The notes under the pieces: model-generated
What the model was told of the DNA's origin: nothing
The model's input: the letters and a program-made list of their open reading frames with translations, nothing else
Database searches by the model: none
Shown: piece by piece, positions 1-64,000 of the stretch
Position numbering within the stretch: the first letter of the stretch is position 1
Layout: the number at the start of each line of letters is the position of its first letter
DNA from: Dehalococcoidales bacterium
Lineage (GTDB): Bacteria; Chloroflexota; Dehalococcoidia; Dehalococcoidales; UBA2162
Length of the DNA stretch: 64,000 nucleotides
Assembly: GCA_034416335.1 (NCBI GenBank)
Contig: DAOULV010000003.1
Span: 45,617-109,616, forward strand
Direction: 5' to 3'
Translations under genes and position numbers: made by a program

Positions 1-1246
1 TCAGCAGCACTTCTTCTATCTTCATACCTTTCATCCTGGTAATAACCAGCTTTACGTTCCTGAACCTCAGCTGTTCGCCCTGTTTCGGTATACGACCGAG
101 GAGACTCAGGAGAAGACCGGCGATAGTCTCATACTCTTCGCTTTCCGGCAACTCCAGCCCCATCTCTGCGTTTATCTCCTCTATGCGCATACCTCCGTCC
201 ACCTGAAAGGTATAGGAGTTAATTCTCTCGTATTCCTTCTCGGCTGCCGCAAGCTCGTCTCCCACGGGACCGACTATTTCCTCTACCAGACGGCTGAGAC
301 TGACGATACCGGCGGTCCCGCCGAACTCGTCTATTACAACCGCGACCCGGTAGTTATTATCTCTCATCTCGGCAAAAAGCTCGTTTATCAGTTTGGTCTC
401 CGGAGTAAAATATGCGGGTCGTACCAGGTCGTCGATTACCGATTCCCTGGTTATTTCACCCCTGGCCAGCCCCATCAGTATATCCTTGATGGACAGTATC
501 CCCACAACGTTGTCCATATTCTCCTGGAATACGGGGAAACGTGATATCGGTGATTCCGCATATAAAGCAAGAAAATCCGAGACATGGGAACCTTCCTCGA
601 TGGCTATTACCTCGGGACGGGGTATCAGCACCTCACGCACCGGCCTGTCTCCGAAATCGAAAACCTTTGCCAGCATCTTGGCCTCGTTTTCTTCAACCGT
701 CCCTTCCTTATGGCCGACGGAAATCATGTTACGTATTTCGTCGGCAGTGGCGAGCGACCTCGGGACCGCTTCGCCTCCGGACATCCTGGCAAGACCGGAA
801 GCTATCCAGCTTAATACAAACACGAACGGTGATAGAATCCAGGAGATAATTTCCAGGGGGCGTACGGCAAGCAGGGACATCCTCTCATTGTGATTAGCCG
901 CAACCGTTTTCGGAGTGGTCTCGGCGAATATCAGCAGAATTATGGTTATTGCAGCCGTGGCAATAAGTATCCCGTACTCGGGCCAGCGGTTAATCGCCAG
1001 CGCAGTTGCCAGAGCTGCAGCCGCCGTATTAACGAACGTGTTGCCTAGCAATACAGTGGAAAGAAACTTTTCGGGCCGCTCTATCATCCTGGCAACCCGT
1101 CCGGCTCCTCTAACCTTGGTACTTACCAGATGCTCGAGTCTGATTTTCTGCAGAGATATGAAAGCCGTTTCCGAGCTGGAGAAGAAAGCGGAAAAGATTA
1201 TACAGGCAATAAGAAGCACCAGATACAGTGCTTCGGTGCTAGACAA
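1..1246 (-). CDS. CNNM/HlyC/CorC-family transporter (DUF21 membrane domain + CBS pair + CorC_HlyC domain); C-terminus runs off the window
   Basis: My own minus-strand translation. It is absent from the ORF track because it has a TTG start at 1246..1244 (GGTGA upstream) and no stop inside the window. Motifs: FSAFFSSSETAF...LLGNTFVN...FAETTPK (DUF21); VREVLIPRPEV...ISRFPVF...VVGILSIKDIL (CBS); VVIDEFGGTAGIVSLSRLVEEIVG...YTFQVDGGMRIEEIN (CorC_HlyC). Confidence 0.85.
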   Translation of the reverse strand, partial: MSSTEALYLVLLIACIIFSAFFSSSETAFISLQKIRLEHLVSTKVRGAGRVARMIERPEKFLSTVLLGNTFVNTAAAALATALAINRWPEYGILIATAAITIILLIFAETTPKTVAANHNERMSLLAVRPLEIISWILSPFVFVLSWIASGLARMSGGEAVPRSLATADEIRNMISVGHKEGTVEENEAKMLAKVFDFGDRPVREVLIPRPEVIAIEEGSHVSDFLALYAESPISRFPVFQENMDNVVGILSIKDILMGLARGEITRESVIDDLVRPAYFTPETKLINELFAEMRDNNYRVAVVIDEFGGTAGIVSLSRLVEEIVGPVGDELAAAEKEYERINSYTFQVDGGMRIEEINAEMGLELPESEEYETIAGLLLSLLGRIPKQGEQLRFRNVKLVITRMKGMKIEEVLL

Positions 1247-1420
1247 ATACCATCACCTGCCTATCGAATTGTTCATTAGTACAAATAGTAATCCACATAA
1301 TATCATCGGGTGAAAATATTGTCAAAAACATTTTAATTAATCTGTCTGGACAAAATGTAAATATATAATCTAGAATACTGCTCTGAATATATAGCGAATA
1401 GAACAGTGAGGAGGTCGGTG

Positions 1421-1609
1421 ATGGCTATTATCAGTTCTATCGTCGGAATAATATTATTCGTCGGCGGCTGCGCGGGAGTAGTACTCACCTGGATAAACTA
1501 CCAGGTTTCTTCGATAAACTGGATAGAAGGTCTTTTAACCTACGGAATGTTTGCCGTTCTGGGTCTGGGGATTATCGCTATCGTAGTAATGACACCGCGC
1601 GAAATGTAG
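1421..1609 (+). CDS. small membrane protein (two predicted TM helices), unknown function
   Basis: ATG at 1421 lies 6 nt after GAGGAGG (1408..1414). The sequence is hydrophobic: MAIISSIVGIILFVGGCAGVVLTW...GLGIIAIVVM. Confidence 0.5.
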   Translation: MAIISSIVGIILFVGGCAGVVLTWINYQVSSINWIEGLLTYGMFAVLGLGIIAIVVMTPREM

Positions 1610-1623
1610 AGGAGTCATTAAGA

Positions 1624-2685
1624 CTATACCGGCGTCCAGTCTATCTGTTCCGTCACCCGCTCGCAGAAACCGGCCATCAGCTTAGCAGCATTTTCGACAT
1701 CATCAAGGTTTATAATCTCATTCGGCGTGTGCATATACCTCAGCGGTACCTCGATAAGTCCGGTAGCTATTCCGGCACGGCTCAATTGAATTACATTGGC
1801 GTCAGTCCCCGTAGCTCCGGGTGACGCCTGGATGTAATACGGGATTTCAAGTTCTTTTGCCGTTTTTACAAGAAGTTCAAAGACTACCGGGTTTATATTC
1901 GCACCTCGTGTTATCTTGGGCCCACCCCCGAGTTTGACATCTCCGACCTTCTTTTTTTCGCCTCCCGGGTAATCCGTCGCATGTCCGACATCCGTAGCTA
2001 TACCCACCTGCGGGTCGATACCATAAGCACTGGTACGCGCTCCCCGCAGACCGACCTCTTCCTGTACCGTAGAAACTCCTATTACCGAAGCTTTCAGCGA
2101 CTTTTCGGACAGCAGCCTTAAAGCTTCAGCCACGATGAATACTCCCATTTTGTCATCGAAGCTGCGGGCAACGCACAGATTTCCGCGTAAACGCTGTAGT
2201 TCGTGTTGGTATGTAACACAGTCGCCGATAGCCACCACCGATTCAGCGTCTGCTTTGTCGCTCGCACCGATATCTATCCAGAGGTCGTCGAGTTTGGGTG
2301 TTTTTTTCCTGTCGTCGGCATCCAGCAGGTGTATTGCGGTTCGTCCGAGAACGCCCGGAACCGGCCCGTTCGCAGTATGAACGGTGACGCGCTGTCCCAC
2401 GGTAACGACGGCGTCGTGACCGCCGATAGACCCGAAATATAACATGCCCTCTTCGCTTATGTACCGAACCTGGAACCCGATTTCATCGGCATGCCCTGCC
2501 AGCATAATCCTGGGAGCTCCGCCCGGGTTAACGGTCGCATATACATTACCCATCACGTCGGTGCGAACGTCCGACGCATAAGCAGCAACACGGTCGCGGA
2601 AAACCTTTTGAACCGGCTGTTCGTAACCGGAAGGACCCGGTGTGTCCACGAGTTTTTTCAGAAAATCGAAAGAATCTTGCTTCAT
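1624..2685 (-). CDS. M42 family metallopeptidase (FrvX/glutamyl aminopeptidase-like)
   Basis: 353-aa ORF. Motifs: LVDTPGPSGYE, MLAGHADEIGF, SFDDKMG, TVQEEVGLRGA, PLRYMHTP. Confidence 0.9.
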   Translation of the reverse strand: MKQDSFDFLKKLVDTPGPSGYEQPVQKVFRDRVAAYASDVRTDVMGNVYATVNPGGAPRIMLAGHADEIGFQVRYISEEGMLYFGSIGGHDAVVTVGQRVTVHTANGPVPGVLGRTAIHLLDADDRKKTPKLDDLWIDIGASDKADAESVVAIGDCVTYQHELQRLRGNLCVARSFDDKMGVFIVAEALRLLSEKSLKASVIGVSTVQEEVGLRGARTSAYGIDPQVGIATDVGHATDYPGGEKKKVGDVKLGGGPKITRGANINPVVFELLVKTAKELEIPYYIQASPGATGTDANVIQLSRAGIATGLIEVPLRYMHTPNEIINLDDVENAAKLMAGFCERVTEQIDWTPV

Positions 2686-2819
2686 AATAACTCCTTAAGA
2701 CGAAGTAAAAAATTGCTACCCACCATACTACCTGTAACGGGTAGACCCGTCAAGCAGACCGATTCGTCTCATCAGACATTTCACTTCGGCATAAACCGTC
2801 TGTGCTATAATTCGAGTGT

Positions 2820-3803
2820 ATGAAGGTATTCGGCATAGAAACTTCGTGTGACGAGACGGCGGCGGCGGTAGTCGAAGACGGGACAAAAATCCTCTCGAAT
2901 CGGGTATCCTCACAGGTGGAAATCCACGCCCGTTACGGCGGTATTGTCCCTGAAGTAGCTTCTCGTCAGCATATACTGGCCATAATACCGGTCATAGAGC
3001 AGGCAATGACCGAAGCCGGAACCAACTGGGATGACATCGACGGAATTGCGGTCACTGCCGGTCCCGGTCTTGCCGGGTCTCTGCTTATCGGCGTAAACAC
3101 GGCTAAGGCTATATCGATGTCAAGGAACATTCCTCTTACCGGAGTCAACCACCTTGAGGGACACATTTATGCAAACTGGATTTCACAGAACGACACTCCT
3201 CCCGAATTTCCGCTGCTTGCCCTGATAGTATCGGGCGGGCACAGCGACCTTGTGCTGATGAAGGCCCACGGCAGTTACGAACTGATCGGACGTACCCGTG
3301 ATGACGCCGCCGGAGAAGCCTTCGACAAAGCTGCCCGGATACTTGGTCTCGGGTACCCGGGAGGTCCGGCTATTCAGAAAGCTGCGGAATCTGGAACTGC
3401 TTCTTTAAGCCTTCCCCGCTCCTGGATTAAAGGTACCAATGATTTCAGTTTCAGCGGTATCAAGACCGCCCTGCTTCGTCTGGAAGAAAGTAACCGGATA
3501 GAAAACGTCTCGGATGCTGCGGCCAGTTTCCAGGAAGCCATCGCCGAGGTACTTGTTACCAAGACGATTAACGCGGCGGAAGAATACGGAGTAAAGCAGA
3601 TAATACTGGCGGGAGGAGTCGCCGCAAACAGGTCTTTACGGGAGCGGCTCCTGAAAGACTCGATACTTCCCGTTCTTATCCCCGATATCAGCCTGTGCAC
3701 CGACAATGCTGCAATGATAGCCGCCTGCGGGTATTTCCGCTTCGAAGCCGGCAAAGTCGACGGTCTGTCACTGGATGTCTCACCCGGCCTCAGGATTGCT
3801 TAA
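2820..3803 (+). CDS. tsaD: tRNA N6-adenosine threonylcarbamoyltransferase TsaD
   Basis: [57 protein letters not shown]: the canonical Kae1/TsaD motif order. Confidence 0.95.
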
Positions 3804-5120
3804 TTCACAATCCTCACACCTGCCCCTGGTACAAAGGCTGTTATATATGTGTATCAGCCCCTGTTGTCTCCTAACCGTATTGACTGTGGTCTTTTCTAGA
3901 CCGAGTTGCCCGGCCATGTGCTTTACTAGCGAGTTTGTTTCCAGGCGCGGATAATCGCGGAATAACTTCAACGCTTTTTCAGACATCTGTGATATTTCAT
4001 TAAAAACGCCACAGGCAAAGACAAAAGGCAGTAGTATATTCACTGTGATTTCTTCGGCGCGGCTTTTACCGAGGAGAGTTCCCCGGATATCTCCCAGGGT
4101 AACGATAAAACCCTTTTCAGGTTCACCGTGTCCTGCCGTTTCGGGAGCGGAATCCGCCAGATCCAGCAGACGCTCCAGCAGTCCTCTGTTCCGGTACCTG
4201 AGCAGGAGATAGCTCATTGCCATCAGCCTGCGTACCGGAGAATTGCACGGTCTTATTCTGAATAAACGCCATCTTTTCGAGGGCATAATATCCTCCGGGT
4301 TTATGCATTTTGCAGCCTTAACCAGCTTTTCTACCGTTATATTATCCAGACCGGCAGCATAGAGTCTTCCCGTATTATTTTCGGTCAAAAAACCGGCTGT
4401 ACCGAGGAGAAGCGTCTGTATACCGAAAAGATATTCCTCGTCCGGTATTTCGCAGTCCTTCTTCATCTCCAGCAATTCCAGCGGCAATACCCCTGCCAGT
4501 TCCAGAAACGCATCTTTATTTCCCGAGTATCCCAGTGCCACCATAATCCCGCGGTAAAGAGTCGCACCGGCACCGGATTCGATAATTTCTTCATAAAACC
4601 TAGTTGATTTTTCCAGGAACCTTTCTTCTCCCGCCCTGTCCAGCAACTCGCCGACGTATTCTTCAGTTATATATTTGGTGATGTGCCGGCAGGGCACGCC
4701 CCGCCTGTCACTGATATTAGGCTGCATCGGCAGACTATTCTGAACGATACCAGGATGTTTACCGAGGACGAGTATGGGAATCTTACTGCCGTTCTGAAGA
4801 ACGGTACCTGTTTTTGTATTATGATGCATCACGACATGCAGAACGACCCGATTATAGACAGAATCCAGATGATGATGGTGCGCCCTCCAGTCTCCGGACC
4901 TTAGATGAAACTCCACGTCGCCGGATGACAGCTTTCCATCGGTAACGATAACGGCATCTCTGAAATCGGCACCCTGACCGTCGTTCGGTCTTCCCGGATA
5001 GACAATGTTAATTATCTCCCCGTTTTCAGCCACGAGGTCACGTCCCACGATCTCATTAAGCTGCCAGATTTCCCTGAACTGCCTTTCGGTTATTGTGTGA
5101 CTCGTTTTTCCTGCTGCCAT
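3780..5120 (-). CDS. DUF2851-like conserved hypothetical protein
   Basis: 446-aa ORF. The N-terminus (ERQFREIWQ...[16 protein letters not shown]...[18 protein letters not shown]) matches my recollection of DUF2851. It ends at a TGA and overlaps the tsaD 3' end convergently by 24 nt. Confidence 0.7.
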
Positions 5121-5185
5121 AACCGTTCGCCATTACACCGTTATCGAATTATTTATTCATATTTGCTTATTCAATAACCGGATTT

Positions 5186-5202
5186 TACACGTTTCCGTGT
5201 AA
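5186..5202. promoter_or_regulatory. 17-bp palindromic box TACACGTTTCCGTGTAA (candidate operator, copy 1)
   Basis: Inverted half-sites TACAC/GTGTA. It lies just downstream of the XRE gene 5247..5492, and a near-identical copy is at 5503..5519. Confidence 0.45.
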
Positions 5203-5246
5203 CAGGTACAATAAAAACTGTATTAATATTCATAATAAGAATGAAA

Positions 5247-5492
5247 TCAGGAAGTACTTTTTTCGGGCGAGCCGGTATTATATTTGTACCCGGACTGGTC
5301 CGCAACGATGGAAAGTAGTGTAGAAGAAGCTCCGCGCGGCCGGTATAAACCGAGTTCCCACTCACTTATCGTTTGCTGACGTGTACCCAGCCTGTCCGCC
5401 ATTTCACGCTGTGTAAGGCCGAGATGTTTCCTTAACGCTTTGACATCGGCCCCGTCCCACTTCTTACGCCCGGCATTATACCTTTTTACCAT
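5247..5492 (-). CDS. XRE-family helix-turn-helix transcriptional regulator
   Basis: LRKHLGLTQREMADRLGTRQQTISEWELG is a classic XRE HTH. I prefer the ATG at 5492 because the GTG at 5507 given in the track lies inside the palindromic box. Confidence 0.65.
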   Translation of the reverse strand: MVKRYNAGRKKWDGADVKALRKHLGLTQREMADRLGTRQQTISEWELGLYRPRGASSTLLSIVADQSGYKYNTGSPEKSTS

Positions 5493-5502
5493 ATCCGGAT
5501 GA

Positions 5503-5519
5503 TACACGTTTCAGTGTAA
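5503..5519. promoter_or_regulatory. 17-bp palindromic box TACACGTTTCAGTGTAA (candidate operator, copy 2)
   Basis: Matches the 5186..5202 box at 16 of 17 positions. It sits 11 nt upstream of the XRE gene ATG, in the divergent region shared with 5633..7522. Confidence 0.45.
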
Positions 5520-5632
5520 AGTGTCAACTGCAAATCATCATTTCTCATTATTGACATATAGAATTGTCTGGCTTTATCATTATGAGTAAGATTCATGTCA
5601 ACCGCTGTGGAGGAGAAGCAGCAGGCAGGTGA

Positions 5633-7522
5633 ATGAAACACCTTAGAACATATATCGCTTTTTTAACCGCGGTTATATTGATTGTTGCGGTTGTTCCTGC
5701 GCCGTTACCGGCAAATGCCGCCGGTGAAAGTATCAACCTCGAAGTAAACGTCGGTTCCATAGGTCAGGAGATCACCATAACCGGGAGTGGTTTCGACCCC
5801 GGAACCCCTGCAACCCGTTCGGTAAACGTAATCTTCAGCACTACCCAGCCGTCTGTTATCGATTACAGTAACGGCATTTACGAGATAGTCAGGACTCAGA
5901 TACTTAATACAAACGGGACTTTTTCTACAACCTTCACGGTCCCGGAGTACCTTGATGACGGCTCCTTTCATGCTGTCGACCAGGGAACCTACTACATCCT
6001 GATAACCTATCATATCCCTCCGTCAACCAACTTGCAGACTGTACTGACCATAGCTTCATTTAACGTTCTGGCAGGGTCCATAACGGTAACTCCGGAAACC
6101 GGGCCGGCCGGCACCGAGGTGACGATAACCGGTTATGATTTCGGTAATGCAGAGGAACTCATCATCTTTTACGATTCCGAAATGTTAACCATATTCGAGG
6201 GCGACCGGTACACGAATGCGGGCGGTATGTTTGCCAACACCAGGATTTTCATCCCTTCCAGCACCGCCGGAGTCCACGCTCTGACAGTAAAAGGAAGTAC
6301 CTCAGGCCACCAGGCCGGAAGGACATTCACCGTAGAACCGGCATTGGTAATAAAACCTTCTCCGGGTGCCGCCAGCAGTACCATAACGGTCAGTGGAACA
6401 GGCTTCGGCGCCGGAGTAAATATCGATGTGACTTTCAATAACATTTCTATATACTCCGGGACCACGGAATACAACGGCAGCTTTGTTTCCAGTCTTCCGC
6501 CTAACACTTTCCCGGAAGGTACCTACCTGGTAAATGCACTTGACAGCCAGGGTAATGCGGACCAGATATCATATGAAATATTCGATGCCAGCATTACCAT
6601 GGAGCCTTCCACAGGCAGTCCCGGCTGGGAAGTCAACATATCCGGTGCCGGATTCAAACCCGACGAGACAATCACAATAGGTTTTGAAGGCTTGAGCAGC
6701 GGAAGCGATATCTCTACTCGAAGCGATAATGAAGGTAATTTCAGCACTGTATTTACCGTCCCCTGGGGTAACATGGGAACATGGGAAGTTGATGTCTCGG
6801 ACGGAAACAGCAGCAAGACCGTTGAATTTGAGGTAAATACCAGCGGAAACATATACCCCATTACCAATACCTCCCTCCCCGGTAATGTAGGCACAGAAAT
6901 TACTGTCGCCGGAACTCAGTTTATTGCCGGCAGAACCGTCAGCATAACCTACAGCGGCACTCAGGTGGCAACGGGAACCGTCGAAAGCGACGGGACGTTC
7001 AACATCGGATTCGTCGCTCCGTCGAGCAGCAGCGGTGCTCATATAATCGAAGCAACCGACGGAACCAACGTAATCAAATACGGTTTTGTTATGGAGAGTT
7101 CTCCGCCGCCGAAACCGTTGACCCTTCTTCCCGAACCTGCTACAAAGGCTGATGCCGAAGCATTCTTCGACTGGGAAGATACTGCCGATCCCAGTGGAGT
7201 GACTTACACTCTGCAGATTGCAACCGACCCTTCCTTCTCCGAGACATATCTCATACTTGAAGAAAAAGGGATAATCGAGTCTGAATACACCGTGCCAAGT
7301 CAGAACAAACTCAATGCAGTTACTGTTGAAGCTCCTTATTACTGGAGAGTAAGAGCTGTCGACAATGCTTTCAATGAGGGCGAATGGACGGAACCCTCCG
7401 CATTCTATGTGGGATTCGGTATGAATCTACCGCAGAGCGTTATTTACATTATTATAGTCGGATTTGCCCTGCTGCTGGCTGTATTTACATTCTGGCTCGG
7501 CAGGAAAACAGCTTATTACTAG
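5633..7522 (+). CDS. cell-surface protein with about 5 tandem IPT/TIG-like Ig-fold repeats, an FN3-like module and a C-terminal TM anchor
   Basis: N-terminal signal/TM sequence. Recurring repeat signature: ITITGSGFDPG, VTITGYDFGN, ITVSGTGFGAG, VNISGAGFKPD, ITVAGTQFIAG. Then YYWRVRAVDNAFNEGEW and a terminal hydrophobic helix IYIIIVGFALLLAVFTFWLG. Confidence 0.75.
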   Translation: MKHLRTYIAFLTAVILIVAVVPAPLPANAAGESINLEVNVGSIGQEITITGSGFDPGTPATRSVNVIFSTTQPSVIDYSNGIYEIVRTQILNTNGTFSTTFTVPEYLDDGSFHAVDQGTYYILITYHIPPSTNLQTVLTIASFNVLAGSITVTPETGPAGTEVTITGYDFGNAEELIIFYDSEMLTIFEGDRYTNAGGMFANTRIFIPSSTAGVHALTVKGSTSGHQAGRTFTVEPALVIKPSPGAASSTITVSGTGFGAGVNIDVTFNNISIYSGTTEYNGSFVSSLPPNTFPEGTYLVNALDSQGNADQISYEIFDASITMEPSTGSPGWEVNISGAGFKPDETITIGFEGLSSGSDISTRSDNEGNFSTVFTVPWGNMGTWEVDVSDGNSSKTVEFEVNTSGNIYPITNTSLPGNVGTEITVAGTQFIAGRTVSITYSGTQVATGTVESDGTFNIGFVAPSSSSGAHIIEATDGTNVIKYGFVMESSPPPKPLTLLPEPATKADAEAFFDWEDTADPSGVTYTLQIATDPSFSETYLILEEKGIIESEYTVPSQNKLNAVTVEAPYYWRVRAVDNAFNEGEWTEPSAFYVGFGMNLPQSVIYIIIVGFALLLAVFTFWLGRKTAYY

Positions 7523-8784
7523 GTACTGGCATCCAGTATCCGGAGTACCCGTGTCCTGGCTTTGATGGCATCAAGCTTATCCACTTTCTCTACGGCTGCC
7601 TGAACGTCGGCTTCCCTGGCTAGATATGTGGTCATCACCACCGGCACGTAATCCTTCTGAGAAGTTTCTTTCTGAATAACCGCCGCGATATTTATGTCAT
7701 ATTTCCAGAATATATCGGTAATCTGTGCCAGGACGCCGGGCTGGTCCAGGACGTTGAACCGCAGGTAATACCGGCGCTGGACGTCTCCGGGTGAACCCAG
7801 TATATATTCATGCGCCGTGGAAGGTATCGGCAGAGGTCTTCCCTCAGCTATATCAAGTAAATCTTTTATCACCGTATCGGCGGTAGGATATTTACCGGCC
7901 CCGGGATTCACCAGCCCGGACACAACGCCGTATTCATCTTCGAATTCCGTACCGTTATAGGCTCCCTGCAGTGAACCGAGCAGGGACATTTTGGGTACCA
8001 GCGCCGGGTGTACCGCGACATCGTAGGCACTGCCGGTATGTTCGATTACACCGATAAGCTTGACCGAATAACCCAGTTCATCGGCATAAAGGATATCCTG
8101 TATGTCGATAGCCTTTATGCCCTCGACGGGAAAATCTCCGGCATATTTATATGAATTGGTGATTAAACCGAGCAGGATGCGGATTTTGTTTTCCGTATCA
8201 TAACCTTCGATATCGTCCGTCGGATCGGCTTCCGCCAGGCCTTCTTCCTGAGCACCTTTCAGAGCTTCGTCAAAGCCTTTCCCCTCTCCGGTCATCTTCG
8301 AGAGGATGTAATTACAGGTACCGTTCAGAATGGCGTATATCCTCTTGTATTCCTTGGATTCCGAACCTACCAGTCCCAGTTCGTGTATAAACGAATGGGC
8401 GCCGACAAAGCTTGCCCTGATTCCTATATTTCGGTTAAGGTCGAGTACATGCTTGAATATCGTCTCACCTTCTTTTGCCAGCAGTTTCTTATTGGCAGTA
8501 GCCACGTTCTTACCCTTGCCCAGAGCTTCCATCTGGATGGTCTTCGCCGGCTCTATGCCACCTATCAGTTCGACGACTATATCGATAGCGGGGTCATCAA
8601 CAATCTCGTGCCAGTTGTTTGTCAGCATACCGGACGGCAGAGTGATCCCGCGGTCTGTTTCCAGGTCGATATCACACACTTTTGTCAGTTCCAGACCGGG
8701 TATTCTTTTCCTGTACAGTAACTCGACCACGCCTGTGCCTATGGTACCCCAGCCGATAACCGCTACCTTCTTCGTCTCTGCCAT
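7519..8784 (-). CDS. hom: homoserine dehydrogenase with C-terminal ACT domain
   Basis: VAVIGWGTIGTGV (NAD-binding), NKKLLA, GTCNYIL, EADPTDDIEGYD, and a C-terminal YYLRFNVLDQPGVLAQIT ACT motif. Confidence 0.9.
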   Translation of the reverse strand: MAETKKVAVIGWGTIGTGVVELLYRKRIPGLELTKVCDIDLETDRGITLPSGMLTNNWHEIVDDPAIDIVVELIGGIEPAKTIQMEALGKGKNVATANKKLLAKEGETIFKHVLDLNRNIGIRASFVGAHSFIHELGLVGSESKEYKRIYAILNGTCNYILSKMTGEGKGFDEALKGAQEEGLAEADPTDDIEGYDTENKIRILLGLITNSYKYAGDFPVEGIKAIDIQDILYADELGYSVKLIGVIEHTGSAYDVAVHPALVPKMSLLGSLQGAYNGTEFEDEYGVVSGLVNPGAGKYPTADTVIKDLLDIAEGRPLPIPSTAHEYILGSPGDVQRRYYLRFNVLDQPGVLAQITDIFWKYDINIAAVIQKETSQKDYVPVVMTTYLAREADVQAAVEKVDKLDAIKARTRVLRILDAST

Positions 8785-8845
8785 AACGAGTACTCCTTGT
8801 ATTAAGATTTATGCAGCCTAATATTATCGTACAGGCAGGTGAGTG

Positions 8846-10243
8846 TCAATCATTCCTCCCCCTCGCTTCCCTTGGACTGTACCCTTCGGTAGCTTCAACA
8901 AGAAGTGCCAGACTCATCAGAAAATCATCATGCCCCTGCGACGGTTCGACATAGAAGTTCATCGTCTGGTTGGAGCGGTAACGGCTTCTGGCTTTTTCGA
9001 TTTCCGTCCAGAACTGCCGGTAATCGTACGAACCGTCCCCGGCATACATCTTCAGCCTGCCCGAGTTAATAGCGGCCAACAGCTTGAAACCGAGTTCCGA
9101 CTTCGAATTTGCGGTAAAATTGAAAGGGATTATCCTCGAACCGAGCGCCTGCCTTAGAAAAGAGTATACCGGCTGCCCCACACCCGTAGAATCAATCACA
9201 ACTCTTCGGCATTTCCATACGTTCCTGATTATGTCAACAAGTTGATTGTACAAAACGGCATGCTTTTTGCCCGTCCAGCGGAAATGTTCCTTAATTCTTA
9301 CTACCGGCTGTTTCTGAACATCGTTACATTGTGAAAAATCCAGTTCACCGATAGTTATCACGGTCGAGTCCTGCCGTGGCTTTATCGTTGTCAGTCTGTC
9401 TTTATCATCTTCCTCGGCTTCACCTGCAAGGTCTATCCCGGCGACGTACATTTTCTCTCCTTCCGGCAAATGACTCCTCGTGTGGTCTCCCTGAAGCTGG
9501 GCTTTTTGCTGGGCAGACAGGAATCCTCCTCCTCCACGAATCGGTAACAGCCGGTACTGGGTCAGGAACAGTGGATGGTTTTCACCAAGACGCGCCCTTT
9601 CACCCTCGACATAAGCCAGGTAGTCGGAGTTATATCTGGCAACTTCCTGCCAGTCGTAGCGGAAACAGCGTTTGATTCCATCGCTCTTTTCAAGCTCATA
9701 CCCGGTCTGTTTTGTTTGTTCCAGCAGCGTAGTATCATCCCAGGTAGTCCCGTACAGAACCGTCGTTGTGTTGGTAGTCGCACCCATTGGTTTGAATTCT
9801 TTGGTATATTTCTCGGTACTTACGTCCTGAGATTCGTCAACCTCGAGAAGAATGTCGGCAGTATGACCGACGACATTGGCCGACTTATCGGCGGAAAGGA
9901 ATATAGCCCGTGCGTATCCCAGTCTGACTATATAATTCCGTTCCGATGTCCAGATACCTTCGAACCCGGCATCGTTCAGTCGGTCCTCAAGCCTGATTAT
10001 GGATACGCCTGCCTGAGGTGTGAAAGTAGGCGAACACTTTACCAGGTTACGTGATTCAGCCATAAACAACGTTAACAGAAGAAGCTCGATCTGTGCCGAT
10101 AGTTCATTCTTTCCGCCCTGGCGTGCGATCTCGACACAAAAGGTTAATCCCTTTCTGTACATCACGCTGTCAATGATTGCCGCCGCCACTTCTCTCTGGT
10201 ACGGGCGTAACCCGGGCAAATGTGATTCAACTTTTTTACTCAT
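8846..10243 (-). CDS. phage terminase large subunit-like protein (ATPase + RNase H-like nuclease)
   Basis: Walker A-like ARQGGKNE, Walker B-like ILLEVDESQ and the nuclease motif YVAGIDLAGE...VITIGE. The gene ends at a TGA. Confidence 0.7.
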   Translation of the reverse strand: MSKKVESHLPGLRPYQREVAAAIIDSVMYRKGLTFCVEIARQGGKNELSAQIELLLLTLFMAESRNLVKCSPTFTPQAGVSIIRLEDRLNDAGFEGIWTSERNYIVRLGYARAIFLSADKSANVVGHTADILLEVDESQDVSTEKYTKEFKPMGATTNTTTVLYGTTWDDTTLLEQTKQTGYELEKSDGIKRCFRYDWQEVARYNSDYLAYVEGERARLGENHPLFLTQYRLLPIRGGGGFLSAQQKAQLQGDHTRSHLPEGEKMYVAGIDLAGEAEEDDKDRLTTIKPRQDSTVITIGELDFSQCNDVQKQPVVRIKEHFRWTGKKHAVLYNQLVDIIRNVWKCRRVVIDSTGVGQPVYSFLRQALGSRIIPFNFTANSKSELGFKLLAAINSGRLKMYAGDGSYDYRQFWTEIEKARSRYRSNQTMNFYVEPSQGHDDFLMSLALLVEATEGYSPREARGRND

Positions 10244-10611
10244 TACCGGTTAATCATTCTGGTACCGATAGTTATTCCCAGCGGCAGCGCAACTTCTCTG
10301 AGCACGGTACCTATCGCCTTTTTAATACTGTTGCGGTCGTCAATCTTAACGTTATATTTGATCAATATCAGTCTGACCAGAGTATTGGTAGCCTGGGTAA
10401 TAAGTCTGATGTTTTCCGGGTCGCGTTCGAGCAGCGATATTATCTTTACTCTCATCATGGCGATTTCTTCATCGATCCCTTCGACTTTTATAGCCCTTTC
10501 AAAGGCTGCTCTTTCTTTTTCATCGAGTACCTTGGAATAGAATCCGTGTTTTCTTGCATTCTGGTTTCCTTTCTGCCCGCCCGGCTTCTTTTTTATCTCT
10601 TCCTTTCCCAT
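10243..10611 (-). CDS. terminase small subunit-like protein
   Basis: The N-terminal basic segment KKKPGGQKGNQNARKHGFYS is typical of small terminase / phage DNA-recognition proteins. It abuts the large subunit gene (stop/start overlap at 10243). Confidence 0.5.
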   Translation of the reverse strand: MGKEEIKKKPGGQKGNQNARKHGFYSKVLDEKERAAFERAIKVEGIDEEIAMMRVKIISLLERDPENIRLITQATNTLVRLILIKYNVKIDDRNSIKKAIGTVLREVALPLGITIGTRMINR

Positions 10612-10771
10612 CTCTCTTTACCATCCTTTACGAAGCTGCATCTAGCTCAACACCTCTAAACGGATAATAGCACAAATGTTCTAAATTTGACCATATTCTT
10701 ATGTCGCCGGTTTATGCTTCCCCCTTTTATTGATATTAGTTCCTCACCGGTATAAAATAATCTGTATCAAA

Positions 10772-11467
10772 ATGAATGTTTCCAGACAGCTTTTTAAACT
10801 GCAGGAAGTAGACCAGGAATTAGCTTCGAATGAGCAGACCTGTGCCCAGATTGATGCCCGACTGGGTGAAAGTAAAGAAATAGACGATACACGGGCGAAA
10901 CTTGAATCCGAGAAAAAACAGCTCGCAGAAATCTCTCATGCCCAGCACACCGTGGAATGGGAAATAGAAGATATTTCATCCAGGATGGCCAAATTCGAAG
11001 AGGAACTCTACAGCGGGAAAACAACAAATCCCAAGGAACTTACCAGCCTTCAGCAGGAAATCGACAGTCTGAAAACAAATCGCGCGAAACTCGAAGACCA
11101 GGACCTCGAGCTTATGGAAACCGTTGAGAAACTCAACGGTGAAATATCCGGACTCCAGGAGAACCTTAAGCAACTGGAGATTAAATGGCAGGAACAGCAG
11201 AAAGATTTGGCTGCTGAAATGAAAGAGCTTGAAGCAACGATTTCCGGGCTTAAGGACAAACGGGAAACACTGGCAGCAGAGATTGACCCGCAGGTGCTGG
11301 AAATCTACAACGAGCTTAAGAAACAACGAGGGACATCCGTGGCAAAAGTAGAACAGGGTATCTGCCGGGGCTGCCGGATATCTCTGCCCGTAAATGAGCT
11401 TCAGCAGGTAAGAAGTGGCAGACTGGTACGCTGCAGCAGCTGCGGACGCATCCTCTTCCTTGCATAG
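10772..11467 (+). CDS. COG1579-type coiled-coil protein with C-terminal C4 zinc ribbon
   Basis: Long heptad-rich coiled coil, then CRGCRISLP...CSSCGRILF. I chose the ATG at 10772, downstream of a TTGATA-N17-TAAAAT promoter-like pair. Confidence 0.75.
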   Translation: MNVSRQLFKLQEVDQELASNEQTCAQIDARLGESKEIDDTRAKLESEKKQLAEISHAQHTVEWEIEDISSRMAKFEEELYSGKTTNPKELTSLQQEIDSLKTNRAKLEDQDLELMETVEKLNGEISGLQENLKQLEIKWQEQQKDLAAEMKELEATISGLKDKRETLAAEIDPQVLEIYNELKKQRGTSVAKVEQGICRGCRISLPVNELQQVRSGRLVRCSSCGRILFLA

Positions 11468-11471
11468 TAAT

Positions 11472-11870
11472 TTGAGCAAAAAAGCACTTATATTCACAGA
11501 CGGTATGGCGGAGCCTAATCCCGGTCCGGGAGCAATAGGCGTCGTAATACAGGACGAACACGGTAAGACTGTAACCACTATCTCACGGGCTGTCGGAAGA
11601 GTCACCAATAACCAGGCCGAATACATGGCGGTGATATCCGCACTTAAAAAAGCCATCTCTCTCGGTTTTGACGATATTGAAATGCGTGCCGATTCGGAAC
11701 TGATCGTCAGGCAGATAAACGGCGAGTATCGGGTAAGGAACGCCGACCTGAAAAAGCTTTACCGGAAGGTGTTTGAACTGAAAAACCGGCTGAAGAATTA
11801 TTCGATCGTCCATATCCCGCGCCGCCTTAATAAAACAGCCGACAGGCTCGCAGGTGAAGCTGTCAGATAG
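11472..11870 (+). CDS. rnhA: ribonuclease HI
   Basis: IFTDGMAEPNPGPGAIGVVI...NNQAEYMAVISALKKA...ADSELIVRQINGEYRV...HIPRRLNKTAD carries the D-E-D-D catalytic set. A TTG start at 11472 avoids overlap with the upstream gene. Confidence 0.85.
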   Translation: MSKKALIFTDGMAEPNPGPGAIGVVIQDEHGKTVTTISRAVGRVTNNQAEYMAVISALKKAISLGFDDIEMRADSELIVRQINGEYRVRNADLKKLYRKVFELKNRLKNYSIVHIPRRLNKTADRLAGEAVR

Positions 11871-12021
11871 CTATTTACAACCGCCCCGGGAATATATACA
11901 ATAATGCGAAACAAATGATATAAAAAGCTATTGACGATGGTCTTTGGGTATGCTATCATCTGAATAATTAACATAACCACATGCACCATACGATAAAACA
12001 CAATAATCAGGAGGATTGACT

Positions 12022-12099
12022 ATGGCGTGGTGGACCTGGATACTCATAGTTTTACTTATTGTATTGGTAGTCGCGTTCTTTATGGCCCGGAGACGGTAA
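12022..12099 (+). CDS. possible 25-aa hydrophobic micro-protein (MAWWTWILIVLLIVLVVAFFMARRR)
   Basis: AGGAGGA sits 7 nt upstream. A TTGACG(11931)-N17-TATCAT(11954) promoter-like pair lies upstream, and a hairpin plus T-run lies downstream (about 12190..12227). It is too short to verify from sequence alone. Confidence 0.3.
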   Translation: MAWWTWILIVLLIVLVVAFFMARRR

Positions 12100-12273
12100 C
12101 TTTCTTTATACACCGGTTATTCCCGATCCGTCACTTGAAAAGAAATTGTTCTGAATTAGCGGCTTTTAGTCTCCAGTGACTAAGAGATAACTCTCTGACC
12201 GATGTGTCCGGAGAGTTTTTCTTTTATAACAACAGCTTTGAATAATCAAAGGCACTATTCGGTATTGGTTGTG

Positions 12274-12557
12274 ATTTTCGGTTCACCCCCCGCCTGCCAG
12301 AGTCTTGTACGGCGGGCAGGCCTTTTTCCCCCTCAAACAGTTGCCGTATTCAGTAGAAATATTTCGATTGTTTGAAGAGGGAAAAAGTTTGAGAGAGGGG
12401 TGAAATCCCTGGCTATACGTTCCTCCTCCGTCATTGCGAGGAGTCCGCCTTAGGCGGACGACATGGCAATCTCTATAATCGAACCCAGGGATTGCTTCGT
12501 CTCGACTACGTCGAGGACTCGCAATGACAACAAGACCAACCAGATGCAAACATAACC
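12274..12557 (+). repeat. dispersed structured repeat, copy A (about 284 bp), containing the GTCATTGCGAG...CTCGCAATGAC inverted repeat
   Basis: Aligns by eye end to end with 55462..55819, same orientation. The 3' portion of about 130 nt is roughly nine-tenths identical. Internal hairpins include TCCGCC-TTAG-GGCGGA. Confidence 0.85.
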
Positions 12558-12567
12558 TAAATCTCAC

Positions 12568-12596
12568 TTGACACTCACATACCTAATATATAAAAT
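12568..12596 (+). promoter_or_regulatory. sigma-70-like promoter for the tRNA-Phe/tRNA-Gly pair
   Basis: TTGACA (12568..12573), 17-nt spacer, TAAAAT (12591..12596). The tRNA starts at 12616. Confidence 0.55.
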
Positions 12597-12615
12597 AACC
12601 TTTGTGCAATATTGT

Positions 12616-12691
12616 GCCGAGGTAGCTCAGGCGGTAGAGCACTTGACTGAAAATCAAGGTGTCACCAGTTCGATTCTGGTCCTCGGCACCA
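12616..12691 (+). tRNA. tRNA-Phe (anticodon GAA)
   Basis: Manual cloverleaf: acceptor GCCGAGG/CCTCGGC, anticodon stem CTTGA/TCAAG with loop CTGAAAA, T-arm ACCAG-TTCGATT-CTGGT, encoded CCA. Confidence 0.95.
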
Positions 12692-12717
12692 TATAACTGA
12701 ATATCAACCCCATGCGG

Positions 12718-12793
12718 GCGGAAGTAGTTCAGTGGCTAGAACGCCTCCTTGCCAAGGAGGAGGTCGCGAGTTCGAATCTCGTCTTCCGCTCCA
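12718..12793 (+). tRNA. tRNA-Gly (anticodon GCC)
   Basis: Acceptor GCGGAAG/CTTCCGC, anticodon stem CCTCC/GGAGG with loop TTGCCAA, T-loop TTCGAAT, encoded CCA. Confidence 0.95.
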
Positions 12794-12813
12794 CCCTTTT
12801 CCACTCCATCTAA

Positions 12814-12856
12814 GTCATTACGAGACTCGGCGTCAAAAGCCGAGACGTGGCAATCC
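12814..12856 (+). repeat. short palindromic module GTCATTACGAG-hairpin-ACGTGGCAATCC (third copy of the module found inside repeats A and B)
   Basis: Same architecture as 12428..12470 and 55690..55731 (GTCATTGCGAG ... GTGGCAATC). The internal hairpin is CTCGGC-GTCAAAA-GCCGAG. Confidence 0.6.
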
Positions 12857-12946
12857 ATATCAATCATTTCCATTCGAATGGGATACTACCGTTGACTGTT
12901 ATATCCCTCGTTTGCCCTGATTCGACAGCTTTGCTAATATTGAATT

Positions 12947-13828
12947 ATGAGGTTACGCGCTTTCGAGCTTGATGAACCAGTTCCGAAACTAAAGGAACCG
13001 TACGCGTTTGCCATGCTCAAGCCCTGGGTGGATGTCGGACGTGCCGGGTCTCTTATCATTGCCTGGATGGAAAATCGCCTTGGCGTAAGTGACCTTGCCA
13101 GACTTTCCCGACCGGGTGATTTCTTCGATTTCACCCGTCATCGCCCAACCAGCTTCGTTTCTGCAGGCCGCCGGCGTATGACCATCCCCAACACATATGT
13201 TACTTACAGCAAAGCTCCGTCAGGGAATGATTATATATTTTTTCACCTGCTGGAACCCCACCATCACGGAGAAGAATACGTCGAATCCGTGCTGGAGTTA
13301 ATGCAGAAATTCGGTGTTAAGAGGTTTTCCATTATCGGCAGTATGCATGACTACGTTCCCCATACCCGGCCGATAACTGTTACAGGAGAAGCCCTCGGTG
13401 AAAACACCGGCAGATACCTGGCAGAGCACAAGATCGATTCGATAGAATACCGGGGGCCCACGTCGATTTGTTTCCTGATACCTCAGCAAGCTGCCGATAC
13501 GGGTATCGAGACTATGAGTCTCGTCGCCCACCTCCCTCAATATACCCAGATGGAAGAATATTTCATCGGCGCCGTAAGACTGATGAACATACTCTCTCCC
13601 ATATACGGCATTCCGGTAGACCAGTCTTATGAAAATAAGGCCAACCGCCAGCTGGAACAAATTAATGCCGCACTGGAAAATAATCCTCAACTGAAATCCA
13701 TTATCAAGCAGCTTGAAAACCACTACGACACCCGGAATGAAAAACCTGAAGACCGGTCTACGACCGAGCTCTCTCCCGAGGTAGAAAAGTTCCTCGCTGA
13801 AATGGACAAACGCTTCCGCGAAGGCTAA
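12947..13828 (+). CDS. PAC2 (proteasome assembly chaperone 2-like) family protein
   Basis: The 293-aa ORF has an N-terminus (EPYAFAMLKPWVDVGRAGSLII...) and a length consistent with the bacterial PAC2 / ATP-grasp-like family, as I recall it. Confidence 0.65.
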   Translation: MRLRAFELDEPVPKLKEPYAFAMLKPWVDVGRAGSLIIAWMENRLGVSDLARLSRPGDFFDFTRHRPTSFVSAGRRRMTIPNTYVTYSKAPSGNDYIFFHLLEPHHHGEEYVESVLELMQKFGVKRFSIIGSMHDYVPHTRPITVTGEALGENTGRYLAEHKIDSIEYRGPTSICFLIPQQAADTGIETMSLVAHLPQYTQMEEYFIGAVRLMNILSPIYGIPVDQSYENKANRQLEQINAALENNPQLKSIIKQLENHYDTRNEKPEDRSTTELSPEVEKFLAEMDKRFREG

Positions 13829-13895
13829 TTATTATCTTCTTCGCAAACCGGGAAATCCATTTTTCAAAATCCACAAGTGTTATTAAGCTCTGTAA

Positions 13896-13955
13896 TATGA
13901 AAATTTATGAAAATAAGTATTGATTTATGAAATTATATGAAATATAATGAAACAT
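13896..13955 (+). promoter_or_regulatory. cluster of five (T)ATGAAA(T) iterons overlapping a TTGATT-N17-TATAAT promoter
   Basis: ATATGAAAAT, TTATGAAAAT, TTATGAAATT, TATGAAATAT and AATGAAACA recur at about 10-12 nt spacing. The -35 is at 13920..13925 and the -10 at 13943..13948, directly upstream of the HTH gene at 13990. Confidence 0.5.
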
Positions 13956-13989
13956 ACTTGTTTTATCTCATAAGGATATCGGAGGGCAG

Positions 13990-14457
13990 ATGATGGAAGA
14001 GTATGAGAGGTTGTTTACAGTCGAAGACATTGCAAAAATGACTTCACTGACGTCCCGAACCATCAGGAATTACCTGAAAAACGGGACTCTTCAGGGAAAC
14101 AAAATAGGAGGGCAATGGAGGTTCACCATGGAAAATATCAGGCAACTGTTCGATAACAGCACGTTTTCAAACGACCTGTCCCGGAATAAACGGCTTCAGG
14201 TGATGAATTTCATTAATAATAAGTTTCCCGGTCATCCGGGTGATATCCGGGTCTGCACCATCGTCGACTGTTACTGCGAAGACCGAAACGAAGGTCACCG
14301 GATGTATGAGAAACTGGTAGCTGTGATTAACAACAGGGCGGATGGTTCTTCGAAAGCAAAATTCGACTACGAATTCATCGAGAAAGACAGCAAGGCAAGG
14401 TTTATCCTGTTTGGTGATCCTGATTATATTATCGAGACACTCCAGACACTTCTGTAA
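13990..14457 (+). CDS. excisionase/MerR-type HTH DNA-binding protein with an uncharacterised C-terminal domain
   Basis: FTVEDIAKMTSLTSRTIRNYLKNGTLQGNKIGGQWRF matches the 'helix-turn-helix, excisionase family' pattern. GGAGGG RBS upstream. Confidence 0.65.
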   Translation: MMEEYERLFTVEDIAKMTSLTSRTIRNYLKNGTLQGNKIGGQWRFTMENIRQLFDNSTFSNDLSRNKRLQVMNFINNKFPGHPGDIRVCTIVDCYCEDRNEGHRMYEKLVAVINNRADGSSKAKFDYEFIEKDSKARFILFGDPDYIIETLQTLL

Positions 14458-14527
14458 TTCTGGTTTCCACCGGATAACTTGATTATCTTATATTGCCCTG
14501 CCCTACAACCATATATTAGTATAGAAG

Positions 14528-16612
14528 TTACAGCTTCTTCCTCTTGTTGGAAATGTAGTCCACAAGCATATATTCTCCCAGCCTGTCAGGACTGGTGTAG
14601 AAGACCCTCCCCTTGTTGAGACGTGCCATGCGTACTACGAATTCACCTTGAAAATCGGCCCTTAATCCCCTGCCGCGTCCCGTCCGGAAACCACGCCTGA
14701 ATCCACTTCCGAAAGGGTCGCCTTCCAGCATAAATGTATTGATGGTAATCTTTTTCCTGGTGCAGAAACTTACCTCTCTGAGTGTCATTTGCAGTGTGCG
14801 GCTTGAGGGCGGGACCTGGAAATAAAGCTGTTTCCCCTCGAAGTGTGCGGTAGGTTCGCCATCCGATACAAGGATTATCTGCTTATTACTGCTTCTTTGT
14901 TTATCCAGCAGCTTCCGTGCAACATAAAGACCGTGCTGGAGATTGGTATAAGGATCGAATTCATCCCACGTCATACAGGTCAGGTCTTCCTTTTTTAACT
15001 CCCTGGCATAACTCGAAAAACCTACTATCCGCAGGCTGTCCTTCGGGTATTGACTCCTGATGAGCCCGTCGAGTGCCAGCGTTACTCTTTTAGCCGCTTC
15101 GAAATTGCCGCGCATCGGCATTGAAAGACTCATATCGAGCAGCAGAACGGTAGCCGATCTTGTCGCTTCCTCCATCCGGTATATTTCAAAATCGTCCGGG
15201 CTCAACCTGACGGGAGGTTTCTCCGGCTTTCGTTGAATGGAATTCATAATCGTCTTCTGGAGATGGAGATTAAAATCGTCGCCGAACTCGTAAGGTTTGG
15301 TCTCCTCTGTTCTCTCCCCTCCACTGCCGCGGACGTTAAGTCTATGTCCTCCGATACGATCTTTCTTCAACTGGTCGAATATGTCCTGAAGAGCCTGCTG
15401 GCCTATCTTTCTCATTCCGCGTGGTGTGAGTTCATATTTATCGCCTTCCAGGCGTATATATCCGGCTTCTTCGAGGGCTTTCGTGATATTTTTCAACTGG
15501 TCGAGGTCGTCAGCCGCTTCATCACCCAGCAGTTCTTTAACCAGTTTTTCGTCGACATTATCGATGGTTCGGTCGAAACGCGAATCTCTCAGTTGTGATT
15601 CCAGACGGTCCATCTTCTGGAGTTCTTCCATCAGGTTTAGGGCTTCATTGTAAGATATAGATTCATCTCCCGAGAACGGGTATTGCTGCTGAAGTCTGTC
15701 ACTGGGGTAAAGCCTTTCCATGTACGCCGAAAGTTTAGCCAGTTCGAACTGGGTCGAATCATCTATCATCGACTCCAGCAAATTCTGCAGCTCAGCCCTG
15801 TCTTCCGGTGATAAGCTGTTCATCAGCGACTGTGCCTGGGCAATCTGCTGCTGCATGCGCTCTATCAGTTCATCCAGATTACGGGGCGGATTCGGTCCGA
15901 AAAAGTCTCCGAACTCCCGCATAAAACTCTCGAAATCCGGTTCTTCGCCCTTCATCCTCTGTTCGAGCATCTGGTTCAGGGCTTCCACCATATGCCGCAT
16001 TCTGGCAAGAGTTTCGGGGTCGAGATTCTTTATCTGGTTCACCAGGTCGCGTCCGAACGACTGCATGGCATGCTTTTTCAGCATATCCAGCAGTTCCTTG
16101 AACTGCTGGCGTGCATCTTCGTCGATAAAATCGTAATCGGTTAATTCTTTAATCCGCCCACCAGTGTCGGGCGGTAAAGAATCGAGTTTCTTCAGGTTCT
16201 GTTCAGCCCTATCTTCCAGCGTTTTAAGCAGTCTTTGCCGTACCTCCGGCTCAAGTTCTTTGTACTCATCGTCAGCCTTATTTCTGGCATCATCCAGTTT
16301 ATTAGCTATACCCTCTCGCTCGGTCTTAATGATGTTTTCGAGTTTTTCACGGATGTCATTCATCACCGAGTCAAGGTTATATTTGCCGAGTTGTTCCTGT
16401 TTTTTCTGCCGGAGTTTGTCGACGAGTTCCTGGATACTTGGCATCCGCCTCCCCTGCCCGTCCCTGAGTCCCCTCTGCTGCATAAGACGCAGCGAATAAG
16501 ACAGGTCACCGTAAGACATCAGGTTCCTGCCCAGCTCATCCATCAGGTTATCGGCACTTAACTCGCCCGGCTCCTGGCTGCCGTCCCATTCAGAATACCG
16601 GAAAACGTTCAC
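14528..16612 (-). CDS. VWA-domain protein with a long acidic coiled-coil N-terminal region
   Basis: The C-terminal third has a VWA/MIDAS-like motif, VLLLDMSLSM...IILVSDGEPT. It is translationally coupled to the upstream ATPase (stop at 16614, start at 16612). Confidence 0.75.
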   Translation of the reverse strand: MNVFRYSEWDGSQEPGELSADNLMDELGRNLMSYGDLSYSLRLMQQRGLRDGQGRRMPSIQELVDKLRQKKQEQLGKYNLDSVMNDIREKLENIIKTEREGIANKLDDARNKADDEYKELEPEVRQRLLKTLEDRAEQNLKKLDSLPPDTGGRIKELTDYDFIDEDARQQFKELLDMLKKHAMQSFGRDLVNQIKNLDPETLARMRHMVEALNQMLEQRMKGEEPDFESFMREFGDFFGPNPPRNLDELIERMQQQIAQAQSLMNSLSPEDRAELQNLLESMIDDSTQFELAKLSAYMERLYPSDRLQQQYPFSGDESISYNEALNLMEELQKMDRLESQLRDSRFDRTIDNVDEKLVKELLGDEAADDLDQLKNITKALEEAGYIRLEGDKYELTPRGMRKIGQQALQDIFDQLKKDRIGGHRLNVRGSGGERTEETKPYEFGDDFNLHLQKTIMNSIQRKPEKPPVRLSPDDFEIYRMEEATRSATVLLLDMSLSMPMRGNFEAAKRVTLALDGLIRSQYPKDSLRIVGFSSYARELKKEDLTCMTWDEFDPYTNLQHGLYVARKLLDKQRSSNKQIILVSDGEPTAHFEGKQLYFQVPPSSRTLQMTLREVSFCTRKKITINTFMLEGDPFGSGFRRGFRTGRGRGLRADFQGEFVVRMARLNKGRVFYTSPDRLGEYMLVDYISNKRKKL

Positions 16613-16613
16613 G

Positions 16614-18017
16614 CTACTGCCTGTATACCGTCTTGCCGCCGCTCCTGGACTTGTTTAGCCTTTTGTTGATATGAAGTCCTTCCAGTACAAACTCAATCGC
16701 AGCAGCGACTATTTCAGGTTTCTCCGAGTCCGTAACTATCTTCAGCACGTCGGTAAATCCTATCATTTCCTTGATATTACCGATGTACGACTTCGCACTC
16801 ATCGTATCCGATACTTCGACGCTGAAACCACCGGTGAACTGGATGATTATATCTTCGAGCTCATCCACCATAAAATAGCGATTGAAAACACTCAGAACGG
16901 CTTTTCTTATCAGGTCGTTTATTATTTTTTCCTCTCTGGTATCCTCGAAACTCTCCAGTTCTATCTTTCCGCTGGTCGATGCCAGTATATAAGGAAGGTC
17001 GCTGATACGGGGAACAGCTAATTTTTCATTTGCCGTAATCGCACGTCTGATAGAGTTACTTATCACGGTCTCATAATTAGCAATGGAAGTCCTTACACTG
17101 ACCCCGGAACGCTGATTTATATCCGGACTCGAACGGGCCAGGTGGGTAATCTCAGCAATTATTTCCTTCATATAGTCAGGAACGTAGACCTCGAAATCAT
17201 CCTCTTCGAACTTCTTCCGCTCCGCTTCCACGATAGTTATTTCATCCTCTGCGGTAACCGGATAATGTGTCCTTATCTGAGCGCCGTACCTGTCTTTCAA
17301 CGGAGTTATAATTCTGCCGCGGTTCGTATAGTCCTCCGGATTGGCGCTGGATACCAGCATAATATCGAGAGGAAGCCTGACGCGGTACCCTCTGATCTGG
17401 ACGTCTCTCTCCTCCATCAGGTTAAATAGTCCTACCTGCAGTCTTTCGGTAAGGTCCGGTAACTCGTTGATACAGAAAATGCCCCGGTTTGTCCTCGGTA
17501 TTAGTCCGTAGTATATCGTTAGCTCATCCGAAAGATACCTGCCTTCGGCTACTTTTATCGGATCCACATCGCCTATAAGGTCGGCAATGGAAATATCGGG
17601 GGTAGCCAGCTTCTCTCCATACCGTTCTTCACGCGGGAGCCAGTCGATTTCAACATCATCGCCTTTCTCCGCTATCTTTTCATGGCAGGCTCTGCATATC
17701 GGTGAGAACGGGTCATCGTTTATTTCACAGCCCTTTATCACCGGGACTTCCTCATCGAGGAGGCTGACAAGGGCACGCATTATCCTGGACTTGGCCTGCC
17801 CTCTCTCACCGAGGAATATAATATCCTGTCCGGATATTATCGCGTTCAGAATCTGGGGGATTACCGTATTATCGAAACCGATAATCCCCGGGAAGAGATT
17901 ATCCTTCTTCTTGATCATCTCAATCAGGTTACGCCTCATTTCTTTCCTGATGGACTGGCTTTTGTAACCTGAAGATTTCAGTTCACCGATTGTCGCTGGT
18001 CTTTTCTTTTTAGCCAT
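16614..18017 (-). CDS. AAA+ ATPase of the Mg-chelatase ChlI / sigma-54-interaction-domain type
   Basis: Walker A-like FLGERGQAKS, Walker B-like GIFCINELPDL, arginine-finger region VSSANPEDYTNRGRIITPLKDRYG. Confidence 0.75.
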   Translation of the reverse strand: MAKKKRPATIGELKSSGYKSQSIRKEMRRNLIEMIKKKDNLFPGIIGFDNTVIPQILNAIISGQDIIFLGERGQAKSRIMRALVSLLDEEVPVIKGCEINDDPFSPICRACHEKIAEKGDDVEIDWLPREERYGEKLATPDISIADLIGDVDPIKVAEGRYLSDELTIYYGLIPRTNRGIFCINELPDLTERLQVGLFNLMEERDVQIRGYRVRLPLDIMLVSSANPEDYTNRGRIITPLKDRYGAQIRTHYPVTAEDEITIVEAERKKFEEDDFEVYVPDYMKEIIAEITHLARSSPDINQRSGVSVRTSIANYETVISNSIRRAITANEKLAVPRISDLPYILASTSGKIELESFEDTREEKIINDLIRKAVLSVFNRYFMVDELEDIIIQFTGGFSVEVSDTMSAKSYIGNIKEMIGFTDVLKIVTDSEKPEIVAAAIEFVLEGLHINKRLNKSRSGGKTVYRQ

Positions 18018-18121
18018 ACTACCTCACACACTTCTATATTTTGCTGCAGACTATATATTGATTTTACCACAGTGCAGATTCGACATTAAAATAATCGGAT
18101 TGCCGTTATGTATCTGTCTTT

Positions 18122-18190
18122 TTGCTTTGTTTATTTATGAGTGTTATAATATCTGCGTATGAACTGGATTATGTCCAGTTCAATTTTTTT
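18122..18190 (+). promoter_or_regulatory. promoter (TTGCTT-N17-TATAAT) followed by a leader hairpin plus T7 run upstream of 18208
   Basis: The -10 is at 18145..18150. Hairpin GAACTGGA-TTATG-TCCAGTTC spans 18161..18181 and TTTTTTT spans 18184..18190. No upstream plus-strand gene would need this terminator. Confidence 0.4.
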
Positions 18191-18207
18191 ATGGGCGGTG
18201 AGAGTAT

Positions 18208-18408
18208 ATGGCAGAACCTCAAATAGGTGATGAAGTTCTGGACAAGAATGGCAAGTCGCTGGGTAAAATCGACTATCTTATACGCGACACATGGAGCGGA
18301 GATATAAAGAAGTACATTATATACCAGCAGCTTCCGGACGAGGATATATCTTTCTCACCCGAAGATATTTCAGAGATAACCGATAGTAACGTGGTATTAA
18401 ATATTTAA
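18208..18408 (+). CDS. small conserved hypothetical (PRC-barrel/DUF2171-like)
   Basis: 66-aa ORF with GGTGAGAG upstream. The IGDEVLDKNGKSLGKIDYLI pattern resembles PRC-barrel-type small proteins. Confidence 0.45.
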   Translation: MAEPQIGDEVLDKNGKSLGKIDYLIRDTWSGDIKKYIIYQQLPDEDISFSPEDISEITDSNVVLNI

Positions 18409-18466
18409 GTTAACCGAGAAACAGAAGAACCTCGATAGAAAAGGACCTCTAGATAATAGAAACAAT

Positions 18467-18489
18467 GGGAGTAGCTTCAGGCTACTCCC
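18467..18489 (+). terminator. intrinsic terminator-like hairpin after 18208..18408
   Basis: GGGAGTAGC-TTCAG-GCTACTCCC (9-bp stem) followed by ATTTCAGTTT. Confidence 0.5.
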
Positions 18490-18574
18490 ATTTCAGTTTG
18501 CGATTGTGGACAATCCTGGATTTACCTTTACAAAGGTGATGCTTAAAGCTAAAATAATATGCAACACACTCTGA

Positions 18575-18651
18575 GGGCAGTTAGCTCAGCTGGTCAGAGC
18601 ACTCGGTTCACATCCGAGAGGTCACTGGTTCGAGTCCAGTACTGCCCACCA
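18575..18651 (+). tRNA. tRNA-Val (anticodon CAC)
   Basis: Acceptor GGGCAGT/ACTGCCC, anticodon stem CTCGG/CCGAG with loop TTCACAT, T-arm ACTGG-TTCGAGT-CCAGT, encoded CCA. Confidence 0.95.
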
Positions 18652-19078
18652 TGGTACTCATATCACCATAGTATTACCGCATTTACTCTCAAATTGTTAG
18701 GTTAACTGGATTCTTTCATTCTAAACTCATTTTCCTCTTGTGCCTAAACTCAGTTCAAGTCCATTATGGTCATTTCCCCGGATTCGTACTGCTCAGCCGG
18801 CTTTTTCTAAAACCGCTCAAATTCCAGAAAAACGATACTGGGAGCGGAATTGCCGGGTAAGGTTGAAGATAACGACACGAACGTTAAATCATTCAAGATT
18901 GGAGACCGGATCATAAACTATATTGGAATGAAACCATGAGCAATACGGAGTATGTCTGTCTTCCCGAAAAATCACAATACAGCGCGAATTTGTGGATTTC
19001 CATTAAACCGACATCGTGATGTTTGATTTCTTGTATGTACGAACCGCAGAGAGAGAAAGAGTTTATTCAGATAGTTAT

Positions 19079-19471
19079 TTAACCATTTATCCTTAAATGC
19101 TTTATCTTGATTGACGTTTCTTTTAATTTCATTTCTTTTCTAAGTTCGCGTCTTAAAGATTCGAGTAAATCACCTAAATCAGTACTTTTACCATATGCAA
19201 ATTCATTAGATGCCTTTATCGCTAATTCTATTTGTTTATCGTTGCCAAATAATTGTATATCGGCTATCGCTGATTCGAATTCAGATATCTGAAAATCTTT
19301 CCTTGCTGCTACATTTTCTAGTCTTCTCCACGCTGATATTAAATATTCAACTACTATATCTTGTTTCTTATGATTCCGTTCGCGCATTGAAGATAGTACA
19401 TGTACTACATACCAACCAATAACGGCAACAACTGTAGTAAACATTAATGGAATTAATATCTCAGTATTCAT
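19079..19471 (-). CDS. hypothetical protein with an N-terminal TM helix, in the AT-rich islet
   Basis: 130-aa ORF in a visibly AT-rich stretch. A 10-bp inverted repeat CGATGTCATG...CATGACATCG lies just upstream (about 19488..19537). I recognise no family. Confidence 0.4.
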   Translation of the reverse strand: MNTEILIPLMFTTVVAVIGWYVVHVLSSMRERNHKKQDIVVEYLISAWRRLENVAARKDFQISEFESAIADIQLFGNDKQIELAIKASNEFAYGKSTDLGDLLESLRRELRKEMKLKETSIKIKHLRING

Positions 19472-19773
19472 TATTCACCTCTGGCTTTTCCGATGTCATG
19501 TTTTTAACACATAACCTTTTTTATTTCCCATGACATCGTTTATATTTTGGTCCACTCCAACAAGGACAATGGTAACAGAAAAAAAGTTTCCTTTTATATT
19601 TCGATCCGGATATACTAATCTACCCTTGAACGAACATCATGAAACTTAATAAAAGATATGATTTCCATTATCTCTTCTTATTCGAGATTAATATAACAAT
19701 TTGGACAAATTTTACCTTACTTGTTTCCGATAATCAACGAAAAATTCCGTACTTCTTGAATCATATCCTTTTT

Positions 19774-19803
19774 CTCAAACAGTAGTTCGGGAACTGTCAA
19801 CCA
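19774..19803 (+). repeat. 30-bp direct repeat, left copy (CTCAAACAGTAGTTCGGGAACTGTCAACCA)
   Basis: Identical at 29 of 30 positions to 20370..20399. It contains the palindrome AGTTC-GG-GAACT. Confidence 0.9.
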
Positions 19804-19893
19804 TGGCTATTATTCGTAAAATCTCCGGTTTGATTGTTATAATCACCCTCTATTGATATAATACTTGTAAGAATTAGTAAGGAAATATAGCGT

Positions 19894-20115
19894 ATGAAAT
19901 ATACGGTAATTGTGGAAAAAGGCAATGAATCTGGCTTCGTGGTTTACGCGCCTGCTTTGAAGGGTTGCGTTTCACAGGGTGAAACAAAAGAGGAGGCTCT
20001 GAAAAACATCAAAGAAGCCATGGAAGCCTACGTAGAAGCCCTTCTTGAAGACGGATTGCCTATACCGACCGAAGTAGGTAAGGATACAGTCGAGCTTGAG
20101 GTAGCCGCTAAGTGA
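19894..20115 (+). CDS. hicB: type II antitoxin, HicB family (UPF0150)
   Basis: MKYTVIVEKGNESGFVVYAPALKGCVSQGETKEEALKNIKEAMEAYVEALLEDGLPIP is the classic short HicB fold signature. Confidence 0.85.
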   Translation: MKYTVIVEKGNESGFVVYAPALKGCVSQGETKEEALKNIKEAMEAYVEALLEDGLPIPTEVGKDTVELEVAAK

Positions 20116-20336
20116 CGAAGCTGCCACGAGGATTATCGGGTAGAGAAGTAATTAAGGCTCTGCAAAAAGCAGGTTTTTTCATCAAGCGACAGAAAGGCAG
20201 CCATATCATTATCCGAAGAGATGACCCATTTTCTCAGGTAGTAGTGCCGGACCATAAGAATATTGACACCGGGACTCTTTCCTCAATTCTCGACGGAGCC
20301 GATCTATCAACAGAAGAATTCATCAAGCTACTCTAG
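20112..20336 (+). CDS. hicA: type II toxin, HicA family mRNA interferase
   Basis: SGREVIKALQKAGFFIKRQKGSHIIIRR...VVPDHKNIDTGTLSSILDGADLSTEEF matches the HicA/YcfA motif order. The GTG start overlaps the hicB stop by 4 nt. Confidence 0.85.
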   Translation: MTKLPRGLSGREVIKALQKAGFFIKRQKGSHIIIRRDDPFSQVVVPDHKNIDTGTLSSILDGADLSTEEFIKLL

Positions 20337-20369
20337 TAAGAGTTTTATCTCCGGTATAAGTCTCTTCAT

Positions 20370-20399
20370 CTCAAACAGGAGTTCGGGAACTGTCAACCA
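20370..20399 (+). repeat. 30-bp direct repeat, right copy (CTCAAACAGGAGTTCGGGAACTGTCAACCA)
   Basis: See 19774..19803. It starts 34 nt after the hicA stop. Confidence 0.9.
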
Positions 20400-20630
20400 A
20401 GGTCCACCATACTGGACAATAGAGGGAACCCCCGGACTTCTTCATTAAGGTTATCCGGAGGTAATTGGAAAGGTATATCGGATTTTACCCTCGTTACCTG
20501 TAACCTTTACTTCTTTTTTTATAAAGCCTTTTGTGAATGCTTTTCTTTCTGGAAGATTTCTGCTATAGAAGTAATTATTACTGATTTAGAAAGGGTAATT
20601 TTTAGTCAATTACAGCAAGGAGGTACTTAT

Positions 20631-21500
20631 ATGGCTGTTAAAACAGTGGGGCTTCTCAGCCCCGGAGATATGGGACATGCGGTCGGCGCTGTTCTGGTAA
20701 AAAGCAGAACCAGGGTTATCACCTGCCTGGAAGGGCGCAGCGAACGTACTACCGCACTGGCAGCTAAAGCCGGAATCGAGAATGTACCTTCTTACCAGGC
20801 ACTGGTGAAAGAGACGGACATAATTATATCCATCCTGGTACCGGCTGAGGCAAAAAATGCGGCAGGAATGGTCGCAAAAGCACTTGAAGAGACCGGCGAG
20901 AAAATAACGTATGCCGACTGTAACGCAATTGCACCTCAAACTGTCCGGGAAATCGGCAAGATAATAACAGGGGCCGGGAGCAACTTTGTGGATGGCGGAA
21001 TTATCGGTGGACCACCCGCGCCAGGGGTGATGAACAGGATATATGTTTCCGGGCCTGATACAGAGCAATTCGTCGAACTGTCTGAATATGGACTGGATAT
21101 AAGAGCAATCGGTCCGGAGATCGGACAGGCGTCCGGCTTAAAAATGGTTTACGCTGCCCTTACCAAAGGTACATCTGCACTCGCCCTGGAGCTTCTAGTT
21201 GCAGCGAAAAGATTGAACCTCTACGACGCACTCATAGCCGAATGGGAAATGAGCCAGGCAGACAGGTATGAATCTTTCAAGAGGGGACTTCAAAGCGTGC
21301 CGAGTAAATCCCACCGCTGGATAGGAGAAATGGAGGAGATAGCTAAAACATTCGGACACGTGGGGCTTACCCCGAAAATTCTCGAAGGAGCTGCCGAAGT
21401 GTACCGCTTCGTGGGAAGTAATCCTGTTTCCAGCGAAACACCCGAAACAATAGACAGAAACAGGACCCTTGAACAACTAATAGAGAATCTGGCAAAATAA
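20631..21500 (+). CDS. NAD(P)-dependent oxidoreductase (6-phosphogluconate-dehydrogenase-like N-domain + DUF1932-like C-domain)
   Basis: VGLLSPGDMGHAVG Rossmann motif, FVDGGIIGGPP, GQASGLKMVYAALTKG. Confidence 0.65.
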   Translation: MAVKTVGLLSPGDMGHAVGAVLVKSRTRVITCLEGRSERTTALAAKAGIENVPSYQALVKETDIIISILVPAEAKNAAGMVAKALEETGEKITYADCNAIAPQTVREIGKIITGAGSNFVDGGIIGGPPAPGVMNRIYVSGPDTEQFVELSEYGLDIRAIGPEIGQASGLKMVYAALTKGTSALALELLVAAKRLNLYDALIAEWEMSQADRYESFKRGLQSVPSKSHRWIGEMEEIAKTFGHVGLTPKILEGAAEVYRFVGSNPVSSETPETIDRNRTLEQLIENLAK

Positions 21501-21543
21501 CCTTCACCCAAACGAAACTCAAAATGGTTTCAGGAGGAGAACA

Positions 21544-22353
21544 ATGCGAGGAGAAACGCATAGTCTATTTGATTTGACCGGCAAGGTTGCAATTGTGACT
21601 GGTGGAGGGAGCGGCCTGGGGCGTGAATTTTGTGACGTTTTGGCTGAATACGGGGCCGATGTTATTTGTCCCGACCTTTATAAAGAACGGGCTGATGAAA
21701 CCTGTAAAATCATTGAAAAATACGGGCATAAAACACTGGCGATTGAGAGCGATTTATCACGGTACGACCATGTCGAGGCCATGTTCAAGCAGGTGATGGA
21801 GAATTTCGGCAGAATCGATATACTGGTTAACAATGCCGGTATCTCAGCGCAGCCTGCGCTAATCGGTGAAGTAGACCTGGAAGACTGGCATAAAGTGATT
21901 AATATAGATCTTCACGGTGTATTTTATTGTATGAGAGAGGGTCTCAGAATCATGGCAGAGCAAAAGGCAGGAACGATTATAAATATAGCTTCGATACTCG
22001 GTATTATGGTGACTCCTCCTTCCGTTCTATCGGTCCCACCCTATGTTGCAGCTAAATTTGCAGTTGTCGGACTTACCAAGGAAGCCGCCGGGGAATACGG
22101 GCAATACGGTATCAGGGTAAATTGCATCGCACCGGGGTTTCATCACGGCACCAGGTTAGGTGAAGGAGGGGTTGGACAACAAAAACAGGACAAACCTTCG
22201 GAGAGCCGACCGGAAGTAATAGAGAGAACACCCCTGCAACGAACCGCATCGCCTGAAGAACTTAAAGGCTTGCTGCTGTACCTTGCCTCGGATAGCTCGG
22301 GTTTCTTAACCGGCCAGATTATCGCCCACGATGGAGGTCTATCTGTCTGGTAG
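21544..22353 (+). CDS. short-chain dehydrogenase/reductase (SDR)
   Basis: TGGGSGLG, NNAG, and YVAAK (YxxxK). Confidence 0.85.
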   Translation: MRGETHSLFDLTGKVAIVTGGGSGLGREFCDVLAEYGADVICPDLYKERADETCKIIEKYGHKTLAIESDLSRYDHVEAMFKQVMENFGRIDILVNNAGISAQPALIGEVDLEDWHKVINIDLHGVFYCMREGLRIMAEQKAGTIINIASILGIMVTPPSVLSVPPYVAAKFAVVGLTKEAAGEYGQYGIRVNCIAPGFHHGTRLGEGGVGQQKQDKPSESRPEVIERTPLQRTASPEELKGLLLYLASDSSGFLTGQIIAHDGGLSVW

Positions 22354-22396
22354 AAAAGGTACCTTTGAATAAAGACTTTTCGAAAGAAGGTGAAAA

Positions 22397-23137
22397 ATGA
22401 TATTGGCCGACAAGGTAGCAATTGTTACAGGGGCAGCTTCCGGCATGGGGGAAGCTATAGCCATGTTGTTTGCCAGAGAAGGTGCCGGTGTGGTTGTAGC
22501 TGACATCAATGATACGGGTGGTGAAGAGACTGCGGCAGCGATTAATGCCGATAACGGCAGGGCTATCTTTGTCCACACAGATGTATCACAATCATCTGAC
22601 GTTAAAAATCTTATCGATGCCGCCAGGAATGAATTTTCAAAAATCGACATACTTGTTAATAATGCCGGTATCTTTATGAAATTGACTCCGGTAGAAGAAA
22701 TTGACGAATCAGTCTGGGATCAAATCTACTCTGTGAACGTTAAAGGTATTTTCCACGGGGCGCGGTTCGTTGTACCCGAGATGAAAAAATCCGGAGGCGG
22801 TGTGATATTAAATACTGCTTCCATGACGGGGCACAGACCTGGATCACTGCAGTCCGCTTACGCGAGTTCCAAGGGTGCTGCTATTACGTTAACTAAGGCA
22901 TTGGCAGGTGAACTGGCCCCTTATAAGATACGAGTTAATTGTATATGCCCTGCTTTAACGGAGACGCCCATGTTGTTCAATTCCGAGTTGTGGGAACATG
23001 TGTCGGACATTCCTCACCCATTGGGAAGATTATCCAGACCGGAAGATATAGCCCGCGCAGCCCTGTATCTGGTTTCGGATGATGCCTCAATGATAACCGG
23101 AATATGCCTGGACGTGAATGGTGGACAGGGAGTCTAG
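22397..23137 (+). CDS. short-chain dehydrogenase/reductase (SDR)
   Basis: TGAASGMG, NNAGI, YASSK (YxxxK) and a PGxxxT-like CPALTETP. Confidence 0.85.
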   Translation: MILADKVAIVTGAASGMGEAIAMLFAREGAGVVVADINDTGGEETAAAINADNGRAIFVHTDVSQSSDVKNLIDAARNEFSKIDILVNNAGIFMKLTPVEEIDESVWDQIYSVNVKGIFHGARFVVPEMKKSGGGVILNTASMTGHRPGSLQSAYASSKGAAITLTKALAGELAPYKIRVNCICPALTETPMLFNSELWEHVSDIPHPLGRLSRPEDIARAALYLVSDDASMITGICLDVNGGQGV

Positions 23138-23193
23138 GTTTCCACCGAAGCCCTTTGTATTCAGGTCTTAATCACTATTCGAAAAGCCGGTAC

Positions 23194-24051
23194 CTATTGC
23201 CATATATCGACCTTTTCTCCTGCCGTACAAATTACCAGGAAAATAAGAGGGCTGCCGACATTCCGTACTGTGACCGGACAATGTTTCAAGTTTGGTGGTA
23301 TCGATACGATCGTCGCGGTATTAAAAACATGCTCTTCCAGTTCCTCACCGAGGCAGACAGTTACTTCCGCATTCAGATCTTTTACGTTTTCAGGATTGCC
23401 GCCGAGGAAACACAATAGTTCATGATGATTATGAGCATGGGTACCTGGTGCCGAATAGGCCGGATAAATTCCATGGTACCCGAGAGTCGTACCGCTCCGG
23501 TATTCATTATGGATAGCCGAAATCGACATGCCCATATAACCCGGCTCTCTTTCTTTATAAAAGGGGCCTTGTATAATATTCATCCAGTATTTTTTACCGT
23601 CATTCGTGAGGGGACTGCCTTCTCTCATCATTTGTAATTGCCTGTCCTGACCGTCAGTGGCTTTTTTATCCTCGTATTCTTTAGTTGTGGTTATCCTGAG
23701 AAATACGAATGGTTTACTGTATCCTTTCAATCGTACGGGATTGTGCTTCAAACCGGGTGGAATCGAGACTACTGTGGCGGAGGTTATGACGTGTTCTTCA
23801 TTCTCGTCGCCCAGGCACAGGCTTACTTCTGCTCCCAGGTCCATGACGTTACCGGGTTCACCGCCGAGGAAACAAAGCAGTTCCCAGGCATCATGGACTT
23901 GACTGTCATCGATAGACCAGTCAGCTTTGTTGACGCAATGATACGCATAGGTTAATCCTATCCTGTCGCGATCGTCGTAAGAAAAAATCGGGGGGTTGTC
24001 ATCTGTAAATGGTTCCCGGATCACATGTTTCCCATATTTCGTCTCAGCCAT
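23194..24051 (-). CDS. tandem double cupin-like protein of unknown function
   Basis: Internal duplication: ELLCFLGGEPGNVMDLGAEVSLCLGDENEEHVITSATVVSIPPGLKHNPV versus ELLCFLGGNPENVKDLNAEVTVCLGEELEEHVFNTATIVSIPPNLKHCPV. Paralogous pattern to 58134..59270. Confidence 0.55.
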   Translation of the reverse strand: MAETKYGKHVIREPFTDDNPPIFSYDDRDRIGLTYAYHCVNKADWSIDDSQVHDAWELLCFLGGEPGNVMDLGAEVSLCLGDENEEHVITSATVVSIPPGLKHNPVRLKGYSKPFVFLRITTTKEYEDKKATDGQDRQLQMMREGSPLTNDGKKYWMNIIQGPFYKEREPGYMGMSISAIHNEYRSGTTLGYHGIYPAYSAPGTHAHNHHELLCFLGGNPENVKDLNAEVTVCLGEELEEHVFNTATIVSIPPNLKHCPVTVRNVGSPLIFLVICTAGEKVDIWQ

Positions 24052-24179
24052 TTATGTTATCGTCCTCTCGTCCCCGCGGAAATTTCCTTAATGTAAAAGC
24101 ATCCTCGCCTGTTTGTCAAAAACTACGTCCTAACCTTTCCTGTACTATTTTCGTGTGTATTCCCTGATAAGGCCGTTTC

Positions 24180-26213
24180 TTACTTCCCACCCTCTGCAAA
24201 CCGCCGGAAATAATCAGTGCATATGTCCCGCCATAATCCGGCGTTTTTATATTGTTCTTCCAGTCTTTTACGGACGTGTTCGTATCGCTGCGGGTCTACT
24301 TTATCCTTCAGTTTTTCCCAGGCATTGCACATTCCAGCCACGTATTCGACTCCCGAATTATAGCGATATTCTAACTCATCATAGAGCATCCTTCCCGATT
24401 TTAGCCGGTAGTCCCAGGGAACGTGGTGGAACCACAGCAGGTATTTTTCAGGGCAGGTCTCCAATTTACCGTATTCTTCGCACATCGGACTGAAATACTG
24501 ATCGGTAGCATTACTGCCGGTGCTGCTGCGGTCGAACCCGAGACCTTTATTATCAGCTCTGTGATAATATACCGAATTCCAGTCTTCCCTCCCGGCACCA
24601 CCGAAAGCAGGAGCGGGACCGTAATGATGCCCTTCCTGCATAATATGGTGCAGACCGAGCGGCGTCATATAATTAACGCAGGCTTCCCAGGCACCGAGCA
24701 TCATCTTTTTAATAGAATCGACAACATCGGAGTCGTTCGACCACGTCATCCGTGTCCATTCTTCGCAGATATCTTCGCTTTTTAGTGAATGGTCCCACGC
24801 CAGGCGTCCGTATGCGTACCAGTTCGCCTGGGCAAAGTGATGGCCGCACCAGTTTCGTTCCGAGCCGGTATTTGCCACGCCGACTATAGCCGAATCTTCA
24901 TTCCCGAAAAGCGAACCGTCGATAACTCCCGAGACCGGCGAGTCCTTTCCTCTCGAATATGTATCGGAATCCAGGACCTCTTTCCACATCGGTGCTAGAT
25001 AGACCAGGTGAACCGCCTGCCCGAGGTACTCCTGTGTAATCTGCAGTTCGAGAGCCAGCGGTGTTTCCGGCATGGCGCCGAAAAGAGGATGAAAAGGTTC
25101 TCTCGGCTGAAAATCTACAGGTCCGTTTTTCACCTGTACAAAAGCTCCGGAATCAAACTTACCGTCAAGCGGCATAAATTCTCTGTAGGCGCATTTAGCC
25201 CTGTCTTTATCGATTGAAGTATCATAAACAAACGCTCTCCAGAGTACCACTCCCCGGTGAGGACGCAGTGCATCGACCAGCATATTGGCACCATCGTGGT
25301 GGTCCGCGCCGTAATCCTGCGGACCCGGCTGCCCTTCAGAAGCCGCTTTAACCTGAAATCCTCCGAAATCCGGTATCAAACCGTATATTTCATCGACTTT
25401 TTCCTTCCACCATCGGGCTACTTCAGGTTCACGCGGGTCGGATGTCGACAGTCCTCCCAGCTTCACGGGGGCATCGAAAAGCACCGACAGGTAAATCCGT
25501 ATGCCGTACGGACGCAATACATCAGCCAGCGCCGCCGTCTTGACTAAATAATCGGTACTCAGGCTTTCAACCTGGCTGTTAGCATTGTTCAGCACAGACC
25601 CGTTTATCCCAATTGACGCGCAAGTCCTGGCGTAATCACGGTATCGCGGATCGATTTTTTGCGGCAACTCAGCCCACTTCCACAATGAGGCGCCGGCATA
25701 TCCACGCTCAACAGAACCATCGATATTGTCCCAGTGGCACAAAATCCTGCGGTGAATCCGGGGATAGCTAAGAATATCGATTCTTCTTATATCCCGGTAT
25801 GTCTGGAGTAGTCTCAGGAAATGGAATACTCCCGTTATCAGACCTGTATTGGAGTTTGCAGTAACGATAATCCACTCGTTTTCATCGGCCTTTACGTGGC
25901 GAATTAAAAAACCGTCTTCTCCCATTGCCAGACAATCCGCCCCGGGTACAACCAGGTCAATTTTAGTTAAATCTTCAACGGTGCCTAAAATCAGCCCGTT
26001 GTGAGAAGGTTTCGTTCGCCTAACCGGTATCTTTTTATCAAGCATTGCCGGCAGGGCAAGGTCCAGTTCATACCTTATAACCTCGTACGCCGGGCCCTTT
26101 CCGAGTATCGTGATACTATCTATCGTCTGGCGGTATTGCTCCAGCCTGGCATCATCATTTACTATGCAATATCGCAGCCATAACCGGTAACCGTCTTCAT
26201 TCTTATACATCAT
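24180..26213 (-). CDS. aguA: alpha-glucuronidase, glycoside hydrolase family 67
   Basis: EDGYRLWLRY N-terminus, 677 aa long, VLWRAFVY, ELQITQEYLGQ, and FDRSSTGSNATDQY. These match GH67 hallmarks as I recall them. Confidence 0.8.
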   Translation of the reverse strand: MMYKNEDGYRLWLRYCIVNDDARLEQYRQTIDSITILGKGPAYEVIRYELDLALPAMLDKKIPVRRTKPSHNGLILGTVEDLTKIDLVVPGADCLAMGEDGFLIRHVKADENEWIIVTANSNTGLITGVFHFLRLLQTYRDIRRIDILSYPRIHRRILCHWDNIDGSVERGYAGASLWKWAELPQKIDPRYRDYARTCASIGINGSVLNNANSQVESLSTDYLVKTAALADVLRPYGIRIYLSVLFDAPVKLGGLSTSDPREPEVARWWKEKVDEIYGLIPDFGGFQVKAASEGQPGPQDYGADHHDGANMLVDALRPHRGVVLWRAFVYDTSIDKDRAKCAYREFMPLDGKFDSGAFVQVKNGPVDFQPREPFHPLFGAMPETPLALELQITQEYLGQAVHLVYLAPMWKEVLDSDTYSRGKDSPVSGVIDGSLFGNEDSAIVGVANTGSERNWCGHHFAQANWYAYGRLAWDHSLKSEDICEEWTRMTWSNDSDVVDSIKKMMLGAWEACVNYMTPLGLHHIMQEGHHYGPAPAFGGAGREDWNSVYYHRADNKGLGFDRSSTGSNATDQYFSPMCEEYGKLETCPEKYLLWFHHVPWDYRLKSGRMLYDELEYRYNSGVEYVAGMCNAWEKLKDKVDPQRYEHVRKRLEEQYKNAGLWRDICTDYFRRFAEGGK

Positions 26214-26354
26214 GTTCTTTTCACTATAAGGCTGAAGCCAATCTAGAGGCAGAGTGTACTATCTCAAAGAACAGGTAAGCAAGGAACAGGGAGTTTATCC
26301 AGATACACCGGATATTCCAGACTTTGACCATTGATTACATTATCAGAAAATTCA

Positions 26355-26501
26355 TTAATAAATAAGGCAAGTATTATCAGTCTCAGGGAAAACAAAGGAA
26401 GTATCAGATTGCGTCATCGTAGACTGTACAATCAGGATTACAAGGGCGGCAACAAGTAGCAGTAAAATAATTGCGCTCGATATAAAAAAACGCTTTTTCA
26501 A
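26355..26501 (-). CDS. possible 48-aa membrane-anchored micro-protein
   Basis: TTG start 5 nt after AGGAGGG. Sequence: KKRFFISSAIILLLLVAALVILIV... It is below the ORF-track threshold and is supported only by the RBS and hydrophobicity. Confidence 0.25.
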   Translation of the reverse strand: MKKRFFISSAIILLLLVAALVILIVQSTMTQSDTSFVFPETDNTCLIY

Positions 26502-26807
26502 TTCGTCCCTCCTGAAAACGCGCAGCTACCTAAAACTAAAAACCACAATTCGACAAAGTCGTCAGGAATTTTATCTTACATAGATATATACATATGTGTT
26601 TCAATTATCGATAAAGTATTGTGGCTGTATAGAGTATAGTTCGCACCTGAATCAATGTCAATAGTTTAATGTCGCATACGACAAATAATCCGATTTTTTT
26701 ATATTTTCCCTGGAACTTAGAGTGGAATTATTATTGCCAAAAATGGAATTATATTGTATGATTACTGCCACCGAGTATTAACCGTTTTCATCAGAAAGGA
26801 GAAACCG

Positions 26808-27308
26808 ATGGCAGAAAGTCCAAAAATAACAGTTCGTAAAATGACCAGGGGAGATCTTGCCAAGATAAATGCCGTTGACAATTCACTACGGGGCAGGAAC
26901 AGGGTCACCACCTGGCCGTTCTCTTTTGATATGTACTGGAGAATATATGAACCCGAGATTTGCTACGTTGCAGAATTGAATGGTGACGTCGCAGGTTTTG
27001 TCGCCGGGGTTATCGAGAAAGAAGAAAGAAGCAAATTTCTCATCAACCAGCCGCGCACGGTTGCAAGTCCGATAGGCGACAACCCGAAAGTGGGATGGAT
27101 TGAAATGATGGGTGTTCATGCCGATTACTGGGGTAAGGGTATCGGTATGGCATTAATAGACGCTTTTACCGAAGAATGCCGGAAAAACGGAGCGATGATG
27201 AGAATCGTTGTCAGAGATGACGATGAACCGCTAAAAAGCTTCTTAATCGGACGTGGTTTTAACCGGTCTATCTTCGTTTCCTACAACAAGGATCCCAGGC
27301 AGACCTAG
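26808..27308 (+). CDS. GNAT family N-acetyltransferase
   Basis: IEMMGVHADYWGKGIGMALIDAF is the acetyl-CoA-binding motif A (Q/RxxGxG/A). The ATG at 26808 follows AAGGAG. Confidence 0.8.
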   Translation: MAESPKITVRKMTRGDLAKINAVDNSLRGRNRVTTWPFSFDMYWRIYEPEICYVAELNGDVAGFVAGVIEKEERSKFLINQPRTVASPIGDNPKVGWIEMMGVHADYWGKGIGMALIDAFTEECRKNGAMMRIVVRDDDEPLKSFLIGRGFNRSIFVSYNKDPRQT

Positions 27309-27328
27309 TCATCCGACTGAATAATTAA

Positions 27329-27367
27329 AACAATGCACTGACCAAAAGTCAGTGCATTGTTTTTTAT
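27329..27367 (+). terminator. intrinsic terminator
   Basis: AACAATGCACTGAC-CAAAA-GTCAGTGCATTGTT (14-bp stem) followed by TTTTT. Confidence 0.85.
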
Positions 27368-27462
27368 AACCGTAACAACCGAAATCATCACCTGGAAATA
27401 CAGGATGACAGAAAGTAAAAAATCATATAAACTATCTACGAATAATTTAGAGGAGAGAATAC

Positions 27463-29223
27463 ATGGCGGACAAAATTTACAAATGTCTGAATCCTGTCGG
27501 TATTCACGAACCGGTGGAATTTTCACCACTGTCGCCGCGCCTTGATAAGCTCGACGGCAAAACAATATTCGTGAGTATCGGCGCGGGTGGTGAACAGGAT
27601 ATCACCATTCCCCTGCCCAAGAAACTGCAGGAGAAGTACCCGCAGGTAAACTGGATAATCCAGGGAGCCGGACCCCACCTGACGAAAGCAGGAAGTATTT
27701 CTCTAACCGATGAGCAGGTGGAAAGCGGAGAGATAGACGCTCTGATACGCGGAGTAATCTGGTGACACGGAGCTATATGGGAGCAGTTGCCCCACTTAGC
27801 GACAATTGAAAAACGCGGTATTCCCAGCGTCTTTATTATCTATGAAGACCAGGACGAATGTTTCGAGCAGGCATGCAGACTCAACGGTATTCCCCATCTA
27901 AGACGTATTAACTGCTCACGCGTCATCCCCGGACCAGAGGACGTCGACAGGTGGATTGACGACCTGCTCGATGCTCTTGTCAGACCCCTCACTGCCGAGG
28001 AAAAAGCCGGCGGTAAATGGGAAGAACCTGACAAGAGGATACTTTTTGAAGGTACCCTTGAAGAGGCAAACGAATTCTATCAGCAGACAATGATAGTACC
28101 CACACTCCAGAATGCTCCTTTCTCTATTTATACCGACGGTATGCCGATAGTAATTCCCACGGAAGAACGGGTCGCAAAGATGCTTACCGGTACCAGCCAC
28201 AAACCTGATGAGATTATCACCTATCAAGCCGACCACAGACTCGGCGACAGAATAAACCAGATGGGCAGCTCCGGCGTTAAAGGCGAACCGGTCTACTTTA
28301 TGCCGATGAGACGGAAAGCAACGGTAGAGAAGGTTGCCACGATCGGCGTCATGGCAGGATGCAAGCCGGAACATATGCCGATTCTGCTGACGATGGCTGA
28401 ATCCGGCGGCGGCTGCAGCGACGGCCGCGGCGGCGGATCTTTTTGTATCTCCGGTCCTATCGCCAGAGAGATTGGTATGAATTTCGATGTAAACGTACTC
28501 GGTCCCGGCAATCCCTCCAACCGTTGCCTGGGACGCGCTACCGATCTTATGTGGCGTAATTTCGGACAGCAGATTCCCAGCGTAAATAACTGTGGTGTTT
28601 ATGGCGGTGGTATTACAAACGTTTTCCCTGAGAATGCCGACGCACTACCACCGGGATGGCAGGGTCTGAATGAAGAATACGACTTTAAAAAAGATGAGAG
28701 TATATTAATACCGGCTGGTGCTGGTGGCGGCGGTACGCACTTCTCCCCTGGAGGATACCGCGCATTCCAGAAGAGCGGTCACGGAGGAATAGCCAGGCGT
28801 CTGGGTGTAAAAGGCGTTCCAGGTCCTAAGAACTGGCTTGAATACGAAGTACCGGGCTGGTGGAAATGCGGAGAAGGTGGCATATCAATTATTATGCTTC
28901 CTGAAATGGCTCAGCACCTGTACGAAGCTGGTTTTAAATCCAAGGATGATGTATATGAATGGATTTATAAGCAGAGTTTCACGACGGTCAGGGAATACCG
29001 GACTCACTCCTGGCCCGATATGCGCACCAACGCCTGGAAGGGTATTGAAAAGACATCCGGTAAACACTGGTTGGAACTTGACGAGGATTATATGGTTCCC
29101 GCCTGTGAAGACCCCTTCAGCAACCTGATTATCGTAACGGGCGGCGGAGAAGAAATGGCTCTTATCGGTGGCGGTCGCATGGCAGGAATGGACGCAGCCT
29201 GGCATATCGACCCATGGCGGTAA
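27463..29223 (+). CDS. candidate selenoprotein: UGSC-family-like N-terminal domain fused through an in-frame TGA (27763..27765, residue 101) to an uncharacterised domain of about 480 aa
   Basis: Track ORFs 27463..27765 and 27787..29223 are in the same frame with nothing but the TGA between them. The read-through sequence is IDALIRGVIW-U-HGAIWEQLPHLATIEKRGIPSVFIIYED, a strand-U-helix-strand pattern. A hairpin follows the TGA. GAGGAG RBS before 27463. Confidence 0.6.
27772..27800 (+). promoter_or_regulatory. candidate bacterial SECIS hairpin
   Basis: GCTA-TA-TGGG-AGCAGTTGC-CCCA-CT-TAGC: two 4-bp helices around a 2x2 internal loop, with an apical loop containing GT that starts 16 nt after the TGA. 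Confidence 0.4.
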
Positions 29224-29249
29224 TCCTTACACACATCCGGAAAAATCCG

Positions 29250-29285
29250 GAAGGGCTGGCAGAAATCTGCCAGCCCTTCTTTATC
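29250..29285 (+). terminator. intrinsic terminator
   Basis: GAAGGGCTGGCAG-AAAT-CTGCCAGCCCTTC (13-bp stem) followed by TTTAT. Confidence 0.85.
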
Positions 29286-29351
29286 GGCAGCAAACAGAAT
29301 CCTACATACATCTTCATTGACAATTAACGAAAATTTCGTTATAATCGCGGC

Positions 29352-30872
29352 ATGAATAATAATTTGAACCCGGCAGAACAGATAATCCAGCGTTTTGGAG
29401 GTCAATCTTCACTGGCAGTTATTCTCGGCAGGCGGCAGAGTACGGTACAACACTGGGCAAGAACCGGAAGGATACCGTCGCAATGGCATGAGAAACTGCT
29501 GAAAACAGCCCGTGAAAGAGGAATCCCCCTGGAACCGAAAGACTTCATTACCCAGCAGACATTATCCATTGAGCCCGCAGGAGGGAAACTCGGTATTCTT
29601 ATCATCGGCCTGGGAGCGGTCAGTTCCACCTTCATGGCAGGCGTGGAACACGTCAGGCGCGGCATGGGAAAACCGTTCGGTTCCATCACCCAGATGGCAA
29701 CAATAAGACTGGGCAAGCGTACCGATAAAGAAGCCCCGCTGATTAAAGATTTCGTCCCTCTGGCAGACCTCGACCAGTTAACTTTCGGTGTATGGGACCC
29801 TATTCCCGATGATGGTTATCAAGCCGCCGTAAAATGCGGTGTTCTCAACCGTACCGCGGATATCGAACCTATTGCCGATTTCCTTAAATCCATCAAACCG
29901 ATGCCGGCGGTGTTCGACAAGGACTATGTAAAACGTATCAGCGGGACCAACGTTAAAAAGGCGAAAAACAAGCTTGAACTGGTTGAAGCTGTCAGGAAAG
30001 ATATACGCGACTTCAAGGCGAAGAACAAGTGCGACAGGCTTGTAGTAATCTGGTGCGGTTCCACTGAAAAGTATATCGAACCTTCCAGCGTTCATCAGAA
30101 TATGAAAAATTTCACAAAAGGTCTCGAAGCAAACGATAAGAGAATCGCTCCTTCTCAGATATATGCCTATGCCGCACTTATGGAAGAAGTACCATTCGTA
30201 AACGGTGCCCCGGCTCTTACCGTCGACATACCGGTACTTGAAAAACTTGCCGTCGAAAAGAATATTCCGATATGCGGCAAAGACTTTAAGACCGGCCAGA
30301 CTCTGGTAAAAACGGTAATCGCCCCTATGCTTAAAGCGCGTATGCTGGGCTTGAACGGCTGGTTTTCCACGAATATCCTGGGGAACCGCGACGGCGAGGT
30401 TCTGGACGAACCTGAAAACTTCAAAACCAAGGAAGAATCAAAACTCGGCGCGCTTGAATATATACTCCAGCCTGACCTTTATCCGGACCTGTATTCAAAT
30501 GCGTATCACAAGATACGTATAAACTACTACCCTCCCCGCGGTGATGATAAAGAAGGCTGGGACAACATCGATATATTCGGCTGGCTGGGCAGAAGGATGC
30601 AGATTAAGATAAACTTCCTGTGCTCGGATTCCATCCTCGCCGCTCCTCTGGTACTGGACCTGGTACTGTTTATGGACCTGGCAAAACGGGCAGGTCTCGG
30701 AGGAATCCAGGAATGGTTATCTTTCTACTTCAAGAGTCCCCAGCACGCATCTTCCGTATACCCCGAACACGATCTCTTTATCCAGCAGACAAAACTGAAA
30801 AACACTCTCAGGTGGATGATGGGTTCCGACCAGATAACTCACCTTGGAATGGAATACTACCTGGACGAGTAG
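29352..30872 (+). CDS. ino1: myo-inositol-1-phosphate synthase with an N-terminal Cro/YdaS-like HTH extension of about 75 aa
   Basis: The MIPS body runs GILIIGLGAVSSTFMAGV...VVIWCGSTE...VNGAP...GKDFKTGQT...NILGNRDG...SDSILAAPLVLDL. The N-terminus is IIQRFGGQSSLAVILGRRQSTVQHWARTGRIPSQWHEKLL. Confidence 0.8.
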   Translation: MNNNLNPAEQIIQRFGGQSSLAVILGRRQSTVQHWARTGRIPSQWHEKLLKTARERGIPLEPKDFITQQTLSIEPAGGKLGILIIGLGAVSSTFMAGVEHVRRGMGKPFGSITQMATIRLGKRTDKEAPLIKDFVPLADLDQLTFGVWDPIPDDGYQAAVKCGVLNRTADIEPIADFLKSIKPMPAVFDKDYVKRISGTNVKKAKNKLELVEAVRKDIRDFKAKNKCDRLVVIWCGSTEKYIEPSSVHQNMKNFTKGLEANDKRIAPSQIYAYAALMEEVPFVNGAPALTVDIPVLEKLAVEKNIPICGKDFKTGQTLVKTVIAPMLKARMLGLNGWFSTNILGNRDGEVLDEPENFKTKEESKLGALEYILQPDLYPDLYSNAYHKIRINYYPPRGDDKEGWDNIDIFGWLGRRMQIKINFLCSDSILAAPLVLDLVLFMDLAKRAGLGGIQEWLSFYFKSPQHASSVYPEHDLFIQQTKLKNTLRWMMGSDQITHLGMEYYLDE

Positions 30873-30904
30873 ATTTCTCAATATAATAATGAAATGTAAA
30901 AGAA

Positions 30905-30934
30905 AAAGGGATTGGCAAACCAATCCCTTTTTCC
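30905..30934. terminator. bidirectional terminator hairpin between convergent genes
   Basis: AAAGGGATTGG-CAAA-CCAATCCCTTT, with A-run and T-run flanks on both sides. Confidence 0.8.
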
Positions 30935-30955
30935 TAAGTACTTAATCAGCTGTAA

Positions 30956-31144
30956 TTAGCCGGCACATTCATCGAGGAATGCTTTCTGGTCCCGGCTCTT
31001 CTCGACCGGCTGTAAACTCATTGTGAGTTCTTCGATCTCTTTCTCAATAGCAGAAAGAACATCGGTGCCGGCATCCTGGCCTTTCTTTTCTTCGAGTTCT
31101 GCACGTTTCTTGTTGATTGCGTCGATGATTTCTACTTCTGTCAT
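30956..31144 (-). CDS. small acidic coiled-coil protein, unknown function
   Basis: 62-aa ORF with an AGGAGAGGAAG RBS region upstream. I recognise no family. Confidence 0.4.
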   Translation of the reverse strand: MTEVEIIDAINKKRAELEEKKGQDAGTDVLSAIEKEIEELTMSLQPVEKSRDQKAFLDECAG

Positions 31145-31392
31145 TCTTCCTCTCCTTTTATTTTTCCCTGTTGAGAAGGTGTTACGTTTTATCTTACACT
31201 AAAGTGTAACCCATTCTCAAGTTATGTTATAATCATTATATACTATTATCATAAGATTAGTAAACTATTATTTTCCACTTATTTGTGCGATTTTTTTCAT
31301 TTCCGTGATGACTGATTAACGGTTTTTTCTCAGCTTTTTTTACGTGCCTGGAACAGGTAAAATAAATATCTGAATATATGCAAGGAGGACAA

Positions 31393-33342
31393 ATGACTAT
31401 TATCGATGAAATGACGGGAAAAGGTGCCCCTGCCTGGCCCTATCCTGTCAATTACGGAAAGGAAAATGAATTTTCAACCGATGTCCTTGTAATCGGCGGC
31501 GGGATTGCCGGATGTCACGCTGCAATCAACGCCGCTAAAAAGGGGGCAAAGGTTATAGTCCTTGAGAAAGGTGCCACCATACGCAGCGGCTGCAGCGGTG
31601 CGGGGGTTGACCACTGGGGAGCTGCCTACACCAATCCCTGCTGCAAAGCCGACCTTGAAAGAGCCGCCGACTCCAGCGAAAGACGACGGCCCTGGGCGAA
31701 TGGAATGCTCAGCTACATCACGATGAAAGAGTCATGGGATGCCCTGCTCGACTGCGAAGGAATGGGTATGAATTTCCGCGATGAGGACGATGAATTCGCC
31801 GGCTCTCCTATCCGCGATGAAGAAACCAAGGTTATGTTCGCCTACAACTATATCTCCAGAGTCAATATCCGCGTGAATAACGGTGCCAAAGTCAAACCGG
31901 CGCTTTACAAGGAACTGTTACGCCTCGGGGTAAATGTAATCGATAGAGTAATGGTCACCGGTTTCCTCACCGAGGGTGGGAAAGCAGGCAACCGGGTAAT
32001 CGGAGCAATGGGCGTTAACATACGCACCGGTGAATTCTATATCGTAAATGCAAAATCTACCGTTCTCAGTGCAGCCCAGTACTCGGGTATCTGGGTATTC
32101 AATACCGAACTGGCCGGTTCCTCCGTACACCTCGATGATCCCAATAACGTCGGTGAAGGAACCGCCGCCGCCTGGAGAGCGGGAGCTGAACTTACGCTGA
32201 TGGAACGTAGTAAAGGTCCCGCCCACGGAAGCTTCGGCTGGCCAAGGTTCGGCGTCGGCAGCCCGACGAATACCTGGTACCCATCCAATATCGTCGATGC
32301 TAACGGCAGGCAGGTCCCCTGGGTAGACCGTGATGGTAAATTCGTACTGGACATACACGAAAGGTCCATTTCTCAAGCCGGTTCGACACCGCATCCCGAC
32401 CTCTTCGGCATGATTGAAAGAGGTGAGATTGTTATGCCGCTTTACGCGGACCTTACGAGCATGCCGGAAGACGAACGAAAAGCAATCTGGGACCTGATGC
32501 TGACGAATGAAGGAAAAACACGGGTCCCCGTTCACAAGGTGTTCGGTGAAGCCGGTTTCGACCCTGAAAAAGATATGCTTTACGCCCCGATTACCAAACT
32601 GGAAGTCGGCGGTGAAGGACTCGGTCCGCCTTTATGGAGAACAGCTTCATCCGGCGGCGGATGGGGAAGCGGCGGTCTTGTAGCAGACTGGGACCTGAGA
32701 AGCACTTTACCCGGCCTGTATGGAGCCGGAAACGCTCTCGCCGGACAGAACGGAGGACATCCCGGCGCCGCTACCACCGGACGTTATGCCGGAAGGAAGG
32801 CAGCCGAATATGCGACGACGGTGGACTCCGCGACTCCGATAAGAGAACAGATAGATACTGAAAAAGCCAGAGTCTACCAGCGTATCGGCCAGGGTGGAGA
32901 TGTAGGATGGAAAGAACTGAACTCCGGTACGGCAAGAGTCATGCAGATATTCTGCAACGCCTACAAGAGCGAGAAGATGATGGAAACAGGTTTATGGTGG
33001 CTGAATTCCATCAAAGAAAGTGAAGCTGCCCGAACCTATGTCAGGAATCCTCATGAACTGGAACGGTACATCGAGTGTCTCTCCAGATTAACTGTCAGTG
33101 AGATTATACTCAACGCTTCTCTGGCACGGAAATCATCAAACAGGACCCTGGATTTCAACCGCGTTGACTATCCTGAAGTCGACCCGGAGGAATGGAATAA
33201 ATACATAACGTTAAAACTGGAAGATGGTAACGTGGTTACCAGGGATCTCCCCCTGAATTATTACCTGCTCGAACCTTATTCATCCACGTTCAAGGATAAC
33301 TACGAGGTTCATGCAAGTCTGAACGAAGCGAGGGCGAAATAA
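31393..33342 (+). CDS. FAD-dependent oxidoreductase of the fumarate reductase / AprA-like flavoprotein superfamily
   Basis: VLVIGGGIAGCHAAINAAKKGAKVIVLEK dinucleotide-binding motif, about 650 aa long, GLYGAGNALAG near the C-terminal FAD contact. The ATG at 31393 follows AGGAGG. Confidence 0.7.
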   Translation: MTIIDEMTGKGAPAWPYPVNYGKENEFSTDVLVIGGGIAGCHAAINAAKKGAKVIVLEKGATIRSGCSGAGVDHWGAAYTNPCCKADLERAADSSERRRPWANGMLSYITMKESWDALLDCEGMGMNFRDEDDEFAGSPIRDEETKVMFAYNYISRVNIRVNNGAKVKPALYKELLRLGVNVIDRVMVTGFLTEGGKAGNRVIGAMGVNIRTGEFYIVNAKSTVLSAAQYSGIWVFNTELAGSSVHLDDPNNVGEGTAAAWRAGAELTLMERSKGPAHGSFGWPRFGVGSPTNTWYPSNIVDANGRQVPWVDRDGKFVLDIHERSISQAGSTPHPDLFGMIERGEIVMPLYADLTSMPEDERKAIWDLMLTNEGKTRVPVHKVFGEAGFDPEKDMLYAPITKLEVGGEGLGPPLWRTASSGGGWGSGGLVADWDLRSTLPGLYGAGNALAGQNGGHPGAATTGRYAGRKAAEYATTVDSATPIREQIDTEKARVYQRIGQGGDVGWKELNSGTARVMQIFCNAYKSEKMMETGLWWLNSIKESEAARTYVRNPHELERYIECLSRLTVSEIILNASLARKSSNRTLDFNRVDYPEVDPEEWNKYITLKLEDGNVVTRDLPLNYYLLEPYSSTFKDNYEVHASLNEARAK

Positions 33343-35153
33343 TGAATAACGAAGCATATCTGGTTCCCAACCCGGCGACCCCGTGCCAGCCGATCAGGAT
33401 AGATCCTGAGATTTGCATAAGCTGTTATCGATGCGCCGACCAGTGCCGCACCGATATCATGATTAGAAATCTCCCGATGCCAGGCGGTATCGCAAAGTGC
33501 GAAGAAGGCTGCCCCGCCGGAGAAGCGATAAGATGGACTACCTACCACATTTCCAGGGGTGAGTTTGACAAAGCCCTGGAGAGTATAAAAACAGAGAACC
33601 CTTTCCCCGGTATATGCGGGAGAGTCTGTTTTCATCCCTGCGAAGATAATTGTGCGCGGATTCCTCTCGATGAGGGAATCGCAACCAATGCTCTGGAAAG
33701 AGCCGCTTACGACTACGGCACTGCCGACGCAAAACAACCGGAGAAACGTCCCGCAACCGGAAAAACCGTGGCAGTGGTCGGAGGCGGCCCTTCCGGCCTT
33801 GCCTGCACATATTACCTGGCTCTACTCGGGCACAAGGTAACAGTTTTTGAAGCCAAACCGGTTGCTGGCGGTATTCCCCGTGTCAACATCCCTGAGTTCC
33901 GCCTGCCGGCGTCGGTAGTCGACAGCGAGATAAACCAGATTACCGCGCTTGGTGTCGAAATCAAGACCGATAGCCCGGTAGACGCCGAAAAGTTCAAGAA
34001 AATAACAGAAGAATACGATGCCTGTTTCGTCGCTACCGGAGCACCGTTATCGGTATCTCTGGGAGTACCCGGAGAAGATAACCCGGATATTATCGGGGCA
34101 CTTGAATTCCTTTACAAATCAAGAATAGACAACGACATAAAAGTAGGTAAGAAGGTCATCGTAATCGGCGGTGGTAATGTTGCCACCGACTCCGCACGAC
34201 TGGCGCGCCGTCTCGGTGCCGAAGAAGTCACGATGGTTTGTCTCGAATCCCGTGATACCATGCCGGCTTATGAAACGGAAATTGAAGAGGCGATAACGGA
34301 AGGTATTAACATTTTCCCGTGCTGGGGAGTTAAGGAACTAAACCTCAAGGACGGAAAGCTGTCCGGTCTCGAACTGAAATCCTGCCTTTCCGCGTTTGAC
34401 GACCAGGGTAGGTTCAGCCCGACCTATGACGAGGGTAACACCTGCGATATGGAAGCAGACACCATTATCCTCGCTATCGGTCAGAGGATGGACCTCTCGT
34501 TTGCAGACGAAAAGATGCTGGATGGTTCCCGCATGATCATCGATCCGAATACGCTGGAGACTCCTGTTGCGGGAATATTCGCCGGGGGTGATATAGCCAC
34601 AGCTGAACGCTCCATCGTCCAGGCTATTGCTTTCGGTAAGCGAGCCGCTATCAGTATCGATATCTACCTGAACGGTGGAGATAACAGTATCCTCAAGGAC
34701 GCCGGGACCGGCGCTACGTCGATGCGTTCTTATATAGAAAACGGTACTGCCGCACCCGAAAACCGGGTCCCTGAAGAGCTAGCAGCCACGTATTACGGTC
34801 CCGGAAACCGTATGGTTTCGGAGATGATCCCCGGAGATGATCGTACAAAATCGATGGATGAGGTAAACAGGGGATTTATCCAGGAACTGGCGACTGCCGA
34901 AGCCACGAGATGTTTCCGGTGCAGCCAGTACCTGCCGCCCCTGATACTTTATCCCGACGAATGCTGGTTCTGCGGTACCTGTGTCGAAGAATGCCCGGCA
35001 GAAGGAGCCATCCGGATGGAACACCCGTTGAACCAGAGAGTTATCTGGAAACGCAAGGAAACGGGGGAGTTGTTCCGGCGCGGAATGAAGAACCCGCCGC
35101 CACCCGCCATGCGGACGCCGGTAGGTGAAAGCAAGAAAAAACCTGCAAAGTAG
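33342..35153 (+). CDS. iron-sulfur / NAD(P)H flavoprotein (GltD-like pyridine nucleotide-disulfide oxidoreductase core flanked by ferredoxin-type Cys clusters)
   Basis: CISCYRCADQC; FPGICGRVCFHPCEDNC (GltD-type); VAVVGGGPSGLACTYYL; VIVIGGGNVATD; C-terminal CFRCSQ...CWFCGTCVEECP. ATGA overlap with the upstream gene. Confidence 0.75.
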   Translation: MNNEAYLVPNPATPCQPIRIDPEICISCYRCADQCRTDIMIRNLPMPGGIAKCEEGCPAGEAIRWTTYHISRGEFDKALESIKTENPFPGICGRVCFHPCEDNCARIPLDEGIATNALERAAYDYGTADAKQPEKRPATGKTVAVVGGGPSGLACTYYLALLGHKVTVFEAKPVAGGIPRVNIPEFRLPASVVDSEINQITALGVEIKTDSPVDAEKFKKITEEYDACFVATGAPLSVSLGVPGEDNPDIIGALEFLYKSRIDNDIKVGKKVIVIGGGNVATDSARLARRLGAEEVTMVCLESRDTMPAYETEIEEAITEGINIFPCWGVKELNLKDGKLSGLELKSCLSAFDDQGRFSPTYDEGNTCDMEADTIILAIGQRMDLSFADEKMLDGSRMIIDPNTLETPVAGIFAGGDIATAERSIVQAIAFGKRAAISIDIYLNGGDNSILKDAGTGATSMRSYIENGTAAPENRVPEELAATYYGPGNRMVSEMIPGDDRTKSMDEVNRGFIQELATAEATRCFRCSQYLPPLILYPDECWFCGTCVEECPAEGAIRMEHPLNQRVIWKRKETGELFRRGMKNPPPPAMRTPVGESKKKPAK

Positions 35154-35162
35154 TAAAAAAGA

Positions 35163-35188
35163 AAGGGTGGGTCTAAGGACCCACCCTT
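35163..35188. terminator. bidirectional terminator hairpin
   Basis: AAGGGTGGGTC-TAAG-GACCCACCCTT. The minus strand reads TTCTTTTTT after it, so it serves the Rrf2 gene. Confidence 0.75.
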
Positions 35189-35218
35189 TACCGTTCTATC
35201 ACAGATAAAACCCGGAGA

Positions 35219-35668
35219 TTATTTCAGTATCGACTCCAGGTTTGAATCCGGCTGACCCTTCTCTTCCTGGCGGTTAACCATATCCTGAATCGTAGTAGAA
35301 TCGAGGACGTTATCCATAGCGTCTTTCAACTCACACCAGACATCGCGGGTAACGCAGGTCACAGCACGCTCGCAGATATCCGGGTTGTCCACGCAGTCGG
35401 CCGGTGCGACCGAACCTTCGAGAAGTCGGATAACCTCGCTGAGTTTAATATCGGACGGTTTCCTGTTGAGCGAGATTCCGCCCTTGGGACCCTTGGTGCT
35501 TCTTAATATCCCGCCGGCAATCAGCGGGCTGATTACGTGCTCAAGGTAGGCAAGCGAGATATCCTGTTTCTTGGCAATATTCCTCAGCAGCATGGGTTCA
35601 TTGGTATCGCGCAGGGCAAGTTCCAGTAAAGCTCTTGTACCGTATCGTCCCTTAGTCGATATCTTCAT
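35219..35668 (-). CDS. Rrf2 family transcriptional regulator (3-Cys cluster-ligand type)
   Basis: MKISTKGRYGTRALLELA...DISLAYLEHVISPLIAGGILRSTKGPKGG...CVDNPDICERAVTCVTRDVW. Confidence 0.9.
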   Translation of the reverse strand: MKISTKGRYGTRALLELALRDTNEPMLLRNIAKKQDISLAYLEHVISPLIAGGILRSTKGPKGGISLNRKPSDIKLSEVIRLLEGSVAPADCVDNPDICERAVTCVTRDVWCELKDAMDNVLDSTTIQDMVNRQEEKGQPDSNLESILK

Positions 35669-35888
35669 CTGCGCACCTCCCCTCCAAGATAATAATATAG
35701 ATAACTAAAAGAATCAACTATATATGTTATTTGGAAATGTAAATTTTATACACAATCGTTTAGAATTAGAGGGTATCTTGTAACATTTGAAAATACACAG
35801 TATTATGTAGTGTAATATTATGTACCATACTAAATGGTATAATCATAAATGGATTAGTAACAAATGATGCCCATTAAGGTGGCGAAAA

Positions 35889-36875
35889 ATGGATAAAAAA
35901 AGACTATATATTTCGAATTTTAAGTCGATTAAAGAAATAGAAATAAATTGTGGACGGATAAATGTATTTATCGGAGAACCGAATACCGGTAAATCGAATA
36001 TACTTGAAGCATTAGGCTTTATGTCCCTCTTTGTATATTTTAGTTATGGTAAGCCAATAAATTTTGTAAGACATGAGCGTCCTTTAAATATTTTCTATGA
36101 TGAGACTATAGATGAACCAGTAGTCATACGTTACGATTCTTATTCCACTGACCTTCGGTATGAGCAATCAAGACTCAATGGCATAATGAAAATTAATGAT
36201 CCGAATTCGCCACGCCAAATCGTATTAGGAGGAGATTATAACAGTATAAATTCCTTCCATCAGTCTCATCTTGAGAATAAGTTTAGAATAAGATATTACA
36301 AATACATAGATCAAACAGATTACTCTGTCAATATCCCAGAGTTATTACTTCCCCCGAATGGTAGAAATCTTGTTTCACTTATACTAACAAATAAAAAACT
36401 TAAACAGTTTGTTGATGAATTACTTAAACCTTATGGATTAAGAATGGTAGTTAAACCACAGGAAAATAAACTAGAAATCATAAAGCTTATGGAAGATATT
36501 ATTATTACCTATCCATATTCACTGCTTTCCGATACTCTTAAGAGAGTAATTTTTCATATGGCAGCGATATTATCGAATAAGAATGCTACTCTCGTTTTTG
36601 AAGAACCAGAATCTCATGCGTTCCCATACCACACTAAATATTTAGCTGAGAAAATCGCCCTCGATAATGCAAATAACGAATATTTTATTGCGACACATAA
36701 TCCATATTTCTTACTTACTCTTCTAGAAAAAACTACTAAAGAAGATATTCAGATTTTTCTAACTTATTTTGAAGATTACCAGACAAAAGTTAAACCCCTT
36801 ACAGATAAACAAAAAGAAAACTTATTAAGAATGGATACTGATGTATTCTTCCAGCTTGAGGAGTTACTTGTATAG
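35889..36875 (+). CDS. ABC/SMC-type ATPase of the AAA_15/AAA_21 (OLD-family N-domain-like) class
   Basis: IKEIEINCGRINVFIGEPNTGKSNILEAL (Walker A), LSDTLKRV (signature-like), ATLVFEEPESHAFP (Walker B), FIATHNPYFL (H-loop). The region is AT-rich. Confidence 0.75.
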   Translation: MDKKRLYISNFKSIKEIEINCGRINVFIGEPNTGKSNILEALGFMSLFVYFSYGKPINFVRHERPLNIFYDETIDEPVVIRYDSYSTDLRYEQSRLNGIMKINDPNSPRQIVLGGDYNSINSFHQSHLENKFRIRYYKYIDQTDYSVNIPELLLPPNGRNLVSLILTNKKLKQFVDELLKPYGLRMVVKPQENKLEIIKLMEDIIITYPYSLLSDTLKRVIFHMAAILSNKNATLVFEEPESHAFPYHTKYLAEKIALDNANNEYFIATHNPYFLLTLLEKTTKEDIQIFLTYFEDYQTKVKPLTDKQKENLLRMDTDVFFQLEELLV

Positions 36876-36877
36876 TA

Positions 36878-37354
36878 ATGATCTACGTTGAATGTCTCCC
36901 TGATACTACATTGGCAAAGTCACTTTCCGGTGGTATGACTGTAGAACATCTCCATGGTAAATCAAGAGTCTGCAACAAACTAATGGATAATACCAATTCC
37001 AAAGGAATGGTAGACCAAGACGAAAAAACTCAAACACATCCGTATATAAAAGAACTAATTGCTACTGGTACTATTAATGACCTACAGAATGATGAAATAA
37101 TCGTATACATCGATATAATTAGACACAATACCTTAGTAATGCTTAAACCTAGACTTGAAGAATGGATAATTAAAACTACGCGAATTGCAGGAATTAATAT
37201 GATGAATAGTTATCATCTCCCTGATACTGCCGAAGAGTTGCACCTCGCATTGAGCATAGGTGATAAAGAACACATAAACAAATTCAGAATGCTTATACAA
37301 AAACTAGCGAATAATTCAGAGAGAGTAGACACTTTAGCAAGATTACTTAGGTAA
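36878..37354 (+). CDS. 158-aa TOPRIM-like partner protein (candidate nuclease effector)
   Basis: It starts 2 nt after the ATPase stop. Motifs in TOPRIM order: IYVE(5)CLPD, HGKSRV, MVD(46)QD(48)E. The rest is helical. This is a motif-level assignment only. Confidence 0.45.
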   Translation: MIYVECLPDTTLAKSLSGGMTVEHLHGKSRVCNKLMDNTNSKGMVDQDEKTQTHPYIKELIATGTINDLQNDEIIVYIDIIRHNTLVMLKPRLEEWIIKTTRIAGINMMNSYHLPDTAEELHLALSIGDKEHINKFRMLIQKLANNSERVDTLARLLR

Positions 37355-37541
37355 TTTATCAGTCTCTTACTGCCAGTTTTTCGCTTCCGGCATGTTGTCC
37401 ATTACGCAGAGTTCTAACATTATTAGAAACAACATTCCACAATCTGCCGGATTGTTAATCATGAAAATCAACGGGAAGTTTATCTATTGATTATTTGAAA
37501 TTACAGTTATACGCTATTGTACTATCTTAGCTATCAGATTT

Positions 37542-38942
37542 TCATAAACTCGGGAGAATCACTCCCTGCTTGAGCAGGCTTTTCTGTAAGGTTTTAATAC
37601 CCACATTCCTGACACTTACTCCGCTGTCCAGCGCTATCGCCGCCGCCGTCCCGGCTGCCTGTCCGAAGCAGAGACAATGGGGAATCAGATTGAAATGAGT
37701 ATTGACGGAGTCCTCGGACGAGAAGGCACGGCAGGCAACCAGCAGACCTTCGATTTTTTTCGGTACCAGGCTGCGATAAGGAATAAACATCTTTGGGTAC
37801 CGGTGTGACAGTTCACCTCGGTCGTTACCGGCAAAAACAGCAATCGTATCCTCGAAAGGTTCGTCCGTGTTCATGTCTTTTTCGGTTAACACATATTCGC
37901 CGACCACCCGTTTGCCGCCGGTGGTTCCCAGCTGCGGACACGTCTGCATAATGTAACTCTTTTCATATCCCGGGACGTATTTCTTCAGAAATTCATAGGT
38001 TATGAGGGCTCTTTTCCGGGTGTCGATATCTATCCGGGTCATTTCTTCAACGTCCGTCTGGTCGTTGGCAGGTATGTGCGGATGGAACCATATCACGCTT
38101 TCCTGGTCTTTTAACAGACCGCGGAAGTGCCTGGCAAACCCACGTTTTTCAGTAAGTTCTTTCATAAGCTCTTCATACTTTTCAGGCTGGGCTGCCTTGA
38201 ATTCATCCTCTTTTGCATTATCAACGTTTGTGATCCAGAAAGCGAAAGCCAGGTTGGCAATCCTGCTGGGACGCTTGATTTCCGTGATTACTTCGGCTCC
38301 GGAAGGTATCAGTAGATCGCCGTCTCCTGTGGAGTCGATTACCACCCTGGCAAGTATGGCCTGCCTGCCTGATTTGCTTTCGAAGATAACGCCCTTGACC
38401 TGATTTCCCTCCATAATTGGTTGAGTACCCCACGAATGGAGATAAAGTTTAACGCCTGCTTCTTTCATCATGTCGTTGAGTTCGTCCTTGAGGACCTCAG
38501 GATCGATTAGGGCAGAATACAGCACTATCTCTTTACCAAGTTTGTTGTTTTCACGTACGTAGAAATTACCCATACGGGCATTGAGGTAATAGTCAACCAC
38601 CTTTCTTTCAGAGGTACCCCAGTCCGACTTTCCAGGATATGAAGCAGCCCCTCTAGCGTCCATCCTGTCTACTATCTCCTGGACAATTCCGGCAATGTGC
38701 TGCTCTCCATATATATCACCGAGGTTCGGTATGATATTAACCAGCCCTCCCGTAGCCATTCCACCCAGGTATCCGTACCTTTCGATAAGCACCGTATCCG
38801 CTCCTGCCCTTGCGGCACAGACGGCAGCCCCCACTCCACCTGGACCTCCACCAACTACCACTACATCGGCTTCGTAACATACCTGCGTTTCTCTTGCAGG
38901 TTCGGTTATAGACTTTAATGACGGACTCTTATTCATATTCAC
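37542..38942 (-). CDS. FAD-dependent oxidoreductase (FAD_oxidored/GIDA-like family)
   Basis: DVVVVGGGPGGVGAAVCAARAGADTVLIERYGYLGGMATGGLV. The gene ends at a TGA. Confidence 0.75.
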   Translation of the reverse strand: MNMNKSPSLKSITEPARETQVCYEADVVVVGGGPGGVGAAVCAARAGADTVLIERYGYLGGMATGGLVNIIPNLGDIYGEQHIAGIVQEIVDRMDARGAASYPGKSDWGTSERKVVDYYLNARMGNFYVRENNKLGKEIVLYSALIDPEVLKDELNDMMKEAGVKLYLHSWGTQPIMEGNQVKGVIFESKSGRQAILARVVIDSTGDGDLLIPSGAEVITEIKRPSRIANLAFAFWITNVDNAKEDEFKAAQPEKYEELMKELTEKRGFARHFRGLLKDQESVIWFHPHIPANDQTDVEEMTRIDIDTRKRALITYEFLKKYVPGYEKSYIMQTCPQLGTTGGKRVVGEYVLTEKDMNTDEPFEDTIAVFAGNDRGELSHRYPKMFIPYRSLVPKKIEGLLVACRAFSSEDSVNTHFNLIPHCLCFGQAAGTAAAIALDSGVSVRNVGIKTLQKSLLKQGVILPSL

Positions 38943-38975
38943 ACCTCGTTTGTATACAGAGTCGGATATATCCCG

Positions 38976-40748
38976 TTATTCGATGAACCGGGGAGCACCG
39001 GGAACGGCATCGCTTAAAGGTGATTTTACCGGGTCGATTTCGGGAGTGTCCGGGATGACCGGCAGCAGTAGATGGGACGGATGTTCAGAGTCGTGGTATA
39101 TGGAAATCTCCGCTTTTGCCGGTGACAGGGGCGTTTCCACATATCCTGAGGACCTGTCCCAGGTGGAGTACAGAGAGTCATCACTGGCAATCTTCAGCCA
39201 TATCCTGCACCCCTTCCTGAATGTTTTGAATATGGGCTGCATTTCAATCTGGAATTCGTATATCATATTCGGCTTAATATCTTCGGGATTTTGATAAGAA
39301 TGCCAGGGCATTCCCGGTCGGGACATAGCCTCGTCTACCTGTCTAAACCTGGCCTTCAGAGAGCCCCAGCTCCATATCTGGACTTCCGGAGGTGTCCACG
39401 GATCGTTGGCTTCCGGTTTGATTTCGGGGCTGCCGGTTACGGGATTCAGGGATACACCTTCAGGAACCATCTCCCCCATCTTGACGAAGAACGACCAGTC
39501 GGAGGTTATTTCTTCAGTAGTCGAAGCGTATAAAGTAAAGCAGGCTGGTCCCCAGATGGTAATGTCTTCTTCGAGTGGCTGAGATATGCAGGTAACATTT
39601 CTGGGTTTTTCAGGTCCGGTTAAGGTGCCTGCCAGACCGTATGAGGCTGTCAGAGCGGTATTCAGACTGAGATTATGATAAATATCCGGTTTTTCTTTAC
39701 CCGGTGGAGTCCGGTTGATATTTCCATATACCTCTTCTCGCCTGGTCTTTTCACTCAAAAAGAATTTCGTCCACTGTGTGCGTTTCAGGGGGAATTCGTT
39801 TTCGTGCCGCCATTTACCGGTCCCGTTATCATAGATAGCCACTTCCGGCTCATCCATGATGCCGGTATCATTTCCCTTCAGCCAGTAGTCCAGCCAGCGG
39901 AGAACGTACTGATTGAAGGAAGTGGTCTCGAATATCCATGGCTGGTAGTTCTCGTTCGTCCACGGAGTGATTATCAGTTTCTTGGGCGATTTTATATCGG
40001 CGTAGGAACGGAGATGATAGATTGCGTGAAGCCGGTTGGGAGTTTGAATCAGGTTAAGCACAGGGGTTTTAATCTTGTGGACATTTTTCCAGCCGCCGCC
40101 GTGCTCCCACCAGAACGGTCCGTCCTCGTTATGAGAGAAGATTTCAGCGATAACATTCATCGGTGGTTCCTTGCCATCGACAGGTCCCGGCCATATAGCT
40201 GCCATCGTAAGTCCCGACACCAGCTGCAGAACGAAAGGTCTGCGCAGAACTCCTCCGGGATAACAGAGCCCGCGGTAATTATCGGTTGTTCCCAGCACCA
40301 CCAACGCCTTCAGGTGTGGAGGATTCAAAGGGGCTGTTATCCACTGCATAACACCATATCCGGAAGCACCCATCATGGCAACACTGCCATTGCACCAGGG
40401 CTGGTCAGCAATCCATTCAATGATGTCATAGCCGTCTTCGGCAGCAGTTGAGCCGTGAAAGGTGAATTTACCTTCGTTAAATCCGCTGCCTCTCTCCGCA
40501 GCCTGGACGCAAACATATCCATTCGGGCAGTAGAAAGCCGGCTTGGCACTCTCAAAGAAGCGCTCTTTCTGGAATGGTGAGTAGGCGAGGATTACCGGCC
40601 ACGGTCCGTTATCCGAAGAAGGTTTATAAATATCAAGGGCAAGCTTCACTCCGTCTCGCATTACTGCAGGAATGTTTTTCTGAAGAATGCTCCCTTCGGG
40701 AACTGTACTGGGGTAGATGATATTATAATCATCACTGTTCATAAGCAC
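38976..40748 (-). CDS. CocE/NonD family hydrolase (S15 X-Pro dipeptidyl-peptidase-like)
   Basis: MRDGVKLALDIYKP...PVILAYSPF...GSVAMMGASGYG (nucleophile elbow GxSxG) plus a large C-terminal jelly-roll region. Confidence 0.75.
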   Translation of the reverse strand: MLMNSDDYNIIYPSTVPEGSILQKNIPAVMRDGVKLALDIYKPSSDNGPWPVILAYSPFQKERFFESAKPAFYCPNGYVCVQAAERGSGFNEGKFTFHGSTAAEDGYDIIEWIADQPWCNGSVAMMGASGYGVMQWITAPLNPPHLKALVVLGTTDNYRGLCYPGGVLRRPFVLQLVSGLTMAAIWPGPVDGKEPPMNVIAEIFSHNEDGPFWWEHGGGWKNVHKIKTPVLNLIQTPNRLHAIYHLRSYADIKSPKKLIITPWTNENYQPWIFETTSFNQYVLRWLDYWLKGNDTGIMDEPEVAIYDNGTGKWRHENEFPLKRTQWTKFFLSEKTRREEVYGNINRTPPGKEKPDIYHNLSLNTALTASYGLAGTLTGPEKPRNVTCISQPLEEDITIWGPACFTLYASTTEEITSDWSFFVKMGEMVPEGVSLNPVTGSPEIKPEANDPWTPPEVQIWSWGSLKARFRQVDEAMSRPGMPWHSYQNPEDIKPNMIYEFQIEMQPIFKTFRKGCRIWLKIASDDSLYSTWDRSSGYVETPLSPAKAEISIYHDSEHPSHLLLPVIPDTPEIDPVKSPLSDAVPGAPRFIE

Positions 40749-40829
40749 TCTTTACCCTACCAGTCAGGCTGTCAGTATACTTCAGGAATGTCAAACAAAG
40801 CAAAATTTTTCAGGAAATCTTGTACTTTA

Positions 40830-41819
40830 TTATGCCGGAACCGGCATACTTGAGTCCGTTCACCTGCTTCCACCACCTGCCGTGCAGCCGAAGCAGTGAT
40901 TTCCAAACCTTATTTTTCTGGTTAGCAGTGCCGACGAATCGAAGTTGTATATTCCGGTCGAATTGCCGGAGACTTTCATTCCGAGCGCCTGGTTGAAGTC
41001 ACAATCATAAAGGCTTCCGTCATAACCCACACTGATCAGGTAGCGGCAGACGAGACCTTTGACAGACTCAGGGCTAAAACTATTTTCCAGCTTATGGGTG
41101 TATTCTCTCAGATTATCTCTCTTTTTCAACAGAGAACGGAACCGGCCAATTGGCATATTGGTCACAGCTAAAAGTGAATTAAACACTAGACCATATCGGC
41201 TTGATAGTATTTTCCTGAATTGATTCTCTAAATGGTCTTTCTCATCTGGAGATATCGGACCATCACAGTTATGGACAAGATTCAAGACGAGTCCGGAATC
41301 AGGATGTCCGTAACCAAGTGAATTAAGACGTCGTATAGCTTTGATGCTTTCCCGAAACACATCTTTACCTCGTACCTGGTCGGTTATTCTTGCATTATAA
41401 TGAGGTAATGACGCCAGTATTTTTACATTGTTTTCCGCGAAGAAGTCTGGTAAGTATTCTTTGCTGCCCCGAGAGCCTGGATCTCCATCGGCAGTAACTG
41501 TTAGATTATGGCGAACAGTTACCTGTTTTCCCATTTTTCCGGCTTCCATAACCAGGTATTCGAAATCGGGGTGCAACTCCGGTGCTCCACCCGTAATGTC
41601 CAGGTTCTTACAACTATCCAGGTCGCTGATAACCTTCAGACATTGCTCCATAGTATCTCGACTCATTTGTTCGGTTCGGCCCGGAGACGCTTCAACGTGA
41701 CAGTGGGCACAGGCTTGATTACAGCGCATGGTAATATTAATCCACAGTGTTTGGATAGCAACCGGGCTTAGTTCCAGGCCATTATTGTCCAGAGTATTAA
41801 TAAAATTATTGTTTGCCAT
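40830..41819 (-). CDS. arsS: ArsS-type radical SAM/Cys-rich-domain (seleno)protein; in-frame TGA at 40860..40862 (residue 320), followed by 9 more codons to a TAA
   Basis: CNQACAHCH radical-SAM cluster motif. C-terminal sequence: HCFGCTAGGGSR-TGA-TDSSMPVPA-TAA. The family is annotated in RefSeq as a '(seleno)protein' whose C-terminal Cys can be Sec. A perfect hairpin lies 11 nt after the TGA. The start could be 41840 or 41819. Confidence 0.75.
40831..40848 (-). promoter_or_regulatory. candidate SECIS hairpin (could double as a terminator stem)
   Basis: The mRNA reads TATGCCGG-TT-CCGGCATA, a perfect palindrome giving a stem of about 7 bp with a GGUUCC apex. It starts exactly 11 nt after the UGA. 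Confidence 0.5.
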
Positions 41820-43164
41820 CTTCTGAGATTGCCAGAGCATGTTTCATTATTCCGGCGTAATCGTTATTTACCGGTACCGACTTTCTCTGCCACCGGCGAA
41901 GGTCATCTTCGGTATCGATGTCATCAAGAATCCTTAAGTTATGGACTCTGAGTCCTAATTCACCTGCTGAGGACACGGTCTGGTCATATACAGCATCGGT
42001 ACTCCAGGCAACGCCGTCAAAAAGACTCGGGTATAGTTCATTCATTCCAATGAGATAATATCCGCCATCGAAACTGGGCCCGATAACCAGATCAGCCTCC
42101 TTCAGGGCGCTAAAAGCCTCTTCAATGTCATCTACCGTAAGGTCGGGTACGTCCGTTGCGGTAATAATTACTTTCTTGAATCCTTTTTCAAACTGGTCAC
42201 GGAAGATTGTCTTGAGTTTTTCCCCCAGCACACCATTAACCTGCGGCTTGAAACGAAAACTCCGTCCGGCCCAACGCCGCACTCTCTTTCCGGCACTCCT
42301 CGGAGTATAGTATATGTTCCTGACGATATCCGTCGGAAGGTTTTCAACTTCTTTGAACAGGTGCTCGATACAGTCACGATAAAATTGTGTCGCCATCTCT
42401 TTACCAATCGTTCTTGCCAGACGCGTTTTGACCTCTCCCTCCGATGGATAACGCAGAAATATTACGAGACTCCTCTCGAATTTAAGGCTGTTACCGTAAT
42501 ATTTTTCAGCGAGTCTCCAGGGAGATACACCAAGCATATACTGTATGGTGTAATATACATTCTTTATCTGCTGCCGTATGATACCGTTCTTTACAAATCG
42601 ACGTGCTGAGGTTACAACCGAGACCGGGAAACGGTATACCCTTGTCTGTTTACGAGCTGCACGAATAAGCTCAAAGTCTTCAAACAGCATCCAGTTTGGG
42701 AATCCTCCCAGGTCATCAAAAAGAGATTTTCGGATTACTATGCCCTGGTCGCCAAATCGGAACAGTCCCATATCGAAGTTAGCCAGAAAACTCAATAGCC
42801 GCAGAAACCAGTGCTTCGTATCAAAAACAATCCCGAAATTCCCAATTTTTACTTCATCCTTGCTAAAGATTTCAGACAAGTAATTGAAGGCATCTCGAGG
42901 TAAAATCGTATCGGCATGAAGAAAGACGATAATCTCGCCGGCTGCAGTCGCAGCTCCAAGATTACACTGTAATCCTCTACATGGTTCAGTATGTAAAACC
43001 GTAGCTCCTGCTGTTTCCGCTATCACAGCAGTGTCATCGGAACTGCCGCCGTCGACAACGATGATTTCCGCATTTGACTGTTCAGAAACGATACTTGATA
43101 TGCAGGCCCCGATCGTTTCTGCTTCATTCAGCGTTGGGATTATCACCGAAAATGAATGTTTCAT
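41806..43164 (-). CDS. fusion of two rSAM/selenodomain-associated (arsenosugar-cluster) transferases: N-terminal GT2 (TIGR04283-like) + C-terminal DUF2064/CofC-like (TIGR04282-like)
   Basis: N-terminus: FSVIIPTLNEAETIGACISS...VVDGGSSDDT...FLHADT. C-terminus: SLVIFLRYPSEGEVKTRLA...VIITATDVPDLT...GPSFDGGYYLIG. Confidence 0.7.
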   Translation of the reverse strand: MKHSFSVIIPTLNEAETIGACISSIVSEQSNAEIIVVDGGSSDDTAVIAETAGATVLHTEPCRGLQCNLGAATAAGEIIVFLHADTILPRDAFNYLSEIFSKDEVKIGNFGIVFDTKHWFLRLLSFLANFDMGLFRFGDQGIVIRKSLFDDLGGFPNWMLFEDFELIRAARKQTRVYRFPVSVVTSARRFVKNGIIRQQIKNVYYTIQYMLGVSPWRLAEKYYGNSLKFERSLVIFLRYPSEGEVKTRLARTIGKEMATQFYRDCIEHLFKEVENLPTDIVRNIYYTPRSAGKRVRRWAGRSFRFKPQVNGVLGEKLKTIFRDQFEKGFKKVIITATDVPDLTVDDIEEAFSALKEADLVIGPSFDGGYYLIGMNELYPSLFDGVAWSTDAVYDQTVSSAGELGLRVHNLRILDDIDTEDDLRRWQRKSVPVNNDYAGIMKHALAISEDGKQ

Positions 43165-43384
43165 ACTTTCGCAATATCCGTTATTCCGTGAAATACATCT
43201 ATAATCGCGTCTGATTTTATCTTAGCTGGATTTTACCTCGATAACAATCCGTCATTTAACGCTGAATGCCAGGACAGACTGCCACTTTCTGCAGTCTCTA
43301 TTATGACAGCGGTACTTTGACATCCATTTTGCAAATGGCTAGTATGGAATAAGGAGACCGAGATAAATTTGGGAGATGTGGTGG

Positions 43385-44014
43385 ATGAAAGTTAAAAAAT
43401 TCGGGTTGTTTATAGTTTTTTCAGCAGTATTAGCCTTGTCAGTAACATCCTGTACTTCTCAGAATACGGAACAAGAAGCCGTATCGGGACAAGAGGGCAC
43501 TAACAAGGCAGTCTTAGAACCTCAACCAGATGAAATTTGGAATGACATTATTCCAGAACCGGGTACAGAAACTATTTATAATATTCCTCTATCACTTGAC
43601 AACACGCAGCAATTTATTGATTGGTTCTTTTCGATAGACCTGAATGATGATGAGAAAGAACTGAAGAACGAAGCCCTCGGTTCGCTGGTTGCACCCTGTT
43701 GTGACGAATATCCGATGAACGAGTGCTGATGCGAGTGCAATTTGGCCCGCAGTGTGTGGGGCCTGGCAACCTACCTTGTCAAAGAGAATTACGATGTTGA
43801 ACAGATTCAAGAGGCTTCTTCTCAATGGCTGCATTTTATTCGACCTGACTATTATGTAGCAAAAGCTCTTAAGGAAGAGCGACTTAATCCTGAACAATTT
43901 GGATTTACTTTAGATAGTTCATGTTTCTCGGGTCGCTGTGACACCCCTTTTTATACCAGAACATCCACTTCCTACCTTGGAGGTTGTGGCGGAATGGAAG
44001 AACTCATCCAATAA
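43385..44014 (+). CDS. candidate seleno-lipoprotein with a C-U-C-x-C motif; in-frame TGA at 43727..43729 (residue 115)
   Basis: Track ORFs 43376..43729 and 43742..44014 share a frame and are separated only by the TGA. Lipobox: LALSVTS-C. Read-through sequence: APCCDEYPMNEC-U-CECNLARSVWGL. A hairpin lies 14 nt after the TGA. Confidence 0.55.
43744..43763 (+). promoter_or_regulatory. candidate SECIS hairpin
   Basis: GGCCC-GCAGTGTGTG-GGGCC: 5 G:C pairs and a GU-rich 10-nt loop. The loop begins 19 nt after the UGA. Confidence 0.4.
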
Positions 44015-44285
44015 ATTAACTCAAACAATTGTGCTATCCGGTAATCATACTCCTTCGCAATTTTAGAAAATAGCCTGGTTTTCTACGATGGTTAACAATC
44101 AGATTTTGCTATTGCTGTCACTGAGGATTATCCCGTCTTAGACCTGTTGGGTCAGTAGAGGTTATTCCCAATTTGTTTAAAAAAGTCCTTTACATTTTTT
44201 TGAGAAAGTCCTACAATGTAGTATCCCACATTGTAGGACTTTCTCTATTTTAGTATCAGAGAATAACTTGTAACGGAGGTTTTTC

Positions 44286-45047
44286 ATGAGTTCATGGGTA
44301 TATCTGGTAATCGGTCTGGCGATACTTACTCTGATTCTGGCAAGTGTAAGAATTGTTAAGCAGTACGAACGAGGAGTGATATTCCGGTTTGGAAAATTAG
44401 CCGGAGTACGTAATCCGGGTTTCAACATGATTCTTCCATTTATAGACAGCATGAAAAAAATCAGCCTGAGGGTTGTTACCTGGGTACTTGATCCACAGGA
44501 GGTAATAACCAAAGACAATGTTACCGTCAGGGTAGATGCAGTCGTGTATTTTGTTGTTATCGATCCTGTGAAAGCGGTAATAAATGTCGCCAATTATCAG
44601 CAGGCTATAATCCAATTAGCATTAACTACCCTCAGAAGTGTTTTAGGGCAATCGGAACTTGATGAATTACTGGCTCATAGAGATCAGATAAATCTAAGGT
44701 TAAGAGAGATTATCGATGAGCAGAGTGAGGAACCCTGGGGAGTCCGGGCAACACTGGTTGAGGTTAAGGACATTCTGCTGCCGGAGATGATGCAACGTGC
44801 AATGGCAAGGCAGGCTGAATCAGAGAGAGAAAAACGGGCAAAAGTTATCCACGCCCAGGGTGAACGTGAAGCGGCACAGACACTGGCAGAAGCAGCCGAA
44901 ATTATCCAGAGTCAGCCGGCAGCACTCCAGTTAAGGTATTTACAAACTCTTGTTGAAATCTCCGGTGAAAGAAACAGTACTATCATCCCTTTAACTGTTG
45001 ATGTATTAAATACTATTTCACGCCAGTTACAGGATAAAAACGATTAA
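44286..45047 (+). CDS. SPFH/band 7 (stomatin/slipin-like) membrane protein
   Basis: N-terminal TM helix, then VKQYERGVIFRFGKL...ITKDNVTVRVDAVVYF...ALTTLRSVLG...AESEREKRAKVIHAQGE. Confidence 0.85.
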   Translation: MSSWVYLVIGLAILTLILASVRIVKQYERGVIFRFGKLAGVRNPGFNMILPFIDSMKKISLRVVTWVLDPQEVITKDNVTVRVDAVVYFVVIDPVKAVINVANYQQAIIQLALTTLRSVLGQSELDELLAHRDQINLRLREIIDEQSEEPWGVRATLVEVKDILLPEMMQRAMARQAESEREKRAKVIHAQGEREAAQTLAEAAEIIQSQPAALQLRYLQTLVEISGERNSTIIPLTVDVLNTISRQLQDKND

Positions 45048-45126
45048 AAAGATTAGCTGAAGAAACCGGGATGAGTATTGTTATCATACTATTATTTGAC
45101 GCGATGTTAAGTCCGATGAGGAGAAG

Positions 45127-46041
45127 ATGAAAAAAGAAAATAGAAATTTATCGCGACGCCAGTTTCTGAAAAAATCCGCTTTTTCACTGGGGTTAATATC
45201 GGTTGCCGCGTCGTTACCTTCATTCCTGATGAAAAGCGTAAAAGCAAAAGAGGAACCTCCTGAAGAAAGTGATGACACCACAAAAATCAGGGAATGGTGT
45301 ATGGTAATAGACCTCAGAAAGTGTGAGGGTTGCGTGACAATAGACTCTCCACCACAATGCACCCAGGCATGCATCACGGGGCATTATGTGCCTAAGGGGC
45401 AACAGTGGATACAGGTTTTTCAGGTCGATGCCCCGAAAGGTAGTTATTTTTTGCCGGTACTCTGTAATCAGTGTGAAAACGCGCCATGCGTAAATGTTTG
45501 TCCGGTCGGAGCTACTTATCATGATAAAGATGGAGTAGTACTTATCGACCACAAGAGATGTATCGGCTGCCGGATGTGCATGGCTGCCTGTCCATATCAC
45601 AGAAGGTTCTTTAACTGGGGCGAACCGGACCTACCTCCGGATGCAGCATTTGCCGAGTATTCACCCATATACCCGGTACCGGCTGTGAAAGGTACCGTGA
45701 TAAAATGCATGTTCTGCGCCCATTTCCTTCGAAATGGCGTTTTGCCTTATTGTGTCTCGGGTTGTCCGATGAAAGCTCTTTATGTCGGTGATTTGAATGA
45801 GGACATCGCTTCAAACGGCCAGGAAGTAGTCCAGCTATCTCGTTTCATCTCGGAAAACGATGGTTTCCGCTTGAAAGAGGAATTAGGCACCCAGCCGAGA
45901 GTGTGGTATTTACCCGGACACGGACAGGCATTTCAGCGAACGGCTGACGACCCACGTCCTTTCATTCCGACGGAATGGCCCTGGGAAGGCGAAAGTTATG
46001 ATAGGAAAATCGGTGTCTGGCCGTGGGGAGAGAAGGAATAG
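45127..46041 (+). CDS. Tat-exported 4Fe-4S ferredoxin subunit of the DmsB/PsrB/NrfC (CISM beta) type
   Basis: Twin-arginine signal LSRRQFLKKSAF. Cluster motifs: CEGC...C, CNQCENAPCVNVCP, CIGCRMCMAACP, CMFC...C...CP. Confidence 0.8.
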   Translation: MKKENRNLSRRQFLKKSAFSLGLISVAASLPSFLMKSVKAKEEPPEESDDTTKIREWCMVIDLRKCEGCVTIDSPPQCTQACITGHYVPKGQQWIQVFQVDAPKGSYFLPVLCNQCENAPCVNVCPVGATYHDKDGVVLIDHKRCIGCRMCMAACPYHRRFFNWGEPDLPPDAAFAEYSPIYPVPAVKGTVIKCMFCAHFLRNGVLPYCVSGCPMKALYVGDLNEDIASNGQEVVQLSRFISENDGFRLKEELGTQPRVWYLPGHGQAFQRTADDPRPFIPTEWPWEGESYDRKIGVWPWGEKE

Positions 46042-47387
46042 TTCGAGTGAGAGTCCAAGAAACATATAGAGAACGATTGGAACGTGTTGTTCTGGCTCCG
46101 ATATCCAGCTCAAGTCGCAATTATAAACTCTTCCTGTTATTTCTTGTCGCTGTAGTATGTTGGGGCCTGTATGCACTGATAGTACAGCTCAATTTTGGCC
46201 TGATGGTCACCGGAATGCGTGATGACGTTTTCTGGGGTTTATATCTGGTTAACTTCGTTTTTTTCATTGGTATCAGTCATGCCGGGACGTTGATATCGGC
46301 GATTTTGCGGGTTACTCATGCAGGATGGAGAACACCGGTAACCCGTATGGCCGAAATGATTACGGTAGTAGCCATTTCGATAGGTGCTTTGATGCCGATA
46401 ATCGATATCGGTCGACCTGACAGAGTCTGGCACATGCTGGCATTCGGTCGCTTTCAGTCGCCGCTGATGTGGGATATATTCTCCATAACTTCTTACCTTA
46501 CCGGAAGCTTAATTTACTTCTATCTTCCGCTTATTCCCGATTTTGCCAGGATGAGGGACCGGAGTGATAGATATTCGACGTCATTCAGGCAAAAAGTATA
46601 TTCAGTGCTATCCATGGGGTGGAAAGATACACCCGAACAACGCCGGCGACTTGAAAAAGGTATCAATATAATGGCGATTATCATTATACCGATAGCTGTT
46701 TCCGTACATACCGTTGTTGCCTTCGTGTTTTCCATGAACCTGAGACCCGGCTGGGACAGTACGATATTCGGTATTTATTTCGTTATCGGAGCAATTTTCT
46801 CCGGTATTGCAACTATCATTATAGTTATGGCTATCTTCAGGAAATTTTTCCACTTCGAGGAATATATCACTGAAAAACACTTTAAATATCTTGGCTATTT
46901 ACTTCTGACATCTCTGGTATTTTATCTGTACCTGACCATAAGTGAATATCTGACCATCGGGTATAAGCTACAGGTTGAAGAAAAGCATCTGCTCGAGATA
47001 CTTGTTTTCGGCCAGAATGCTCCCTGGTTCTGGACATTCCTTATAGGAGGAATGATAATCCCTGCTGTACTGATTGTCTTTCAAAAGCTGCCTACCGTCC
47101 GCAGGCTGGTAATAGCTGCAGTGCTGATAAATATCGGTATGTGGGTTAAAAGATTCATAATCGTTATTCCGACCCTCCAGGTACCGCTTATGCCGTACGA
47201 TTTCGGCAGCTACACGCCGACATGGGTGGAATGGTCCATAACCGCGGCTGCATTCGCCGCCTTTATCCTCATAATGGCAATCGGCGGTAAAATACTGCCC
47301 ATGATTTCAATGTGGGAGGTTGCGGAAGAAGCTGAAACAGAAACACAAGCGCTCCCTGATATAGCCGCAGAGAGGAATGTAAGATAA
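46023..47387 (+). CDS. NrfD/PsrC-type polytopic quinone-interacting membrane subunit
   Basis: About 10 hydrophobic helices with NrfD-like spacing. The start is uncertain: GTG at 46023 overlaps the upstream gene, and GTG at 46047 is an alternative. Confidence 0.7.
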   Translation: MGREGIVRVRVQETYRERLERVVLAPISSSSRNYKLFLLFLVAVVCWGLYALIVQLNFGLMVTGMRDDVFWGLYLVNFVFFIGISHAGTLISAILRVTHAGWRTPVTRMAEMITVVAISIGALMPIIDIGRPDRVWHMLAFGRFQSPLMWDIFSITSYLTGSLIYFYLPLIPDFARMRDRSDRYSTSFRQKVYSVLSMGWKDTPEQRRRLEKGINIMAIIIIPIAVSVHTVVAFVFSMNLRPGWDSTIFGIYFVIGAIFSGIATIIIVMAIFRKFFHFEEYITEKHFKYLGYLLLTSLVFYLYLTISEYLTIGYKLQVEEKHLLEILVFGQNAPWFWTFLIGGMIIPAVLIVFQKLPTVRRLVIAAVLINIGMWVKRFIIVIPTLQVPLMPYDFGSYTPTWVEWSITAAAFAAFILIMAIGGKILPMISMWEVAEEAETETQALPDIAAERNVR

Positions 47388-48466
47388 TGAGAATTGCGCT
47401 GCGCGTATTATTAGCGGTTTTCTTCATTACGATAATAACTTTGCTGATATCATCTTCAACTGTAACAGCCCAGGAGGAACCTCCCGATCCATATAACGGA
47501 TTGATTAATCCATTCCAGTGGGATGATCCATCGGCACAGACTGCCGGTAAAGCGATTTATACTCAAAAATGTCAGGGATGCCACGGGATAAAGGGTAACA
47601 ATTTTTCCGATTCTGATTTTAGCTCGCCGGATTACCATGTTCTTCTGGAAACAAGACCAGATTATTATTACTGGGAATTAAGTGAAGGAATAAAAGCAAA
47701 AGGTATGCCGGGCTATGCCTCTATTCTTTCGGAAGAAGAACGATGGCAGGTGCTGACATATATATGGTCGCTGGAATCAGTCACCTTTCAGGAAACTGAA
47801 GGGCCGACGACCATTGAGGATGGTTTACTGAGACTCCATCTACCGGAAGACGGTACTGCCGGACAACCGATAACAATAAGCGCCACTCTCCTCGAAGATC
47901 AGAGAGACCCGGTTCAGGGCGAGCAGATTGAGTTTTATATCCGGGCTGATTTCTTCGCCAGCGGACTGATGGAAATCGGGAAAGTTTTCACGGATGAAAG
48001 AGGTATTGCTGAATTCAGTTATGTACCTAGACAATCCGGGGAGATAGACGTTATCGCCCGTTTTCAGAATCTGGAATCGAGGAAGACAATTACATTGGCT
48101 GCAGCAGGAGAGAGTTTTTACCATTCGGAAGTAGGAATAAAAGTCCCCGTACTTGGTGACGAAGTGTTAATCGGACCTCCCGAGCGTCTACAACTCGGGG
48201 CAGCCGGAGAAGCTCCACTGCCGGTGCTTCGTCTTCCCACAGGACACCTTGCCTGGTTGGCTCCTCTTGTATTCGCGGCAATGTGTATCTGGATAGTATA
48301 TTCGTACGTAGTATTTCAAATATTCAAGATTTCGGATACAGGAGTCGATGAGGAAATCAACACAAAGCGATTCTCGAGAACTTTACTGGTAGTGATATCT
48401 GTTCTGGGGTTTTTACTAATGGTTATGCTGTTACTCAGTCCGGAATCGAATCCTCAACTGTTCTAA
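47387..48466 (+). CDS. membrane-anchored mono-haem c-type cytochrome with an Ig-like middle domain
   Basis: CQGCHG haem-binding motif with a distal MPGY Met ligand region, an N-terminal signal/TM and C-terminal TM helices. ATGA-type overlap with the upstream gene. Confidence 0.7.
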   Translation: MRIALRVLLAVFFITIITLLISSSTVTAQEEPPDPYNGLINPFQWDDPSAQTAGKAIYTQKCQGCHGIKGNNFSDSDFSSPDYHVLLETRPDYYYWELSEGIKAKGMPGYASILSEEERWQVLTYIWSLESVTFQETEGPTTIEDGLLRLHLPEDGTAGQPITISATLLEDQRDPVQGEQIEFYIRADFFASGLMEIGKVFTDERGIAEFSYVPRQSGEIDVIARFQNLESRKTITLAAAGESFYHSEVGIKVPVLGDEVLIGPPERLQLGAAGEAPLPVLRLPTGHLAWLAPLVFAAMCIWIVYSYVVFQIFKISDTGVDEEINTKRFSRTLLVVISVLGFLLMVMLLLSPESNPQLF

Positions 48467-48540
48467 TAATCAGGGGTAGAAAACCGGAATCATTATCGGA
48501 TAAAGTAATAAGAAAGTAAAATGTAAAGACCGTATAGCAG

Positions 48541-48936
48541 ATGGAAAGTAAGGAATTTGCAAACATAAGATATATTCTAGGGAAAAGTCAGAAACAACTT
48601 GCCAAGATACTATGTGTATCGGTAAAGACTCTGCAAAGTTTTGAACAGGGATGGCGAAAAATTCCTGTATATATCGAAAGGGAAATGCTGCTTCTACTTT
48701 CCTTAAAAAGAAATGGCGGACAGATCAATATAGATATGCAGCCGTGCTGGGAAGTAACGGACTGTCCTCAAGAATGGCGTGAAAAATGTATAACCTGGGA
48801 ATTACGGACTACTTACTTCTGCTGGTATTTAAACGGAACTTATTGCCAGGGCGAATATAAGCAGACATGGGAAGAGAAGATATCACTATGCCGGCAGTGT
48901 AAGGTTTTTCAATCCTTGTTTCCAGCAAGTATTTGA
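48541..48936 (+). CDS. XRE-type HTH fused to a Cys/Trp-rich 'two-CW'-like domain
   Basis: N-terminus: ILGKSQKQLAKILCVSVKTLQSFEQG. C-terminus: PCWEVTDCPQEWREKCITWELRTTYFCWYLNGTYCQGEYKQTWEEKISLCRQCKVF (two CW motifs, 8 Cys). Confidence 0.6.
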   Translation: MESKEFANIRYILGKSQKQLAKILCVSVKTLQSFEQGWRKIPVYIEREMLLLLSLKRNGGQINIDMQPCWEVTDCPQEWREKCITWELRTTYFCWYLNGTYCQGEYKQTWEEKISLCRQCKVFQSLFPASI

Positions 48937-49153
48937 GACAGTTAATACCCTTCTGACTCCAGATATCCTGACCCAAGTAATACGTCTCATATCAGCCTGT
49001 ATCCTGATATTCCTCAATATCCGATTCACAATCTTTAATACTTCTTATATTCGCTAAGGCAAAACAATCGATGAACCAACTACTATCTCTTAATCAGATG
49101 CTAGATATTTACTTTTTCCGTTACGGGTATTGAAAAATATCTTGATATATGTT

Positions 49154-49187
49154 ATTGTTGATTATGTTGATAATAATACTCAACAAT
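49154..49187. promoter_or_regulatory. 8-bp inverted repeat ATTGTTGA-N18-TCAACAAT upstream of the Rrf2 gene (candidate operator)
   Basis: Perfect inverted arms at 49154..49161 and 49180..49187, 22 nt before the ATG at 49209. Confidence 0.4.
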
Positions 49188-49208
49188 TATTAGTTTGAGG
49201 TATTGACA

Positions 49209-49652
49209 ATGAGACTTTCAACAAAAGGGCGTTATGGCTCAAGAGCACTCCTGGAGATAGCTCTCCATGACAGAAATACGCCTGTCCAGCTTAAAGATAT
49301 ATCTGAAAACCAGCAAATTCCACTTCCCTATCTGGAGCAATTGATAAGACCTCTCGTTGCCGGCGGTTATGTTCGCAGTTCAACCGGTCCCAAAGGAGGA
49401 GTAACTCTTAATAAACATCCGTCCGATATTAAAATGCTGGATATTATCCAGTTGTACGAAGGTTCTGTTGCACTTGTCCCCTGTGTTGACAATCCTGATC
49501 TATGTGAACGTTCGGCAACGTGTGTCACCAGGGACCTCTGGAGTGAACTCAAAGACTCGATGAATGATGTTCTAAGTTCAAAAACTCTCCAGGACCTTAT
49601 AGAGCAGCAAAAAGAAAAAGATGAAGCTGAAGAAGCTATGTATTATATCTAG
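49209..49652 (+). CDS. Rrf2 family transcriptional regulator (paralog of 35219..35668)
   Basis: MRLSTKGRYGSRALLEIA...PLPYLEQLIRPLVAGGYVRSSTGPKGG...CVDNPDLCERSATCVTRDLW. Confidence 0.9.
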   Translation: MRLSTKGRYGSRALLEIALHDRNTPVQLKDISENQQIPLPYLEQLIRPLVAGGYVRSSTGPKGGVTLNKHPSDIKMLDIIQLYEGSVALVPCVDNPDLCERSATCVTRDLWSELKDSMNDVLSSKTLQDLIEQQKEKDEAEEAMYYI

Positions 49653-49702
49653 ACCACGCACGTATAACACTCACGCGATGTTTCAAAGGAGTAATAAAAT
49701 TA

Positions 49703-50713
49703 ATGTCTGACAGATATTCCAGACAGATAATTTTCACAGGAATCGGTGCCGAAGGACAGGCAAAGCTGAATGAGAGCAGTGCCGTAATAATCGGTTGTGG
49801 CGCACTCGGTACAGTTATTGCTACTGCTCTGGTACGAGCCGGTGTCGGGAAAATAAAAATCGTGGACAGGGATTTCATCGAGTATCACAACCTGCAGCGT
49901 CAGGTCATATTCGATGAGGAAGATATCAGAGAAGGTCTGCCTAAAGCAGTTGCCGCTGAACGATATCTCAGGAAAGTAAACTCAGAAATAGAAATCGAAG
50001 GAATTGTCAGTGACGTCAACTATTCCAATATTGAAAAACTGGTGGAAGGTGCCGATATTATCCTGGACGGACTCGATAATATGGAAACCCGATTGCTTAT
50101 CAATGACGTTTCTCTAAAACTGAATATCCCCTGGATATACGGCGGGGCTATCTCTTCATACGGGATGACGATGAATATTATCCCCGGTGAAACAGCCTGT
50201 TTTCGCTGTTTTCATACCGACCCGGCAGGTATCGGTATCGCAATGACCTGCGATACAGCCGGAGTAATCGGTACGGCGCCGTTTGTTATCGGATCGCTTC
50301 AGGCAACCGAAGCTATAAAAATACTTACAGGATCGGAAGAAACAAGTCATGAGTTAATTGCTGTCGATGTCTGGAAAACTGACTTTCATCGGTTCAGGAT
50401 CAGCCGTCGTGATGACTGCCCGGCCTGTAACGGCGAATATGAGTTTCTGAATGCTAAATTCGGAGTCAGGACTACTTCGCTTTGCGGTCAAAACTCGGTG
50501 CAGATACTCAATCCGAATGCCGGGAAAGTATCCCTGAATAAACTGGCAGATAACCTTAAACCACTCGGACAAGTCAGCTTTAACGACTATATGCTTCGTT
50601 TTAATATCAACGGTAATGAAATGGTTGTATTCCCTGACGGACGGGCGATAGTTAAAAATACCGATGACGAATCTTATGCCAGAGGTCTATACGCGAAATT
50701 TGTAGGAATGTAG
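49703..50713 (+). CDS. ThiF/MoeB/HesA-family E1-like adenylyltransferase with an extra C-terminal domain
   Basis: RYSRQIIF...VIIGCGALGT...VDRDFIEYHNLQRQ...CFRC...CPAC zinc motif. Confidence 0.85.
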   Translation: MSDRYSRQIIFTGIGAEGQAKLNESSAVIIGCGALGTVIATALVRAGVGKIKIVDRDFIEYHNLQRQVIFDEEDIREGLPKAVAAERYLRKVNSEIEIEGIVSDVNYSNIEKLVEGADIILDGLDNMETRLLINDVSLKLNIPWIYGGAISSYGMTMNIIPGETACFRCFHTDPAGIGIAMTCDTAGVIGTAPFVIGSLQATEAIKILTGSEETSHELIAVDVWKTDFHRFRISRRDDCPACNGEYEFLNAKFGVRTTSLCGQNSVQILNPNAGKVSLNKLADNLKPLGQVSFNDYMLRFNINGNEMVVFPDGRAIVKNTDDESYARGLYAKFVGM

Positions 50714-50723
50714 GCGGATGTAA

Positions 50724-51905
50724 ATGATATATCTCGATAATGCAGCAACAACGTGGCCTAAGCCGGAGAGCGTGTACAAGGCTATGGACATTTTCCTCAG
50801 GAACAGCGGCGGTAACCCGGGGCGTGGAGGGCACTCTATGGCTGAGGCTGCAAGTAAAGTCGTAGATGATACACGATTACTGTTATCTCGGTTCATCAAT
50901 GCAACCGAACCGAAGAGGGTAATATTTACGTTTAATTGCACGGATTCACTGAATACCGGCATCAAGGGCATACTCAAACCCGGCGACCACGTGATAACGA
51001 GCTCCATCGAGCATAATTCGGTAATCCGTCCGCTCGAAAAACTGCGTCATCAGGGAATAGAAGTTACCCGGATAAACCCAAATCCGGAGTATGGCTATGT
51101 TTTGCCCGGCGATATCGAAAAAACTATTAAAAACAATACCAGATTGATTATTATGACACATGCCTCAAATGTAAACGGCGTTGTCCAGCCTGCCGGAGAA
51201 TACGGTCGGATTGCCCGAAAACACAATCTTATATTCATGCTGGATGCCGCTCAAACCGCAGGCAAATTCCAGCTGGATGTCCAGAATGACAACATTGACA
51301 TACTTGCTTTTTCAGGGCACAAAGGTCTGTTTGGCCCACCCGGAACCGGCGGATTGTATATAGGCGAGAGAGTAGATTTGGACACGCTTCGTGAAGGAGG
51401 GACCGGTTCACAGTCCGAATCGGAAGAACAACCGTCTTTATTGCCCGGAAAATACGAGAGTGGTACTCATAACACGGTAGGGATTGCCGGGCTGGGAGAG
51501 GGGCTGAGATATATATCACAGGAAGGTATCGACAGGATACTCAAACATGAACTGCTGTTAACCGAAAAGTTAATAGACGGTTTATCCGAAATTTCCGGGA
51601 TTACGATATATGCAGCTCCAGATATATCGATACAATGTCCAGTGATTTCTTTCACGGTGGACGGCGTTGAACCCGGAGAAGTGGGCACAATACTTGACCA
51701 GGCTTTCGATATTAAAGCCAGAACCGGTCTGCATTGTGCTCCGGCAGCGCATAAAACACTCGGGACTCTTCCGCGGGGAACGATTCGTCTGAGTCCCGGT
51801 TACTTTAACACCATTGAAGAAATCGATGTAACACTTGAAGCTATAGAGCGAATAGCTTATACGGGAGGATTGATAACAACTGCCGGTGCAAAGCCGGTGA
51901 AGTAA
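50724..51905 (+). CDS. class V aminotransferase-fold cysteine desulfurase family protein
   Basis: [13 protein letters not shown]...[11 protein letters not shown]...[16 protein letters not shown] (PLP lysine)...ARTGLHCAP (active-site Cys loop). Confidence 0.85.
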
Positions 51906-51918
51906 AAGGAGGGTGGAT

Positions 51919-52923
51919 ATGGTCAAGAATAAAACCAGATTTGAAAAAATAGCTTACAGGACACTGGAATTACCGGTGCTAACCCGGGGTATAGCAAAAG
52001 ACTCTACGGAACTAATCGGTAATACCCCGCTGGTCAGGTTGAATCGTGTAGCTGAAGGAAAACCGGCAGATGTCGTCGTGAAACTGGAATCCTTCAATCC
52101 GCTTGGCAGTGTCAAGGACAGGATTGGAGTAGCGATGGTCGTTGACGCCGAAGAAAAGGGATTGATTAAAAAGGGTACGGTTATTGTCGAACCTACCAGC
52201 GGAAATACCGGTATAGCACTGGCATTTGTCTGTGCTGCCAGGGGCTACAAACTGATCCTTACCATGCCGGACACGATGTCCATGGAACGCCGGCAGCTCC
52301 TGTCCGTGCTTGGAGCCGAATTGGTATTGACACCAGGTGTCGAAGGAATGCCGGGAGCCGTAAAAGTGGCGGAAAAGCTGGTGGCTGAAAATAGTAATTA
52401 TGTTGTTTTGCAGCAATTCCAGAACCAGGCAAATCCTGAAATTCACAGCCTGACGACCGCCGATGAAATATGGCGTGATACGGAAGGACAGGTGGATATA
52501 CTTGTTTCCGGAGTAGGAACAGGCGGAACGATTACAGGAGTAGCCAGAGAACTGAAAAAGAGGAAGCCAGGATTTAAAGCGATAGCTGTCGAGCCGGTCA
52601 CTTCTCCCGTCCTTTCCGGAGGATCACCCGGTTCGCATAAAATCCAGGGAATCGGTGCTGGATTTATCCCGGATGTACTTCAGACTGATCTGATAGATGA
52701 AATAGTACAGGTAAGTAACGATGACGCAGGAGACATTGCCAGAAGACTGGCTCGTGAAGAGGGGATACTGGCAGGAATATCTTCAGGAGCAGCCGTGTGG
52801 GCAGCGCTTGAAGTTGCCGGAAGACCTGAGAATAAAGGAAAGCTGATAGTAGCAGTTCTACCCGATACGGGTGAGCGTTATCTGTCGACCTGGCTTTTCC
52901 AGGATCTTTATAAAGAGGAGTAG
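51919..52923 (+). CDS. cysK: cysteine synthase (CysK/CysM family, PLP-dependent)
   Basis: [10 protein letters not shown]...[14 protein letters not shown]...[12 protein letters not shown]...[10 protein letters not shown]...SSGAA. The ATG at 51919 follows AGGAGGG. I cannot separate CysK from CysM here. Confidence 0.85.
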
Positions 52924-52984
52924 TTAGCTTACAGATGGGTGAATGACATTTTCCCTGAATCGCCAGAAAGCTGGAAAACAAATA

Positions 52985-53710
52985 ATGTTAGAAATCATAA
53001 AAGAAGATATACAAACTATATTTAAAAAAGACCCTGCGGCAAGAAGTGTTATCGAGGTATTGTTTTGTTACCCCGGACTGCATGCCTTGAGGTTTCATCG
53101 CGTGTCTTCATTCCTCTGGCGACATAAATTACGCTTTATTGCGCGCCTTTTATCTCATATTGCCCGCTTCTTAACGGCGATTGAAATTCATCCCGGCGCG
53201 GTTATTGGCAGACGATTTTTTATCGATCACGGTTCCGGAGTGGTTATCGGAGAAACAGCAGAGGTCGGCAATGATGTACTGATGTACCAGGGAGTCGTCC
53301 TTGGAGGTACTTCCCTGAAAAAAGAAAAACGTCATCCGACTATAGGAAATAATGTCGTGATAGGCACGGGGGCTATAGTGCTGGGAGCCATTACCGTCGG
53401 TGATGACGCCAGGATAGGTGCCGGTTCGGTTGTAGTAAAATCCGTGCCACCCGGTACCACAGTCGTTGGTGTACCCGGAAAAGTGGTGGAAGACCAGCAT
53501 AAACAGATTATCGACCTTGAACATGGAAATCTTCCGGATCCCGTGGCACAGGCTATACGGATTGTATTAAATCAGCAGGAAAGATTTTCTGACAGGTTAA
53601 AGCGACTCGAAAGATCGAATGGACTGGAAATCTTCGAAGACGCATTTCAGGAAGAAAGTGACGCCAGGAAGGAATTGATCAGGGAATTCTCCGACGGTGG
53701 TGGAATCTAG
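52985..53710 (+). CDS. cysE: serine O-acetyltransferase
   Basis: [47 protein letters not shown], and hexapeptide repeats. The start is uncertain (52943 or 52985). Confidence 0.85.
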
Positions 53711-53733
53711 AGAGGAAAGGTTATCAAACCCGG

Positions 53734-54018
53734 ATGAGTGTAAAAATAAACATTCCGTCATATCTTCAATATTTTACTGATAACGCCGAGGTTGTTGAAG
53801 TAAACGGCAGTTCGGTAAAAGAATGTCTGAGTATACTTTCAAAACGTTTCCCCGAACTGAAGAAGCTGCTTTTTAGTTCGGATGATGAACTGAGTAATAA
53901 TCCCTTAAATTACGTGGAAATATTTCTAAATGGAAAATCCGTTATGCACGATGAGATAACCGAAAAAGTGAAAGACGGCGACGAACTGGAGCTAACTTAC
54001 GTAGTTCTCGGAGGATAA
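53734..54018 (+). CDS. MoaD/ThiS-family sulfur-carrier protein ending in Gly-Gly
   Basis: 94 aa, ending ...ELELTYVVLGG directly before the stop. Confidence 0.75.
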   Translation: MSVKINIPSYLQYFTDNAEVVEVNGSSVKECLSILSKRFPELKKLLFSSDDELSNNPLNYVEIFLNGKSVMHDEITEKVKDGDELELTYVVLGG

Positions 54019-54126
54019 AAACAAGGAGTGGGTATATGAAGGTGGTGACATACTTATGGTTGATGTGGTGCCCGAAAGGGCTACTCCGTACATTAAATCA
54101 ATAATTAAAAATATGGAGGAAAACAC

Positions 54127-55326
54127 ATGGCTAAAAGTATAGCTGAAATAAACGAGAGAATTAAAAAAGGTGAAGCTGTAGTTGTAACTGCCGAAGAAAT
54201 CATCGATATCGTCGCGGAAAAAGGTATCGAGAAGACTGCAAAAGAAGTCGATGTTGTGACAACAGGGACATTCGGACCGATGTGCTCATCGGGAGCCTTC
54301 CTCAATATCGGTCACGGATTGCCGAGAATTAAACTCGGCGGGGGTAAAGTATACTTCAACGATGTGCCGGCATATGCCGGACTTGCGGCGGTGGATGTAT
54401 TTATTGGAGCAACCGCCGTTCCGGACGACGATCCCAGAAACAGGAACTATCCCGGAGATTTTGACTATGGCGGGGGTCACGTAATAGAAGACCTGGTAGC
54501 AGGAAAGGATATCCGCGTGACCGCAACGGCTTACGGGACGGACTGCTACCCCGGCAAGAGCCTCGATACTACTATAAACCTTGAAAGTATCAACGAAGCT
54601 GTCCTGTTCGATATCAGAAACGGTTACCAGAATTATAACGTTGCGGTAAACCTTTCCGATAAAAGAATACATACATATATGGGGGTCCTCAAACCTGAAC
54701 TGGGTAATGCTCATTATTGCAGCGCGGCTCAGCTTTCACCTCTGCTGAACGATCCCCATTACAAGGCTTTCGGCATAGGTACTAAAATATTCCTCGGAGG
54801 AGGTATCGGTTACGTCGCCTGGCAAGGTACGCAGCATAATCCGGGCGTTCCCCGCAGCGAAAACGGCGTTCCGAAACGCCCGGCCGGGACTTTATCCGTT
54901 ATCGGTGACCTGAAACAGATGAATCCTGAATGGCTGCGAGGGACAAGCATGTTAGGATACGGCACTACTATCACCGTCGGAATCGGCTTGCCGATTCCGG
55001 TACTGTCAGAAGAAGTCGTGAAGTATGCTTCGGTGAAAGATTCCGAAATATATGCTGCGATAGTAGACTATTCCGAGTCATACCCTAACCGGAAACCGGA
55101 CGTACTCGGTGAAGTCAACTACGAGGAACTGAAGAGCGGAACTATCGAAGTCCAGGGTAAAAAGGTTCCCACGACTTCATTATCAAGCTATTTTAAAGCG
55201 CAGCAGATAGCCGGAACTCTGAAAGAGTGGATACAGAAGGGAGATTTCCTGTTGACCGAACCGGTTGCATATCTTCCCGGTGCAGAATCCGGTATCGTTT
55301 TCAAGAATCTTCCCCAAAAAGTATAA
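54127..55326 (+). CDS. COG1900/DUF39 homocysteine-biosynthesis protein
   Basis: KSIAEINERIKKGEAVVVTAEE...VDVVTTGTFGPMCSSGAF...NYNVAVN...IFLGGGIGYVAWQGTQH match the COG1900a family, as I recall it from methanogen MA1821 homologs. Confidence 0.75.
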   Translation: MAKSIAEINERIKKGEAVVVTAEEIIDIVAEKGIEKTAKEVDVVTTGTFGPMCSSGAFLNIGHGLPRIKLGGGKVYFNDVPAYAGLAAVDVFIGATAVPDDDPRNRNYPGDFDYGGGHVIEDLVAGKDIRVTATAYGTDCYPGKSLDTTINLESINEAVLFDIRNGYQNYNVAVNLSDKRIHTYMGVLKPELGNAHYCSAAQLSPLLNDPHYKAFGIGTKIFLGGGIGYVAWQGTQHNPGVPRSENGVPKRPAGTLSVIGDLKQMNPEWLRGTSMLGYGTTITVGIGLPIPVLSEEVVKYASVKDSEIYAAIVDYSESYPNRKPDVLGEVNYEELKSGTIEVQGKKVPTTSLSSYFKAQQIAGTLKEWIQKGDFLLTEPVAYLPGAESGIVFKNLPQKV

Positions 55327-55363
55327 CTAAATTATCTTAATCGAAGAATTCGGTTAACATGAT

Positions 55364-55415
55364 AGGGGTAGTGTTTCATAAGGTGCATTTCCTGTAAACA
55401 CTACCCCTTCTTAAT
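55364..55415 (+). terminator. terminator-like long hairpin after the sulfur operon
   Basis: AGGGGTAGTGTTT-(19 nt)-AAACACTACCCCT followed by TCTTAAT. Confidence 0.6.
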
Positions 55416-55461
55416 ATTCGTTCAAACAAAATGAATTGTGGCACCATTCGGTTCGGTTATA

Positions 55462-55819
55462 ATTTTCAGTTCACCCCCACTGCCAAAGTCTCTCGCATGC
55501 CGAATCTTGTATGGCGGTCAGGCCTTCCTCCTCCTCAAAAAGTTGCCGAATTCAGCAGAAATATTTCGAATGTTTGATGGGCAAAATGTTTGAAAGAAGG
55601 GCTTCGTTCATAGTCATATGTCCCTCGCTGTTATCGCGATGTTCCGCCTTCTCCCATTAGTCCTTCGACAAGCTCAGGAAGAACACATCTCCGTCATTGC
55701 GAGGAGTCCGTCGAGGCGAACGATGTGGCAATCTCTATAATCGAGCCTGGGGATTGCTTCGTCTCGACTACGCCGATGACTCGCAATGACAACAAGACCA
55801 ACCAGATGCAAACAGAACC
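55462..55819 (+). repeat. dispersed structured repeat, copy B (about 358 bp; copy A plus internal insertions)
   Basis: Collinear with 12274..12557. It carries an extra 13 nt near the 5' end and roughly 60 nt more of internal sequence, including a CCTTCGACAAGCTCAGGAAG module. TTGACA lies 13 nt after its end (55833..55838). Confidence 0.85.
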
Positions 55820-55890
55820 AATTCCATTTCTATTGACAAATTTCGGTTGTTTCCTTTATCTTAATGAATATTCAATAAGGAAGTCCTTTC

Positions 55891-56553
55891 TTGAAATTCA
55901 TTAAACGTTTCATAATCGGAATTATTGTTGTTGTCATCCTGGCCGTCGTGGCAGTCGTCGTTTCCATTTTCGGCCCCCAAATATGGTCCAACTTTGGTAG
56001 TGAATCTGACTACAGCGTAACGTTACCGGCTGACGCTAAACCGGTAACCGACCGTTACGACGTCTTAATGGTAAAAGGAGACTACGGGCAGGAACACCCT
56101 GTTATTCTGCCCAGACCGCAACCTCCTTCACCTCCATCCAACCGTTTTACGACTGGCCCTGAAGGTCAGGCCGCAGCAGTCGCTGAGGACGTATTAAGGT
56201 CCAGCGGAATCCCGGCAGATGTTTACGTCGTCCAAGGAACAATCACCGGCGAACCAGTAATGGTAATTTCTATGGAAATCAGCCAGCGACTACCAACCTC
56301 AGCACAGAATCTGGACGAGACGGTTTCAAAGCTTATCAGCGCCTGCCGGAGCGAGGGAGTGGATTTAACGGGTATTGCCGGTGTTCTCCACAATGAAGAG
56401 GGAGAACCACTGATGGCTTTCAGCACCAGTATCGACGAAGCTCTCGACTATCGTGATGGTGAGATTCCCAATGATGAAGTAATGGAACACCTGGGTCTGA
56501 GCCTGATTGACCGGAAAGAAATTATAAGCCTTCTATCGGAGTTACGACCGTGA
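55891..56553 (+). CDS. membrane-anchored hypothetical protein
   Basis: TTG start after AGGAAG. N-terminal TM helix IIGIIVVVILAVVAVVVSIF. I recognise no family. Confidence 0.5.
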   Translation: MKFIKRFIIGIIVVVILAVVAVVVSIFGPQIWSNFGSESDYSVTLPADAKPVTDRYDVLMVKGDYGQEHPVILPRPQPPSPPSNRFTTGPEGQAAAVAEDVLRSSGIPADVYVVQGTITGEPVMVISMEISQRLPTSAQNLDETVSKLISACRSEGVDLTGIAGVLHNEEGEPLMAFSTSIDEALDYRDGEIPNDEVMEHLGLSLIDRKEIISLLSELRP

Positions 56554-58064
56554 AAAGCGAGATGAAAAACAAGGGACTGCCGCGATTCAGGAAAGCCTTC
56601 GCTTTGACGGCGCTGGCGATGTTGCTGGTTTTCACGGCGGTGTTCCCGACTGCCTGCACGGATGCGGAACTCGATGAATGGATATCCCTGGCCCTGGACT
56701 GGCTCACCAGTTCGGAAGGTTTGCTGGCTTCCTCATTCGGAGTTGACCAGGATGCCGGGACGGATGAAGGTAACGACGCCCTGGAGGCTGCTAAAGATAT
56801 CAAGGCTATGGTGGAGTCGTCCAGACTGAGAGACGAAGCCAGAGCTCTGGAGGAATCCGGAGACTACCAGGGAGCGATGGAGAAATACAATGAAGCAGTT
56901 AACACCGCTCCGAAGGACTCTCAGGCGTGGGAAGCGCGGGCACGATTCCTGGACAGTATGGGCCAGTACGAAGATGCAATAAAAGACTACGATGAGGCCA
57001 TCAAAAAGAATGACGAACGCGGCATCACAAGTGCCGGTGAACTGTACCAGGCACGGGCGGCGGCGCTGCTTCATGCCGGTAAACCGAAAGACGCTTTAGA
57101 CGATATCGAACGGGCGGAGGAAGCTTACACGGAAGCCGGAGAGAGGGTGCCTGACCACCTGCAAAAAGACCGGGAGATTGTTGAGGCCCACATACAGAAA
57201 GAAGAACTGGTTGAAGCAGGAATTATTCATCAGGACGGGACCATAAATGAAGAGATCTTTGATGAAGAGTGGCGGAAGTATTCCGATTTTGATGACCGAA
57301 TTCCCCTACAGTCGCGAAGTTATGAAGTCCAGCAATGGGAATCCAACGCACGGGAAAAAGCAGACCTGATGCTGGAATACTTCCTGCTGGAGCGTGACCA
57401 GGAAATCGAAGCCCAGATACGAAAAGAAGCTCGGGCTTATCAGGAAGCCTTGAGAAGGAACGAGAAACAAAACGTTATCAAGACATTTATCCGGATGTCC
57501 CTGCTTACCTATACCACCATTAAAGGCACACCGGGGCTCGGTTCCGGCGCGGTTGGACTGGGTAAATCATATTCCAAGTTGTTCACCGGAACCGGAAACC
57601 TGCTAACGGTCGGTGAAGGTCTGCAGCAACTGGGGCATCTGCTCAATGTAATTAATGGCTTGACACCTACAGACGCTCCTTACGCATTTAACGGGAAGCA
57701 GCTCTCAGGCCAGATAGGTTCTGCCGGAGCGTCCGTAGCGATAGAAACCGTCCAGGAACTGGGAAGTCCGGTCGCCGTGGGTACAAAAATCGTACAGGAG
57801 ACCACCAAGCTGGTGGTTCCCACCGACTTTGCACTCAGCCAGGATGAGCTCGATATCCTCAAGCAGCAGCACGACCAGATTGGTTTGATTGATGAAGCTA
57901 TGAACGCAAGCTATGATGCCGCCAGGCAGAGACAGGCTCGAATGGATGAAATTACCAGTCAGATCGGCCAGATAGATGACCAGCTTGTACAGTGGGAAGC
58001 TTCGGAAAAAGAACGGGTAGCCCGTTCTCTCGCATCCACCTACGAAAAAGCACTCGCAGACTAA
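56550..58064 (+). CDS. TPR-repeat lipoprotein, unknown function
   Basis: Lipobox-like VFPTA-C. TPR units: GDYQGAMEKYNEAVNTAP / QAWEARARFLDSMGQYEDAIKDYDEAIK. 4-nt overlap with the upstream gene. Confidence 0.6.
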   Translation: MKSEMKNKGLPRFRKAFALTALAMLLVFTAVFPTACTDAELDEWISLALDWLTSSEGLLASSFGVDQDAGTDEGNDALEAAKDIKAMVESSRLRDEARALEESGDYQGAMEKYNEAVNTAPKDSQAWEARARFLDSMGQYEDAIKDYDEAIKKNDERGITSAGELYQARAAALLHAGKPKDALDDIERAEEAYTEAGERVPDHLQKDREIVEAHIQKEELVEAGIIHQDGTINEEIFDEEWRKYSDFDDRIPLQSRSYEVQQWESNAREKADLMLEYFLLERDQEIEAQIRKEARAYQEALRRNEKQNVIKTFIRMSLLTYTTIKGTPGLGSGAVGLGKSYSKLFTGTGNLLTVGEGLQQLGHLLNVINGLTPTDAPYAFNGKQLSGQIGSAGASVAIETVQELGSPVAVGTKIVQETTKLVVPTDFALSQDELDILKQQHDQIGLIDEAMNASYDAARQRQARMDEITSQIGQIDDQLVQWEASEKERVARSLASTYEKALAD

Positions 58065-58133
58065 TAAAAACAGAGAGTGCTGGCAATTCCCTGCAAAAAC
58101 CGTTAGTAAGGATTGTTTTTGCTTAAATACGTC

Positions 58134-59270
58134 TTACCGCTTTATTTGCAGATACAGTTCGTCACCCGGGGTGGGATTCTTGATGGTGGACTGATCGTTA
58201 TACACAAGCCGGGACTTTCCGTCCACTAACTCCCGCGTGATTTTATACCGCTCTTTGTCCTGCATATAATATGGAATGAAACAGACAGGTTTCCCTAACC
58301 TTTTAATGGTTACTGCACCGCGCCACATTCCGGGAGGAACAGCTATAACCCCGGGGTACTCGAAATTCACCGCCTCCATATGGTCGGGGTCTTCCCCAAG
58401 CATTACTTCTATGTCAGCGTCAAAGCTATCCCACGGTTCTACGACGTCCGTTCCTGAAAACCACAGGAATTCCGCTACCTGTCCGTTACTCATCGGTTCG
58501 TCATCTCCAAGCTTGCACGGCGCTGTAATGATGTTAAAGCTGAACTGGTACCCGGTGCCGGGCATATCTTCTTTACCTTTATAAACACACCTGGGATTCA
58601 TTACCGCATCTCCGAGTTTGTGGTAATCTTTCCTCAATTCCCTGATGCAGTCTTTATATTTTCCAGCTGTCGAAGCGTTTTCGTAAAAAGGTTCCATATA
58701 TTTGCGGACATCCTCGTCTGTCTGCTTCGGATCGGTGAAGCAAAGTCCGCAGAAGGTGCATAATTTTGTCTGGTCCTTTACACATGGTCTCGAGTTTTCT
58801 TTCTCGTAGAACCATTCCTCTTTTCCGTTTTCATCAAGACGGCTGTAAACTCTTCCCGTAGTAGTGCCAACATAGGTAAGCATGGTATTCAGGCCCCTGA
58901 CAACCTTTTTAAAATACACAGGACTGTGCCATACGCCCGGAGGAGCACTCACGATAGACGGCTTCGTTATATGGTATATCTCCATGGATTCTGCGGAGTC
59001 ACCTATACAAAAGCCGATTTCAAATTCAGCTTCAAATATCCTCTCAAGTTCAGCGCCTGTGAAAACGAAGAAATTATACGCTCCGTCGTGGATATGGGGA
59101 ATATCCATAGTTCCAACTTTATTGGCAACAAGGAAGCCCGTTCCAAACGGGACATCCGGAATTACATCGTCGGAATTAAAGAAACCCATTCGCGGACTGG
59201 TGTAACCGTACCAGTTATCTTTCGCGTGCGTTTGTATAAACGGAATGTACTGTCTATCGAGCTTACCCAT
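58134..59270 (-). CDS. tandem double cupin-like protein with a central 4-Cys insert (paralogous pattern to 23194..24051)
   Basis: I prefer the ATG at 59270, 6 nt after GGAGGTG; the track's longer N-terminus runs into a transposase remnant. Motifs: FFVFTGAE...IVSAPPGVWHSPV and FLWFSGTD...VIAVPPGMWRGAV. Insert: CVKDQTKLCTFCGLC. Confidence 0.55.
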   Translation of the reverse strand: MGKLDRQYIPFIQTHAKDNWYGYTSPRMGFFNSDDVIPDVPFGTGFLVANKVGTMDIPHIHDGAYNFFVFTGAELERIFEAEFEIGFCIGDSAESMEIYHITKPSIVSAPPGVWHSPVYFKKVVRGLNTMLTYVGTTTGRVYSRLDENGKEEWFYEKENSRPCVKDQTKLCTFCGLCFTDPKQTDEDVRKYMEPFYENASTAGKYKDCIRELRKDYHKLGDAVMNPRCVYKGKEDMPGTGYQFSFNIITAPCKLGDDEPMSNGQVAEFLWFSGTDVVEPWDSFDADIEVMLGEDPDHMEAVNFEYPGVIAVPPGMWRGAVTIKRLGKPVCFIPYYMQDKERYKITRELVDGKSRLVYNDQSTIKNPTPGDELYLQIKR

Positions 59271-59358
59271 TTTTAACACCTCCAAAATAGATGGTCTTAC
59301 TATTGTCCGATTAATGCAATTTGCCGGGTTGACCTGACCCCGGTGGCGCTGCCGGTTG

Positions 59359-59571
59359 TTAGCTATTAGTACCGAATAATATCTCTTTAAAGTCTGGTAG
59401 CTGATAGTGCCAGGCACTATGCGGTCGAAGCTCATTATATTCTCTTCGCCATCGACTTATCAATACTTTGGTCTCTTGCCGCGTCGTAATAATCTCATGG
59501 TAATGACTGCCGAGGTTACACACAACACAGAATTTTTTCAGGGGGAGTTCGACTCTCTCCCACTTCTCCAA
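59359..59571 (-). pseudogene. remnant of an rve/integrase-core (IS3-family-like) transposase C-terminus
   Basis: ...ETKVLISRWRREYNELRPHSAWHYQLP matches the conserved WRxxYNxxRPHSxLGYxxP tail of IS3-type OrfB. No catalytic DDE region or terminal inverted repeats are present. Confidence 0.6.
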
Positions 59572-59598
59572 TTAACAGGTTGCTTTGAAATGAAATGT

Positions 59599-59628
59599 TA
59601 AGGCTCCTCGTTATCGTGAGGAGCCTTA
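59599..59628 (-). terminator. terminator-like hairpin downstream of 59652..61241
   Basis: TAAGGCTCCTC-(8 nt)-GAGGAGCCTTA. The minus-strand continuation is T-rich (ACATTTCATTTC). Confidence 0.55.
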
Positions 59629-59651
59629 ATAGGTAAGACGATATTTCAGAC

Positions 59652-61241
59652 TTAACCCAGGATTTCCATTGCCTCTTCTTTGTAGCAGTCCATAAGATAG
59701 GGAATCCCTGTCACTTTTGCACATTCTTCGGTCAGCGACATAAGGTGCTTCCTGGACAGCGAAGGTATACTGAAACTCCTGGCACCGGCCATAAGCTGCT
59801 GCAAACCGACCTTTATCTTCTCGGAATAACTATAGATGCCTATTGCACCGAGAGGAATTTTATTAATTTCATCGGCACCGACAATACTTTTTACGTCTTC
59901 GTAACAGACGAATATTTCCTCCGGAGTAGAACCGAACTGCCCTACCGTATTGGGAAGTTTATCCTCTTCAATCCACTGTGTGATATTCTTTCCGACCATC
60001 CCGGGAATCATCAGGGCTCTTCCCATACAAACTGCCCTGACAAATGGTGCCCCGAGAGCCAGCGCTTTGAACACACCGTCCTCACTGCTGAATCCTCCGG
60101 CAAAAGCTATATCCGGTACCCTTATTCCTCTATCGGCAAGTTTTTTACAGAACTCGTAAGCGGCGGAATGGAGATAAAGACTGGGTATCCCCCATTCTTC
60201 CATCATTCTCCACGGACTCATACCCGTACCACCGCCGGCACCGTCTATAGTCAACAGGTCTATCCTGGCATTAGCGCTCCATTTTATTGCCATGGCGAGT
60301 TCACGCAGGCTGTAGGCTCCGGTCTTGAGAGTCACCCGTTTAAAGCCGATATCTCTCAGACGCTGTACCTCATTATAAAAAGATTCTTCGCCGATGAATC
60401 CCAGGCGGCTGTGCCGTTCGAATTCTTTCAACGAACCATTTCTGAATGCAGCTTGAGACAGCGGATCGGATGGGTCGGGCGTGACAATGTACCCGCGTTT
60501 TTGAAGCTCTAAAGCTCTTTCAAGGCTTCCAACCTTTATCTCGCCCCCGATGCATTTGGCACCCTGACCCCATTTCAATTCGATGGTATCGAGCCCGTGC
60601 TTTTCATTAACGTACTCGGCTACTCCGAGGCGGGTATCCTCGACATTCATCTGTACCAGTATTTCACCGTATCCCTGATGATAGCGGCGGTAGGTCTCGA
60701 TTCTCCGATCCATATCGGGAGCAGCTGTAACTTTACCCTGGTTGTTAAGCTGAAGTTCAGGATCAATCCCGCAGACATTTTCACCACAGACCAGAGTGAC
60801 ACCACTGAGAGCCGCCCCGACTGCGAAATGCTCCCAGTTTTTCCGGGCTATCTCGGTTGAGCCGAGAGCTCCGGTGAAAATAGGAACCTTCATCTTTACT
60901 TTCCTGTCCCAGCCGTATTCTGTTTCAGTATTGACGGACGGGAAAGTCGCCGTATCAGGATCGCCGATAACGCCGTCAGGCAGACCGTCGGCACCGAGAG
61001 CGTATCCCTGAATGTTAAGATGAGAGTAGTCTACAGGATAATCCTTGTCACCACCCGCAGTCACATCACCAAAAGGTCCCGGATATATCAGTTCACGACC
61101 TCGGAATGTTGCCTTGAAAACTTCACAGTTTCCGGTACAACCGTCGATACAACGTGAGCAGAGTCCGCTGGAAGGAACTACGCTCCTGGAACGATTTGCC
61201 GTCCTGGTAGCATCGTTAGCGTTGGGTCTTTGAAGGTTCAA
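59652..61241 (-). CDS. FMN-binding glutamate synthase (GltB domain 2)-related protein with an N-terminal Cys cluster
   Basis: CSRCIDGCTGNCEVF; TIDGAGGGTGMSP; FAGGFSSEDGVFKALALGAP. Confidence 0.8.
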   Translation of the reverse strand: MNLQRPNANDATRTANRSRSVVPSSGLCSRCIDGCTGNCEVFKATFRGRELIYPGPFGDVTAGGDKDYPVDYSHLNIQGYALGADGLPDGVIGDPDTATFPSVNTETEYGWDRKVKMKVPIFTGALGSTEIARKNWEHFAVGAALSGVTLVCGENVCGIDPELQLNNQGKVTAAPDMDRRIETYRRYHQGYGEILVQMNVEDTRLGVAEYVNEKHGLDTIELKWGQGAKCIGGEIKVGSLERALELQKRGYIVTPDPSDPLSQAAFRNGSLKEFERHSRLGFIGEESFYNEVQRLRDIGFKRVTLKTGAYSLRELAMAIKWSANARIDLLTIDGAGGGTGMSPWRMMEEWGIPSLYLHSAAYEFCKKLADRGIRVPDIAFAGGFSSEDGVFKALALGAPFVRAVCMGRALMIPGMVGKNITQWIEEDKLPNTVGQFGSTPEEIFVCYEDVKSIVGADEINKIPLGAIGIYSYSEKIKVGLQQLMAGARSFSIPSLSRKHLMSLTEECAKVTGIPYLMDCYKEEAMEILG

Positions 61242-61380
61242 TTTTCAGTCTCCTTTTTATTGTATTCACCAAGTCAATCTACATTTTCTAAAGAAAGTTG
61301 TCAACACGTAATATTGTTACAATATATCAACTATAATCAGATAAGCTAAGCTAATTCGATGTAATCAGGAATAATCGGAG

Positions 61381-62064
61381 TTAGCTGTCTTTCAGCATAT
61401 AGCCGGACCCGCGTTTATTGATTATCATATCCGGAGGTTCATCGCCCAGTTTGTGGCGCAGGCGTCGTATGAATATCCGAATATGATTATTGTCGCCGGA
61501 GTACTCCTTGCCCCAGACTTCCATGCTGATTCGGTCATAATCAACAATACTGCCGTTGTTCCGGGCCAGCAGGACCAGGAGGCGATACTCGAACGGGGTG
61601 AGAACAACGGGTTGGTTACCGACTTTTACCTTCTGATTGACAAAATCTATGGTGATTCTGGAATTCACCGCATTATTCTGCTCGCCGGAAAAGGGGATTG
61701 ATTCCGTACGCCGAAGTACGGCTTTTATCCTGGCCAGCAGATTCATATAGTTAAAAGGTTTTATTATATAGTCATCAGCTCCGTACTCAAGTCCTTTAAG
61801 CATATCTTCGTCATCTGACCTTACGGTCAGTACTATAACCGGCACAGAGGAGAACTTCCGTATCTCCCTTAACACATCAAAGCCGCTCATATCAGGCAGG
61901 TTTAAGTCGAGGATTACAATATCCGGAGACTCATTTTTTACCAGATTGATACCAGTTTTGCCTGTCGTACCGTCTATCAGTGAAGCGTCCTGCCAGCGGA
62001 ACTCAAAAGCCACTCTGACGGCGTCGATGATTTTCCTTTCATCCTCTATGATTAATGCTTTCAT
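61381..62064 (-). CDS. OmpR/PhoB-family response regulator
   Basis: Receiver domain MKALIIEDE...DIVILDLNLPDMSGF...KPF, and a winged-helix output domain LTPFEYRLLVLLARN...IRIFIRRLRHKL. Confidence 0.9.
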   Translation of the reverse strand: MKALIIEDERKIIDAVRVAFEFRWQDASLIDGTTGKTGINLVKNESPDIVILDLNLPDMSGFDVLREIRKFSSVPVIVLTVRSDDEDMLKGLEYGADDYIIKPFNYMNLLARIKAVLRRTESIPFSGEQNNAVNSRITIDFVNQKVKVGNQPVVLTPFEYRLLVLLARNNGSIVDYDRISMEVWGKEYSGDNNHIRIFIRRLRHKLGDEPPDMIINKRGSGYMLKDS

Positions 62065-63245
62065 TTTTTAGACTGCTTTCCATTTTCCGGAACAGTGGAT
62101 ACAACAGGTAGAGTAAAGAAAAAACTGGCTCCTTTGCTTTTGCTGTTTACCCATATTTTACCGCCGTGGAGTTCCACCAGCATCTTGCAGAGGGCAAGCC
62201 CTATTCCCAGTCCGGCTACCGGTTCATTTCCCTGTCCGGCTTGGTAGCCCGGCTCGAAGAGACGTTTCTGCTGGTCGGGAGGTATTCCGGGGCCTTTATC
62301 CCGTACCTCAATACGCACAAATTTCTCGTTTGCAGTACCGAGTATTGTAACCTCTCTGCCATCGGCTGCATATTTGAAGGCATTATTCAGCAAGTTCAAT
62401 ACTACCTGCCGCACGCGAATCTCGTCTGCGTATACCAGAGGCAGGTTATCCGCAAGCTTCAGTTTGAGCTCGATACCGCTCTGCTCCGCCAGCGCCTGCA
62501 TTTCGCTGATAACAGCCGGCAACAAGACATTTATATCGAAAGGCTTTACCTCTAACTTGAGAGTACCGATTTCGCCCTTGACAACATCGTGCAGTTCGTC
62601 AATTCTCGTGTTTAAGCTGTTGGCCCCCTCCCAGACATATCCGGCGAGCTTGCCCAGTCTTTCGCTTCTCTCTTCATCATAAAGAAGCTGACTGGTAGCC
62701 AAAAGCGCCGTGAGGGGTGTTTTTAGTTCGTGGATCAGATTGCGGGTGAAGGCGATTCTCCGCTGCATTTCAGCCTGGATCTGCTCTCTGAGATGTTTCT
62801 CCTCTTGATAGAGAGACTGGAGCCTGTCCTCCGCCATTCTGTGTTCAATAATGTGTCCCAGCCTCTCAGCTATCGCGTGTATCAGGTTGCGTTCCTCTCT
62901 CAGAAAAGGTCCTTCATCGCTTTCCGGCATCTCCTCCAGGTAACAGACATCTATTTCCCCTGAAACCGTGCCGTTAACGACAATGGTTTCAGACTGTTTC
63001 CAGCGTGTTTCCCTGAAATTTTTAGTCTTATACCGTTTATTCTTGAGTCCGATACTGGCGCAGGTAACCTCCGGGTACTGCCATGAAGGGGGTACTAAGT
63101 CCGCAACTCCCTGGAGAATCTCTTCCACCGAGAGGTCTCCCTGCTCAACGAGCCGTGTAATACCATACAGGCAATTGAGTTCCTTTATACGTTCCTGTAG
63201 TCGATGGGTTACCTCATTAAGGCTGTCGCTCTTCATTCCAGACAT
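62061..63245 (-). CDS. cytoplasmic sensor histidine kinase (N-terminal sensor domain + HisKA + HATPase_c)
   Basis: H-box FTRNLIHELKTPLTAL, N-box LLNNAFKY, G-boxes DKGPGI / GLGIGL. ATGA overlap with the response regulator gene. Confidence 0.9.
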   Translation of the reverse strand: MSGMKSDSLNEVTHRLQERIKELNCLYGITRLVEQGDLSVEEILQGVADLVPPSWQYPEVTCASIGLKNKRYKTKNFRETRWKQSETIVVNGTVSGEIDVCYLEEMPESDEGPFLREERNLIHAIAERLGHIIEHRMAEDRLQSLYQEEKHLREQIQAEMQRRIAFTRNLIHELKTPLTALLATSQLLYDEERSERLGKLAGYVWEGANSLNTRIDELHDVVKGEIGTLKLEVKPFDINVLLPAVISEMQALAEQSGIELKLKLADNLPLVYADEIRVRQVVLNLLNNAFKYAADGREVTILGTANEKFVRIEVRDKGPGIPPDQQKRLFEPGYQAGQGNEPVAGLGIGLALCKMLVELHGGKIWVNSKSKGASFFFTLPVVSTVPENGKQSKK

Positions 63246-63551
63246 GTTCCCGCATTAGTTCTGACTGGAGAATTATACAACGTGTTATTAGATGTGAACA
63301 AGGAAGAGTCCGCGGAAAGTAAAAGAGCCAGGCTGCTACGTGTTTGATAACTTATTTATGGGTCTTTTTAAAGGCTTCAAAAACCGAATAACTTCAATGC
63401 CATATTTCTGGCAGTTCGTTATGTGTACAGGCTATAACGAAACTTCAAGCGTAATGGCTGCTTCGATGTAACGATTGAGTTCCGGCATCTATAGCCCCCA
63501 CTTAATACAGGTCCTGATCGATGAGCATATTAAATCTAGTTAAGATGTATA

Positions 63552-64000
63552 CTAATAAGCCAGATTATATATGTAATCCGGCACTCTGATCTCACCCCTG
63601 GGCTGGTCATACGGTGGATAATATGGTTTGATATCGATAACCGGTGTGCCGTCTAGAACATCCAGTCCACTCAATTTCAAAACATTTCCTTTTCTCTCGA
63701 TTAGCCTGACTGTTGTTAACCCGACCGGGTTAGGCCTGTCCGGTCACCTGGTAGCCAACATCCCGAGGAAGGGAACATCATTTCTCCCCTGCGGATGACA
63801 TCCTTCCCGATAGGTGTCGATACGGTTAAGCCAGTACAAAACCACAATATGCGAAAAGTCTTCAATTCCGTCCAAACATCTGGCGCAATCATCGTTTATA
63901 ACCAGTTCTGTTTCTAATTCTGTCAGACCGCCGGTTTGGGGTTCTTTTAGAGATGAATTAACGTATCCGATAGGTTTTATTTTAATATTGCCTTCAGGAT
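63552..64000 (-). CDS. trmO: TrmO/TsaA (YaeB, UPF0066)-like tRNA methyltransferase, N-terminus outside the window, interrupted by an in-frame TGA at 63744..63746
   Basis: My own translation: ...IKPIGYVNSS...LDGIEDFSHIVVLYW...VPFLGMLATR-TGA-PDRPNPVGLTTVRLIERKGNVLKLSGLDVLDGTPVIDIKPYYPPYD...*. It is not in the ORF track because neither half has a start codon. It is either a selenoprotein form or a nonsense pseudogene. Confidence 0.6.
63717..63732 (-). promoter_or_regulatory. perfect hairpin 11 nt downstream of the TrmO in-frame UGA (candidate SECIS)
   Basis: The mRNA reads UAACCCG-GU-CGGGUUA (7-bp arms). It is built from the codons for the conserved PNPVGL. Confidence 0.4.

Follow-up and report, generated by a model that had tools for sequence, protein, structure and literature searches.

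The radical SAM gene arsS is the Sec form of the ArsS/TIGR04167 family, whose selenoproteins have long been known and among which it is nothing out of the ordinary; the standard call of the gene loses 10 residues, namely Sec and a nine-residue tail. At the level of sequence the locus comprises a member of this family with its Sec codon and a SECIS hairpin, laid out as an operon with a gene in which the two partner transferases of the family are fused; it lies within the 64-kb window (the whole stretch of DNA analyzed). We consider it very probable that the Sec-containing ArsS, produced by SECIS-directed recoding of UGA, acts on a trivalent arsenical and that the fused transferases process the resulting intermediate.

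The arsS gene and its in-frame UGA

As called, arsS specifies a protein which carries the sequence CNQACAHCH and terminates ...NHCFGCTAGGGSR, the C-terminal end of the ORF being HCFGCTAGGGSR-TGA. The initial annotation had described nine open codons and a TAA behind this TGA, which we confirmed base for base (Table 1), and had recognized the protein as ArsS. The latter is borne out by its match to NCBIfam TIGR04167 (379.2 bits against a curated equivalog cutoff of 300; profile positions 5–300 of 303), the alignment extending to residue 328, beyond Sec. Pfam motifs PF04055 (E = 8e-14) and PF12345 (E = 7e-46) were also identified. The protein possesses the CX3CX2C motif and, toward its C-terminus, a DUF3641 domain whose Cys are conserved; the G-x-x-[C/U] position of its tail, which the family fills with Cys or Sec, is here the TGA codon. 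Residues C67, C265, C280, C316 and C319 are invariant in the alignments.

The nearest database protein shows 83% identity, and the best named relatives derive from Chloroflexota and Dehalococcoidales MAGs. Since close relatives are annotated at 318–320 aa, the second ATG is favored as the start. The overlap of arsS with the upstream transferase gene (35 nt, or 14 nt if translation begins at ATG 41819) suggests that the two genes form one operon with coupled translation.

Table 1. Features of the arsS locus (positions in the window)
Feature	Position	Strand	Remarks
arsS, full-length selenoprotein gene	40830..41840	minus	336 codons + TAA (translation)
arsS alternative start	ATG at 41819	minus	329 codons + TAA
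arsS ORF as called	41840..40860	minus	326 aa
Radical SAM cluster motif C40-x3-C44-x2-C47 (CNQACAHC)	41700..41723	minus	invariant in alignments
C-terminal Cys/Sec motif H315-C-F-G-C319-TAGGGSR-U327	40860..40898	minus	TGA 40862-40860 = Sec codon
Post-TGA tail	40859-40833	minus	9 sense codons, TDSSMPVPA
Bacterial SECIS hairpin UAUGCCG-GUUC-CGGCAUA	40831..40848	minus	7-bp stem, 4-nt loop
Tandem stops TAA TAA	40827..40832	minus	first 40832-40830, second 40829-40827; end the 9-residue post-Sec tail; first overlaps 3' end of hairpin
Fused transferase gene	41806..43164	minus	452 aa (translation); upstream of arsS
GT2 / TIGR04283 domain	residues 6-222 (43149..42499)	minus	233.2 bits vs cutoff 182; profile 2-221/221
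DUF2064 / TIGR04282 (CofC-like) domain	residues 233-422 (42468..41899)	minus	197.7 bits vs cutoff 134; profile 1-189/189

Among the matches listed, the homologous loci which bear the motif have Cys (GSS-C-GG) at the codon corresponding to the arsS TGA in 126 of 149 cases and TGA in the other 23. An earlier census of 161 loci had returned 12 with TGA at the Sec codon, again among the matches listed. The census drew upon scans of genome and metagenome contigs, the relatives in the matches listed all being 52% identical or less, while loci of close relatives were retrieved individually, apart from these scans. In the Cys-type loci the Cys is followed by a short tail, and in the alignment of the C-termini the homologs do not end before the position of the TGA. 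The UGA is therefore in frame and opposite a Cys of the homologs, and the coding sequence is conserved to either side of it; the proposal that this is the Sec form, truncated by 10 residues in the standard call, is upheld.

The protein is deposited publicly (P0001, NCBI and Logan) in the truncated form of 326 aa, without Sec and the nine-residue tail. This misannotation is shared by 117 of the 120 closest database proteins, which terminate exactly at the Sec codon; the remaining three run on past it, reading GSS-C-GG. TIGR04167 has for years been catalogued as a selenoprotein family with the motif GxxU (PMC13188914, PMC9312934). With its “rSAM_SeCys” member from Geobacter sulfurreducens (AAR34688.1, GxxU) the protein shares the HMM family, CX3CX2C motif and DUF3641 domain, as well as the position of Sec in G-x-x-U, the short tail and the SECIS element just downstream. 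The tail here is U-TDSSMPVPA whereas more distant members have U/C-GG-x-x-x, which is no difference of kind.

Two further genes in the window have a TGA opposite a conserved Cys (27763–27765 and 43727–43729), which argues indirectly, and from sequence, that the host genome decodes Sec and would possess the necessary machinery. No selA, selB, selD or tRNA-Sec gene was found within the 64-kb window. These two Sec-for-Cys genes, a by-product of the analysis, are apparently uncatalogued, one of them belonging to a large family which is almost always mis-called, and they may matter more than the arsS finding. The Cys-rich Sec protein beside the arsS cluster adjoins arsS in no other locus examined, and was for this reason not counted as part of the arsS system. 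A third in-frame TGA pair (393–893 plus 915–1313, plus strand) was rejected because a real gene of more than 417 aa, which runs past the start of the window, is encoded on the minus strand opposite it.

The hairpin downstream of the UGA

The palindrome TATGCCGG-TT-CCGGCATA (18 nt), which the initial annotation had placed 11 nt behind the TGA, does begin at exactly this distance. The same 11-nt spacing is reported for the minimal SECIS element of E. coli fdhF. The final two bases of the hairpin are the opening two bases of the first TAA, and since the element lies within the final 30 nt of the ORF, the RNA largely sets the sequence of the tail peptide; in these tails the conserved (M/I/L)-P-V corresponds to the 5' arm and loop of the hairpin.

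Taken alone the hairpin is modestly unusual (MFE -11.5 kcal/mol, z = -2.1; 7 of 200 shuffled sequences fold equally well); it stands above chance because it is kept at the same position in relatives. In 11 of these 65 of 66 cells are paired (54/54 in the other count), with compensatory (double) changes at three of the six pairs, and controls in which the partner was slid gave 18–53% pairing versus 98–100% in the true register. In all 10 close relatives examined the TGA has a hairpin behind it at an unchanged offset; the loop consensus is CGUGUC, unlike the GGUUCC/GUUC of the window. Both the 11-nt spacing and the loop sequence are retained among the relatives while spacer and stem sequences vary, with compensation.

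The hairpin satisfies every criterion published for bacterial SECIS elements (PMC13188914), namely a loop of 3–9 nt (here four, GUUC), a stem of 4–16 bp (seven), G in the first two loop positions, a distance of 16–37 nt from the UGA (18 nt to the loop) and an MFE of -7.5 kcal/mol or lower. With the bSECISearch-type model, of which E. coli fdhF is the prototype, it has in common an in-CDS stem-loop 3' of the UGA and a small apical loop beginning G-U. It differs in being short and simple, without a bulged U, and in ending at the stop codon instead of being placed deep within an ORF. Searches against Rfam (whole window at the gathering threshold; 40750–40950 at E up to 10) returned no SECIS or other relevant family, as might be expected with short bacterial SECIS elements.

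One might argue that the TGA simply stops translation, that ArsS is C-terminally shortened and that the hairpin is a terminator or mRNA-stabilizing stem. Gene callers do take the TGA as a stop, the hairpin is situated at the extreme end of the second gene of the operon where it overlaps the next stops, a nine-codon open frame is not improbable by chance, and a z-score of -2.1 is all that fold energy by itself provides. But an ordinary stop here would remove a Cys which is found in all 126 Cys-type loci among the matches listed, and the other genes in the window require that UGA be read as Sec. The stem is followed by AUAAUAAAGUACAAG rather than a T-tract, nor was it picked up by the terminator scan. 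Moreover, the spacing from the TGA and the loop are conserved while spacer and stem change with compensation. We therefore hold termination at the TGA to be highly improbable; the evidence supports a predicted bacterial SECIS element over a terminator.

The fused transferases and the gene neighborhood

The gene upstream of arsS had been described as a 452-aa fusion of GT2 and DUF2064/CofC-like domains, and this description stands: both TIGR04283 and TIGR04282 exceed their cutoffs over nearly the full length of the profiles, and the gene overlaps arsS. The corresponding Pfam motifs are PF00535 and PF09837. NCBI names the two families as enzymes of the arsenosugar pathway, while JGI labels such fusions “transferase 2/transferase 1.” The existence of triple fusions (GT2-DUF2064-rSAM-DUF3641; P0150 and P0200) indicates a functional link between the transferases and ArsS.

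The initial annotation had seen in the fusion, and in the lack of an arsM-like gene, signs of an unusual product. Neither could be sustained. GT2-DUF2064 fusions are common, occurring in more than 100 protein clusters with identities down to 41%, and the fusion joins the two canonical partners of the ArsS family; it is no mark of an unusual product. A tblastn search with 12 ArsM sequences did confirm that arsM is missing from the 64-kb window, and the Pfam/NCBIfam annotation of the window ORFs scanned contained no methyltransferase domain. However, of the 126 Cys-type loci among the matches listed only 18 have arsM within about 5 kb of arsS, so that its absence near arsS is not informative. 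Since even Cys-type loci seldom show this linkage, ArsM, the supplier of DMAs(III), is a requirement of the pathway and not a family-defining feature of ArsS.

Among the matches listed, arsM was near none of 19 Sec-type loci, and nor was the TIGR04169 peroxidase-like partner. Compared with the 14% background, 0/19 for arsM gives a binomial P of ~0.05, with shared ancestry and truncated contigs not yet taken into account, and a difference between Sec- and Cys-type loci in arsM linkage is not convincing. Cyanobacterial and many Bacteroidota loci have AsSugar-ArsM (NF038099), often with TIGR04169, beside arsS, whereas neither is present in the window. Additional GT2/GT21 and MptA_B/GT87-type membrane glycosyltransferases occur in the clusters of some Dehalococcoidia relatives, and DedA/UptA-like membrane proteins recur beside arsS.

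The fusion is also present in a cultured organism, Dehalogenimonas lykanthroporepellens BL-DC-9 (P0214, locus L173), which shares the two-gene architecture, domain order, gene overlap, TGA at the same codon and type of hairpin. Its fusion protein is 45% identical to the one described here; its spacer behind the UGA contains one codon more, and its loop reads CGUGUC versus GUUC.

Proposed function and significance

We envisage that at the UGA (40862–40860) the ribosome would encounter the hairpin 11 nt downstream, which would recruit SelB and Sec-tRNA(Sec). Sec would enter at residue 327, followed by nine further residues and termination at UAA UAA. As in the characterized Cys-type ArsS, the [4Fe-4S] cluster held by C40, C44 and C47 would cleave SAM, and the 5'-deoxyadenosyl radical would add to a trivalent arsenical, yielding 5'-deoxy-5'-dimethylarsinoyl-adenosine. 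Sec is situated on a flexible C-terminal tail beside C316 and C319, where its most likely contribution is to a selenolate/thiolate site which holds the As(III) substrate. The adenosyl or ribosyl intermediate would then presumably be processed further by the fused transferases.

For the substrate, as for the roles of Sec and of the transferases, we infer function from relatives and analogs. ArsS adenosylates DMAs(III) to DDMAA (PMC13598754), a catalysis known for Cys-type enzymes only. The characterized enzyme from Synechocystis sp. PCC 6803, which carries out this reaction, belongs to the same family and has the same predicted chemistry, with Cys where the present protein has Sec; an arsenic substrate is thus assigned here, by analogy, from a cyanobacterial Cys-type enzyme which is only distantly related. 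The arsinothricin radical SAM enzyme ArsL provides a functional analogy for HCxGC...U in its C-terminal RCCLKC motif, which binds As(III) via three Cys. Both enzymes would form a C-As bond with As(III) held by a C-terminal Cys cluster. ArsL, however, is of a different family, cleaves SAM in a non-canonical manner, transfers a 3-amino-3-carboxypropyl group and has no reported Sec form.

The role of Sec could also be a different one. A PDB sequence search returned no ArsS structure, and the nearest solved folds identified by Foldseek are SPASM/twitch radical SAM enzymes (SkfB, SuiB, BlsE and EpeE; E 1e-9 to 1e-11), so that the C-terminal Cys/Sec could ligate an auxiliary Fe-S cluster. In that case Sec327, with C265, C280, C316 and C319, would ligate or gate an auxiliary [4Fe-4S] of a twitch/SPASM-like C-terminal domain and would not bind arsenic; the six Cys/Sec positions which are conserved in addition to those of the radical SAM motif would suffice for a cluster. 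But TM-scores are only about 0.5, the match being driven by the radical SAM core, and an AF2 model of a homolog of the Cys form (pLDDT 89) puts the corresponding Cys at the start of a disordered C-terminal tail, a low-confidence and probably mobile setting in which one would not usually find a cluster ligand. Furthermore, ArsL holds As(III) through C-terminal Cys, and Sec-for-Cys exchanges recur in the arsenic enzymes ArsM and arsenate reductase (Table 1 of PMC13188914). A cluster ligand is accordingly a possible but rather doubtful role for Sec. What the enzyme acts upon may be questioned as well: the Sec-type ArsS of an anaerobic Chloroflexota-like lineage might make no dimethylated arsenosugar. 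Its substrate would instead be, for example, As(III) in inorganic or monomethyl form, or some other metalloid, and the fused transferases would build another glycoconjugate, possibly a glycolipid of the membrane. The Sec clade has no characterized member, and the extra membrane glycosyltransferases, the recurrent DedA/UptA-like proteins and the distribution of arsM (none in the window, and present near 0/19 Sec-type as against 18/126 Cys-type loci, among the matches listed) would fit such a scheme. Against this, arsM-arsS linkage is not obligatory, the 0/19 count is of the borderline significance given above before shared ancestry and truncated contigs are allowed for, the score is well over the TIGR04167 equivalog cutoff with all catalytic and C-terminal motifs retained, and the transferases belong to the very families which NCBI assigns to the arsenosugar pathway. 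We regard this alternative as unlikely. A product other than an arsenosugar is possible, but nothing in the analysis points there.

In its most far-reaching form this idea would make the Dehalococcoidia-like Sec-ArsS and fused transferases a self-contained, ArsM-independent module with a substrate other than DMAs(III) or a non-classical product. Such a product may be, for example, a membrane glycoconjugate of an adenosyl- or ribosyl-arsenical (or other metalloid) and not one of the classical dimethylarsinoyl-ribosides. We give this little credence; were it true, this large clade would be misnamed by the family term “arsenosugar biosynthesis.” On the preferred reading, a Sec-type ArsS acting upon a trivalent arsenical, the locus adds little to biology, as the catalogs already contain the Sec form of TIGR04167, both partner transferases and also the fusion of the two. 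It has modest value in pointing to the Sec-type ArsS and both transferases, which are biochemically uncharacterized, and D. lykanthroporepellens is an available cultured organism with identical architecture in which such biochemical work could be undertaken.

Selenocysteine codon and hairpin of arsS

The radical SAM gene product matches NCBIfam TIGR04167 with 379 bits (cutoff 300), the profile alignment extending to residue 328, past the TGA at 327, and contains the Pfam domains Radical_SAM and DUF3641. TIGR04167 has for years been listed as a selenoprotein family with the motif GxxU (PMC13188914, PMC9312934). The initial annotation had described the gene as a Sec-type ArsS called too short; its sequence statements on arsS, the TGA, the tail, the palindrome and the upstream gene all proved correct. 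The finding is real: this is a Sec-type ArsS shortened in annotation, as is borne out by the homologs, the close clade, the hairpin covariation and other Sec genes in the window.

Features of the window
Feature	Position	Strand	Remarks
arsS ORF as called	41840..40860	minus	contains CNQACAHCH, ends NHCFGCTAGGGSR
In-frame TGA of arsS	40862-40860	minus	codon 327
Post-TGA tail of arsS	stops 40832-40827	minus	nine sense codons (TDSSMPVPA), then TAA TAA
Perfect palindrome	40848..40831	minus	TATGCCGG-TT-CCGGCATA, begins 11 nt past TGA
Transferase fusion gene, 452 aa	43164..41806	minus	upstream of radical SAM gene, overlapping its start
Predicted selenoprotein gene, 586 aa	27463..29223, TGA 27763-27765	plus	two same-frame ORFs (100 aa + 478 aa), read ...ALIRGVIW-U-HGAIWEQ...
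Predicted Cys-rich selenoprotein gene, 212 aa	43376..44014, TGA 43727-43729	plus	two same-frame ORFs; divergent neighbour of transferase gene
Sulfur-carrier gene cluster	49203..55326	plus	Rrf2 regulator, ThiF-like E1, class V aminotransferase (cysteine desulfurase-like), PALP enzyme, hexapeptide acetyltransferase, ThiS-like carrier, HcyBio homocysteine-biosynthesis enzyme
Redox genes	45127..48466	plus	Fer4_11 iron-sulfur protein, NrfD-type membrane protein, c-type cytochrome
Terminase-domain ORF, 465 aa	8846..10243	minus	RNaseH-like domain of a phage terminase large subunit (Terminase_6C, E = 6e-9)
Rejected ORF-TGA-ORF pair	393..1313	plus	same frame; spurious

The position of the TGA is the protein end (GGGSx) in 117 of the 120 best database homologs, while three run past it, reading GSS-C-GG. 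Aligning the C-terminus with its homologs, the check proposed initially, places Cys (126) or TGA (23) opposite this codon in the 149 listed loci in which the motif was found; an earlier count over 161 listed loci gave 126 Cys, 12 TGA and 23 without a detectable motif. An alternative genetic code is ruled out, since the aligned residue is Cys, neither Trp nor Gly, and TGA is normally a stop, ending 12 of the 55 ORFs of the window. Sec decoding is also indicated elsewhere, by two further window genes with TGA opposite a conserved Cys. Homologs, close clade, covariation and these genes thus agree that the arsS TGA is a selenocysteine codon; the remaining weakness of this reading is that no selA, selB, selD or tRNA-Sec gene was found within the 64-kb window.

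The palindrome does begin exactly 11 nt after the TGA, as first noted, and its last two bases are the first two of the first TAA. The hairpin (7-bp stem, 4-nt loop GUUC with G first, UGA-to-loop distance 18 nt, MFE -11.5 kcal/mol) fits the published model of bacterial SECIS elements (PMC13188914) on all four counts. In ten close relatives (53-83% identity) a TGA is likewise present, and a hairpin of 6-7 bp comes after it each time, with loop consensus CGUGUC and a spacer of 11 nt in nine and 14 nt in Dehalogenimonas lykanthroporepellens. Pairing is seen in 54/54 cells of a 9-sequence alignment and in 65/66 of an 11-sequence alignment, where the sole exception is a gap-placement artefact, and three of the six pairs show compensatory double changes. 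Sliding the partners by 1-3 columns lowers pairing to 18-53%, and none of 500 shuffles reached the observed score. The initial annotation had raised the possibility that the hairpin acts only as a terminator; no T-tract follows it and a terminator scan did not report it. The tail peptide is presumably for the most part a by-product of this RNA, its conserved (M/I/L)-P-V being encoded by the 5' arm and loop.

Further predicted selenoprotein genes and neighbouring features

A full-length homolog of the 586-aa protein (P0247, 66% identity) has Cys opposite its Sec. The gene calls of 119 of the 120 best homologs begin just past the UGA, and about 100 conserved N-terminal residues are therefore lost from them. 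The few named homologs are "hypothetical proteins" of Chloroflexota/Dehalococcoidales; there was no Pfam or NCBIfam match, and a search with an AF2 model of moderate confidence (pLDDT 64) found nothing significant among PDB folds. Downstream of the UGA lies a strong hairpin (-16.1 kcal/mol, z = -3.65), and the motif is absent from the table of a 2026 selenoproteome review. This may be a selenoprotein family that has escaped cataloguing and is mis-called systematically.

The 212-aa protein reads APCCD...EC-U-CECNL (APCCDEYPMNEC-U-CECNLARSVWGL...GGCGGM) behind a signal peptide or lipoprotein-like leader, and all 12 aligned homologs carry Cys at the U position (CCCxCNL). It has no Pfam or NCBIfam match and may bind metals or metalloids. 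Its adjacency to the arsS cluster is probably incidental, since none of the other fetched loci has such a gene beside arsS. Opposite the pair at 393..1313, on the minus strand, runs a genuine gene (>417 aa) which extends past the start of the window.

No molybdopterin catalytic subunit gene adjoins the redox genes. The terminase-domain ORF, surrounded by housekeeping genes, may be a prophage remnant.

Transferase fusion and the product of the cluster

The 452-aa GT2 and DUF2064 fusion described initially was recovered with both profiles at full length, TIGR04283 (233 bits, cutoff 182) at residues 6-222 and TIGR04282 (198 bits, cutoff 134) at residues 233-422. Such fusions do occur elsewhere, as had been asked; the architecture is widespread (>100 protein clusters of about 450 aa, identity down to 41%) and already named, as "rSAM/selenodomain-associated transferase 2/transferase 1" by JGI. 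The reverse domain order is also found. Joint action of the three modules is confirmed by the existence of triple GT2-DUF2064-rSAM-DUF3641 fusions (database proteins P0150, 777 aa, and P0200, 705 aa). In our sample the five nearest relatives all have the GT2-DUF2064 fusion, and the more distant Sec-type loci have two separate transferase genes. As in the window, the fusion gene of the cultured D. lykanthroporepellens BL-DC-9 overlaps an arsS of the Sec type, which carries the same hairpin.

We grouped the genes neighbouring arsS in 145 listed loci into clusters, the largest of which were then annotated. Within about 5 kb of arsS, the dedicated arsenosugar ArsM (NF038099) is present in 18 of the 126 Cys-type listed loci and in none of the 19 Sec-type ones (0/19 against a 14% background, P ~0.05 by our own estimate before correction for relatedness and truncated contigs), and the peroxidase-like partner TIGR04169 is near arsS in 14 Cys-type and no Sec-type loci. 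Neither occurs in the 64-kb window. The initial annotation was right about the absence of arsM, but not in taking it as a sign of an unusual product: linkage is an exception even in groups having it, so the absence says little. A non-canonical product of the Sec-type cluster is an unsupported possibility. The Sec clade has no characterised enzyme, and some Dehalococcoidia arsS loci also encode membrane glycosyltransferases of the GT21 and GT87 types.

In three Sec-type Dehalococcoidia loci (L170, L171 and L172; about 3.6-8 kb in locus coordinates) the DUF2064 gene is apart from GT2. The divergent operon that it adjoins encodes a GT2 together with a GT2/GT21-type enzyme and a membrane glycosyltransferase of the MptA_B/GT87 type. 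Beside arsS, a membrane protein of the DedA/UptA-like kind recurs in 18 loci. Together these neighbours hint at a membrane-linked glycoconjugate.

Proposed role of Sec327

What the data show is the arrangement of the operon, the Sec codon with its SECIS, and the family to which the enzyme belongs; for the chemistry the characterised ArsS (PMC13598754) serves as our model. By analogy, the C40/C44/C47 cluster would cleave SAM, and the 5'-deoxyadenosyl radical would then be added onto a trivalent arsenical. The Cys equivalent to Sec327 begins a disordered C-terminal tail in the AF2 model (pLDDT 89) of a homolog of the Cys form. The other radical SAM enzyme that forms a C-As bond, ArsL, binds As(III) through a C-terminal three-Cys motif, and Sec-for-Cys swaps are recurrent in ArsM and arsenate reductase (PMC13188914). 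For these reasons we favour a mobile As(III)-binding site that would comprise Sec327, C316 and C319. The fold similarity of ArsS to SPASM/twitch enzymes would fit the alternative, that Sec327 is instead a ligand of an auxiliary Fe-S cluster. With the Sec form of the family and the transferase fusion already known, what is new here is one more Sec-type ArsS.

Follow-up and report, generated by a model that had tools for sequence, protein, structure and literature searches.

The window analysed here, a 64,000-nucleotide stretch of DNA from a Dehalococcoidales bacterium, ends inside a TrmO-like gene that is interrupted by an in-frame TGA, which raises the question of whether this codon is a genuine stop, whether it arose by mutation or error, or whether it is recoded to selenocysteine (Sec). 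The gene lies on the minus strand, from 63552 to beyond 64000, and would encode a TrmO_N/YaeB protein of 156 aa if translation continued through the TGA. Translation of the minus strand over 63552-63998 gives PEGNIKIKPIGYV...DGIEDFSHIVVLYW...GMLATR*PDRPNPVGLTTVRL...LDGTPVIDIKPYYPPYD...YNLAY*, so that the layout of the gene is ...DGIEDFSHIVVLYWLNRIDTYREGCHPQGRNDVPFLGMLATR-TGA-PDRPNPVGLTTVRLIERKGNVLKLSGLDVLDGTPVIDIKPYYPPYDQPRGEIRVPDYIYNLAY-TAG, the in-frame stop being the TGA at 63746-63744 (its G at 63745) and the normal stop the TAG at 63554-63552. The gene starts approximately 8 codons past the window end, and its N-terminus (MHPIFPVD...) was taken from L001/P0002, L001 being an identical record (contig CAYXFN010000002.1 of the MAG GCA_964464295.1) in which the gene is annotated solely as a 92-aa ORF. 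An earlier note on this DNA had described a minus-strand TrmO-like gene reading GMLATR-TGA-PDRPNPVG, and this is confirmed by our translation and by the matches of the read-through protein to Pfam TrmO_N (8e-30) and to TIGR00104 (109.5 bits; cut-off 93.25). The accompanying observation, that neither half of the gene appears in the ORF track, is true at the default threshold of 60 aa; at 30 aa, ORFs of 43 aa and 42 aa are listed.

The N-terminal part of the gene occupies 63747-64000 on the minus strand and comprises codons 9-92, with the ATG and the first 8 codons falling outside the window. Annotation pipelines call just this part, as a 92-aa protein ending ...GMLATR, and in dozens of public MAG records the gene is entered as a 92-aa 'hypothetical protein' or as a truncated TsaA, which exposes a systematic annotation error whereby pipelines cut these genes at 92 aa. 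The UGA itself (63744-63746, minus strand) is the predicted Sec codon for residue 93 and follows directly after R92, the AdoMet-carboxylate-binding Arg equivalent to R82 of the Archaeoglobus fulgidus protein AF_0241 and to R92 of the Escherichia coli enzyme. It is followed by an 11-nt spacer (CCGGACAGGCC; 63733-63743, minus strand) that codes for Pro-Asp-Arg-(Pro) and by a SECIS-like hairpin, UAACCC-GGUC-GGGUUA (63717-63732, minus strand), whose codons specify (P)NPVGL. What follows the UGA, the C-terminal part (63552-63743, minus strand), consists of 63 codons and the TAG and carries the RPNP motif as well as the AdoMet-binding residues Asp121 and Lys132; since it has no conserved start codon, it would be translated only via read-through of the UGA.

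The interruption is not peculiar to the window. Among the best 120 clusters of a protein search, approximately 27 were fragments of 92-98 aa with 73-100% identity, of which those inspected end in ...LATR, and in many independent assemblies the gene callers end the frame at this codon. At the DNA level, loci were gathered from a scan of species-representative genomes and from a metagenome scan, and TGA was found at the homologous codon in 58 of 58 distinct loci, never TAA or TAG, with every one of them reading on to a normal C-terminus. The 58 TGA loci share 45-86% amino-acid identity and derive from at least two bacterial phyla, in Dehalococcoidales/Chloroflexota and Armatimonadota MAGs (taxonomy as labelled in the records); their 72-nt segments are all distinct, so that they are not copies of one contaminating sequence. 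A large group with the motif T/S-R-U-P-D-R-P-N-P (U being Sec) comes from Dehalococcoidales/Chloroflexota MAGs and is 52-86% identical to the window protein, with MAGs at 72-86% among them, and a group with the motif C-R-U-P-Q-R-P-N-P comes from Armatimonadota/Fimbriimonadales MAGs and is approximately 50% identical to it. Two short contigs binned as Bathyarchaeia and Smithellaceae also carry Dehalococcoidales-like copies and were probably mis-binned.

For the region past the TGA, pairwise comparison gives differences of 0.25, 0.16 and 0.61 at the first, second and third codon positions, respectively, and further stops are absent from the 62 codons downstream of the TGA in all 57 sequences, which together indicate that the region after the TGA is translated and under purifying selection, so that the downstream frame is indeed intact, as the earlier note had stated. 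In frame, the codons immediately after the TGA spell out P-x-R-P-N-P, the motif best conserved across the family. Frameshifts occur in a few relatives (L031, L092 and L101), and two close relatives carry another residue at the Sec site, namely Tyr (TAC) in P0001/L128, where the L128 hairpin is still kept, and Trp (TGG) in P0005; either the residue is not strictly irreplaceable or those copies are decaying.

The nature of the residue at this site in homologues without the TGA is informative. The sister clade has Cys (TGC/TGT) at the exact position of the TGA codon in 40 of 40 loci, within the motif GIFACRCPQRPNPIA, and the sequence around the Cys reads ACRCPQRPNP. Among the best 120 protein clusters, 39 are of this CRC form, which is attributed to DPANN-type archaea (such as Woesearchaeota and Aenigmarchaeota) where the sources name it. 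In E. coli TrmO, a Ser follows Arg92. Ser is likewise found at the site in AF_0241 (TTRSPSRPNPIG) and in many distant homologues. A quick neighbour-joining tree on BLOSUM distances places the Sec forms as a monophyletic group, sister to the Cys clade and apart from the Ser forms. Sec/Cys pairing is the standard basis on which selenoproteins are called; Zhang et al. (2005; PMC1088965) used as a criterion that at least two Cys homologues be aligned with the UGA, and here 40 loci carry TGC or TGT at the same codon. Because the nearest clade has Cys at this codon, the family is best described, from the alignment, as a classical and quite ordinary Sec/Cys pair rather than an odd replacement of Ser by Sec. 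The earlier expectation that homologues have Ser thus holds for AF_0241 and the distant homologues and fails for the immediate sister clade; of the 'Sec-for-Ser TrmO' that had been raised as one option, the Sec is strongly supported, while the Ser framing (the nearest relatives having Cys) and the TrmO label (a C-terminal domain with the DPRxxY motif being absent) do not. In the C-R-U and the C-R-C forms alike, a Cys is invariant two positions before the site, making a CxU/CxC motif; the T-R-U clade is without that Cys, and 63-72% of its members have clade-specific Cys residues at positions 46, 49 and 75.

Recoding of UGA to Sec in bacteria would require a SECIS element, and the hairpin immediately downstream is the candidate. 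In the window, an 11-nt spacer (63743-63733) separates the UGA from the 5' arm UAACCC (63732-63727), which is followed by the loop GGUC (63726-63723) and the 3' arm GGGUUA (63722-63717). Taken alone, the hairpin is unexceptional: a single-sequence fold of the 60-nt segment was no better than dinucleotide shuffles (z = 0.07), and the arrangement of a TGA, 10-13 nt and a hairpin with an NGUN loop occurs once among the 2150 TGA triplets of the window, with 0.67 expected in shuffles. Its significance therefore rests on the comparative data.

These data were drawn from an alignment (A2) of 58 UGA regions, in which 95% of the cells of the 7-pair helix are paired; sliding the 3' partners by 1-3 columns lowers this to 14-57%. 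Covariation is seen at the pair next to the apical GU (A-U 28, G-C 24, C-G 4, G-U 1) and at the basal pair (C-G 26, U-A 16, U-G 3, G-C 1), and both covarying pairs are formed by synonymous third positions. The covariation score was matched by 0 of 500 shuffles, which ignore the relatedness of the sequences; relatedness is accounted for by the slid-partner control and by the comparison of Sec with Cys forms. With the U of the UGA as nt 1, the apical G22-U23 is invariant in the 58 Sec-form sequences. In five sequences the Leu codon has changed to Val (UUR to GUU), and in these the Pro codon is always CCC, so that a perfect AACCCC/GGGGUU stem is restored in a shifted register. All seven pairs are formed in 45 of 58 Sec loci versus 0 of 40 Cys loci, and the mean minimum free energy is -8.4 kcal/mol for the Sec forms versus -1.0 kcal/mol for the Cys forms.

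The choice of codons within the hairpin also departs from that in the remainder of the same genes. The Gly codon is GGG in 98% of the hairpins versus 19% elsewhere, the Asn codon is AAC in 98% versus 49%, and the Leu codon is UUR in 100% versus 21%. At the protein level, the Cys forms have Ile (AUH) where the Sec forms have Val (GUN), which is the source of the apical GU, and they have Ala-Ile where the Sec forms have Gly-Leu. The hairpin is thus a selected RNA element, and a SECIS formed by codons that encode the best-conserved motif of these proteins would be a clean case of an RNA signal shaping a protein sequence. RNAalifold found only the apical hairpin, without a conserved lower helix, and no RNA family of Rfam was found on the hairpin, either in a scan of the window at the gathering thresholds or in a permissive scan of 63660-63780.

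Several claims of the earlier note are borne out by these results. Its hairpin lies, as described, 11 nt past the UGA, and its count of '7 bp with a G-U apex' includes the G-C pair flanking the apical GU, which is one of the two pairs that covary; the suggestion that the PNPVGL codons were chosen to form the hairpin agrees with the bias towards GGG, AAC and UUR and with the synonymous covariation. It had also looked to orthologues for a decision, with Ser codons and no hairpin-preserving codon choice as the outcome that would tell against recoding. The opposite was found: apart from the Tyr and Trp copies described above, the close relatives all carry TGA, and the hairpin is kept via covarying synonymous sites.

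A second gene in the window has the same arrangement. The ArsS gene (40860-41840, minus strand) matches TIGR04167, 'arsenosugar biosynthesis radical SAM (seleno)protein', with 376 bits, and its TGA sits at the catalogued Sec site of that family, GxxU (Table 1 of PMC13188914). The hairpin UAUGCCG-GUUC-CGGCAUA lies 11 nt past this TGA, with the G-U at nt 22-23, so that the equal spacing reported for the two genes in the earlier note is correct. Few known bacteria are as rich in selenoproteins as the Dehalococcoidia, which have 46-49 such genes per MAG (PMC13326102). None of selA, selB, selC or selD was seen, either by ARAGORN searches for tRNA-Sec in the window and all 131 loci or by searches of the window for motifs of SelB, SelD and SelA, and we infer that the host possesses the Sec machinery.

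Taken together, the conserved UGA, the selected downstream frame, the Sec/Cys pairing, the covarying hairpin and the presence in the window of ArsS, a selenoprotein of a known family, suggest with a probability of roughly 0.9 that this is an intact selenoprotein gene. The UGA at 63744-63746 would be recoded to Sec by the standard bacterial mechanism, in which the hairpin 11 nt downstream would act as the SECIS and its exposed apical G-U would be bound by SelB carrying Sec-tRNA(Sec) and GTP; both SelB and Sec are the presumed agents. The product would be a full-length protein of 156 aa with the fold of a class VIII AdoMet methyltransferase, in which Sec would stand directly after the AdoMet-carboxylate Arg, in the loop [T/S/C]-R-U-P-x-R-P-N-P, in place of the Cys of the sister clade and the Ser of canonical TrmO. 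The conserved TGA and the covarying hairpin thus lend strong support to the Sec option raised at the outset.

The alternative that survives best, although we consider it improbable, is that the UGA is read through without Sec, either by a near-cognate tRNA (Trp, Cys or Arg) stimulated by the hairpin or through a local or lineage-wide reassignment of UGA. Hairpins 3' of stop codons can stimulate read-through generally, TGG (Trp) occupies the site in the relative P0005, and the searches of the window and loci described above saw no sel genes, all of which would fit such a mechanism. A genome-wide reassignment of UGA was rejected since TGA is the ordinary stop of 10 of the 45 long frames in the window. 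Against read-through by a near-cognate tRNA stands the pairing with Cys, rather than with Trp or Gly, in the sister clade, which is a signature of Sec. The hairpin moreover bears the hallmarks of a SECIS (the 11-nt spacing and the invariant apical GU), ArsS, a known selenoprotein gene, has the same arrangement in the window, and the Dehalococcoidia are documented heavy users of Sec.

It is very unlikely that the gene is truly split or truncated, with either a functional N-terminal product of 92 aa or two halves that are made separately and then assembled, even though the 92-aa ORF is what gene callers report for many genomes. A conserved start codon or ribosome-binding site is missing past the TGA; a Leu UUG is the earliest codon that could serve as a start, and 27 of the 58 loci have UUA, GUU or UUC in its place, while the codons directly after the TGA already encode the most conserved motif of the family in frame. 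Of the four AdoMet-binding residues, the 92-aa product would also be missing two, Asp121 and the essential Lys132. A pseudogene or a sequencing or assembly error, that is, a recent TCA-to-TGA nonsense change in the Ser codon of a normal TrmO gene, retains next to no probability, for although Ser is present in canonical and distant homologues, TCA and TGA are one step apart, annotation pipelines treat the gene as truncated and a few relatives are frameshifted, this option of the earlier note is refuted by a TGA common to 58 distinct sequences from independent assemblies of two phyla down to approximately 45-50% identity, by downstream frames that are intact and under purifying selection, by the covarying hairpin, and by a nearest non-TGA clade that has Cys and not Ser.

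A selenoprotein gene of this kind does not appear in the lists that we searched. TrmO, TsaA, PF01980 and TIGR00104 are absent from the May 2026 inventory of 119 prokaryotic selenoprotein families (PMC13188914 Table 1); TrmO, TsaA and PF01980 are absent from the deep-Sep paper, its supplementary reference set and the BSepDB text; and YaeB, UPF0066 and COG1720 are absent from the GOS, Olavius and 2016 comparative-genomics papers. A search of the full-text literature for TsaA, TrmO or YaeB paired with selenoprotein or selenocysteine returned irrelevant co-mentions only, and the NCBIfam name of the family (TIGR00104) has no '(seleno)protein' tag. Relative to these published lists the predicted selenoprotein represents a new family, and the mechanism by which it would be recoded is the one usual in bacteria. 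Reports of further selenoprotein families from bacteria continue to appear regularly, which tempers the surprise; the interest lies in the class VIII AdoMet methyltransferase fold, and in the position of Sec beside a cofactor ligand. No catalogued selenoprotein has a TrmO_N/class VIII fold.

The best match of the window protein among solved structures was AF_0241 of Archaeoglobus fulgidus (PDB 2NV4; E = 1.4e-23, residues 15-139), a class VIII AdoMet methyltransferase of the archaeal YaeB/UPF0066 type. AF_0241 was crystallised with AdoMet, and its Arg82 (Arg92 in E. coli) binds the AdoMet carboxylate and is essential (PMC4132733). The AdoMet ligands Arg82, Asp111 and Lys122 of AF_0241 correspond to R92, D121 and K132 of the window protein, and the ligand Gln22 aligns with Thr30, with Gln29 adjacent. 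No Sec or Cys form deviates at Arg92, Asp121 or Lys132, so that AdoMet binding has presumably been retained. Like AF_0241, the window protein is a short single domain of approximately 150 aa without a C-terminal domain, and unlike AF_0241, it would have Sec in the place of Ser83.

With E. coli TrmO (YaeB), the tRNA m6t6A37 methyltransferase, the window protein shares the TrmO_N beta-barrel and the ATR-x-x-x-RPNP loop. To form m6t6A, the E. coli enzyme depends on an additional C-terminal domain bearing a DPRxxY motif (PMC4132733), whereas the window protein ends at residue 156 and is without this domain, which is why we do not class it as a genuine m6t6A TrmO and why it is assigned, on its sequence, to the archaeal-type YaeB group. 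In archaeal tRNA m6t6A has not been found, and the substrate of the short form typified by AF_0241 is unknown (PMC4132733).

We infer that the selenol would lie within the AdoMet pocket or on its rim, where its role could be that of a nucleophile, a redox switch or a ligand of the substrate, and Sec lining the active site would give the subfamily a thiol- or selenol-dependent chemistry unlike tRNA m6t6A methylation. More specifically, and only tentatively, the short YaeB/TrmO_N clade with Sec or Cys might be a distinct enzyme that is not a tRNA m6t6A methyltransferase, in which the selenol or thiol beside the AdoMet-binding Arg is catalytic; it might act as a methyl-relay nucleophile, passing through a Se-methyl intermediate, or as a ligand that places a soft substrate (a metalloid, or a thiol or selenol compound) for methylation, the latter role being suggested by analogy with the Cys/Sec residues of ArsM. 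We regard this proposal as a possibility to be held with well under even confidence. Were it true, it would offer the first mechanistic handle on the orphan archaeal-type class VIII methyltransferases and the first selenoenzyme with the class VIII fold. The question of the substrate of archaeal-type YaeB has been open since the characterisation of TrmO in 2014. The presence of Sec or Cys beside an AdoMet ligand singles out a residue that is probably important for catalysis in this group, and a specific residue and a clade are now available for experiments.

The genes adjacent to the Sec and Cys forms were compared by all-versus-all clustering of 604 neighbouring ORFs and by inspection of the ORFs by eye, and no conserved neighbourhood was found beyond close relatives. 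The largest cluster of neighbours on the Sec side was a MoaC-like ORF, recognised by eye and present in 5 loci, and hemerythrin/DUF438 proteins recur near the gene in a few loci; the neighbours thus point to no particular function.

Both the RNA element and the protein can be set beside systems that are already known. In E. coli fdhF, 11 nt separate the UGA from the upper stem-loop, whose apical loop holds G23/U24 (PMC8659212), and the sequence of the minimal fdhF SECIS has GGTC at its apex (PMC10945757). The hairpin described here, as the earlier note had said of its spacing, resembles this minimal SECIS in lying 11 nt past the UGA, and it has an apical G-U at nt 22-24 and a GGUC apex as well. 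Unlike the fdhF SECIS, it has no bulged U17, the stem being uninterrupted in 58 of 58 sequences, and it has a shorter stem (6-7 bp) without a conserved lower helix. The element is therefore SECIS-like in the general bacterial sense, and not a copy of the fdhF type. As regards the protein, the catalogued selenoproteins that use AdoMet, namely ArsS (TIGR04167), the arsenite methyltransferase ArsM and MduS, have Sec/Cys at or near the active site, as does the catalogued Sec form of methylated-DNA-protein-cysteine methyltransferase (MGMT), a methyl acceptor that does not use AdoMet. These AdoMet and methyl selenoproteins share recoding by a bacterial SECIS (Table 1 of PMC13188914), as is predicted for the window protein, but their folds (radical SAM, Rossmann class I and MGMT) are unrelated to the TrmO_N/class VIII fold in which Sec would here be placed directly beside the Arg that binds AdoMet.

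The ArsS gene on the minus strand of the window (40831-41840; TIGR04167, 376 bits) belongs to a known selenoprotein family and carries an in-frame TGA (40862-40860, minus strand), which occupies the GxxU site known to hold Sec in this family, within the residues …CTAGGGSR-U-TDSSMPVPA. This TGA is followed by an 11-nt spacer and a 7-bp hairpin, UAUGCCG-GUUC-CGGCAUA. Because a known selenoprotein family is thus represented in the same window as the TrmO_N/YaeB-type gene, the window itself provides evidence that its host decodes Sec.

Relatives of the TrmO_N/YaeB-type gene that have no TGA include a Tyr variant with 79% identity (L128:42-479; protein P0001), in which TAC replaces the TGA and the hairpin codons AAC CCA GTT GGG TTA are nevertheless kept, so that from its sequence the hairpin looks like a fossil SECIS left after the loss of Sec. 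The short contig bearing this variant also holds a phage-integrase gene. Another homologue, P0005, has Trp at the Sec site (CRW). In three assemblies (L031, L092 and L101) the gene is frameshifted, and these copies are either true pseudogenes or the product of assembly errors; such decayed copies are quite unlike the TGA-only state. Two further copies, on short contigs binned as the archaeon 'Bathyarchaeia' (L002; JAZFSF010000223.1) and as the deltaproteobacterium 'Smithellaceae' (L006; JAXMLI010000290.1), are Dehalococcoidales-like, with 75-78% identity and a bacterial in-frame SECIS. These contigs have probably been mis-binned; horizontal transfer of the two copies is a possible alternative.

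Alignment of the Sec forms shows that an invariant Cys, which both the C-R-U and the C-R-C clade have two residues upstream of the Sec/Cys position, is missing from the T/S-R-U clade, 63-72% of whose members carry clade-specific Cys at residues 46, 49 and 75 (numbered as in the window protein), in a CxxC motif (DDCARC) and in …EGCHPQG. Judging from the alignment, these residues may serve as alternative selenol partners. Hemerythrin or DUF438/hemerythrin/PAS proteins adjoin both Sec forms (L129 and L131) and Cys forms (L122 and three further loci), and at one Armatimonadota locus (L020:2496-2918) the divergent upstream gene encodes a regulator resembling ArsR/SmtB, in which an ELCVCEL motif was recognised by eye. 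The genome from which the window comes has a GNAT acetyltransferase, Fur, FeoB and a two-component system as neighbours of the gene. Together these neighbours hint at a metal or redox setting, which is not consistent across loci.

The plus-strand ORF at 27463-29223 is a candidate second unannotated selenoprotein, consisting of 100 codons, a TGA (27763-27765) and 485 codons (…IDALIRGVIW-U-HGAIWEQLPH…); a 13-nt spacer separates the TGA from a hairpin whose loop is AGUU. Pfam and NCBIfam gave no match to this ORF. The same TGA is found on another MAG contig (L131, around position 4180) in the context ADALIAGVIW-U-HGAIWGQLSH, followed by a different but equivalent hairpin, GGGAC-AGUU-GUCCC. The majority of close homologue clusters, mostly from Chloroflexota, align with the query solely downstream of the TGA, and the proteins of the clusters inspected begin a few codons past it (MPHLATIEKRG…); a full-length Cys-containing homologue was not seen among the homologues searched.

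A lipoprotein-like, Cys-rich ORF, also on the plus strand (43376-44014), has an in-frame TGA at 43727-43729, within …PCCDEYPMNEC-U-CECNLARS…. It had no Pfam match, and its only NCBIfam match was a weak, sub-threshold one to an N-terminal lipoprotein model; the ORF may belong to a CYCXC-type (seleno)protein family.
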